DNA from: Parasitella parasitica NRRL 2501
Taxonomy: Eukaryota; Fungi; Mucoromycota
Reading direction: 5' to 3'
Length of the DNA stretch: 51,631 nt
Assembly: GCA_025201805.1 (NCBI GenBank)
Contig: MU619274.1
Span: 67,028 to 118,658, forward strand
Part shown: piece by piece, positions 1 through 51,631 of the stretch
How positions within the stretch are numbered: position 1 is the stretch's first letter
Layout: every line of letters starts with the position of its first letter
The notes under the pieces: model-generated
What the model saw: the letters and a program-made list of their open reading frames with translations, nothing else
Databases searched by the model: none
Told to the model about the DNA's origin: nothing
Program-made: the position numbers and the translations under genes

Positions 1-420
1 CGCAAAAGAAAAGCACCATCAAAACCAAAGAAGCCTGCCTCCAAAGGAACTGTCACTGGCCATTATATGAATTTTATTCAGAAAACAATGGATGAAATGG
101 ATTGCATTCCGGAAATGAAAGGATATTATATAGTTATGGATAATGCACCAATCCATACATCTAACGAGATTGATACTATGGTGACAGAGAGAGGATATAA
201 GTGCATTTATCTCCCTCCTTACTCGCCTGAACTTGATCCTATTGAGCAATTTTGGTCCATAGTTAAAAATAAGGTCAAACGTAGCCAATTTCAAACCAAA
301 GAGGATTTATCAACAAGAATAACTGAGGCTTGCAATAATCTTCCTCCAGAACATCTTCGAGCATTTGTACAACATTCGGTAAACATATTTGAAGATTGCT
401 TAAAAGGCAATCCTATCTAA
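1..420 (+). CDS. Tc1/mariner-IS630 family DDE transposase, C-terminal part (5' truncated by window edge)
   Basis: Frame is open from base 1 (RKRKAPSKPKK...). It contains the DDE_3-type motifs IVMDNAPIH and YLPPYSPELDPIEQFWSIVK. Confidence 0.93.
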   Translation, partial: RKRKAPSKPKKPASKGTVTGHYMNFIQKTMDEMDCIPEMKGYYIVMDNAPIHTSNEIDTMVTERGYKCIYLPPYSPELDPIEQFWSIVKNKVKRSQFQTKEDLSTRITEACNNLPPEHLRAFVQHSVNIFEDCLKGNPI

Positions 421-468
421 TAAAATGTCACAAACAACTGTAAAAAATATCTACTGAGGATCGAAGAG

Positions 469-552
469 ACCGCCCTTTGAGAAAATTGTAACCGCCCTTT
501 GAGAAAAAACAATCCGCTTATTGAGAATTATAAAAACCACCTTTTTATTGCG
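469..552 (+). repeat. 22-bp-period subterminal direct repeats (probable transposase-binding sites)
   Basis: ACCGCCCTTTGAGAAAA occurs at 469-485 and 491-507, with degenerate copies at ~513 and ~536. Confidence 0.8.
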
Positions 553-1889
553 CTAACTGTACTTGAGTTCGACTTCCGGTTGGGAAATTGACACATCAGT
601 CGGGATGGTTTCCATTGAGCGATGTGCCTATCAAAAATTATTATGTGCGTATCGTTACCTTCTGCATCAAAGCTAAAAAATTTAAGGCCAAGTCAGTACT
701 ATTCCTAACTCTGCATGCTATTTTTATCGAACTGGGTATTGGAGATACATATACAAGAAAGTAATTCCTTATTACTGGAAAAAATATGCCGCCCAAAAAT
801 ATCTCTTGATGATTGATTATTTACATTCTTTGATATCATATCATATTATGTAATAATCATTAGACTGTTACAGGCATACAAAAAAGCTGCTTATTTTACT
901 TTTATACATTGTTGCTCACTCTGCTTATATTTTTCTGTGGTATGTAGTCTTTGCAAGAGGCTCAACAAAGAGTTATAAATGCATATGGATAATTTAGCGT
1001 TTAGACTTAAACTACGCAATGTACTCATAAGTAACCCAAAGTAGAAAACGATTGATCTTCAGTTCTATATTTAAATATTAAAGGTTTATGTCAAAATATG
1101 AACCTATGATATAAAATTGATAGAAACCTATAAGTATGCTTCAGATCTTGAAGAATCTGACACATTTTAAACAAAAGTAATATTATCTACCAAGTACATA
1201 ATTCAGCACATACCGTCATCTCTTTGCGATGCGTTTATTGAGTACCTCAGGTTTTTATACTAATTTGGCTATTACAGATAACCTGTAAAGTTTAGTATCA
1301 AAAAAACCTTTTATATATTATTGTGGGTATTGAAATGAGGGTAACTGAAATTTTTATAAGCTTATTAAAAGCTTTTGATCTAAAGTCAGGGAGGGAACAG
1401 CTGAGAGGAAAGGGACTTGGTGGCAGCGTTAAAGTGTTGAGATTTTTTTTTTTGGTAGACTTAAAACCAGAGTACATTTGTCAATTGTACAAACTGAAAA
1501 AAAGAAAAAAAATTCCTCAGAACAGTAAGAATGATTTTCATCTGATGTTGATAAATTCTAGTTGACCATGTAGTAAATCGAACTAATACCAACCGTATTT
1601 TGTCGGCTCGGGTTTTTCCTAAGCCCATATCTGCACTTTTGGTGAATCATCCCATGTGATCATACGTAAATGACGCATAATCACGCATTAAACCTGATTG
1701 TTTTTGTTGCAACAGAAACATTGCTTTGGGATAAGGACTAGATCGAAGTCATGCTTCTGTTTTGCTTTTTCCTCTGCAACAAGTATAGGTTTAATGTATA
1801 TGAAAGACGAGTTGTTGTTATAATATGCAAAGTGTATCATCGCCGACATTCATTTGATGCATACACATGTGCATTGCAGTTTATTTTAG

Positions 1890-1920
<31 letters not shown>

Positions 1921-2341
1921 TAGCTATTATCATATTTCGTATATTGTTGCATACGACAAGCTGATTTCTCGTAAAATAGGGATACTAGAATTGCATTGTT
2001 TGAAAATATGCGAGAGAATATTTAATGAATCTGGTCGTATCATGCAATAAAGTTGCTTTTTACATATCAAGACAATATCAGCAAAAATCTCGATGGATGC
2101 GGCATTTTCTTGATTGATGAAAATAATGGTGAAACCTTAGATTTTTCGGGGAAACGATATTTACCTTCGCCAAATACTCGGCCAATCTCCTCAAAAGGAA
2201 AATGCATGTAGTGAAAGGGGTGTTGAAGGTCTTATTTATTATATTAGAATTATTATATTTACAAAACAAAGAAAAAAAAAAAGGCGGTGGTAGGGAAGAA
2301 ATGAGAGATGTAGAATAAGGATAACAGGGGAGTTATATACA

Positions 2342-3566
2342 TCAAGAGGGTGACAAAAAGGAAGATATATGGATACGTCTATAATTGGGTTTGCTGTTAC
2401 TACTACCACTGCTATTACTGCTATCAGTAGTTGCAAGTGAGGAAGCTTCAGCTGAAGTGGACGATGGCTTTTCTGCATCTGCATCCACTTCTTGGCACCC
2501 TTTTTTACTTTCTATAGTACGGTGATGATCAACTATTACACTATTGGAATAAGCTCGATCAACAACATGACGTATCCTCCTACCTTTTCGTATAGAGATC
2601 TTGATTCCCTGTTGAGCAAAAGACTGGGAAATTAGTGTTGAATCTGAAAAGTGAATATTAATTCTTTCAACATTTTATTTTACATTTCAAATACGATACG
2701 AGTACATACCTGTCATTCCCGGAAAGTTTTTTGCAGAATATACTGTAAAAGGTTTTGACAAGACATGGTTGGTGACCCGCGTGCTCATTGTGAGAGGATC
2801 TCTAAGAGTGGATTTAACACACATTTTCGCAAGTTGAAATACGACATGAATTGTTACCCTGCGGACAAATCGATAAACATAAACTTTAAGCAAAAGGTGC
2901 CTTCAATGCGAACAGATAAATCTTGGAAAATAAAGAAAATGCCAGGCTCATTTTTGTGATCTGTCAATTGGTAGGCGTTTGACACAACAGCACCCATCAG
3001 TGATCTAGTCGGTGCAGGATCTTGAAATGAAAGTAATGTGCCAGTGGTTGGTTTTGAATCGGTTGCAGGAGATACTAATTGGGAGTTAATTCAAACGGGT
3101 CATTTTTATTTGTAAAACTGCTTTTACCAGATGCCGGTGCAGCAGATGATGGATTGTAGACGTGGCTCCTTTGCTCTTCGCCATTTTCAGAACAGAGATC
3201 ACATTGAACAACAAACAAAGAGATATTGCTATCATCATCACTACAAATGTGCAAAAGCAGTAAATATGCATTCTCTTGACCATTTTGATTTCCTATATTT
3301 ACTGAGCATTTTGCAGGGTTCCATCAGGCCTTTCAAGAAATAACTGCAGGATAGGGGGAGGATCGATAGGCCTTCTGTCTTTTTCGCCAAATCCACAACA
3401 TCTAGCTCGAACTGGGTTTTGGACCATGACTATTTTTGGAAAAATCAAAGAGAAGGGTTGGAATATGTGAAAATTAAGATGCTATTCGACACATACTTAA
3501 TCTGTATTGTTTGCTCTTTTGACTTGGACGACCCAATCCTAAAGGAGGTGGAATCAAGAAGGACAT
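2342..3566 (-). CDS. Velvet-domain transcriptional regulator (VelB/VosA-type), 6 exons
   Basis: Manual splicing across five GT-AG introns gives MSFLIPPP...QYRLIMVQNPVRARCCGFGEKDRRPIDPPPILQL...RSLMGAVVSNAYQLTDHKNEPGIFFIFQDLSVRIEGTFCLKFMFIDL...SKPFTVYSAKNFPGMTDSTLISQSFAQQGIKISIRK. These are the hallmark velvet motifs. ATG at 3566, TGA at 2342-2344. Confidence 0.93.
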
Positions 3567-3810
3567 TATTTAACGATTAAATCTGTATTTATTCTTTCTC
3601 GGGAAGGCTATTGAAAATAAAGAAAAAAAAAGCTTCTTCTAGAATGTGTAAATGGATTTCGAAAGAAGAAGAAGACCTTTTAGCACGATTCATTCTTAAA
3701 TACTGCAATAAAAAAGGTCACTTTTTTCATTTCATGTTTAGTGCAAATTTATTAGTGACACAATGATAAAAAAAAGGTAGAAAATACAAAAAAGGGCTTG
3801 GGTTTATTAG

Positions 3811-6242
3811 CTAAAGCTTATTTTCCAAGCTTCTGGACTCCTTCAAGGCTTTAACACTCTTCAATACATCATCCAGCGGGATAGTTTGACCCTTTGCTTT
3901 GGTGCCAACATCGTCTCTGTTACGAACATTGACTGATCGGGTGGAAGCCTCTTCTTCACCTACGATGAAAATGAAATTGTATTGAGCAATTTCGGCATTT
4001 CTAATCTTCTTGTTGAGAGTATTGTCAGACACATCTGCATCCGCGAAAATACCAAAATCAACTAGTGTTTCTACAATTTCTTTTGCATAATCTTTGAAAG
4101 AAGCAGCAACAGGAACCACTTGAACCTGACGAGGTGATAACCAGAAGGGAAACTTTCCAGCGAAATGCTCAATGACAATTCCCATCATCCGTTCAACGGA
4201 GCCAAGGATAGCACGATGAATAATAACAGGAGTGGCCATCGGATTGTCAGAACCATCAGTACGATATTCTAGCTTGAAACGCTGGGGCAACTGGAAATCG
4301 AGTTGGATAGTAGCACATTGGTGCTTACGACGAAGAGCATCAGAAATGACAATATCAATCTTGGGTCCGTAGAAAGCACCATCTCCTGGGTTAAGTTCCC
4401 AGCTAATACCCTTTAAGTTGGCAAACCTTTTCAAAGAGTCTTCCAGCATCTAGTCCAAACATTGTGTCATTCAGTTACATCATTTGTTCTTTTTTGTTCT
4501 GTTACCTTCTCAGCATTATCCCAAACGCTAACATCACCAATAAAGTTTTCAGGACGAGTAGAGAGCTTCAAGTGGAAGTCAAAGCCAAATATGCCGTACA
4601 CTTCATTCAAGAAATCGAAGCAACCAGTCATTTCTTGTTCAATCTACATCAAATGTTTAGTGAGATTCTTTGTTTTTCTTGCTCTCTTTACTTGATCTAT
4701 GCGGCAAAAGATATGGGCGTCATCCTGTTGGAAACGACGCACACGAGTCAAACCAGAAAGTGCGCCAGAAAACTCGTTGCGATGAAGAACACCGAAATCA
4801 GCAAAACGCAAAGGAAGATCACGATGGCTTCTATCCTTGTGCCCAAACATCAAGCAATGGCCAGGGCAGTTCATTGGCTTCAATGCAAATTCCTCCTTAT
4901 CCACTTCAAAACAAAACATGTTTTCCTTGTATTTTTCAGCATGGCCGGATTGATTCCAAAGCTTCAAATTAAACATATTTGGAGTAATAACCTCAGTAAA
5001 TCCTCTGTTTTGGTATTCCTCTTTGATGACATTCATCAAAGCATTGTAGATACGAGCACCGTGAGGGAGCATAAATGCAGAGCCAGGAGACAATTCGTGG
5101 AAAAAGAAGAGCTCTTGTTCCTTACCGATCTTGCGATGATCACGTTTGGCTGCTTCCTCTATGAATTTCTTGTGTTCGGTCAATTGCTTCTTATTAGGGA
5201 AAGAGATGCCGTAGAGACGCTGGAGAGAGTCATTCTTAGCATCACCCAAAAAGTAGGAAGCAGAGTTCTTGGTAATCGCGAAAGCTTTGACACGGCCCGT
5301 GTGAGGAATATGAGGACCTCTACATAAATCAATCAAAGGGCCACATCTGTACACGGTGGTAGAGGTGCCGTCAGGGATCTTGTCGTTAATGATATGAACC
5401 TTGTACGGATTATGCTTGAACATTTCCAAAATATCCTCCTTGGAAATAACCAAACGCTCAAACTTTTGCTCCTCTTTCGCAACTTGAGTAACCAATTTTT
5501 CGAGGTTGGCATAATCATCTTGAGATACAACACTATATACGTGCAATGTCAATAACAAAAAAAAAACCCCACTAAATGACACAATCCGTTACGCTTTACC
5601 GATCTTCAACACCCATTTCGTAATAGAAGCCATTCTCGATTGGAGGGCCAATACAAAGATTACAAGCGTAATGGCGTTCACAGGCTTCGCCCAACATGTG
5701 GGCGGACGAGTGCCAAAAGACGCTCTTACCTTCATCATTGTCAAAATCTAACAATTCCAGCTTGCAAGAAGCTTCAAGAGGACGAGTCAAATCCCAAAGC
5801 TCGCCGTCCACCTTTGAGATGACAGTGCGCTCAGCAAGAGATTTGGCAATACCAAGAGCAATGGACAAAGGAGTGGTCTCCCAAGACGTGCCTTCCTTTT
5901 GGCTACCATCGGGCAAGGTAATAGTGATAGGTTCGCGAGGTTTTTCTAACATTTGAAATGCATGAATTTCTTTTCTCTAAAAAAACGAATGGATATTTAC
6001 GAGCAATCTCCGCGTCTGCAGCAGCCTTCAGTTTGTCGAACATATCAATACGATGTTGAAGAAATGCGGGAGGAGGAGTGACCTTGCGTTCAAATTAGCC
6101 TTTGAAAATACATTTTAAAAAAAGATCTCGCGATAAATACCTCTAGAGGATAGGCGCTGACATTAGCATTTTTAGCCTTGGGCGCCTTTGGAGCCTTGGG
6201 TTTCTTGTCAACCATAGGCTTTGTATCGACAGTATCTGACAT
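3811..6242 (-). CDS. THS1: Threonyl-tRNA synthetase, cytosolic (multi-exon)
   Basis: TGS domain (ITITLPDGS...), editing motifs WHSSAH and DLCRGPH, catalytic motifs KPMNCPGHC and [11 protein letters not shown], and anticodon-binding domain ([10 protein letters not shown]...KKIRNAE). First exon MSDTVDTKP starts at 6242. Confidence 0.97.
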
Positions 6243-6960
6243 TTCTCGATATTATAGGAAGAGAGAAAAGAGCAAAAAGGGGAGTTTTGTTTTCTCCGTT
6301 TATACCTTGTCAGTTGAGAAAAAATATTTTGGGTATTACAAGCCACCACCATCCACTTGAATGTAGCTCATGAATGTCTCATTTGTACTCTTTAAATTAG
6401 ACAATTGGAAGTTTTTCGTGGATGATTGAAAAAGAGAAATAGAAAAGAACAAGATGCGGGATAGCCGTGTTTAATACGGGTATTGCATAAGCGGACGTCC
6501 TTTCAAATCCCAGATTGATTTTGCAATCTTAATCATGTTCCTGGCTACATATTGCATCTCTTACATTCAACAGGCTTTGTAGCTTCATGTTCAGTTTTTT
6601 GTTTTTGTTTTTTTTCAGAATACTTCTTGTCCATTTTAGTTGCAGGGCTCTGCTTTCTTTTATTACTTTTTGTGCCAAATTTTGATTTGAAAAAAAAAAA
6701 AAAAAACTTGATACCAACCGCACACTTGCTCACAATAAATCATCGCTTCTCAACGCAAGTGAGACCTTGTTGTCAAACACATCCTAATGAGTATCCAGGT
6801 CGTTGGCAAATATTCGTCTGGTGAGAAACCAGTTTTGAAAAAAAAACTGCTACGAAAAGACAGACTAGGTATTCATTATTATTGTGTCATTTTGTGTTTG
6901 ACAACTTCATACATAAAAAATCAAAGTGATTCAGCATCAAAATACCAACTTCTAGTGTTT

Positions 6961-8644
6961 TTATTCTGGTTTACCAATTAAACCTTTACCCCAGTTTTGA
7001 ATGACACGCGAACATTGGCTACGGATATGTTGCGATCTAGGTGATTTCCAAAGACCTAAAGCATCTAGTTGTCTAGCATGGTGAACGCACTGTTCCCAAT
7101 AAAATTTAGCATAAATTCGATTCTCAACAACGTTCTGTTATACAGTAAATAAAAAATGTGAGATGAGGGGAGAGGGGAGAGAGGGGAAGCGTTAGATGAC
7201 AACCATGTAGACAAGCTCTTGTTAAAACTTACATCAAAATCAGTAACTTCGGCAGCCTCGTCTTCCAAGGGCATTTGTACCATAAAATCATCTGGCAAAA
7301 CCCAAATTTCATTGCCTTGCAGATAACTGGAGAAAATACACGCAGCTCTGCTATCCAAAAATCGTTCTGAACACCAGGGCTGAATCGTTTTTGATTCAAT
7401 GACCACAGGCTCATAATGGAACTCATACTTTTCGACAGCATACAGAGATTCGGCGTCCATCCATCTTTCCAAATCTGTAGGCCCTTCGTTCTCCTTCCAA
7501 TGTTTATCATCAAGTGCCATTTTATCCTCGCTCAACTTGAAGATAAGTTGAGATTTGTCATAAGGAATATCATCACGAGTGGCCTGTCTGCTTTTGAAGG
7601 TGAACGTAGGCAAGGCCAATACATCACCTGTCAGTAAGAGACTATCGATGCGTTCTTTGTTGGATTCAAGCGTACGACGTAAATCAGTAGCTGGGATGAC
7701 GCCGTGAGGTAAATCCATAATATAGTCGGTTTGTGCCAAGAGCCTGGCCAAGTTACGCTCGGCGTTACGAGGAAATAACACACTCAATTTATCACCGGGA
7801 ATGGGAGCAAAATGTAAGTCCACATTTCTATACAACTCGGGTGTGTTTTCGTATTCTCGCTTAATTTTTTCAATTGATGATGTATCGTTTTGTTCAATGT
7901 GAATAATGGCAGAAATCGGCCCTACATTTTATAAGTCAAGACAACATTTGTATATTTAGCTTTTTGAGGCTTACCTTCCCAATAGATGGTTAGCCGCTTT
8001 AAGTCCTCCCATGTGTCTGCAGTTGCTGTAGTAACGATAGAAACTTCGTCTTTTTCGGGCACATTGCTTGCCTTTTGCCAGAAAGGCTGGACATTTTTGG
8101 CAGCGTCATAGTAGCTCTTGCTAAATAATTTACTCATTTTCAAGCCATGCGTCATTTGGTTCATAAGTGAGTAAGCATCATCTGTGTGTTGTTAGGTTAT
8201 GAGTTGATTTTATCCACAAGTTTTGGGGCTCCTTTACCTTGATCATACGTTCTTTGAGGAACCCAGTCATTGTTAAACTGTTCATTACTGATTTGCTGCT
8301 TGAGTCTAAAAGAGTCATTGTCACTGGATGGTGCCAAAAAGTACCTCCAGGTGTGATTTAGGGATAAAAATACCGAGAAAATGACATAAAACAATGCTAC
8401 AAAGCGTATCAGGCGAGATTGCACAAATTTGGACAAGATTGAAGGTTTAGCAGTGCCGCCAAAAGCATTTCCGTGTTTTGAATGAGGCAAAAGAGGCCCT
8501 GTGGGATTCAGAAAGCTGTGCGCTCTTAAGCTAATGGAATTAAGAAATCTAGGGAAATTCCAAGTAGCCGAGGGCGCTGCATTTAGGGATGGCCTGCTAT
8601 TACTATGCCGTTTTAACTCTGGCTTTGGGTTTTGTTGCTGCTGC

Positions 8645-8677
<33 letters not shown>

Positions 8678-8778
8678 ACATTTAAAGAAGGCTTTCTTTG
8701 GTGTGAAGTAGTTTTCTTGGATGTTGTGATGGAGGTAGACCTTGAATGCTTTGGTCTGACAGCAGGCAAGTCAGACAT
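6961..8778 (-). CDS. Type II membrane glycosyltransferase, GT49 / LARGE-B4GAT1-like (multi-exon)
   Basis: Low-complexity polyQ N-terminus, one TM segment (FVALFYVIFSVFLSL), then VSIVT...W(E)GPISA, NVDLH, FPRNAERNLARLLAQTDY and YEPVVI motifs resembling Glyco_transf_49. Last exon ends ...WGKGLIGKPE* at 6961. Confidence 0.75.
8632..8676 (-). repeat. (CAA/CAG)n microsatellite encoding polyQ
   Basis: (TGT/TGC)n run on the + strand, read as a polyQ tract in ORF 8197..8778. Confidence 0.9.
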
Positions 8779-9020
8779 TTTTCTGATACGAGAGAAAGAG
8801 AGAGAGAGAGAGAGAGTGACGCTAATAAAGATGGCTAATTGCTTTAAATATAAATCAGATCTCCGTTGTAATCAATTTTGTACAATCATCTCCAAGTGCT
8901 ATTAAAAATAGCAAAACGCCCCGCGAAAGATAATGAATAATCCAGCAAAGAGACGATAAAAAACCGTTCAAGAATACTTTCTCCTCTTCTTCTTTCTTTT
9001 GTTTTCAAAATTCTTCAAAA

Positions 9021-9383
9021 ATGAGCTACCCCAATAACCAAAACCAACAATACTATCCTCCTCCTCCACAACAAGGATACTATCCACCACCACCACCACA
9101 ACAACAACAAGGATACTATACACCGCAAGGCAGCAATTATTACCAGTAAGTTTTCTTTGTCTTTCCTGTTATTGTGATTACTAAGTATCCATTGCTGCTA
9201 GACCCCAACCTTCTCCAGTTTTTATTCAACAGACTCAACCTCAAAAAAATGACCACGACTGCTGTACTGCTTGGTAAGTGTTGACCTTTGCACATTTCAT
9301 ACATCACATTGCTCAATTTCAACGTTTGTTGCTATAGTATGGCAGGTATGTTATGTTGCTGTTTGTTTGACATGTGCACATAA
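9021..9383 (+). CDS. CYSTM (cysteine-rich transmembrane module) tail-anchored protein, 3 exons
   Basis: Splicing two GTAAGT...TAG introns gives MSYPNNQNQQYYPPPPQQGYYPPPPPQQQQGYY...QPQKNDHDCCTACMAGMLCCCLFDMCT*. This is a P/Q/Y-rich head plus the CYSTM Cys-rich tail. Absent from the ORF track. Confidence 0.9.
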
Positions 9384-9985
9384 GAATAAAACGGGATACA
9401 AGAGAGAATGCGGTACAAGTAGTTGGCTTTGGCAGTAATAATAATAGCATATATAATCTACATCCAAACGATATCAACATCTCCCTAAACCGCTCCCTTT
9501 CCCCTTGATTCTTCTATCCTGCGTAAATTTTTGCAGGCAGTAATGTTAAAAAATCAAATTTTCTCTTGGTACAATACATAAACTTTTTTTTCTTAAAACA
9601 CATTTGCATACGTTGAAGAACCAACCAGGAATGATTAGCAGGTGGTTTGATTGTATCGCAGTGAAATATACTTTGAGACAATGGCCAACGGTCAATGAGC
9701 CAGACTAAGGCTTCTTTTGGTATAATAATATGTAAACCTCATACAGCAACGAGTAGAACGTGCTTGCTATTATTATCCGTATTACAAGAGTCGTACAAAG
9801 TTTCTGCGATAAATATGGACATGTTGTAAGCCGAATATCCTTTCAGGTACCAGCACCTCAGCGGCTGATAATTTTAGCAAAAGGGTTATTAAGGATATGT
9901 AAATGAATCATGGAGATGCTTTAATTTCGAGAATAAAAAAGGGTATATTGTACATAATAAATTAATGCAGTTTTTTTTTTTTTTT

Positions 9986-10602
9986 CTAAGAGCAAGTACC
10001 AAACCACGAGCTTAGGTTTTGGTATTTTGATTGACACCGCCTCAATAATGGCTTCTTCTCAGTTTGTCGTGGTGTTTGTGGTGATGTGCTGGTATTCAGC
10101 ATTTGTGTTAATAGCGAAATTGGCTTTTTTACGGTGGCAGCAGCAGTGGTGTAAATTGGATTATTATGATTGTCCATTTCTTTTACAAAGTCCAATTCCT
10201 GTTCAATTTGGCTTGAGAGCTCATCTTCCTCTTCAAAAGAAGAATAAGACCAGGTTGCAGAATAGCTATCCTCTTCTTCCATCTCTTTTTCTTCGCTATC
10301 TTGGTCAGTATCACTGGTATCGACGTAGAACTTTACGCCTGTGTCTGCTGAAGATGTGCCAAGATCCAGCAGTTTGGTGGGCTCAGCTTGTCGACGGCGC
10401 CTCGACTTCCAAGCTGCATCCTCTAAACTGAACTTGTCTTGAAGATTGACATTGTGGGTCTGAGCTACAGCTAAAAACACTAAACTGTTGGTTTCCCGCT
10501 TCCAATTCATGTTTAAACAAATCCCTTACGTTTGCACGAAGCTACCAACTGTTCTGTATTAACGCAGTGGCAATGTGGTGGCTGTATATCACTTGAAGGC
10601 AT
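9986..10602 (-). CDS. Hypothetical acidic protein, possibly with a degenerate DUF1752-like (RLENxxWR) motif, 2 exons
   Basis: ATG at 10602 (MPSSDIQPP...), a GTAAGG...TAG intron, then ORF 9986..10510 containing FSLEDAAWK, an acidic tract and KPISLLTQML. Confidence 0.6.
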
Positions 10603-12268
10603 TTTTTTTTTTGCAGGATGGATGTTGTAGAGACAAAAGAAAGAGGTTTGGAGTGGCCCTTTTTCCTTTCCAGCCTCTTTCTCCTCCCTCTTTAAATAGC
10701 AAATTTGATGGTGTATCACTTTGACCCCAAAATGCGTAATTTAGCATCAGACTTGTAAAAGACGGAGAGGGTGCTTGTGTTTCACAGAACCTTATTCAGA
10801 TGTAAAAGAAGGCTTGCCCCATTCACCATCGATTACATATTTTGTTGTAAGGATGATCAAATTAAATCATTTCGTATGGTATAATTAAAATAAAGTGAAA
10901 GAACAACGCGTATCAGTAGAGAGTTTCTAGCTCTCTGATTCTCTTTTGTGTAATAGATTCATTGATTAAATTCACAATATTCATTAAACTTCTAATAATC
11001 TAGAACACTTGTTTGTAACCGCTTTTTCTTTTCTGTGTTTAGGCCAGAAAAAAAAACGCATCAGGGTGTCTGTTTACTTATTTATGATCACACATACAGA
11101 TTATACTCGTATTTATACATATTTCTTTTCTTCTGTAGAAAACTAACACTTACCACACTCAAAAAACGGCATGTCGTTCATTACATAAGCTTTGGTTGCC
11201 ATCTGATTAGGTGCATCTCCGAAAAAGGACCCTTGCTGGAGATTCGCTTTTAAAATGTATGGATGCGTATTGATAAAAGCAATCTTGTAAACTACAAATC
11301 TCCCTATTATACTTCTATCCTTCTTGGGTTTTACCCAAGGTTAAATCGTTAACAAGATATCTTCAAGTTTTTGGTCTAGCGTTGTTATTCAGCCAAACCC
11401 CACCAAAAAAAAAACATGGTCGGACGCCATATGTAACGCTCTGTTCAACTTGGCCTTTTGTTTTGATGGCATTATTTACGGCTTACGCCCGTCTACAACT
11501 CATCTCCGCCTTTATCCGTTTCGTCTGTCTCCCGATAAGAAATGGTAAATCTCGGGTACAATCTATTGCGTGCAACAATATACAGATCTGTTATCTGCAG
11601 TAAATCGTTATCGCACAACTTGTGCAGTGCTGTCAGCGTGATGATATCGGTATATGCGACTCATGACTGCACTCAATCATGTATCAGCTTCATGATACAG
11701 GCTCGAAACGTTTTTGGTCATAGCCTGTATAAATATGAAAGCATAGTCTGCACACAATCATTCAATGCAGTCAGCCTATTAAATGCACAAACATCCTTAA
11801 AAAGAATAATGTTATTTCAGGTAATCTGATTACTATCAATTTAGTGATTTGCTAGTGATGTACAAGTCTGTAGTGTATGCATGGTATAGTATATCAATGC
11901 AGCATAAAGCCCAGTTTCATAACAATTATGCCATCTATATTTAATATATAGTACATGCTTTGCCAGCATACAAGCCTGTATTTTTAATTCAGCGCCATCT
12001 TCAACCAAAAGCTGCCATTTTACAGCACATACACCCCTGACCTTTATCTGAATTTTGCATTTCTAGGATCGTAAACCTTATGCACTAGATTTTCAATTCT
12101 CAACTTTTAGCCAACCTCCAGTATCATTTTTAGAGACTTATTTAGGGTCCAAAGCAAGGATACTAGGTGTTGATTGTTCAAATTTATGGCTGAGCTTTAG
12201 CTTGTGTATGCGTAGTTTATTTGATCTATAGTTTTATATTATAATACACACTCAAAGTTCTTGCTTTT

Positions 12269-14324
12269 TTAACGCAAGTAAATGACCCAGATTTCACCAA
12301 TGATAACAGCTGAAGCGCCTAGCGCAATGACAGGTAAAATAACGAGGTTCCATTTCAAAAATTGAAAGTAGCCCAGGGTATAAATTCCCTTTGTTTTAAG
12401 AATATGATCGAACCTGAGCAACAAACAAAAATTGGTTAATACGCAACTGCTATTACCTATTACCAAAATAAAAAAAATAAAAAAAGACTTACATTATACC
12501 AGCCAGACTCCCGACCAATGTCAAACAAGCACCCAGGTTACTCCCTACAATGAGCCCAAGTAGGAATCCTTGCATGGTTGCATCAGAATGAACATGTTGC
12601 GTGAAATTAGGGTGTTGAATTATCTGAGTAAACAGAATGGTCATAGGCTGGTACGATAATGTGAATATACGAGTCAGAAGCGTTGTGTGGGGTTATATTT
12701 ACTAGGTTATTCAGTAACTGACAGGCTAAAATTGACACAAAGACCATCCCCAAGACGGCGGTTGCATAGTTTTTGGCAAACACTGCCATCGCAGTAGCAA
12801 ATATGCCAACCCAACCTTCTTGCGCCAATGCTTCAATCAAAATAAACATGCCTAGACTGAATGGCAAAATGGACCAGGGCATACGCAAGAACACAGACTT
12901 CAGTGTCGGAAACCGACTTCCAAACCATCTGTATGCATGATAGACTGGTGACAGGTAGTACTTGCTCTTGTACTTTTTTGCAGTAGAAAGTAAGGAATTG
13001 TTATCGTCTTCAATCTGGCCTACGGTGGTTTGTGTTTCCAATGGCGTCGTTGATCGAAGCCTAAGACTTTCGCGGGTGTCTTCTTGCTCTTCTGCGTGAA
13101 TATTACGGCCTAGGCGTGCGGTGCTTATATCTTCCTGCTCTTGCAGTGATTTTGTCGATTCATCGTGCAACATGGCAGGCGGTGGTGCATTCAAGACATC
13201 TAATTGGATTTCACGACGATGACTTTGGTTTTCTGGGCCATACATGAGAACATGGTCATGTGCTGCCGTGTTCAGAATGGGTCGAGGAAATCGACGTCTA
13301 ATGTTAAATAAATGGCTAAAAGATATACCTAGATCGTGGCGGATATCTCTCAGGAACATGACAAAAGCAAAAGGCAGGGTTATCATCCAAACAGGTACAT
13401 GAGCGAACGAAGTGCCCACGAGAGTTGCAAGACAACAGGCAAGCAAGACTAATCCAAACACTGCCCCTTGCGGATCGATCAGCACGCTTTTAGGATCGGC
13501 ATCGGGAGGCTGAATATGACGGGGCAAGTAATGGTCGCCTCTGAATAAAATACGAAGGACAAGGTAGGATAACAGTATACAAACAACTGTAGGCAGCAAC
13601 ATCCACGCCGAGTAAGTAATAAAGCTGATGTTGTATGCTTCAGATACCACTACATTTGTTGGATTGCCAATGTATAATGCCATGGAAGCTATGTTTTAAT
13701 GTCGGAAAAAGTTGGTTAGTTGCACCACGTACACTACCAGTCTGTATCCTACCAATGTTTGCCGTTGTGAATTCGCTCATCAAAAAAGCGGTGGGGTGAA
13801 TGTCTGATACCTTTGTAAAATACGAAAGAAAAACAGTGCCAGTCAAGATGACCACATCATTGCTTGTAAGGCCACTCATGAGACTTGTCAAGATGAAAAA
13901 CAAGGTGAATGCCAGCATACCTCTGTTACCAGCCTTTCTAGATACCCAAAATGCACAGAATTGGAATACACCTGTCATGTCTAAAGAAATACAAATATAG
14001 GCCTATTTATGCATGCAATAAGAATTACTGCGAGATCAACAAGACCATATACATTACCAAAGAATAGAATAAAATCATAATGGCCCATGGCTGTACACCC
14101 AATGTTCCAAGAAAGCCTTTGGCTACGACGTCAAAATTGATTGCTCTGCATATGAGTAAAATCAGCACGCCCAAAGGTGGTACAGTCGAAATATTCAAAT
14201 AAATCTTGATATGCGGACCGACTCGAATCTTAACAGGACGAATAATGAGGATAACCACTAGCAAAAAGACGACAATCGTAACATAGGAATACGCTGTAAG
14301 ATATGCTGTAGCGGTTTCTGCCAT
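12269..14324 (-). CDS. ArsB/NhaD/CitMHS (IT superfamily) membrane transporter, multi-exon
   Basis: Many TM segments and the motifs GLTSNDVVILTGT, ANIASMALYIGNPTNVVV, NNLPMTI and GSNLGACLTLVGSLAGIM, reconstructed across introns. Confidence 0.88.
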
Positions 14325-14517
14325 GATAAGCTACTGCAAAAGGGAAAAAAAAAAGTGAAAGCAATGCAATTTGAAACTTTCTTTTATAGACATTTGTATC
14401 AAACACAGTTTACCGGAGTTCCATCACAACCAAAGTGGAATGATGAGCGCAAGAGTTCAATTTCTTTTTTTTTCATTCCACTCTATATCTTTATCTAAAA
14501 CACGTAAACAAGAAAAA

Positions 14518-15195
14518 ATGTGGTTAAGTGATAGTCAAAGTAAGACCAGCAAATTTGGATAAATGCACGATGGAACATTAATACTCTTTTTGTATCGTAG
14601 AAATTGGCGTTGGCTTAACAGCGTTTGGTTTGTTTTTTATGGCCATGGGCGTAATGATGCTCTTTGACGGAGGATTAATGGCTATAGGCAATGTAAGTAA
14701 AGTCGGTTTATCACAATAATTCAATCAAATTTAAATCAAAGCGTCAAAAAAAACAGATATTGTTTTTATGTGGCATAACAGCTATTATTGGACCGAAAAG
14801 CACATTTGTTTTCTTTTCGAGAAAAGAGAAATTAAGAGGAACCATCTGCTTCCTGGGTGGTATTCTGCTGGTTCTTAGTAAATACCCTTTCTTTGGTTTT
14901 ATGGTTGAGATCTTTGGATTCTTGAATTTATTTGGGTAAGAAAAAAAAAAAAAAAAAAAAAATGGCCCTGGCATAGCAACAAAGAAATGATGGGATCAAG
15001 AAATCTAATATGATTCTAGTGATTTCTTCCCCGTGGTGTTTGGATTTTTAAAGCGATTACCAGTGATTGGACCCATTTTGAGCCATCCAGCACTCCAAAG
15101 AGTGAGTGAATAAAGTGCGTTTCAAGAGCATTGCATGAATTCTAATGTCTTTTGATCCATAGTTTGTGCCAAGAGAAAGTCGTACTCGAGTGTAA
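14518..15195 (+). CDS. GOT1: Got1/Sft2-family vesicle transport protein, 5 exons
   Basis: Spliced product MWLSDSQKIGVGLTAFGLFFMAMGVMMLFDGGLMAIGNILFLCGITAIIGPKSTFVFFSRKEKLRGTICFLGGILLV...[30 protein letters not shown]... has the Got1 signature. Absent from the ORF track. Confidence 0.93.
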
Positions 15196-15562
15196 ATATA
15201 TAATTTTTTGAATATAGTAAAAGAAGAAAAGAAAAACATATGCAGCTACCTTTATATGCATAGCTCGGCTCGGAAGTAACAACATCTAATAAAAAAAAAA
15301 CGTGTCTACTTTTTACAGTTTGATTATTTAGGCATCCTATTTTGCATGTTTTACTTTGACCTACTGCATCGAAAAAGGGATCCCCTCATTCTTTTTGGCT
15401 GACTTCATATAGTTTATTTCCACTTTGGCCCCTCAAATATTTATATATTTATTTATCCTTTTTCTACAAACACAACTCCCTTTTTTCTCTCTTCTTCTTC
15501 TTGTTGTTCCTCTTCTTCTCTTTTATGTACATTTATACAAATAAAAAAACCCCCACCAAAAA

Positions 15563-18500
15563 ATGAATAACGCTACAGAAAATTGTAATATACCAACGTC
15601 ATCTTCATCATCGCCATCATCTACGCTGTTAAACTGGATTAGGCATACTCTACAAAATGAAACGGCATTGAATGAGTTTACAGATCTCAATTTCACAACA
15701 GATTTCTTGTCAAAGCTCTTTGGCCTTGATAATCTTGAATACAGCAACAGCATAATATCAATCCTTGACCAAATTAACAGTAGCATACCAGAGATATTTA
15801 GAGATTTTCCCAGTACAATTGACTTTTCTGCCTACGACGATGGTGACCAGAACCTAATTATACCTCTCCTGGCTTATATCCAAACAGAATACCAAGTATA
15901 TCATATAAACTACAGCATCTTGAGCAATGCAGAGCTATCGTTTACAGCTTATGTACAGTGAGATAAAAAGGGAAATCTCAAGTATTCATGTGATTTTTTA
16001 ACGGGCTATTTAGGTCAATCAATTCTCATCTATACCCACCACCACCACCACCACCAACCACCGCAATTTGGAAAGCAATCTGCTCTCGTGGTCATCGTTC
16101 ATATTGTCAGATTACACAAATGCCTCGTTCATCTCCCCCGTCGTTGAGCTTTCCTTCAATGCGTGGAAGAACGGGCATTATCTGCTCTGTATACTACACT
16201 ACCACCACCCCTCCCTTGTGCCTGACTTGCATTTGTACCTGCAACAGAGCCATGTATTTGAAACGGCTATACAATGCATCCACACCTTGAATCCGTCATT
16301 TAGTACTAGCTGCAATGCCATCATTCAATTTATCATAGACTTATTATCCTGCTTGAAGGTGCCAAACAAAGACAAAACGATGCAGCGTCATAGAGATTTG
16401 GAACGTTTCAAAACTGAACTCAAATCAACAACAAACGCAGCCTTAAATGTTACATCGACGTCCACGCCCTCGCTTTGCAATTCGGAAGAGGAAGAAGAGG
16501 ACATTGAAAACTTTAGCACAAGCACCACATTCACTTCCACGTATACCCTGCAGCAATTAAGGATCACAAAGACGACTATTACAAAGTACAGTGATGGAAC
16601 TGAAATCCCGAGTGATTTGGAGGAGTTCGAATCACGCGCTGCTGTACTAACGGAAAAAATCAATGGCCTGCAACATCGTCTGATCCTCATTGTCCCCACA
16701 CGCTCGTCCACCTATTCGCCGTCGTCGGTTGCTTCCGATAGCATGATGGAGTTTTTTTTAACCGACGACAACACATCATCCACTCGCACCGGCGAAAATA
16801 GCAGCCATCACAGCTTGGCTAGCAACGAAGATGCGCTGCAACTGATTCAGCAGCAGCAACAGCGTCGACTTTTGCATCCTTTGCAAGCTGCCGAGGAGGA
16901 CTATGCTGCCTACGATCGTAATTTTAAGGCCTTACAATCCGAATTTCAAGCATTAACCGACGGCGACCTCCATTTACTGCTGCAGGTCTATTTGCAACAA
17001 GAATTGGAGCCTGTATGGCGAGACCATCCCAAAGTCTTGCTGCGGAAAAACCAGCTCCTGCAGCTCCACGGTGCCTTATTCTCTGAATTCGAGCGCTCTG
17101 AATGGACCCTCTCCAACTTTCGACGAGGCTTTGCTTTTGCCAGGATGTGTAGTTCGATTCGGCATGAACTAGACCTAGTGCAGAACAAGATGGTCAAGTC
17201 GATCACCACACACCATGACATCAAAGAACTCGAGGACCGCATGGAAAAGTCTACTGGCATGGTCGATACGCTCAAGACAAACTTTGGCGATCTGCTGTCG
17301 CTAGCCAGTGACGCTACTGCCGATGACCAGAAGGACACCTTGTATCTCGCAAAGTACGAAGCCATTACCGGTAAAAATGAGCTGGTGCGCACCTGGGTGG
17401 AGGAGGTGCGAGTCTGGTTTGCTGAAGCTGAGCGCATTCGTCAGTGGATAGAAATTCGCATTGAGCAGCTGAACAGCACCACGCTGCCTGACCCGCTGGT
17501 AACTGTCGAACTGCCGGCTACCCGAACGCAGGTGGAGCTCTTCAATGCTCTGCATTCCGTGTTGGAAAAGGAAATTGAGGCGTTTGATAACGAGGACATG
17601 GCCCGTCTGCGATCACATGTCAAAACACTTACGGGATCTGGCCGAGCTGATAAAGATCTTAGCCCTGCAGACACTACCACTATCGAGATAACGCTGACTA
17701 CGCTCATGACATTGGACAAGCTGATTCACTCGCTGCGCAAGAAAAGCTATGATTTGCAGGTCCTGACTGAGCGGGTCCTTTGGGAGGAAGAATACGCCAA
17801 GTCAATGGCATGGCTGAAGGAAACCGACAGTGAGACAGATGCATTCCTCAATAGCAGCGCACGCTGGAGAGCGATAGAAGAGCATGATGACATGGACGAG
17901 CATGACGCGCAGACTACTCCCAGCCTCAAACGAGAGCGACTTATGGCCAAAGAAAAGCAAAAGGAGGTGATTGTTCAGCAGCTGTTGACACTGGAGAGAA
18001 AGATGGCAGAGTTCGATCAAGGCCAGTTCACGAAAACAGTAGACAGCTTCCAAGACCTGGACAACACATCTAGTGTAGAGCTGCCTTCTCACTTGGAATC
18101 TAGACAAGATGCGTGCGAGCAGTTCTTTGAAGCCCTCATGAAACGCATGGCCTTTGCTAGAAATGTTGTCGAGCAGCGCCTCAACGTCATGGATTTTTTA
18201 TACCAAACAGACATGGTGATGGAGGACGCTGCAGCTCTGCAGTTGGACTTGTCTGATGCTGGCTCAAAGGCCCGGGCGGGCGACAATGACCGAGAAATGA
18301 CAGCGCGTGTTCAAAGCATGCACGAGCGTATCGTCCAGCTGGTGACAGCAACGGCAGGCCGGATACCCTACCCAGTGCCCGGTCTCGACGTCGACAAAGG
18401 CCCTAACACTGCTGCTAATGAAGAAATCAGCCAGGTCATCACCAAAAAGCGCAACGATCTCATTTCCGCTAGCGAGAGCCTGGATGAGTGCTTGCTCTCG

Positions 18501-21500
18501 TTCCGCAATGTGTTGCAACTTCATAGAAAAGCCAAGGAACATTTGGACGATGCGACCCGTTTGTGCGATTGGGCTGATGAGCGAGTAAAGACGATTCGCC
18601 GTGCCAAGGTCAATGTGCAGAAAGACGTATCGCTCACTGCTGAAGATTTGAAACGGCTGGAGCGAGACCGCGATAGCATCCTCAACAAGCTGAGAGCTGG
18701 AAAGGAAAACGAAGTAGTGGATCTTTTGACCCGCATTCAATTGCTGTTAGAGACATCCAAGCAGCTCAAAGTGTCTTCCATTGATAAGGATGGCCTGGTG
18801 GAGGTCTCCCAGCAGCTGGAAGATCGCTTTGATCGGCTGCAGCAAATCCTTGAGGAACATGGCCTTGATCTAGAAGCCCTGCGTAAAAAGATGGAAGACG
18901 GCAACACCTATTTTGAGAATGCACGCTCATTGCGCTCGTTCATCAGCGACACAAGACATTCTATACCAGGGCTCAAGCAAACATGCGGCTTTATGACCGG
19001 CCAATCAGAGGAACAAGACAATCGTCGCTTTGACATGCTGAATCAGTCATTGTCCAAGATCAACGCAAGCTACCAGGGGCAACAGGCTCAATTCGCTCAA
19101 CTGTGCGCCCGCTTCAGTGTCATGGAGCCCTCCAAAGTTGAAAACATGGACGAAATTCGTAGCATCCAAAGCAGCTTGGAACAAGACTGGGCTCAGTTGG
19201 CACACGAAATCAAGGACTTGGAGCAGTTTTCGACCGTTGTGGGCCAATGGTATGACCGTCAACGAAGACTGAGCATGGTGGAGCATGAGCTCCTGAAGGG
19301 AGTGAATGAAGAAGTCGCTCAGCTGGCCAAGACAGGGTGGGTGGACTCTGATCTAGAGCGCATCCAAAGCAAGATTGACAAGGCTTCAGAGCTACTAGAG
19401 GAAACTGGCCGAGGGATCAGTTCTGCAGACAACAAGGAAGACCCTCTTCAGACTGCCAATTATTCTTGCGCTCGCGATCGTCATAGTGTGCTCATCAGCA
19501 AAGCATCCACCGCTGCAAATAACCTCAAAGCACTCAGGTCTAACGCCAACAAGGCAATGGCATTCAGTACCTTTCTGGGCGAGGCAGACAAAATGCTGAG
19601 TCTCGTTCAAGAGCAAAAGGAAATCGTGGGCCGCCGTATGGCTTCTGTAGGGAACAGTGGATTTGCCGCACACTCGATGGCTTCCATTGATGCCATGTGC
19701 AAAGAGTCGCAGGCTTCCTCTTTGAGTTCCGAAGAGAAAAGCCAAGCTCTCGCCAAAGGCATAGAATCCTTGATTTCCAAGGCCAAGGCGTTAGAGTCCG
19801 AGGGCTATGATTCCGCATCTGTCTGCGACCCTGTCGACCGTATCAAAGCAAACTTGAAGCAACTCTCAAGTGCCATCGCGCTGGAGAAAAAGCAAGCAAT
19901 GTTTATGCGGAAAATCCATGTGCATGCCAAAGCCGCCAATGACCTTTCTGCTTGGATAACCCACTGTGCCAGTGCTATTGATCAATTGCCTACTGACGTC
20001 TGCATGCATGATGAGCAAGAGCTGAGAGACGAGCTGGACAACTTGGAGCAAAAAATAATTGAAATGAGGCCTACTATTCAAGCGTTTCAAGTAATGGAAT
20101 CCCGTATTTTCACTACCAAGGAAGGGCTTCCTGTCGACTTTTGTGAAATCAGCTTGGATCGCAATGACACCAAGGCAGCCGTCAGCATGAGAGAGGCTGG
20201 TATTCTGGCGGCATGGAATGACCTTAACAAACAACATGCCAAGACTCGTGCTCTGATTGACAGTTCAAAGCGAGGCGTAGAGGTTGCTCGAAAAGTAAAG
20301 GCCATTCTCACTCAAGTGGGTGACATGAAAGACAGAGTCAGCGCTGTCCGCATATGTAGAAATACCCTGTTGGATGAAGGCATCGAGAACCGTGATCTGA
20401 AGACTGTACTCAGCTGTCCTTTGACTTCTATACCTAATGAACATCGTTTGGCATCTGCTAAGGCCGAGCTTGCGATTCTGGATCGTGACATGGAAACTCG
20501 ACTCCAGCCTTCCATTCAGGAACTAGACGACATGCTCAACGACATTCAAAGCGATAATGAAGACATCTTTTCAGGACAGCGTACAGAAATCACAACTGCC
20601 GTCAGGGGGCTCATGGACCTAATGAAGACCAAGCGCAGAGCAATTGCTGAAGCAGAGAAAATGGAAGGCTTCTTGACTGTGATGGAGGAGCTGGAAGTCC
20701 TCTTGCTCGCTCTGACAGAGGTGGTCTCTCGTGCTTCTCCAGAAAATGCTCGTATTGTTGACGGAAACTACAGCCGCACTGATTTGCAAGCACTCTTAAT
20801 AGACTTGGATACCCGCTATCGCTACTATGAACCCAAAATCAATGAGCTCTTGGATGAGTCCAAAGAAGCAGCCGAGAATCTGATGGATGATCGTCGTGTC
20901 GTCGAATGTTTGCGTCAGCTGACTGACAAATGGGCCCAAATACAAGCTGAAGCAGCCGCCAAGAAGGCTGATCTCATGGAGCGCATCGGCCCTTTGGCTG
21001 CAACATTTGATACCCTGGAAGCCAGAGAAGGCATGCTGCAAGAACGAGGATTAAGAGCTGCAAGCTTGGCGAGAAAGACGCCAACGCCAGTGTTGAAGCC
21101 GCCTAGTCCCAAGATGATGCAGTCGACTCCTCGTTACATGACAGGATACAAGCGCACTAACAATAGAAACAACACTACAACGCCTGTTCCTTTTGCGCCA
21201 TCTGCTACTGCAGCCAGAGCCAATGCCAAACGCACAACAGGAGGCACTGTTTCTCCCACAGCAAGAAGAGTAGCAGCTCGCCAAAATGCCGCCCAACATC
21301 AACGCCAACGGATATCTACGAAAACGCCAGAAGCCTATGTTGCAGATCCTAAAAATGACCTGGACGTTGCTATGGGCGATATTATTAACGATTCGCCGTA
21401 CAAGGTGCATGTCAAGATGGTGCCCGGAGAAGTAGGTAAATACTGGTTTGGCGATGTGAATCCCAAGCTGGCTTATTGCCGTATTTTAAGAAGCCGTATG

Positions 21501-21962
21501 GTCATGGTCCGTGTCGGTGGTGGTTGGGTAGAGCTTTCCCAATTTCTCAGCGACCACGCTCTGTTGGAAGGCGGCAATTTTGTATCTTCTAGAGGCTCAA
21601 GAGCTTCTCTGCCTCCTACACCCGTTGGTGTTACATATGATGGGTTTCTCAATACGACAGTCGGTAGAAATGCCCCTCAAATCAATCGTGGGGCTAATGG
21701 TGTGGTATCAATTCGCGGCGGCGCCATTGGGACAGGCCACGGCAACACTGCCGATGCTAATGGCGATGGCCCTACAGTGAGGGAGTCTCGGTCGACACCC
21801 TATCATCGTGGTATCTCTCCTGGCCCTTATGGCCATGGTATCAAGACTGGAAACAAGTTTTTAGTCACTGTCGATGGTAATGGTAATCGTGTGGAAGTCA
21901 AAATGACCAAGGCCAAAAGTAAAGAGAGCAAATTCGTAACACCTCGTCGTATAAATACTTAG
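15563..21962 (+). CDS. Giant cytoskeletal cross-linker-like protein: degenerate CH-like domains, long helical/spectrin-like rod and C-terminal GAR (GAS2) domain
   Basis: ORFs 15563..15961 and 16068..21962 join in phase through an intron ending at 16013 (likely donor 15953). GAR motif GKYWFGDVNPKLAYCRILRSRMVMVRVGGGWVELSQFLSDH. CH-like segment LLSW...FNAWKNGHYLLCILHYHHPSLVP. Confidence 0.85.
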
Positions 21963-22593
21963 ACTATTGTAATCATTGTACATACAAATATACATATATC
22001 TCAATCGAAATAAATCAAAGGATTACATGCAATATAAGCTACACACTAGAAAACTGCTTTGCCACTTTTAAAATCGGCTCGATCATATTCATGATATACC
22101 GTAGTCTCTATTTATGTGATATACAAGGAAAGAAAGAAAGATCGATTGGAAGAGCAAGCCTTGGTGGCAATTTACACGACTTGGGTGGAATAACAGGCTG
22201 AGATGATGTGATAATTCAAGTGCTCAAGTCGATTGGAGCTTATTGTTACCTTTGTATTAATCAAATTTGAATATTCTGTATATATGAAATAGCTCAGAAC
22301 CACGCCATAACTACAGCGGTGAATCTACCAACTTGGCACGTTTATATGGACAATGCTAAATCGAGTTTGTGAATCAATATAATTTGCCATCATCCATTAA
22401 TCCCATTATCATGTGCAATTTCTGATTCAGTATAATTCGGTTTTCAGGGTTCTTTTTTTTTTTTTTAATGTTAAACAAAGATGAGTGTATATATATACAC
22501 AAAACTCGTTATTTTTTTACTTTTTTTTTTATTTCCATAATAGTAGGTTCGTAAATGTGGGATATACATAAATATATAATTACATGGGTTGGT

Positions 22594-24322
22594 TTAATCA
22601 ATATCTTGGTCCAGTAGCTCTAAATGACCTTTGATCGCACCACCGACGCTCACTTGGTCAATCAAGAATGTGTCGTGTCCAAACATGGCATCCAGCTCAT
22701 AGTAGGTTACTCGATTGTTGCCTGAAGCACGCAGACACTCGGCAATTTCCTTTTGTTGCCACACAGGGAACAAGATATCAGACTGCACGCCTAAAACTAA
22801 AGTGGGCATATTGATGCCCCTCATGCCCTCAACTAAATCTTGTGTTGCAGGGTCAGAGGAAAGTGTAGTTAATCGCTTCTTCCCGCTGTCGGCCTTCTTT
22901 TTTGACAGCTGTTCCTCTTCCTCTTCCTTACCCTCCAGGGCAGAGTATGCTCCTATCACAGATCGACAAACCTCTGCCATGATGCGAGTATCCTCTCCAT
23001 TTGGACGATCAAGCTGCTGACGCCGCTTCAAAATCTCCTTCACCTTGGACAAATTGTGCTCTCTTTGACCCTGCAATTTCTCCATCTCTGAGCGAGACAT
23101 ATCAAACATATCCATAGCCTTTGAAATATACAGGAGTGAATTGGGGTCATACTGCAGGCAGAACCTCTCGCCCTGGTGGTCCAAATAAGTCTCGATCAGA
23201 AAGTCAGGGCAAAGAGCAGGAGATTGGTTTTCGTTTGCTCTTTTGCGGCCAAATCGAAGCTCCCATTCAGGTCCAGAGCGATAGCTGATGGTGGCAATTT
23301 CTCGGGCTAGTTTCATGCCAACGTGTGGAGGGATTCCCTTGTAATAGAAGCCCTTGTTCCAATTGGGATCAGCCATCAAAACCTGACGCTGGGTGTGGCG
23401 AAGTGCAATGGAATAGGGGTGGGATCTTGCACAAGCTGAAATGGAAATGAGCCTTTTCACACGTTCTGGAAAGAGTCTTGCAGCAGCAATGGACTAGATG
23501 AGCACGAGCACACAATTATTCATACATCCTCTCGACGGTCTGTCTATATACGCCAACCGACGCTTACCTGCATGCCTCCCATACTGCTACCAACGCTTGC
23601 GTGCAACTTATCAATACCGAGATGGTCCAACAATTTGAACTGAGCTCTGACCATGTCAAAAATAGTGACAATAGGAAATCGAGTTGCATAGCGATCACCA
23701 TCAGCTGGATCGATTGAACTAGGGCCAGTGGAGCCGTAGCACCCGCCAATTGCGTTTGTGCAAATAACGAAAAACTTGTTGGTGTCAATGTTGGCGCCAG
23801 GACCAATAAAGTCTTCCCACCACCCAGGCTTTGTGTTTTTGGCGTGAGATTTGGCGTGAGACGAGGCAGAAAGGCCGGTATGAATCAGGATGGCATTGTC
23901 CTTTTTATCGTTCAGTGTACCCCATGTTTCATAGGCAATATCGAGCTTTGGTAAAATGCCTCCATGGTCGAGCAAGAACGGGTGTGGGTATTCGAATTTC
24001 TCGTATCCAGTAACAATGTTATCGTAGCTGGGTTCAGGTCCGCTGTCAAGCTCCATTGTACGTGAATTCAATTTATCAATACAGGGGAAAGACAGCGGTG
24101 GGTTGCTGGACGTTGCTAAAGTGCTGCTGCTACATGATGCATTGTCACCTTGAGTCTGGCTGTGGATGCCTTGATTGTAGACAGTGAATACATCATTCCG
24201 CTCTAGCTAGCTTACCCTCTTTTCGGCTTACCTCTTTGACCCAAGCTCAACACTGGACGGATGTAGGCTCTTTTAAGGGCCTGTGTATAAGACGCTCGTA
24301 CTAATGCTAATGTGGGTCGCAT
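22594..24322 (-). CDS. cys2: Serine O-succinyl/acetyltransferase (Cys2/CysA subfamily of the MetX alpha/beta-hydrolase family), probably mitochondrial, 3 exons
   Basis: Motifs [11 protein letters not shown] (Cys2-type rather than Met2 HALTG), GSSMGGMQ nucleophile elbow, SDILFP and FGHDTFL. Arg-rich, acid-free presequence [26 protein letters not shown] from ATG 24322. Confidence 0.85.
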
Positions 24323-25890
24323 AGTGACAATCTATATATATTTTGTGAATGGAATGAAACGAGAGAATAAGAGTGAGAGAAAAGAGCCTGAATATCCATG
24401 ATCCACCACCAACAACACAAAACCGAGGGAAATGACGCCATTTGAAAACGAATATCATTGGATTGATTCATCAGCTTATTAAGCCAAAGAGATGTTAGTG
24501 ATTCATTGATAATGTAATACTGACCGAGGAAAATTCAGTCTATTGAATTGATGAAATCAATCATGTATAGCAAAATGCACGATCAATTTTACGACCAGCG
24601 AACATGATGAGTTACATATGGTGCCCGACAGATGATTGACGAGCCCTCTAAAAAGCTTCGAGTTTTGCTAGAGCGCATAAATGATGGCACAGAGGTTACG
24701 ATATCAGTGCAATGTTGCTTAAAAACGAATAATAACTCCCTCGTCCAAAATCACAATGTTGAGTGTATTTTAAAGACATTCTAGGTTCGAGATATTGTCA
24801 TTATTGGAAGCTATAATCGTGGTGAGATGGATAGGAATTTCTGGCAAAACTTTTATCAACAAAAATTTTCATGAGCATAGCATAATAATGTGATGGTTCT
24901 ATACATAGATGGATATGCACTTAATACACACTAAATTAAAGCATTAAATTAGGTACAGGTCCATCCAAATACTGGAAAGTGAATATACTTTGCAAGTATT
25001 GCCAGGATACTTTACCATATACTTATTAACACATATTTTAGTAAAATGATATAACCAACAGTAAGAGTATCAGAACGTATAAATATCCCAACATTTTATA
25101 GAATAAATCATTATCTTTTTATCCTCGTAAATATCTGAACATTACAAAAACCTTTAAGATTATACCAGCTTAAAGCTGGTGCTTAAAATATTATCATTTT
25201 GCAAAGTGCTTCTCTTTTTTTTTTTTTACAATTTGAGGGTAATAATCATTATTAAGACATATTCAAAAACATCAAAATTCACAAAATTGTTTGCTTTATC
25301 CGAAAGTGCATGCTAAAAAAAAGTTTTACACAGTAAGGTCTGGGGAAATAGTTCAGCACTTGAAGCTATTTCAAAGCAATTGGTCACTTACTTCCTAGAA
25401 CATGTTTAACCAGTTGTAGTTGAGCATGTTTTGAACTTTTAATTTTTATAATTCTTTTGCGTTTGTATGAAATCGTTCACGGAATAAAAAGAGATCTCTA
25501 TCACATTTTAGCAAATCGGAGTGGACTCGATGAACAAGTCTGAACAATAAAGTACGTGAATATCAGCGCATATAAAAAGGAGAAGCAAGGAGAATACATA
25601 CAAAAAATACTAAATAGACATGCATAGAGTGAGCTATATACTAATTAAATCAATTACTACGGAGATCAATGTGTAATAACGGGCTGGTTATGTCAATGAT
25701 ATCCCAAACAGTAACATTATCTTAACACCAAATATAACATCTCCTTCCCCCTTTTGTGTGAGTAAAGTTGGTCTAGACGCGAAGGTTTGGCTTGGTATGT
25801 AATAATAGAAGTTGGTTGAGTTAGCAGCTTTGTCTAGATAGTAGCTTGATCTTTTACATATTAATGTAGTGATAAATTATAGATGTGTGA

Positions 25891-25910
25891 TATAAAAATT
25901 TACTATAAAA
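25891..25910 (+). promoter_or_regulatory. TATA boxes upstream of the secreted peptide gene
   Basis: TATAAAA at 25891 and 25904, about 60-70 nt before ATG 25963. Confidence 0.45.
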
Positions 25911-25962
25911 TAAAAAGAACAGAACCAATTTCAGCTTTGGGGTTATTAGAACATTAAAGAAA

Positions 25963-26344
25963 ATGAAAAACTACTTTACATCTATCGCTTTTCTTCTAGT
26001 AGCCATTTTGGTTACAATTATGCAAGTAACCGCCGCTCCGGTTGAGAATGATGCTGTGAATGAACAATCAGATGCTGCGTCTACTGAAGACCTTTGGAAG
26101 TCCTTTTATGACCAGTACTATGCTAGTTTGGCATCTCGTAGTTTAGCGTAAGTTCCAACATAATACCGCACCGTCGTAACACTAATTTGCCGCCGCACGC
26201 AGCGCTAGAGATGTTGCTGAACCTGCCCAAACCTTTCCTTTCCCTCCCTTCCCACCCTTCCCTCCTCCACCTACCTTCCCTCCCTTCCCCCCTCCTCCCA
26301 CCTTCCCTCCCTTCCCTCCCTTCCCTCCTTTCCCTCGCTTTTAA
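25963..26344 (+). CDS. Small secreted prepropeptide with C-terminal Pro/Phe repeat, 108 aa, 2 exons
   Basis: Signal peptide MKNYFTSIAFLLVAILVTIMQVTA-AP, then an acidic pro-region. Intron 26148-26202 (GTAAGT, branch ACTAAT, CAG). Exon 2 reads ARDVAEPAQTFPFPPFPPFPPPPTFPPFPPPPTFPPFPPFPPFPRF*, with synonymous third-position variation. Confidence 0.85.
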
Positions 26345-26515
26345 TTACAATATGTTATAACATTGGCCTTGAGATATTGGATCCGAGGAGCAGGTTATTA
26401 GTAGCCTAAACCTTTCACTAAATAAAAAAGCTTAGTCTCTGAATAGCGTCTTATATTAAAGTGTATGTAAGATAAAACACCTATTGCTGTATCAAATACT
26501 TGATATTTGAGAATA

Positions 26516-26665
26516 CACAGTCGTTTTATGGTTTCTGAAAAAAAAGTTCAAGTAAATGATAAGTGTCACGGTGTTTGTGATTATATATGTGGGTTTCTGG
26601 TAACAACCCTTTTATTTCTGATAGCTGCGACGTCTCTGAGAAAAGAGAAATGTCTCTCTAAGAGT
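26516..26665 (+). repeat. Left arm of a diverged ~150-bp inverted repeat (partner 29172-29329)
   Basis: CACAGTCGTTTTATGGTTTCTGAAAAAAAAGTTCAAGTAAATGATAAGTGTCAC...ATTTCTGATA...CTGAGAAAAGAGAAATGTCTC aligns with the reverse complement of 29172-29329. Confidence 0.85.
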
Positions 26666-29171
26666 AATCTAAGTAAGGACAAGAAGTATTAAATACAATC
26701 ACATTTTAAGATTTCTAGTTTAAATAAAAAATGCTTAATAATAGAGAAAGTTTTATTATGATATGCAACAATATACTTTCGGACACCTGAAACTGAACCA
26801 TCATAAACGGTCCACAATACAAAACTGTTTAGATTTCACAAACTGATAAATTATTTCTGATATATCCGTTAGGTAGTAACATCTAAATAAGCCCAAAAAT
26901 TTAGACAAGCCTGTAGAACTGCATAGGTATTTAAACTAAAAAATGGTTAAACCACAAAACTATCAAAGTATCAAAGTATCAAACTGCATCTACTAATAAG
27001 GCATTGATTTATACACATCGTCGAATTATGCATTTACACAATAAAATATCATAGCAGCAAATGGTCATCTCTATTTTTATAGCTTCGCATTATCATTTTA
27101 TGTTACATCTGTTGAGTCAAGTCAGCATATCCAATATCAAGGAAAAAGTGTGTACAGTCAGGACTCGTTATAACGGATTTATCCCCTATTCAGAATTTGA
27201 TACTCTACAGTACAGTGCCTGGAACTTGGAATCTATCAGAAGCTTATTATGAAGTTTAACTTTTGTTAGTAAAATTACCCTCAACCTCAATCCTAGCCTC
27301 TATTTTAAATGTTTAGCATTAGAATCACAAAAAAAAAACGGGACTCTTGAATTGACAATAGGCATTATTATAAGTAACAATGTAAAATGGCTTCTCTGTC
27401 ACTAGCAATGAGCAACTTATGAATTATTCAAAAATCGCAAGAGGCTGTTACAGCAAAAACATTATATCCATGAATTATTCTCTTTTGCTTCCAACTCGCT
27501 GAGCTACACCTGTTTTACCATACTACTATGAAGAAAGATATACTTGTGGCATCAAAAATACTTACCTTACAGAGTTTTGTCATGTGCTAGAATTGATATT
27601 GACGTGATATCATCTCCAGATAGATATTGTTTACAGCCTAAAAGCAACAACTTTAACTTCGTATGCCATTTTTTGATTAATTTTCATAATCAAAAGTACC
27701 TTGAAAACAACAGAAATAGTATCCATTGGCAAAAGATTATATTATATATGATTTTGGTGCAGTTTAAGCATGATTTTTTTTTCGATGCAAAATCACGGAT
27801 TTTTTCGATTTTTTCCTTGTGTCTACACATCTAAAATCGTCGATTATGCATTATCCTCAATTTAGACCTCAAAAGTGCAACTTTTTACTATAGCTTATAT
27901 TGGAGGAAAATGATCGTAAAAGACCGTTCTATGATCTGAGAGACTGAAAATGCGCTCTGATTAAACAAAATGTTGGCTTTTCCCTCTTAATCTGCTTTTG
28001 AGGTTTTCTCGACAGAATTCCTTCCATAAGCATACGGGAGTTATGAAATGATACCAGCGTGTAGAGCGCCCAAAAATACAGCTTTTATCATAGACTGACA
28101 GCCGTGGTATGCATAGTATCAGAGAATGATATCTTGCCTCAAAGGAGTAATTTTGTTTTCCAAATATCCAAATCGAGTTTTGGAAAGAATTTTTTCTTTC
28201 TGATTTTGGATGCATTAAATCACCGCTATCAAAGAAAAATGGTGCTTTTTTTTTTGAAGAAAGCATTAGCTTTGAGAAGCCCTAACTTTCCCAACTGAAG
28301 AAAAAACAATTGCAAACTAGTTTATTTATATGGCGTGCTTCTTGGCTTTCTAATGGTAGTACTTGCATATCTGTACCTGACCTGACGATCTCACGCTCCG
28401 ATTTTGAAAAATACTTCTCCGAAAAAAGTCAGAAAAGTCGCTATCTTCATCTGATGTCAGCTTAAAAAGTACATAAAATTGCTCTAAGCTATACAAATAT
28501 GTAATCAAAAGTTGTCTTATAGTCTAATTCATTACTATAAATTACTTGTTTTTGTGTTTGAGATCGCCAGACATTGTTTTCTTACAGCTTTTGTCTTTTT
28601 TTCTAGCAATAACACACTAGGTTCCGCGTAGGCCAAAAAAAAATCAAACGCCTAAAATCTACACTGGCTTTACAAAGATATACACTTTTTAACCATTCCA
28701 ATATTATGGAAAGATGGCACAGTTTTGACTAGCTGTTCTACTGTGCAACTAGATATAGAGAACCCAGCTTGGTACTTGTCTGACAAGACCTTCTACACTA
28801 GGAGACCCCAGGTCAACTGAAGGTTTAAGTAAATGCTAGAGAAAAGGAAACAATCTGCCACCAGGATAACACACCCGTTCATAAAAAATTATTTGTATAT
28901 AAATTTGTGAATTTCCTAGCACATAAATGAACCTTGCTGTTCGTTCCTGAATCCATTTAAAGGGTTTAAAACCAAAGGCAACAGACAGACTTACACCCGA
29001 ATCACAGATGTTTGTCAACAGGCAACCGAAATCTTTTTTAAAGACTACTTTGAACTTGAAGATATAATGCAGATGGCTTATTTCACAACACATTCTCTTA
29101 ATATTTTCACTACGAATGAAACAAATCAAAGCAAATACTCTTTTTCTCTAAATATAAAAATCCCCACTTTA

Positions 29172-29329
29172 ACTCTTTTAGGGAGACATTTCTCTTCTCT
29201 CAGAAGCTTCTCAGCTTTTATCAGAAATAGAATGTTTGTTATCAGAAATCCTAATATATGCTACTAAAAGCACAGTGACATTTATTGTTTACTTGAACTT
29301 TTTTTTTCAGAAACTGCAAAATGACAGTG
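29172..29329 (-). repeat. Right arm of the diverged ~150-bp inverted repeat (partner 26516-26665)
   Basis: Reverse complement reads CACTGTCATTTTGCAGTTTCTGAAAAAAAAAAGTTCAAGTAAACAATAAATGTCAC...ATTTCTGATA...CTGAGAGAAGAGAAATGTCTC. Confidence 0.85.
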
Positions 29330-29339
29330 AGTAAGCTAG

Positions 29340-30455
<1,116 letters not shown>

Positions 30456-30569
30456 ATATACGAATTTAAATGTCGTCTAGTCAATAAACGCATTCTAGCA
30501 AATGCACTTAAGAAATGCTGCTTTTGCCTGTATTTCTTTCTTACTTTATTATTATTATTATTTTTTGAA

Positions 30570-31338
30570 ATGCGTTTACGTTGGTCTCTGGTGCTATTTT
30601 CGGTTGTTGGCTCGATATATATGTTGGATACCGAAAATAATGTGAGCGTGGGACAAGTACATTCAGCCATGTCACTATTACTAAATGCTGTCTTCATAGT
30701 CCAGCAGTGAGAATCTCTCTGAGCATTGTTCTGACTTTATAGAAAATTGTATTCAGCTGTGGTATGTAAACGTACGACAACATGTATTGAAGATTGCCTG
30801 TTTACTCGTTCATCTAGCCAAGATGAAACAATAGAGTCTTTTTCCTCCACTTGCTCAGCGAGAGAAGCAACGTGTCACTGTAATGGGAAAGATTTGAGCA
30901 CTACGGCGTTTGACAAATTGCTTTCCAGTGTTGAAGGAACAGCGGAACAGCTAGGTAAGAAGAAAGAGTTACAGGTAGAGACAAACGACAATATGCTCTC
31001 TCCTGTGCAATTCGTCAACAGCAATGGAGAAACAGAAGAGGAGGATTATCAACACATGGAATACATCTACCCTAGACACGAATATATGAAAAGCCCAACA
31101 TTTCAACAAGGCTTCTGCTCTAAATTTTTGATACGATGCAAGCAGGATTGCCCAGCAGCATTTAGCTCGTAAGTTTGCATTTGAAAGACATGAACCGCAG
31201 ACTCATTTTTATGAGCAATACTGCAGCTACTTTTGTGATGTAAATCAGCTTGAAACTGGGTTTTTGTTAGAATGCATTTGCAATGGCGTAGATATAGCAG
31301 CATCAGTAAATGCCCAGGTGCAAGCAGAATCTTCTTAA
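30570..31338 (+). CDS. Small secreted protein with two copies of a six-cysteine module, 4 exons
   Basis: Introns 30642-30699, 30762-30817 and 31169-31226 (GT-AG, 56-58 nt) keep the frame. N-terminus MRLRWSLVLFSVVGSIY is signal-like. Modules: CSDFIENCIQLCQDETIESFSSTCSAREATCHCNGKD and CSKFLIRCKQDCPAAFSSYFCDVNQLETGFLLECICNGVD. Confidence 0.8.
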
Positions 31339-32681
31339 TACATGGCTTGTATTCGTATTTGATTTTTGCTTGATTTGAACAATCCATCTTGATTATAATA
31401 CATAGATTATCACCATCTGTTTTTTTGTGTACAACTTTATTTCAAAGACATATATAAATGATAAAGATTTTTAAACTTTTCCCCCTTTTTCCTCTGAATT
31501 ATAGCTTTCCTGCTATTCTATATCAGTCGGCTAGACTTTTGTTACACATGTTGAGATATGGAAAAAAAAAAAAAAAAAAATAGATTATCAAGATCTAGTC
31601 TGAGGCTATTACTGGATCTAAATGGCTGTTTCTCTGATTGGAGCAATGTGTAAGCTACATGTCCAATAAGATGTCTTTTCATTATCTTCAAATATGGAAA
31701 CATAGGATGTTTGAATTGGACACATGTGAAACTAATCAAACAAATATGCATTTTTAGTATAGAATATCGCTGAGAAAATCAACGCACAAGAATACATGTA
31801 AAAGACTCACGTACATGTCGTGAGATCTAAAGGTTTTTATTGCTAAAATAGTTTGCTATGCAAGAAGCTTACTCCTGTTTTTGCAAATGTTTTGATTAAT
31901 CATAGAGTTTAGTACAAGATTTTTAACCTAAGATTGCATCATTTTATTGGACGAAATCATTTTTTTGTAGAGACTATTGCAGACTTTCACATTTAGACAC
32001 AATATCTGAGACCCCAACTCATTTACTAATACAACGAACCTGATAGCTTTGTCGCGTATGCTACGTAATCATCAGCAGTAGCTTTTTGACACACTTGTAC
32101 AATACAAAGCGTAGGAATAAAGTTTCCAACTAGAGGATTTATCTGCGTTAAAAACAATGAGAAGCTTGCGAGACGAGTTGCTAATCATGTATCATGTCGG
32201 TTGATTTCTTCTCCGCGAGAACCAGTCAATGAGTCATTTTTGGAAAGACTTAAAAAAGCTTTTGCGAAACGATTCTCTTTATTCTTTTCTTTTCCTTTTC
32301 ATTTTTTTACCTAAAAGAAAACCTTCGACACATCCATTGAGTTAAACACAAGTATCCATATTTGTGTTTTCTTGCTTTCGACTCTACTCGCTTTTACTTA
32401 TAAACTCCTGAAACCCTTCTTAAAAAACTACCATTTTTCATCCCCACAAGTGTACATTTATATTGTTGAAATGTACGCTACCACCTTTTAATTTCCCACT
32501 TCTCGACCCTTTAAATTTTTTATAAAAAAAGTTAAAAAAAAAAGTTAAAAATCTCAAGTCAAGATGGCCTATTTTTACATGTTTAATGGAAAGCACGTAG
32601 GAAACGACGTAGATTGAAACAGAAACAAATTTATCAGAATCATATTACACAACTCAGTACAAAATCAAGAACCAACAACAA

Positions 32682-33980
32682 ATGTCTAGTGCCTTGAGCA
32701 ACATTACATTATCAACCATGAATTACAACTACCAACAGCAAAATCAACAAGATCCTCTGCTCTTCCAGCAGTTGAATCAGCAACAACACCAACAACAGCA
32801 GATTCAGCCTTTTTCTGAAGACACTGCTCTTTTCACTGACTTATTTAAGGACCCTTCTCTGGACCAATTGCTTACTTCAGTCTACAATTCTCCCATTTCG
32901 TCTCCTGGCTCATCTGCTTCCGAGACCTTGGACAGTCCCCCGACTGCTTTGCTTCAAGATGGCTTTCTGGATGACTTGCTGAATTCTCCTACTACTATGC
33001 CTGCTATGGATATGATGTGTCAATTTGACAAGTTTATCCAATTAGAACAACATCAGCAACAGGCTGCTTCCACGTTGGATGCTGCTGACTCCGGTAAGAC
33101 GGAACAGCAACAGCAGCAACAAGAACAAGAACAATACTTGAAGCCCCGTCCTTCAAAGAAGAACCATCTTCAAGGCCAGTCTACTATGTCTATCAAGATT
33201 ACTACTCAAAAATCCACTCGCCCTGCTCGCAAATTGGAATGCTTCAACTGTAAAGTCACCAAAACTCCTCTTTGGCGCAGAACCCCTGATCGCCAGCATT
33301 CCCTTTGCAACGCGTGTGGTTTATATTACAAGCAATATAACTGCCATCGTCCTCTTCACGTCAGAAACAAGACCCACACCATCCGTGCTCATCCGTACGC
33401 TTTGGAGCGTGTGCTTCCGATGACCATCAACAGCAATGTCAAGGTAGCGTCTAGCGCCCCAAGCCCAGTTATTGCAAAAACGGTAATTTTGCCTTCTCCT
33501 TCAGAACAAGCCGCTGAGTCTGTTTCCGCTGCGCTGGAATCTGGCCAGGAATGTGCCAACTGTCATCAAACACAAACTCCCCTTTGGCGTAAGAATGAAC
33601 GCGGCGAACCTGTTTGCAATGCCTGCGGTCTGTATGCCAAGCTCCATCATCGCGATCGCCCTGCCGAGATGCGCAAGACTACCATTCAAAGACGTCGTCG
33701 TGATTGGAATGCTGAAGAGGAAGAATCTGAGCAAGAGCAAATGGATCAAGATGCTATCATGATGAGCCCTGTATCACCTGTCTCGTCATCTATCACTCCT
33801 CCCTCCACCTCTCCTGCCTTATCGCCTGCTGCTTCTCCGCTGGCTGGTCTGGAAGCTGAGGATACCCGTTTTGTGTCTTTGTTGATTCAAATGGATCGTG
33901 ATCAAATGCAAGGTTTTTTAGGTATGCTTGAGCGCAGATGTGATTTCCTCAAGACCATTCTTGGTGCTCCCACAGAGTAG
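32682..33980 (+). CDS. GATA-type transcription factor with two zinc fingers
   Basis: Fingers [27 protein letters not shown] (Cx2C-x18-Cx2C) and [26 protein letters not shown] (x17), with a Q-rich N-terminus. Confidence 0.95.
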
Positions 33981-34451
33981 TGTTCTTTGTTGTTCTCAAC
34001 TCTTCTTTTGCCTTCTAAGGGCTATTTACACTTTATTATAATTAAAATTATACTCCCAAACATAATGGAACGAATCAAATAGTGAGGATTTGCATTTATG
34101 GCAAAAAAAAAAATTGTGTTTATGAACCAGGAATCTGGTAGGTGTTTGATGTTTGAAGCTTGTAGATTGCTTTTTAGAACAATTTAGATTGTCGCAACAT
34201 TTGGATTGGTTTGATTCTTCTGCTTGGTGTAGCCAGGAGCACTGCATTTGGATATCGCATATAAAGTTTTTCTATTGCGATTATTCCCCTTGTTTTTTCT
34301 TTCAAATTTACCATATTTTGAAAACTACCCATTTATTTTCAAGTAATAAAGAAAAGAAAAATATACATATATAATCAGCCTCTTCTCTCTTGTTTCTTTT
34401 TTTTTTCCTTGTAACACTCAAACACTAATTAAAAAAAGGCTTGCTACAGCA

Positions 34452-34977
34452 ATGGATGATATTTTATCAAACTATGACGAGAGCTTGAAAGAACTAGAAA
34501 AACAGAGAGAGCTTCTTGAGCTTGTCATGAAGAAAATGGGTGCGGAATGGGAGGAAAGGTAGTATGATTGATATTGCAACGTTGTAAAAATTATTCAAAT
34601 ACTCGATCTAGTGGTGCTGGCATAGGCTGGATGACCGATGTTCTGTCAAACCCACCAACATTGCAAAATGATGTAGCAGATGCGTCACCCGATTCTGCCG
34701 AACCTCTGTTAACAAAGAGCAAAAACCCGCCACTACTTAATATGATACAAACCAACGCATCGCCATCGCAAGATTACTTGCAAACTCTTTTAAACGTAAA
34801 CGAAGAATTGCTGGCTCAAAGTTTAGCGTCGTCCGTCAATGCGGTATCCAGCAATAGTGAGTACAACATTTTCATTACTCCTCCTGCATCGTCCAATGAT
34901 GACAACATCAACACTTTTGCTGCGCAACAACAGCTCATATCCCCTCCTCTGTCAGAACAAGATCGTCATTCTTTGTC

Positions 34978-35032
<55 letters not shown>

Positions 35033-35095
35033 CCAAAGCCATCTCCACAGCAAACTCAACTAAGCACTCCCCCAATCACTCCACATGAACAGTAA
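34452..35095 (+). CDS. Hypothetical protein with N-terminal coiled coil and polyQ tail, 2 exons
   Basis: ATG 34452 MDDILSNYDESLKELEKQRELLELVMKKMGAEWEES, an intron at ~34559-34611, then GAGIGWM... continuing in ORF 34568..35095. Confidence 0.75.
34979..35032 (+). repeat. (CAA)n microsatellite encoding polyQ
   Basis: Uninterrupted CAA run. Confidence 0.95.
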
Positions 35096-37847
35096 TTGGA
35101 TTAGTATTAACTTTTTCACTTGTTTATTTGTCTTATATAATAAAATCCTTTCTCGCCACGCTACGCCCTGTAAATCATTGATAGCTTGCAGAGATTTTTG
35201 TCATAGTTTTAAGGGCCGGTTACCCTTACGATTTAAGATGTTTGCTCATGGCTTGCTTTAGATTACAAATATACTATATTGAGAACTAGTTTAGGATATA
35301 TGCGCAAATGCAATTGATTTAATTACCTCTTTGTTTTGCAAATCAAAGACCGGCCTGCGTTCGCTTGCTATTATCAGAATTGAAGCTGGGAAAAATAGTA
35401 TAGCTGTCAACGAGGCTCATCCCTGGAAAGGCAACAGCGTCCGCAGAATAAGGGTTCGACAACGTTTTGGTAACGAGATATATTGCAAACCGTAGCATGT
35501 ACACCATATAGCAATATAAAAATGCATCTATATCTGATAGCAAAGTATCACCGAACCACAAAGCTTCTATATATTCGCATCAGTGAAGCTAGTACTGCGC
35601 TTTCATTTTCAATTTATCATCGCTATATGTACTTTAGGCGGTAAACAGCAAGGTGATCAGAAGATACTATAAAAAATAATACATGATCTATTCACTTACA
35701 CTCCTATGAAAGCAGAATATTTCTATAAACTGGTAACCATTAGGAATTTCTCGCCGCAACGCAGGTGCTTATGCTTCATCACCATCAAAGAATATTGGTT
35801 TCTCTTAAAAAGCATACTTTCTTTTTTTTTTGGGGGGGGGGGTTTCTGGAATAAAATGGTCAGCGTTTTTGAGGGAGTTCGCGAGAGTTGATGATAAAAG
35901 CTTGGTGACAATTGTGTTTCAATTCTTTCACCATCTCTTCCACACATTGCCTGAGAGAAGATATCAAAAAACCTTTCTATAAGTTACTTTTCGATTGACC
36001 ACTGCGTTATGTACATATCAATTATTATCTCTCCCGTACATCAGGGCATTTCAAAAGATAAATTTGAGAATATTGCAAACACAGAGACATTGGTTTTAAA
36101 TTGAAGCATCATCAAAAAATTCCCGAAAAACTTCATGAAAATTTGTGAACATTGCAAGTCCTTGATAGGGATATTTTGAATGATTGTCAGGATTTTGATT
36201 AACTGATGCTAGGCTGCACCTTATACAGCCCCTACTATGCTGATTATAATTGATATTTCTAATTTCACCGGAATGAGACAACTCATTACGTTTAGTAAGG
36301 CCAAGCTGGATCTCGGTTCTACGGTCATTTTTGCAGTAAATTTGAAAGATCTACGAAAATGAAAAATAAAATATAAAAATAAAGCGATGTAAAAATTACA
36401 ATTACAGTCAAGTTTGGGGTTATTTATTGAGATTTTAACTAGAGAAAAACATCTTGGTATTTATAGGATTTGGATTGTCGTATATCAGTTCTCATGAATG
36501 GAGGGAACGCGTTAGCTTGTCGTAGGTTTTAAGGAGAAGCAAATCATGCTGAAATACTTTTACCACTGATAGAAATTTGCGTAACATTAGTTGACCTTGT
36601 GAGGATGGCTATCGTCATATTTTAGTTATTGTGTGAAAGATATCCTTATCTAGAATGATGATTCATTGAATGACGAGCTGCCATACTTGATCTCTTTGTC
36701 ATTATTTATTCTTATTCTAAATGTTTATTGTGTAAGGGAAAGCACTTTGACCAGGAGTGTTTTCCTTCACACGACATTCATTGATAAAATTTTAAATTTT
36801 ATTTGTAATGCGTTTTGATTTATATGACTTTATATGTTATGCGAACTCGATGGCATGAATTGACTATGAGTGACATTTGAGTTTTAATTTTTCAGTTATA
36901 CGCTTTCAGCTATACCATTCCATCATAAATATAGTCATTAGTTTTGTGTCTGATTTTATCTTCATAAAGTTATACATTTTTTTAGCAGATTATCTTCATA
37001 CATCCTCTGCGCATAACACTAGCATCCTTGGAATACAAAAAGGTAATCTGATAAATCAACCATGTTGTGGCAGGTCTCGAAAAGGAGCACAGCAGGTGAT
37101 AAAAAAATATAGGAAAGTATAAAGACTTGAATTACCAGTTACGAAACTACTGAGCTTATTGGTTGATAAGAAGCTATATATTTGTATGAGAACCAATATA
37201 TGAATCAATCTATGAATACAATTAGATCATGTTTAATATTTAATTGTCAAATAAGATTATAACAAAGTAGTAGTGGGAAATTATTAGTATAAAAATATAA
37301 AATACTTTTTAAAACTGTTGTTTATTTTTGAGATGAAAATAGTCAAAATTTCATTTAAAAAGTATTTATTATACTATTTTTTCAAGAATAAATAATTATG
37401 GATATGAACCTATATTACAGTGTACTATTCCTCAAGGAAGTCTTAGCAGCAAGGATCGAGAAAGAGAGAAACAGTGACAAATTTGACAAGAGTTGGAGTT
37501 GCTTCTATTTGTTCTTGATATTGAATTACGTATTCTTGAGTCCATGCTAGCCTGGACTTGATGATTGTGATCTTTGTTGAATATTGAAGTACATAGTCAT
37601 AATTTTATTTACAGAGATTCTTTTTATGTGATAGCTCTGTTTATGCCGACCTATAACAAGTAGTGAGAGCAAGACTTATCTCGATATCAAATTAGTTAAT
37701 CATTATGAATTTGAATCATTCAGCGATGAATTTAGCTTTGCAATTTTGAATAGGAAGAACCCAAATAGTGGTTTCCGATATAAGACTTACTCTTATTTAA
37801 TATATAGGATAATCGGTGACATTTGACCTTAGATCCGATCAGGAACG

Positions 37848-37861
37848 GTTGCCATGACAAC
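37848..37861. promoter_or_regulatory. Near-palindromic RFX X-box-like site
   Basis: GTTGCCATGACAAC is one base from the canonical GTTGCCATGGCAAC and lies in the long intergenic region upstream of the Con7-like gene. Confidence 0.4.
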
Positions 37862-39661
37862 TGTGAGTTGAAATAGGTATTCTATGGATATAACAGAAGA
37901 AAGGTAGGTCTTGAAAGAACGGGAAAATTGCGTGATTTTATGATAGTTTGTCAAATTGACAAACTGCATTTAGCGCTCTTTGGTATAATATCCTTTAATT
38001 TTTTTTTAAATCAATCAGACTCAAATTTTCGTAAAAACTGAAAATAAGAAGGGATTCAATAATAAGCTCTGAATAGAGCAATGGTTTTTATTGTGTACAT
38101 ATAACAAGTGTAATGAACAATAAAAGCACCTTATACCGGCAACCGGCATTATTTAATTGAACGTGGAAGATCCAAAAAATTAAATGAAACCGACCGTTCA
38201 TCTGTCAAAAGTAGTAAATTACATATAAAAACATACTACATCTAAAAAATCTGGAAGCAGAAAAGCTTATAGTAGGTAGTTTTAATGCAAAAATTTATAA
38301 CATTAGGAGCAACCGTAGCAGTACACAGTAATATTTCTCTGATTTCTTTTCACAGAAATGAAGTTTTAAGTAAAAAAAAATCACAGTATGGCTAGAGTAT
38401 GACTAATAGGTGTCTTTTTTTTTAATTATTTTTATGGTATTTGAATTTGAAGAGACGCAAGTAAACGCATCCAAAATGGTTAGTGGTAGTAACTTTTCTT
38501 TAGCTAATTTGCACTGACTTTGTGGAATAGAAACATTAAGAAAATATACATGTAAGCTTACGTATTTTTTCAAGTTCATAGTCGCGTAAAATGTAGATAT
38601 TGAAAGATGTTGAAAGATATTGGAAGAGTTGAAGTTTGACTCAAGAAAACTTTCGTAATCCTCTAAAATGATTTCAATTCAAGAAATTCTTCATCAGCCC
38701 TTTTCATATCATTGTTCAACAAAGACAGCATGGTGACAAAAAAAAATCGTAATCGAGACTGATGCTGTAACTGTTACCTATTTTTACGCTTAGAGATAAT
38801 AAACTGTACTGTAACATTTATTGTATAATATGCTTCAATTGGCATGGGTAAACGTTTACTTGAACATTTATACAAAAATTCAATTATTTCGTGCAACATA
38901 TAGACGTCATTTAGTAACTTGAATTCTCCTCTTAGTTTGCTTCAGTGTTACTTGATGACTAACAAATGAATACATCTACAATGTATTTATATACGGCCGA
39001 AGATGATTACATTATATATACGCTGATCAGAAATATACCTTGTTTGATTACTGGATTTCCATTTAGTTTTTTTTAAACTAAAATATATATATTCAGAATA
39101 GTGCTAAAAACAATTATGAAGGTTTTGGCCACTTTTTACCATACTATAAACGGCAACAAGAAACACTATAAAAAAAACTGAAATAACCAGCCAAACTAGA
39201 GCAAATGAGTAAAACGTAAATCTACTATTATTATAATTACAAAATTCTGGCAAATGAAATACATAGATTGGGATTGGCAGCATTTATTAAAAAACGGCCA
39301 AGCACATGTTGCACCAACATTAAGGTTCACGTCTAGTGAAAGAAAAGAGATCTACGAAAAAACATCAAGCGACGAGATAATGAATTGCCTTGACACCTTA
39401 TTGGATTAGCAACTTTATTAAGTGTAATGTGACAAGATCAACTCAAACCTTTTTGAGGCTAAATCAAAGGATTTTCAACTCCACTTTTTTACACTTCTAC
39501 TGGGTGATATTACCACAACAGGTATGACAAGTAGCGGTTATTTACGCACAATCATTTTAAAGTTATATCCTACAAACACTACATGTATACATAAATGACT
39601 TTTTTTTATGAATTCTGTCTTTCTCTTTTAAATTAATATAGTTCAATTTTCCTTACACACA

Positions 39662-41191
39662 ATGAATACTGCCTCGCCTAATGGGATCACCACAATTGCT
39701 AATAAGAAGAACAAATCATCTTCAGCCACTCCTACAATAGCAACTGCCCCTCAAGTGCCATCATCGACTAATTTAAACTATTATGATCCAAGACATTCAA
39801 CGGCCTATTATAATCCGGCTTCCACTGCAACCCCTGTTCAGCACTCGCTATACATGAATCCTACCAGTTTGCAAAATAACCATCCGAATGATATACATTC
39901 GGTCTCTCCTGTGAGTGCGGCTACAGCCGCTGCCGCCGCCGCCGCTGCTGCTGCTGGGCTGGGACCCAGTAATTCATTACCTCCTTTATCACATTTATTA
40001 CCTACTAATATTAACAACGTTCCTGTTGCTTCTGCTGATCATTCTAAGAATACAAAGATGATTGCTAACTCTGCAAATCATGAAGATGTGGAATACTTCA
40101 ATCCACTTAGTAAAACTCCATCCAACGATGCCAGTTTTGTTCAGCCGCATCATTACTCTACAGTTATTTCTCATCCACACCATGTTTCTTATAGTAAATC
40201 TATCGACTGTCAAAGAACAAGAATGTTCCCTTCTTCTGCTGCTCCTTCCGCCGATGATCCTGTAAGAGGTTACAGCTCAATATCATCCACCCAGCAACAT
40301 AATGGATATTACATGATGCCAGCTCAAAATGTGAACCCTCACTATGGCCAGCATCCAGCGGCACCAAATGCAATTTTACCATCTACTGATTTATCTGTAT
40401 TTCCTCCTTCATCTCAACAACATCAGCATCATCACCATGGTATGTACCCTCCTTCTGGTAGAAATTACGGTCAACTTTATCATTTACCATCTCCCCCCAC
40501 GTCAGTGGTCGACGGCGTCCTTATTGTTGACGCAAACAATCATCAACATGTTATTAATGGTGGAATAACTACTAATAGCCAAAAAATATTCTCCTTTGTG
40601 CCTTTGCCTGGTCTCAATCAAACGAAAAGACCCAGAAGAAAGTTTCATGAGGTTGAACGATTATATCAATGCAATTTCCAAGAATGTACAAAGTCTTATG
40701 GCACTTTAAACCACTTGAATGCTCATGTTTCCATGCAAAGACATGTAAGTTGGTTACTATGCAATGTTGGATATAAGCTAATTGCTATGAACCATCAGGG
40801 TCCTAAAAGACAGCCATCAGAATTCAAAGAACTTCGCAAAATGTGGAGAAAACAAAAACGCGACAAAAAGCAGCGTTCAACGTCTAGATCTTTAGATGAA
40901 TACGGAAAAGATTTTGAAGATGAAGAGCAAGATCATCAAGATCATGTCAATGCTCCAATGCAACTTACAGAAAACAGTATTTTAAGCCACTCTATGCCAA
41001 CGCTTTCTTCATCTGCTAGACACCAACAAATGATGCACCATGAATATAATCCTTCCATGCCACCTTATATGCAACAACATCCATTAATGACACGTCCACC
41101 TCCACCACCTCCCCCTCCACCATCAGCACATTGGACAAATCGTTCACATCAATATGATCATGCCGCTGAATTCATGCCATCTGAATATTAG
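39662..41191 (+). CDS. Con7-like C2H2 zinc-finger transcription factor (one 54-nt intron, 40745-40798)
   Basis: RPRRKFHEVERLYQCNFQECTKSYGTLNHLNAHVSMQRH/GPKRQPSEFKELRKMWRK matches the fungal Con7 finger once the GTAAGT...CAG intron is removed. The rest is low complexity. Confidence 0.88.
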   Translation: MNTASPNGITTIANKKNKSSSATPTIATAPQVPSSTNLNYYDPRHSTAYYNPASTATPVQHSLYMNPTSLQNNHPNDIHSVSPVSAATAAAAAAAAAAGLGPSNSLPPLSHLLPTNINNVPVASADHSKNTKMIANSANHEDVEYFNPLSKTPSNDASFVQPHHYSTVISHPHHVSYSKSIDCQRTRMFPSSAAPSADDPVRGYSSISSTQQHNGYYMMPAQNVNPHYGQHPAAPNAILPSTDLSVFPPSSQQHQHHHHGMYPPSGRNYGQLYHLPSPPTSVVDGVLIVDANNHQHVINGGITTNSQKIFSFVPLPGLNQTKRPRRKFHEVERLYQCNFQECTKSYGTLNHLNAHVSMQRHVSWLLCNVGYKLIAMNHQGPKRQPSEFKELRKMWRKQKRDKKQRSTSRSLDEYGKDFEDEEQDHQDHVNAPMQLTENSILSHSMPTLSSSARHQQMMHHEYNPSMPPYMQQHPLMTRPPPPPPPPPSAHWTNRSHQYDHAAEFMPSEY

Positions 41192-43174
41192 ATGTATAAA
41201 TATATCACCCAGCTACTTATATAACACCTACTTGCCATTTTGCCTCATCATTATCACTATTATTATCTATGCCATAATGTACATACTAAATATTTATTCT
41301 CTATCTTATATATTGTAACCAGAAAAACTCAATAAAACTATCGATTATTTCATTTACTTTGATCCTTCAGCATAATTATAAAAAACTTGTTAGTTTAATG
41401 TCGTACTGGATAATCTTCATGAAATGCACGTGGTGAAACATGAAAAATATTTGCATGTGCATTACATTTACGTACGATGTTATAATCCTGGAAGATACCA
41501 CGGTATTGGTTGTTTATTGCATGTTTGCAAAATAAAAAAAACCAAAAAAATTTACCGTATATTTTATAGACTTTTTCAACTAATGTCAATAAGGTATTTA
41601 AAAAGAAGACTAGAGAATAATCGTGGACCACAAGCGCATGTAACAACCAAGATGCGGGTTCGTTGCAATCAAATTTTTTCATTTACAAAATCTAATTTAC
41701 ACAAGCAAGATACAAAATTAATCAATCGGAAGACAAACCTTAAAACCTGTATTCTGGCGACAAAAAATTGATGGGGGCGCTAACGATAGGTAAAGTAGTA
41801 GCGGCGGCGGTAACGGAGGCGAAGAGAAGATTTTCAAGGTTTATTATGTGCTGTTTGTTTTGCTTATTGATTTACAACTTTTTTGTTTCATTTACTTGCA
41901 TGATTTTCAAAAACACAATAAGAAAATTGTTTAATGCTAATGTTAAAACTGTGTGTCATCGAAAATTTGGTTCTATAGTTATAGTTGAATGCTTTCCTAA
42001 TGGTAGAAAAAAAAAATGGCATTATGATATATCACCATAGCAACAATAGTGGCACCTTAGCGACCAAATACCTGGCAACCAGGAACAGATCAGATAACAG
42101 ATCTACCGTAGTAACTTAAAAAAAAAAGTGATTACTTGTTGCAGTCGAGATAGCCATTATCTTAATACAACCTGAACAGCCACAGTAAATGACGTACATT
42201 TTTAATTGAAAGTATAACAATACACTTAATGATCGTGGTGTTAGTTGTATTGATGTAGTAGCTCAGATTATTTCTCACAGTCCCAAAGTATCATATCTTG
42301 TAACGTGATTGAAATGATGAAAATATACAACATTGCCTTGATCGAGAAGTTTAAGATCGATAATTAGATGTGATGGAAAACCCAGGGGCAAGCAAGTGAA
42401 CGAAAAAATGGGTTGGGGGAGGAATGCAAATGGTCACGAGCGGAGACATACTTATCCGCGCAAAGGCCTTTTGATGCTAAAGGCTTCCCCCATCCATTGG
42501 CAAGTGATAGATGGGATTAGTCGAGATATGAAATACCGCCCATTCGTTTTTTTTATGTTTGAAACAATAAGCCCTTCATTTTTTTGTGTATTTTTTTTTA
42601 AAAAAAAAAGTTGACATATTCATTAAAAGAAAAAAATATTATGCGTATATACGTGGTAATCAGAATTGTTAATTTCATCTGGTAATAAATAACCCCAAAT
42701 CCAACAGATTTTTTCCATCCCCAAAATCGAAAACCCTACCAAAGAGCTCAAAAAATCAACAAAAAAGAACATGTAGCCTAAAATTACAAACGGCTTCAGC
42801 TGTTGGGGTGCTCTGGGCCATACCAATGCATTGATTGGCACCTGCTTCAAACCCAGTGATGCTTTGAGGTTGCTTCAAACAATCCCGGAAAGGTGGGGAA
42901 AGACTGTACTCCGAGTTCAAATTTCATTGAATACCATCCCATTGCAGTATCATTTTCCCTCTTTTTTTCCTCTTCTTGCAACTTGTAATATAATATTTTT
43001 TTCTGTGGGAGACAGTAAAAAGTAGTATTTCATTTTTCTCTTTCTTTTTTTCTAGACCGTTGTTGTGTTGATTTGTGAATTTTATACAAGGATTAAACAA
43101 TTGATTTGCGCGTGCGTTATATAACATCAAGACATTCCATTCTACAGAGAAAAAAGAAGAAAAATACAGACATA

Positions 43175-46100
43175 ATGGTTGAACACAAGAATTTACCTGG
43201 CCACTTTCTTGGTAATTGATTGCAATATAAAATCAGCTGGAAACGTCTAAATTTAACTTTTGTTATACACAGGTGGTAATTCGCTCGAAGCTGCTCCACA
43301 AGGTCCCGTCAAAGACTTTGTTCAAGCACATGAGGGCCACACAGTAATTTCAAAAGTTTTGATTGCCAACAATGGTATGGCTGCAATGAAAGAAATCCGC
43401 TCAGTAAGAAAATGGGCTTATGAAACGTTTGGCAATGAGAGAGCCATTGAGTTTACTGTAATGGCAACACCCGAAGACTTAAAGGCCAATGCTGAATACA
43501 TTCGCATGGCTGATAATTTTGTCGAAGTTCCTGGTGGATCAAACAACAACAACTATGCTAATGTCGAACTTATTGTTGACGTTGCAGAAAGAACTGCTGT
43601 TCATGCTGTTTGGGCTGGCTGGTAAGTGTATACATGAGTTTTCTTTATTTTTGGGGTGGAAACACTGACATGCTATATATATATATCAAGGGGTCATGCT
43701 TCTGAAAATCCTCGCTTGCCAGAGATGCTTGCCAAATCCAAGTATAGATGTTTATTCATCGGTCCTCCTGCATCTGCTATGAGATCATTAGGTGATAAGA
43801 TTTCATCTACAATTGTCGCACAAAGTGCCCAAGTGCCTACAATGGGTTGGAGTGGTGATGGCATTACCGAGACGGAATTTGATGAGGCAGGCCATGTCAT
43901 TGTCCCTGAAAAAGTATACAATGAGGCTTGTGTTAAAACTGCTGAAGAAGGTCTCAAGGCCGCTGAAAAGATTGGCTTCCCTGTAATGATCAAGGCTTCT
44001 GAAGGTGGTGGTGGTAAGGGTATCCGTATGGTTAAGGACGGCTCCAATTTCGCCCAATTGTTTGCTCAAGTTCAAGGCGAAATCCCTGGTTCTCCCATCT
44101 TCATTATGAAGCTGGCTGGTAATGCTCGCCATTTAGAAGTTCAGTTATTAGCAGATCAATATGGTAATGCCATCAGTTTGTTTGGTCGTGATTGTTCAGT
44201 CCAACGTCGTCATCAAAAGATCATCGAAGAAGCCCCTGTTACTATCGCCAAGCCCGATATATTTGAGCAGATGGAAAAGGCAGCTGTTAGACTTGGTAAA
44301 TTAGTAGGTTATGTCTCTGCCGGTACTGTAGAATATCTTTACAGCCACCACGACGATCAGTTCTATTTCTTGGAATTAAATCCTAGATTGCAAGTGGAGC
44401 ATCCTACTACCGAGATGGTCTCTGGCGTCAATTTACCTGCTGCTCAGCTTCAGATTGCTATGGGCATCCCGCTCCATCGTATCCGTGATATCCGTGTTCT
44501 CTATGGCGTCCAGCATAACAGTAGCTCTGAAATTGATTTTGGGTTTGAGCACCCTACTTCGCTTACTAGCCATCGCCGCCCTACCCCCAAGGGCCATGTC
44601 ATTGCTTGTCGTATTACTGCTGAAAACCCTGACGCTGGCTTTAAGCCCTCGTCTGGTATCATGCAAGAACTCAACTTTAGATCGAGCACTAATGTTTGGG
44701 GCTATTTTTCTGTTGTTTCTGCTGGTGGCTTGCACGAGTACGCTGATTCCCAATTTGGCCACATCTTTGCTTATGGTGAGAATCGTCAACAGGCTCGTAA
44801 GAACATGGTTATTGCTCTCAAAGAGCTTTCTATTCGTGGTGATTTCCGTACTACTGTCGAGTACATCATTCGCTTGCTCGAAACCCCCGATTTTGAAGAA
44901 AACACTATCAATACTGGCTGGCTGGATATGTTGATTTCTAAAAAGTTGACAGCTGAACGCCCTGACACCATGTTGGCTGTATTTTGTGGTGCTGTTACCA
45001 AGGCTCACATGGCTTCTTTGGAATGCTTCCAACAATACAAGCAATCATTGGAAAAGGGCCAAGTCCCCAGCAAGGGCTCTCTCAAGACGGTTTTCACTGT
45101 TGATTTCATTTACGAAGATGTTCGCTATAACTTTACCGTCACCCAGTCTGCTCCTGGTATATATACTTTGTATTTGAACGGTACAAAGACCCAAGTTGGC
45201 ATCAGAGATCTTTCAGATGGAGGTCTTTTGATTTCTATTGACGGTAAATCTCACACCACTTATTCTCGTGATGAAGTTCAAGCTACTCGTATGATGGTGG
45301 ATGGCAAGACTTGTCTTTTGGAAAAGGAGAGCGACCCTACGCAATTGAGAAGTCCTTCTCCTGGTAAGCTTGTCAATTTGCTTGTTGAAAATGGCGACCA
45401 TTTGAAAGCTGGTGATGCCTATGCTGAAATTGAGGTAATGTGTATTTGGAAGGCTTGGATCACTGGAATGAGCGTATTGACATACATAATGTAGGTGATG
45501 AAAATGTATATGCCTTTGATTGCTACCGAAGATGGCCATGTTCAATTTATCAAGCAAGCAGGAGCTACGCTTGAAGCTGGCGATATCATCGGTATTTTGT
45601 CGCTTGATGATCCTAGCCGTGTCAAGCATGCTCTTCCTTTCAATGGAACTGTACCTGCTTTTGGTGCTCCTCATATCACTGGCGACAAGCCTTTCCAACG
45701 GTTTAATGCTACCAAGCTTACCCTTGAACATATTCTCCAAGGCTATGATAACCAAGCTCTTGTCCAAACTGTTGTCAAAGACTTTGCTGACATTTTGAAC
45801 AACCCCGACTTGCCTTACTCTGAATTGAATACTGTGCTCTCTGCTTTGTCTGGTAGAATTCCTCAGCGTTTGGAGGCCTCTATTCATAAGCTGGCTGACG
45901 AATCCAAGGCTGCTCATCAAGAATTCCCTGCTGTTCAATTTGAAAAGTTGGTCGAAGACTTTGCACGTGAACATATAACTCTTCAATCTGAAGTTACTGC
46001 TTATAAAAACTCGGTTGCTCCTTTGAGTAGTATCTTTGAGCGTTACAGAAATGGTCTTGCTGAACACGCTTACGCCAACTATGTTCAATTGATGGAGTCT

Positions 46101-49100
46101 TACTATGATGTCGAGATTTTGTTCAATCAACAGCGTGAAGAGGAAGTCATCTTGTCTCTCAGAGACCAGCACAAGGATGATTTGGACAAGGTGTTGGCTG
46201 TTACTCTTTCTCACGCCAAGGTTAACATCAAAAACAACGTTATTCTGATGTTGCTTGAGCTGATTAACCCTGCTTCCACTGGAAATGCCCTTGACAAGTA
46301 CTTTACTCCCATCTTGAAGCGTTTGTCAGAAATCGAAAGCCGTGCTACTCAAAAGGTAACACTTAAAGCGCGTGAACTCCTGATCCTATGCCAATTGCCT
46401 TCGTATGAGGAGCGTCAGGCTCAAATGTACCAAATTCTAAAGAATTCCGTCACTGAGTCTGTGTATGGTGGCGGTTCTGAATACCGCACTCCTAGCTATG
46501 ATGCCTTTAAAGATCTCATTGATACAAAATTCAACGTCTTTGATGTCTTGCCTCATTTCTTTTACCATGATGATCCTTATATCGCTTTAGCTGCTATTGA
46601 GGTGTACTGCCGCCGTTCATACCATGCTTACAAGATCTTGGACGTTGCGTACAATCTTGAACACAAGCCTTACATTGTCGCCTGGAAGTTTTTGCTTCAG
46701 ACTGCTGCCAATGGCATTGATTCCAACAAGCGTATCGCCTCCTACTCCGATCTCACCTTCTTGCTCAACAAGACCGAGGAAGAGCCTGTTCGTACGGGCG
46801 CCATGACTGCATGCAACTCGTTGTCTGATCTTGTAGCCGAAATGCCTCGTATTTTGACTGCATTCGAAGAAGAGCCTCTGCCTCCCATGTTACAACGCAA
46901 TGCTGCACCCAAGGAAGCACGTATGGAGAACATTCTCAACATTGCCGTTCGTGCTGATGAGGAGATGGACGATACAGCTTTCAGGAACAAAATCTGTGAG
47001 ATGATCACCGCCAATGCTGATGGTTTCCGTCAAGCCCATCTTCGTCGTATTTCCGTCGTTGTCTGTCGCGAGAACCAATGGCCTGATTATTACACTTTCC
47101 GCGAGCGTGAAAACTACCAAGAAGACGAAACTATCCGCCATATTGAGCCCGCTATGGCCTACCAACTTGAATTGGCCCGTCTTTCCAACTTTGACATCAA
47201 GCCCTGCTTCATTGAGAATAGACAAATGCACGTTTACTATGCCACTGCCAAGGAAAATCCTTCTGATTGCCGTTTCTTCATTCGCGCCTTGGTTCGTCCT
47301 GGTCGTGTCAAGAGCTCGATGCGCACTGCTGACTATTTAATCTCTGAGAGCGACCGTCTCTTGACTGACATTCTTGATACGCTCGAGATCGTCAGCCATG
47401 AATACAAGAACTCTGACTGTAACCACTTGTTTATTAACTTTATCCCTACCTTTGCTATCGAAGCTGACGATGTTGAGCACGCCTTGAAAGACTTTGTTGA
47501 TCGTCATGGTAAGCGCCTCTGGAAGCTCCGTGTCACTGGTGCCGAAATTCGCTTCAACGTGCAATCCAAGAAGCCTGATGCTCCCATCATTCCCATGCGC
47601 TTCACTGTTGACAATGTCTCTGGCTTCATTTTGAAGGTTGAGGTTTACCAAGAAGTCAAGACTGAAAAGAACGGCTGGATTCTCAAGTCTGTCAACAAGA
47701 TCCCCGGTGCCATGCATATGCAATCTTTGTCTACCCCCTATCCTACCAAAGAATGGCTCCAGCCTCGTCGCTACAAGGCTCACTTAATGGGCACTACCTA
47801 TGTTTATGACTTCCCCGAGCTCTTCCGTCAATCTGTCCAAAACCAATGGACTCAAGCCATTAAACGTAATCCTCTTTTGAAGCAGCCCAGCCATTTGGTA
47901 GAAGCCAAGGAACTGGTTCTTGACGAAGATGACGTCTTGCAAGAAATTGAGCGTGCTCCTGGTACCAACACTGTCGGCATGATTGCTTGGATCATGACTA
48001 TTCGTACCCCTGAATACCCCAGTGGCCGTCGTATCATTGCCATTGCCAATGATATCACTTTCAAGATTGGTTCATTCGGTGTTGCTGAGGATCAGGTCTT
48101 TTACAAGGCATCCGAACTTGCTCGTTCTCTTGGTATTCCCCGCATCTACTTGTCAGCCAACTCTGGTGCTCGTATTGGTCTTGCCGAAGAGCTTATCAGC
48201 AAATTTAGAGCTGCCTGGGTGGACCTCTCCAATCCTACTGCGGGTTTCAAGTATCTTTACTTGACTCCTGCCGAATACGACGCTCTTGTCCAGCAAGGCG
48301 ATGCAAAGAGTGTCGTCGTCGAGGAAATCCAAGATGAGGGCGAGGTTCGTCTTCGTATTACTGATGTCATTGGCCATACCGATGGCCTTGGTGTTGAAAA
48401 CTTGAAGGGTTCTGGTCTTATTGCTGGTGCCACTTCACGCGCTTACGATGATATCTTTACCATCACTCTTGTCACTTGTCGTTCCGTCGGTATTGGTGCC
48501 TATCTTGTCCGTCTTGGCCAACGTACTGTTCAGAATGAGGGCCAACCCATCATCCTGACGGGTGCCCCTGCTTTGAACAAAGTTCTTGGCCGTGAAGTGT
48601 ATACTTCCAACTTGCAATTGGGTGGCACTCAAATCATGTACAAGAATGGTGTCTCTCATTTGACGGCAGAGAATGATCTTGAAGGTATCGCCAAGATCGT
48701 TCAATGGCTTTCTTTCGTCCCTGATGTTCGTAATTCCCCTGTTTGTATGCGTTTGGGCGTCGATCCCATCGATCGTGATATTGAATACACTCCTCCCAAG
48801 GGTCCTTCTGATCCTCGTTTCTTCTTGGCCGGCAAGAGCGAAAACGGTAAATGGTTGAGTGGCTTCTTTGATCAAGACTCTTTCATCGAAACCTTGAGTG
48901 GTTGGGCTCGTACAGTGGTCGTTGGCCGTGCTCGTTTGGGTGGCATTCCTATGGGTGTTGTTTCTGTCGAGACTCGTACCGTTGAAAACATTGTCCCTGC
49001 TGACCCTGCTAATTCTGACTCTACTGAGCAAGTCTTTATGGAAGCTGGTGGCGTTTGGTTCCCCAACTCTGCCTACAAGACTGCGCAAGCCATCAATGAT

Positions 49101-50015
49101 TTCAACAAGGGCGAACAACTGCCTCTAATGATCTTTGCCAACTGGCGTGGCTTCTCTGGTGGCCAACGCGACATGTATAATGAAGTCTTGAAGTATGGTG
49201 CTCAAATCGTCGATGCTCTCAGCAACTACAAGCAGCCTGTCTTTGTATACATCATCCCCAATGGCGAACTTCGTGGTGGTGCCTGGGTCGTCGTTGACCC
49301 TACAATCAATAAGGATATGATGGAAATGTACGCTGACAACAAAGCTCGCGGTGGTGTTTTAGAACCTGAGGGTATCGTGGAAATCAAGTACCGTAAGCCT
49401 GCTTTGTTGGCTACTATGGAACGTCTTGATACCACCTATGCCTCTTTGAAGAAGCAATTGGCTGAAGATGGTAAAACTGATGAAGAGAAGACAGCTATCA
49501 AGGCTCAGATTGAAGCTCGTGAACAAGAACTTTTGCCTGTATACCAACAAATATCTATCCAATTTGCTGACCTTCATGACCGCTCTGGTCGTATGAAGGC
49601 CAAGGGTGTTATCCGCAAGGCTCTAGACTGGCGTCGTGCTCGCCATTACTTTTACTGGCGTGTTCGTCGCCGTCTTTGTGAAGAGTACGCTTTCCGCAAG
49701 ATTGCGTCTGCCACTAGCTCTTCGCCTTTGACTCGTGAGCAAATTTGCGATCTCGTCAAGCAATGGTTTACCAATGATAACGAATCTGCCGAGTTCGAGG
49801 ATGCTGATGAACTTGTCGCCGGATGGTTTGAAAAGCGTGCCAGTGTCATTGATCAACGTATCAGCAAACTAAAGAGCGATGCTACCAAGGAACAAGTCAT
49901 TTCTCTTGGTAATGCCGATCAAGAGGCTGTCGTCGAAGGCTTCAGCCAACTGATGGAAAACTTGAGCCAAGAGGCTCGTGCTGAAATATTGCGTAAACTC
50001 AATTCTCGTTTCTAA
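43175..50015 (+). CDS. ACC1: Acetyl-CoA carboxylase (biotin carboxylase, BCCP, central and carboxyltransferase domains), 4 exons
   Basis: Start [14 protein letters not shown]. Introns 43212-43272, 43622-43690 and 45435-45494. Motifs [25 protein letters not shown], the biotinylation site EIEVMKM, and CT motifs SANSGARIG and [13 protein letters not shown]. Confidence 0.99.
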
Positions 50016-51631
50016 TTTCTGTTGTACATTAAACAACTAGTACGAATGTCATCTCTCTCCCTATGATATTTTTACTCACTTTCATAATATTTATACAGTA
50101 TACGCTTTTGTAAAAAAAAAAAAAAATCTTTTGTTCTCTATAAAATAATAAATATGTTCATTTAATGTTAAAATTGTCATCAGGCCAAATCCGACTGTAA
50201 GATAAGTCCTTGACATTTTCCTGCCCGCAGATAAAGATGAGAATATGATAAATGCAATATATCATTTGATCCCCACTATTTACGGATTAATATCCTTCAC
50301 ATATACTTTTTTTTTTATGTGTTTAGTATAGATACTAACATATATGTTATCAATGAGCTATCTACTTTTCATGGTAAACCTTCAGATATACGAAACTCTC
50401 ACTTTTAAGACTTGTACGGGTTGAACTGGGCTTTAAAATTATCTAGTTTTTTTTTCTTCAAATCGTCCAGATTTTGAAAAAACGAAATCAAATATTTCCC
50501 TTTTCTATTATTTAGAGCCAACTTAGCAAATAATAATACCATATAAAATATCAACTTATGCTTCATTTTGCGCTATATAAGATAGTAAAAATAAATAAGC
50601 TTTTCAATAATAGAAACGGGAGATAAAACTCTTTAATTAAAATATTGTTTTTTGTTCTAAACAAAATACTTTTATACTTAAAGTTCTGGTTTAAGGCTAT
50701 ATTATGATGCTTATAGTATATAGTTTTGTTTTACTTATACAATGTTTTGTGTTTGGTGGTAGTTTTTGGCGTAAAAATTGAAGTTTTCGTAAAAGATCAG
50801 TTCTTCATGAGGGGTTATAAAGCCATTCCGAAAGGTAAAAAACCAGTTATATTTTTTTCGACTATCTCGCTCAAAAATTAGTATTTTTTAACCAAATAAA
50901 AACCATTCGATAGCTATTTGATAGCTCTATGTTTCTGCCGCAAAAGTATATCTTAGACGCTCCTTTGTCGCTTTGAAAGTTATAAAAATAAATCAAGCCT
51001 GCGCCAAAAACACATGAAAAAATACTTTTTTCTTCATTTCTATCCCAAACTTGCACATCTAGTAGAAAGTCCTGTTCCAAACATATTTTAACAATTTCTC
51101 AAGCCAAAGTGTCTTAATAGTTTGTTGCGAAATTGAACAGCAAACTTTAGTGTAAAAGTAGAAAATAGGCTCTAGCTTGTTGAATTCAAGCTTTATCAAG
51201 ATATTTTTAACACTTTTTGGTGTATCCAAACATGCTTTACTACTTTGCTTGGAAACTTGTGTATGATTTACTTGCAAAATTTAGTACCTGTTATAGGATC
51301 ATATGTTGTAAAATCAGCAAAATCTTGTTTTGGCAGTATCTTGACAACAAAGATAGATATTGGAATTCGGAAAACGTAATGGGATACAGCTATTGTACTA
51401 GTATTAGGATGTATGCCTTGCTTGGAACCTAAATTCGTACCTAAAAACGACCCTAAAGGTTGACTCAAAGTTGAAAATCAAAATGTTGCCGAAGCGAAGG
51501 CTGGAAATGTGGTAAATGCTCTCAGAGCCACGCTTTATTTTTCATATATATAGTAATAATAAATTTGAATCCCTTTCTTCCCTATATCTTTCAATGCTGC
51601 TATGTGATAATATATAATTCAATTTTTTTTT

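What the first reader, a model, noticed from the sequence alone, without database searches (positions are those of the whole stretch)
25963..26344. Hidden secreted prepropeptide ending in a (Phe-Pro-Pro)n peptide with strict 3-residue Phe register
Seen: the ORF track stops at 62 aa, but a canonical intron (26148-26202) extends it to a 108-aa precursor made of a signal peptide, an acidic pro-region, ...SLAAR/DVAEPA and QTFPFPPFPPFPPPPTFPPFPPPPTFPPFPPFPPFPRF*. Ten of the eleven Phe sit at offsets 0,3,6,12,15,21,24,27,30,33, and the PPPPT interruptions keep that register. Codons vary at third positions (CCT/CCC/CCA, TTC/TTT), so this is not a plain microsatellite. Established: polyproline-II helices have 3 residues per turn; the signal/acidic-pro/Pro-rich layout with X-A/X-P spacers occurs in proline-rich antimicrobial peptide precursors (apidaecin, prophenin/PR-39); Phe/Pro-rich cyclic peptides such as antamanide come from fungal ribosomal precursors. 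Inference: the mature peptide would be a one-faced aromatic PPII rod, a candidate new Mucorales peptide class (surfactant or hydrophobin substitute, defence peptide, or RiPP core). Its single Arg argues against a classical cationic antimicrobial.
Basis: partly seen in the sequence, partly recalled or inferred. Interest (0 to 1): 0.85.

Follow-up and report, generated by a model that had tools for sequence, protein, structure and literature searches.

The report
Secreted Phe-Pro-Pro peptide precursor gene
This is a real two-exon gene for a small secreted pro-protein whose tail is a rigid Phe-Pro-Pro peptide; it belongs to an uncharacterised family found only in Mucor-like moulds, and the peptide is conserved to the letter, but its function and expression are still untested.

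Summary
Exon 1 (25963-26147), a 55-nt GTAAGT..CTAAT..CAG intron and exon 2 (26203-26344) encode 108 aa: signal peptide, acidic pro-region with an aromatic helix, SLAAR|D, then a 37-residue Phe/Pro tail with 10 of 11 Phe in one 3-residue register.

The gene model rests on comparison, not on RNA:
- a syntenic 108-aa Parasitella parasitica orthologue;
- a 152-aa paralogue on another contig, probably the one the scan noted separately as s1-688555;
- homologues in at least ten Mucoraceae, with the intron at the same place and phase in every locus whose DNA was read;
- dN/dS of 0.13 (exon 1) and 0.055 (exon 2).

Three Mucor species carry two or three letter-identical 21-aa cores, each on its own exon, that differ only at synonymous sites. 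One relative joins the same leader to a His/Cys/Trp-rich tail. An LxxR (extended Kex2) motif precedes the cargo in most members. This points to a pro-peptide precursor.

There is no Pfam match, no paper, no conserved neighbour and no RiPP enzyme nearby. The only available sequencing run shows no sense mRNA. It shows the intron retained and two minus-strand splices, which suggests an antisense non-coding RNA. Function is unknown. My best guess is a hydrophobic, surface- or wall-associated polyproline-II (PPII) peptide.

The parts
25904..25910 (+). TATA box (TATAAAA), 53 nt upstream of the ATG
   Evidence: A TATAAA(A) box lies in the 110 nt upstream of the ATG in all seven homologous loci compared.
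25963..26147 (+). Exon 1 (61 codons plus 2 nt): signal peptide and most of the pro-region
   Evidence: It is 79% identical to P0001 and 71% identical to paralogue B, with an in-frame 3-codon indel. dN/dS is 0.113/0.889, and all other frames contain stops.
25963..26034 (+). Predicted signal peptide, residues 1-24, with cleavage after V-T-A
   Evidence: Inferred from the sequence: K2, a hydrophobic core at residues 8-20, and small residues at -3/-1. AlphaFold2 models a helix at 3-24 in the orthologue. No dedicated signal-peptide predictor was available.
26035..26147 (+). Acidic pro-region (residues 25-61) with an aromatic-faced helix (W45, F48, Y49, Y52, Y53)
   Evidence: One search gives the aromatic positions. 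AlphaFold2 models a helix at 38-65 with pLDDT 72-76. The YD.YY motif is conserved in the family.
26148..26202 (+). Intron, 55 nt, phase 2 (GTAAGT .. CTAAT .. CAG)
   Evidence: The intron has the same position and phase but a diverged sequence in paralogue B (57 nt), P. parasitica (62 nt), L007, the Mucor genes and Helicostylum.
26203..26344 (+). Exon 2: end of the pro-region (A62-A63-R64), a spacer (DVAEPAQ), the Phe/Pro tail and the stop codon
   Evidence: dN/dS is 0.030/0.548, and 15 of 18 differences are at third positions.
26143..26209 (+). L61-A-A-R64, an LxxR extended Kex2-type site split by the intron; the codons lie at 26143-26147 and 26203-26209
   Evidence: Read from the sequence. 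LxxR is conserved in A, B, P. parasitica, L007, Thamnidium, M. mucedo, the Asp/His/Cys subfamily and the inter-core spacers. The motif is defined in PMC8528282. Cleavage has not been shown.
26231..26341 (+). 37-residue Phe/Pro tail (T72-F108): 11 Phe, 22 Pro, 3 Thr, 1 Arg
   Evidence: The aromatic residues keep the same register in nearly every family member.
26365..26419 (+). Conserved 3'-UTR element with two short hairpin-like stems and variable loops
   Evidence: Covariance model R1 finds it only behind the two family genes in this genome. There are no compensatory changes, so the structure is unproven.
26421..26426 (+). AATAAA polyadenylation signal
   Evidence: it aligns in the homologues.
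25903..25979 (-). 77-nt stretch skipped in a contig of run X1; on the minus strand it reads GTAAAG..TTTTATAG. It removes the sense TATA box and the ATG
   Evidence: joint with 247 letters on the shorter side, depth 12.6, no mismatches. One search gives the minus-strand reading.
25540..25601 (-). Second skipped stretch, 62 nt; on the minus strand it reads GTATGT..CTGAT..CAG
   Evidence: joint with only 30 letters on the shorter side, so weaker. One search gives the minus-strand reading.

Best explanation
A real, conserved two-exon gene encodes a 108-aa secreted pre-pro-peptide of a family restricted to Mucoraceae. Shown by sequence and comparison: an N-terminal signal-type leader; an acidic pro-region with an aromatic-faced helix; an LxxR motif (SLAAR|D) spanning the intron; and a C-terminal uncharged (Phe/Tyr)-Pro-Pro tail under very strong purifying selection, with an aromatic residue every third position. 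Inferred: after import into the ER, a kexin-like protease cuts after R64 in the Golgi (the genome has two kexin P-domain loci), and a roughly 37-44-residue peptide is released. That peptide would adopt a polyproline-II (PPII) rod about 11 nm long, taking 3 residues per turn and about 3.1 A per residue, with all Phe along one edge. The Tyr/Trp-rich pro-helix may keep this very hydrophobic cargo soluble on its way out. The most likely role, held weakly, is a hydrophobic surface- or wall-associated peptide, working like the Ustilago repellents in fungi in which I found no hydrophobin. A diffusible signal is the next most likely role. The gene appears to be regulated: in the one available run the sense mRNA is not seen, and a spliced antisense RNA covers exon 1.
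For: Gene model.
- The syntenic orthologue P0001 (P. parasitica, 108 aa) has the same GAS2 and alpha/beta-hydrolase neighbours.
- Paralogue B has the same intron phase and a tail more than twice as long.
- dN/dS is 0.13 for exon 1 and 0.055 for exon 2; other frames have stops or dN greater than dS.
- Named members in 12 species (Mucor, Parasitella, Thamnidium, Helicostylum) plus Logan and metagenome relatives.

Precursor logic:
- M. fragilis has 1 copy, M. ambiguus and M. bainieri have 2, and M. lusitanicus has 3 copies of one identical 21-aa core, with conserved spacers.
- Each extra core is a separate phase-2 exon.
- All 21 pairwise comparisons of the 7 core copies differ by 5-11 nt, all at third positions, with no amino-acid change.
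- L024 has the same leader and SLVAR followed by a His/Cys/Trp-rich tail.
- LxxR is an accepted extended Kex2 motif.
- Kexin P-domain and DPP-IV loci are present in the genome.

Other: the aromatic register is kept in nearly every tail. AlphaFold2 gives the tail no helix or strand, with pLDDT 68-85.
Against: - No spliced sense transcript was found. The only run, X1, has a contig that retains the 26148-26202 intron, has no coverage of 25923-25969 (which holds the ATG) or of the 3' UTR, and carries minus-strand-type splices.
- No full-length product from an RNA assembly turned up among Logan-derived proteins.
- Cleavage is inferred only. P2 is Ala, which is not among the preferred P2 residues listed in PMC8528282.
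- Helicostylum lacks the Arg altogether, L026 has Lys, and the first site of the Mucor multi-core genes is M-x-x-R rather than L-x-x-R.
- Paralogue B and the window gene have one uninterrupted tract, not spacer-separated cores.
- The Asp/His/Cys subfamily shows no obvious cleavage site before its tail, which fits an anchoring module better than a released peptide.
- There is no direct evidence for any function.
Confidence: 0.6

Rival explanations
1. The protein is a small secreted or wall protein that is not cut. The Phe-Pro-Pro tail is a permanent anchoring or binding module, for example stacking on chitin or chitosan, binding hydrophobic surfaces, or self-associating. The N-terminal helix or the inserted acidic domains are the exposed functional part.
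For: The Asp/His/Cys-rich subfamily (P0005, P0016, P0018, P0027) joins a roughly 70-residue acidic domain directly to the tail with no basic site before it. Helicostylum has no Arg at the junction. The pro-region is itself conserved, with dN/dS 0.13, and is modelled as a helix rather than as disordered. Paralogue B has an 80-residue uninterrupted tract.
Against: Identical cores in 1-3 copies, separated by conserved LAER|D spacers, are hard to explain for a single anchor. The same leader carries a quite different cargo in L024. LxxR is conserved in most members.
Confidence: 0.25
2. The protein is a RiPP precursor: the released Phe/Pro core is modified further, for example by macrocyclisation, hydroxylation or cross-linking, into a natural product.
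For: It has the leader-plus-repeated-core layout of fungal RiPP precursors. One prolyl-oligopeptidase-like locus exists elsewhere in the genome.
Against: No tailoring enzyme is conserved next to the gene in the window, P. parasitica, M. ambiguus, M. lusitanicus, M. bainieri or Thamnidium, and none turned up around paralogue B, where only long ORFs on one side were scanned. No UstYa/DUF3328 hit was found in the genome (which had no positive control). The cores are 21-80 residues long, far longer than known fungal RiPP cores. The core has almost no modifiable side chains: only Thr, or Tyr in some species.
Confidence: 0.07
3. The locus has no protein product: it is a pyrimidine-rich microsatellite next to a chance ORF, and its only real output is the antisense non-coding RNA.
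For: Run X1 shows only unspliced and antisense-spliced sequence and no sense start region.
Against: The difference pattern against the Parasitella orthologue is concentrated at third positions, indels are in frame, the intron phase is conserved, the TATA box and poly(A) signal are conserved, and the antisense frames contain stops. The spliced antisense RNA has no ATG ORF longer than 20 aa.
Confidence: 0.03

Closest known systems
Kex2-processed repeat proteins (KEPs) such as the yeast alpha-factor precursor (PMC6339444, PMC7329392)
   Same: [quoted passage not shown] Acidic X-Ala/X-Pro-like residues (EAEP, DVEAEQ) follow the Arg, much as the Ste13 dipeptides do.
   Different: The sites are monobasic (LxxR or FPP-R), not KR/RR/KK, so KEP pipelines would miss the family, and I found no FPPFPP string in the held supplementary files of PMC7329392. 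The window gene has a single uninterrupted tail. Each extra core sits on its own exon. The cargo is uncharged and made only of Phe, Pro and Thr.
Kex2-processed pro-domain (K2PP) secreted proteins with an LxxR site (PMC8528282)
   Same: They share a signal peptide followed by an N-terminal pro-domain that ends in LxxR, directly ahead of the mature C-terminal part.
   Different: The K2PP class was defined on folded effectors of plant pathogens. Here the cargo is a short repeat peptide, the pro-region is predicted helical rather than disordered, and cleavage has not been shown.
Ustilago maydis Rep1 repellents (from my own knowledge, not tested here)
   Same: Both would be small peptides cut from a secreted precursor that coat hyphae and make them hydrophobic in place of hydrophobins. 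This is the role I propose.
   Different: There is no sequence similarity. Rep1 uses KR sites and its peptides are not PPII repeats. The function here is untested.
Proline-rich antimicrobial peptide precursors (apidaecin, PR-39, Bac5/7)
   Same: They share a Pro-rich mature peptide behind a signal and an acidic pro-region, and multi-copy precursors with EAEP-type spacers as in apidaecin.
   Different: Those peptides are strongly cationic (Arg-Pro motifs). This tail has one Arg and no other charged residue, and the spacer before it is acidic. There is no homology.
Amphipathic PPII repeat domains such as the gamma-zein (VHLPPP)8 domain (from my own knowledge)
   Same: Both have hydrophobic residues at a fixed spacing in a Pro-rich repeat, which gives a one-sided PPII rod that self-associates or binds surfaces.
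   Different: Gamma-zein has a 6-residue unit with His. This tail has a 3-residue unit with Phe and no polar face.

Membership tests
KEP (Kex2-processed repeat protein; definition in PMC6339444) | N-terminal signal peptide | tested here: met
   K2, hydrophobic residues 8-20, and V-T-A before the predicted cut. The feature is conserved in all homologues. AlphaFold2 models a helix at 3-24. No SignalP run was possible.
KEP (Kex2-processed repeat protein; definition in PMC6339444) | Internal repeats of nearly identical peptides | tested here: not met
   The window gene has one uninterrupted tail. The feature is met only in the Mucor homologues with 2-3 identical cores.
KEP (Kex2-processed repeat protein; definition in PMC6339444) | KR/RR/KK sites between the repeats | tested here: not met
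   No dibasic site occurs in the window gene. The Mucor spacers have single Arg residues (FPP-R and LAER). Only L007 has RR.
K2PP (Kex2-processed pro-domain protein; PMC8528282) | KR, RR or LxxR after an N-terminal pro-region | tested here: met
   L61-A-A-R64 followed by Asp. It is conserved in most family members. It lies at residue 64 of 108, just past the first half of the sequence to which the cited search was confined.
K2PP (Kex2-processed pro-domain protein; PMC8528282) | The pro-domain is absent from the secreted mature form | not testable with these tools
   This needs N-terminal sequencing or mass spectrometry of the secreted product.
Dikaritin-type fungal RiPP precursors (ustiloxin, phomopsin) | UstYa/DUF3328 and other tailoring genes next to the precursor | tested here: not met
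   No PF11807 hit was found in the genome (which had no positive control). No such neighbour was seen in the seven genomic contexts; around paralogue B only long ORFs on one side were scanned.
Cationic proline-rich antimicrobial peptides | High net positive charge with Arg/Pro motifs | tested here: not met
   The tail has 1 Arg in 37 residues. With the DVAEPAQ spacer the net charge is about -1.
Hydrophobins (PF01185, PF06766) | Eight-cysteine pattern or a Pfam match | tested here: not met
   The protein has no Cys. It has no significant Pfam hit: none for the orthologue or the tails, and only sub-threshold chance matches for exon 1. The genome itself gave no hydrophobin hit (no positive control).
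Class I EVH1 ligands (FPPPP motif, as in ActA or zyxin) | FPPPP core presented in the cytosol with acidic flanks | tested here: inconclusive
   FPPPPT occurs twice in the tail, but the protein carries a secretion signal and lacks acidic flanks. Binding cannot be tested here.

The most novel reading that the evidence does not exclude
Mucoraceae make a previously unrecognised class of ribosomal, protease-released, uncharged all-PPII peptides with an aromatic stripe. The 21-mer is identical in at least four Mucor species. These peptides would serve either as the missing hydrophobin-like or repellent-like surface coat of these fungi, or as their first known secreted peptide signal. Expression would be gated by an antisense RNA and a family-specific 3'-UTR element.
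Probability: 0.25. Interest if true: 0.85.

Novelty: new variant of a known kind. Interest (0 to 1): 0.62.

Why it matters
Early-diverging moulds such as Mucor have no known hydrophobins, and no secreted peptide signal has been characterised in them. What makes their aerial structures water-repellent is only partly understood.

This family gives a concrete candidate that can be tested genetically, because M. lusitanicus carries a three-core gene and is tractable.

The peptide itself, a long uncharged PPII rod with a phenylalanine ladder conserved to the letter, is an unusual natural design and may interest people working on peptide materials.

The family also shows that repeat-peptide precursors with monobasic LxxR sites, and with one core per exon, escape current KEP surveys.

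Tried and rejected
- Pfam on the orthologue, both window exons and the tail of paralogue B gave no significant match.
- The ESM Atlas search by features and by structure gave nothing usable.
- Literature searches for the peptide strings, for accession numbers and for Mucorales proline-rich secreted proteins found no paper on the family. The one FPPYPP hit is an unrelated baijiu peptide.
- The held supplementary files of the KEP survey PMC7329392 contain no FPPFPP string.
- Neighbour analysis for RiPP or processing enzymes in seven contexts found none conserved (around paralogue B only one side was scanned). The adjacent alpha/beta hydrolase is simply syntenic with Parasitella and is absent from the other contexts.
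- The cationic antimicrobial reading was rejected on charge.
- The extensin-like wall glycoprotein reading was rejected: there are no Ser-Pro4 blocks, and Thr alternates with Val.
- The EVH1-ligand mimicry reading was considered unlikely for a secreted protein of saprotrophs.
- I looked for RNA support of the 26147/26203 junction.
The exons were searched apart by reference, and the natural full-length orthologue P0001 served as proxy. In two scripts the exons of B, of the window gene and of its orthologue were joined in memory only (for B, to locate the stop codon); nothing joined was printed, saved or searched.

Full report
**1. The observation**

The ORF list gives 25963..26151 (+) at 62 aa, ending in a TAA that is part of GTAAGT. 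The stretch 26148-26202 is a textbook small fungal intron: GTAAGT, then CTAAT 17 nt before the 3' CAG, 55 nt in all. Exon 2 continues the frame through ARDVAEPAQ into a 37-residue tract of Phe, Pro, Thr and one Arg, and ends at 26342-26344.

Ten of the 11 Phe share one mod-3 register. Only 4 of 200,000 shuffles of the tail reach that. Tandem Repeats Finder sees a degenerate 9-nt repeat with 78% matches.

**2. The gene is real**

- The genome holds one paralogue, B, at G000:C43:171487-172002 on the minus strand. Its exon 1 is 71% identical in protein, with an in-frame 3-codon indel. It has a 57-nt intron of unrelated sequence at the same place and phase, and an 80-residue tail in the same style.
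- The public protein P0001 (Parasitella parasitica, hypothetical protein, 108 aa) is the syntenic orthologue. Its neighbours are a GAS2-domain giant protein and an alpha/beta hydrolase, as in the window.
- Against that orthologue, dN/dS is 0.113/0.889 for exon 1 and 0.030/0.548 for exon 2. Fifteen of the 18 exon-2 differences are at third codon positions. The other frames have stops or dN greater than dS.
- A TATA box in the 110 nt upstream of the ATG and an AATAAA after the stop are shared by the homologous loci.

**3. The family**

A profile of the leader, scored against 1.84 billion representative proteins, gave only 11 hits. Word-index searches with the full-length orthologue and with a family profile added further named members:

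- M. velutinosus, M. fragilis, M. ambiguus, M. bainieri, M. lusitanicus, M. circinelloides, M. atramentarius and M. mucedo;
- Thamnidium elegans and Helicostylum pulchrum.

All are labelled hypothetical or uncharacterised. No significant Pfam family matches, the ESM Atlas gives nothing, and I found no paper on the family. The family looks restricted to Mucoraceae. It is unannotated in function rather than undiscovered as a gene.

**4. Evidence that it is a peptide precursor**

- *Copy number.* M. fragilis has one copy, M. ambiguus and M. bainieri have two, and M. lusitanicus has three copies of one 21-residue core (P0015:74-94). The cores are separated by spacers of the form R-x-N-A-(L)-(A)-E-R-D-V-x-A-E-Q.
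- *Exon structure.* At the DNA level each extra core is a separate exon bounded by phase-2 introns. The unit that was duplicated is therefore the end of exon 1, the intron and the core exon.
- *Selection.* The seven core copies differ from one another at 5-11 of 63 nucleotides, all at third positions, with no amino-acid change in any of the 21 comparisons. That is selection for the exact peptide.
- *A different cargo.* A metagenomic relative (L024) has the same leader and SLVAR, followed by a His/Cys/Trp-rich tail in place of the Phe-Pro tract. The leader is therefore a module that carries different cargos.
- *A candidate cleavage site.* The residues before the cargo fit LxxR, the extended Kex2 motif (PMC8528282):
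  - SLAAR|D in the window and in Parasitella;
  - ALAAR|D in paralogue B;
  - ALVAR|E in L007;
  - PLVAR|D in Thamnidium;
  - PLAAR|D in M. mucedo;
  - SLVAR|S in the Asp/His/Cys subfamily;
  - LAER|D between cores.
- *Processing enzymes.* The genome has two kexin P-domain loci and three DPP-IV-type loci.

Exceptions weaken the claim that cleavage is universal. Helicostylum has no Arg at the junction. L026 has Lys and a degenerate tail. L023 has Arg directly before the core. The first site in the Mucor multi-core genes is M-x-x-R.

**5. Shape of the product**

AlphaFold2 on the orthologue, using the family alignment, gives a signal helix at residues 3-24 and a helix at 38-65 (pLDDT 72-76). The tail has neither helix nor strand, with pLDDT 68-85.

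The aromatic residues of the pro-helix (W45, F48, Y49, Y52, Y53) fall on one face. Across the family the tails keep Phe or Tyr every third residue, and the PPPPT blocks preserve the register.

A PPII helix has three residues per turn (established knowledge), so the aromatic residues would line one edge of a rod. The idea that the Tyr/Trp face of the pro-helix shields this edge during secretion is my inference.

**6. RNA evidence**

Only one run (X1, the same strain to judge by zero mismatches) holds the locus.

- Its 561-nt contig covers 25628-25902 and 25980-26226 and retains the sense intron.
- It skips 25903-25979, which on the minus strand reads GTAAAG..TTTTATAG.
- A second joint skips 25540-25601, which on the minus strand reads GTATGT..CTGAT..CAG.
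- Nothing covers 25923-25969 (which holds the ATG) or the 3' UTR.

I read this as a spliced antisense non-coding RNA, with no ATG ORF longer than 20 aa, and no detectable sense mRNA in that sample.

Caveats:
- The tool only guesses that X1 is RNA.
- The depth of 1861 over a dispersed repeat with at least 178 candidate copies is also what a DNA run at about 12-fold depth would give.
- Contigs drop rare variants.
- A third joint at 25551/25628 has plus-strand GT..AG ends.

It has been neither passed nor failed.

**7. Function**

No neighbour is conserved in the window, in P. parasitica, in the three Mucor loci or in Thamnidium, and none turned up around paralogue B, where only long ORFs on one side were scanned. 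No UstYa hit exists in the genome. A RiPP pathway is therefore unsupported. The tail is not cationic, which argues against a classical proline-rich antimicrobial.

I commit, with low confidence, to a released hydrophobic PPII peptide that acts at the cell surface or wall, working like the Ustilago repellents. I found no hydrophobin domain in this genome, although that search had no positive control.

The main rival is an uncut protein whose tail is an anchoring module. The Asp/His/Cys-rich subfamily fits this better. That subfamily lies next to the multi-core gene in M. ambiguus and M. bainieri.

**8. Procedure note**

The exons were searched apart by reference, and the natural orthologue P0001 stood in for the full-length protein.

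**9. Verdict**

The pro-peptide reading is supported but not proven, and expression and function are untested. This is a new, lineage-restricted variant of the known kind 'secreted pro-peptide precursor'. The scan had probably noted paralogue B separately (s1-688555).

Noticed in passing
window 25540-25601 and 25903-25979 (minus strand); contig coverage 25500-26226: Contigs of run X1 indicate a spliced antisense non-coding RNA across exon 1, the intron and the promoter of the gene. Its 3' splice site is the reverse complement of the sense TATA box. No sense start region is covered.
   Followed up: partly
window 26365-26419; L002 1074-1140 (-); also L007, L009, L010, L021, L022, L026: A 3'-UTR element of about 55-70 nt is conserved across species and paralogues while the introns have diverged beyond recognition. 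It has two short stems whose loops vary in length and shows no compensatory changes. A covariance model finds it only behind the two family genes in this genome.
   Followed up: partly
window about 26513-26640: A dispersed repeat of about 125 nt has at least 178 candidate copies in the genome at 80-89% identity and looks MITE-like. It explains the depth spike of 1861 in run X1.
   Followed up: partly
L010 10514-11100; L022 2960-3551 (P0005, P0018; also P0016, P0027): A Mucor subfamily has a roughly 70-residue Asp/His/Cys-rich repeat domain, possibly metal-binding, inserted between the LVAR site and the Phe-Pro tail. It lies directly next to the multi-core gene in M. ambiguus and M. bainieri.
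   Followed up: partly
L024 1501-1870 (JGI metagenome contig): A relative has the same leader and SLVAR site but a His/Cys/Trp-rich C-terminal peptide ending in RW, the same C-terminal dipeptide as the Thamnidium-type Phe-Pro tails.
   Followed up: no
L021 6001-7268 (M. lusitanicus gene model FB192DRAFT_1450056): The deposited 198-aa model replaces the true start (MQKSF..., visible at L021 6582) with an upstream extension, so the public N-terminus is probably mis-annotated.
   Followed up: partly
L002 about 940-1025 (G000:C43, downstream of paralogue B): A homopolymer run of about 85 bases, reading as T on the gene's strand, begins about 140 nt after the stop codon of paralogue B.
   Followed up: no
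same genome, another piece (scan note s1-685911): The scan lists another locus with hydrophobic Xaa-Pro triplet repeats and an acidic tail. My exon-2 search of the genome found only A and B, so it is not a close relative, but it may be a convergent PPII protein.
   Followed up: no
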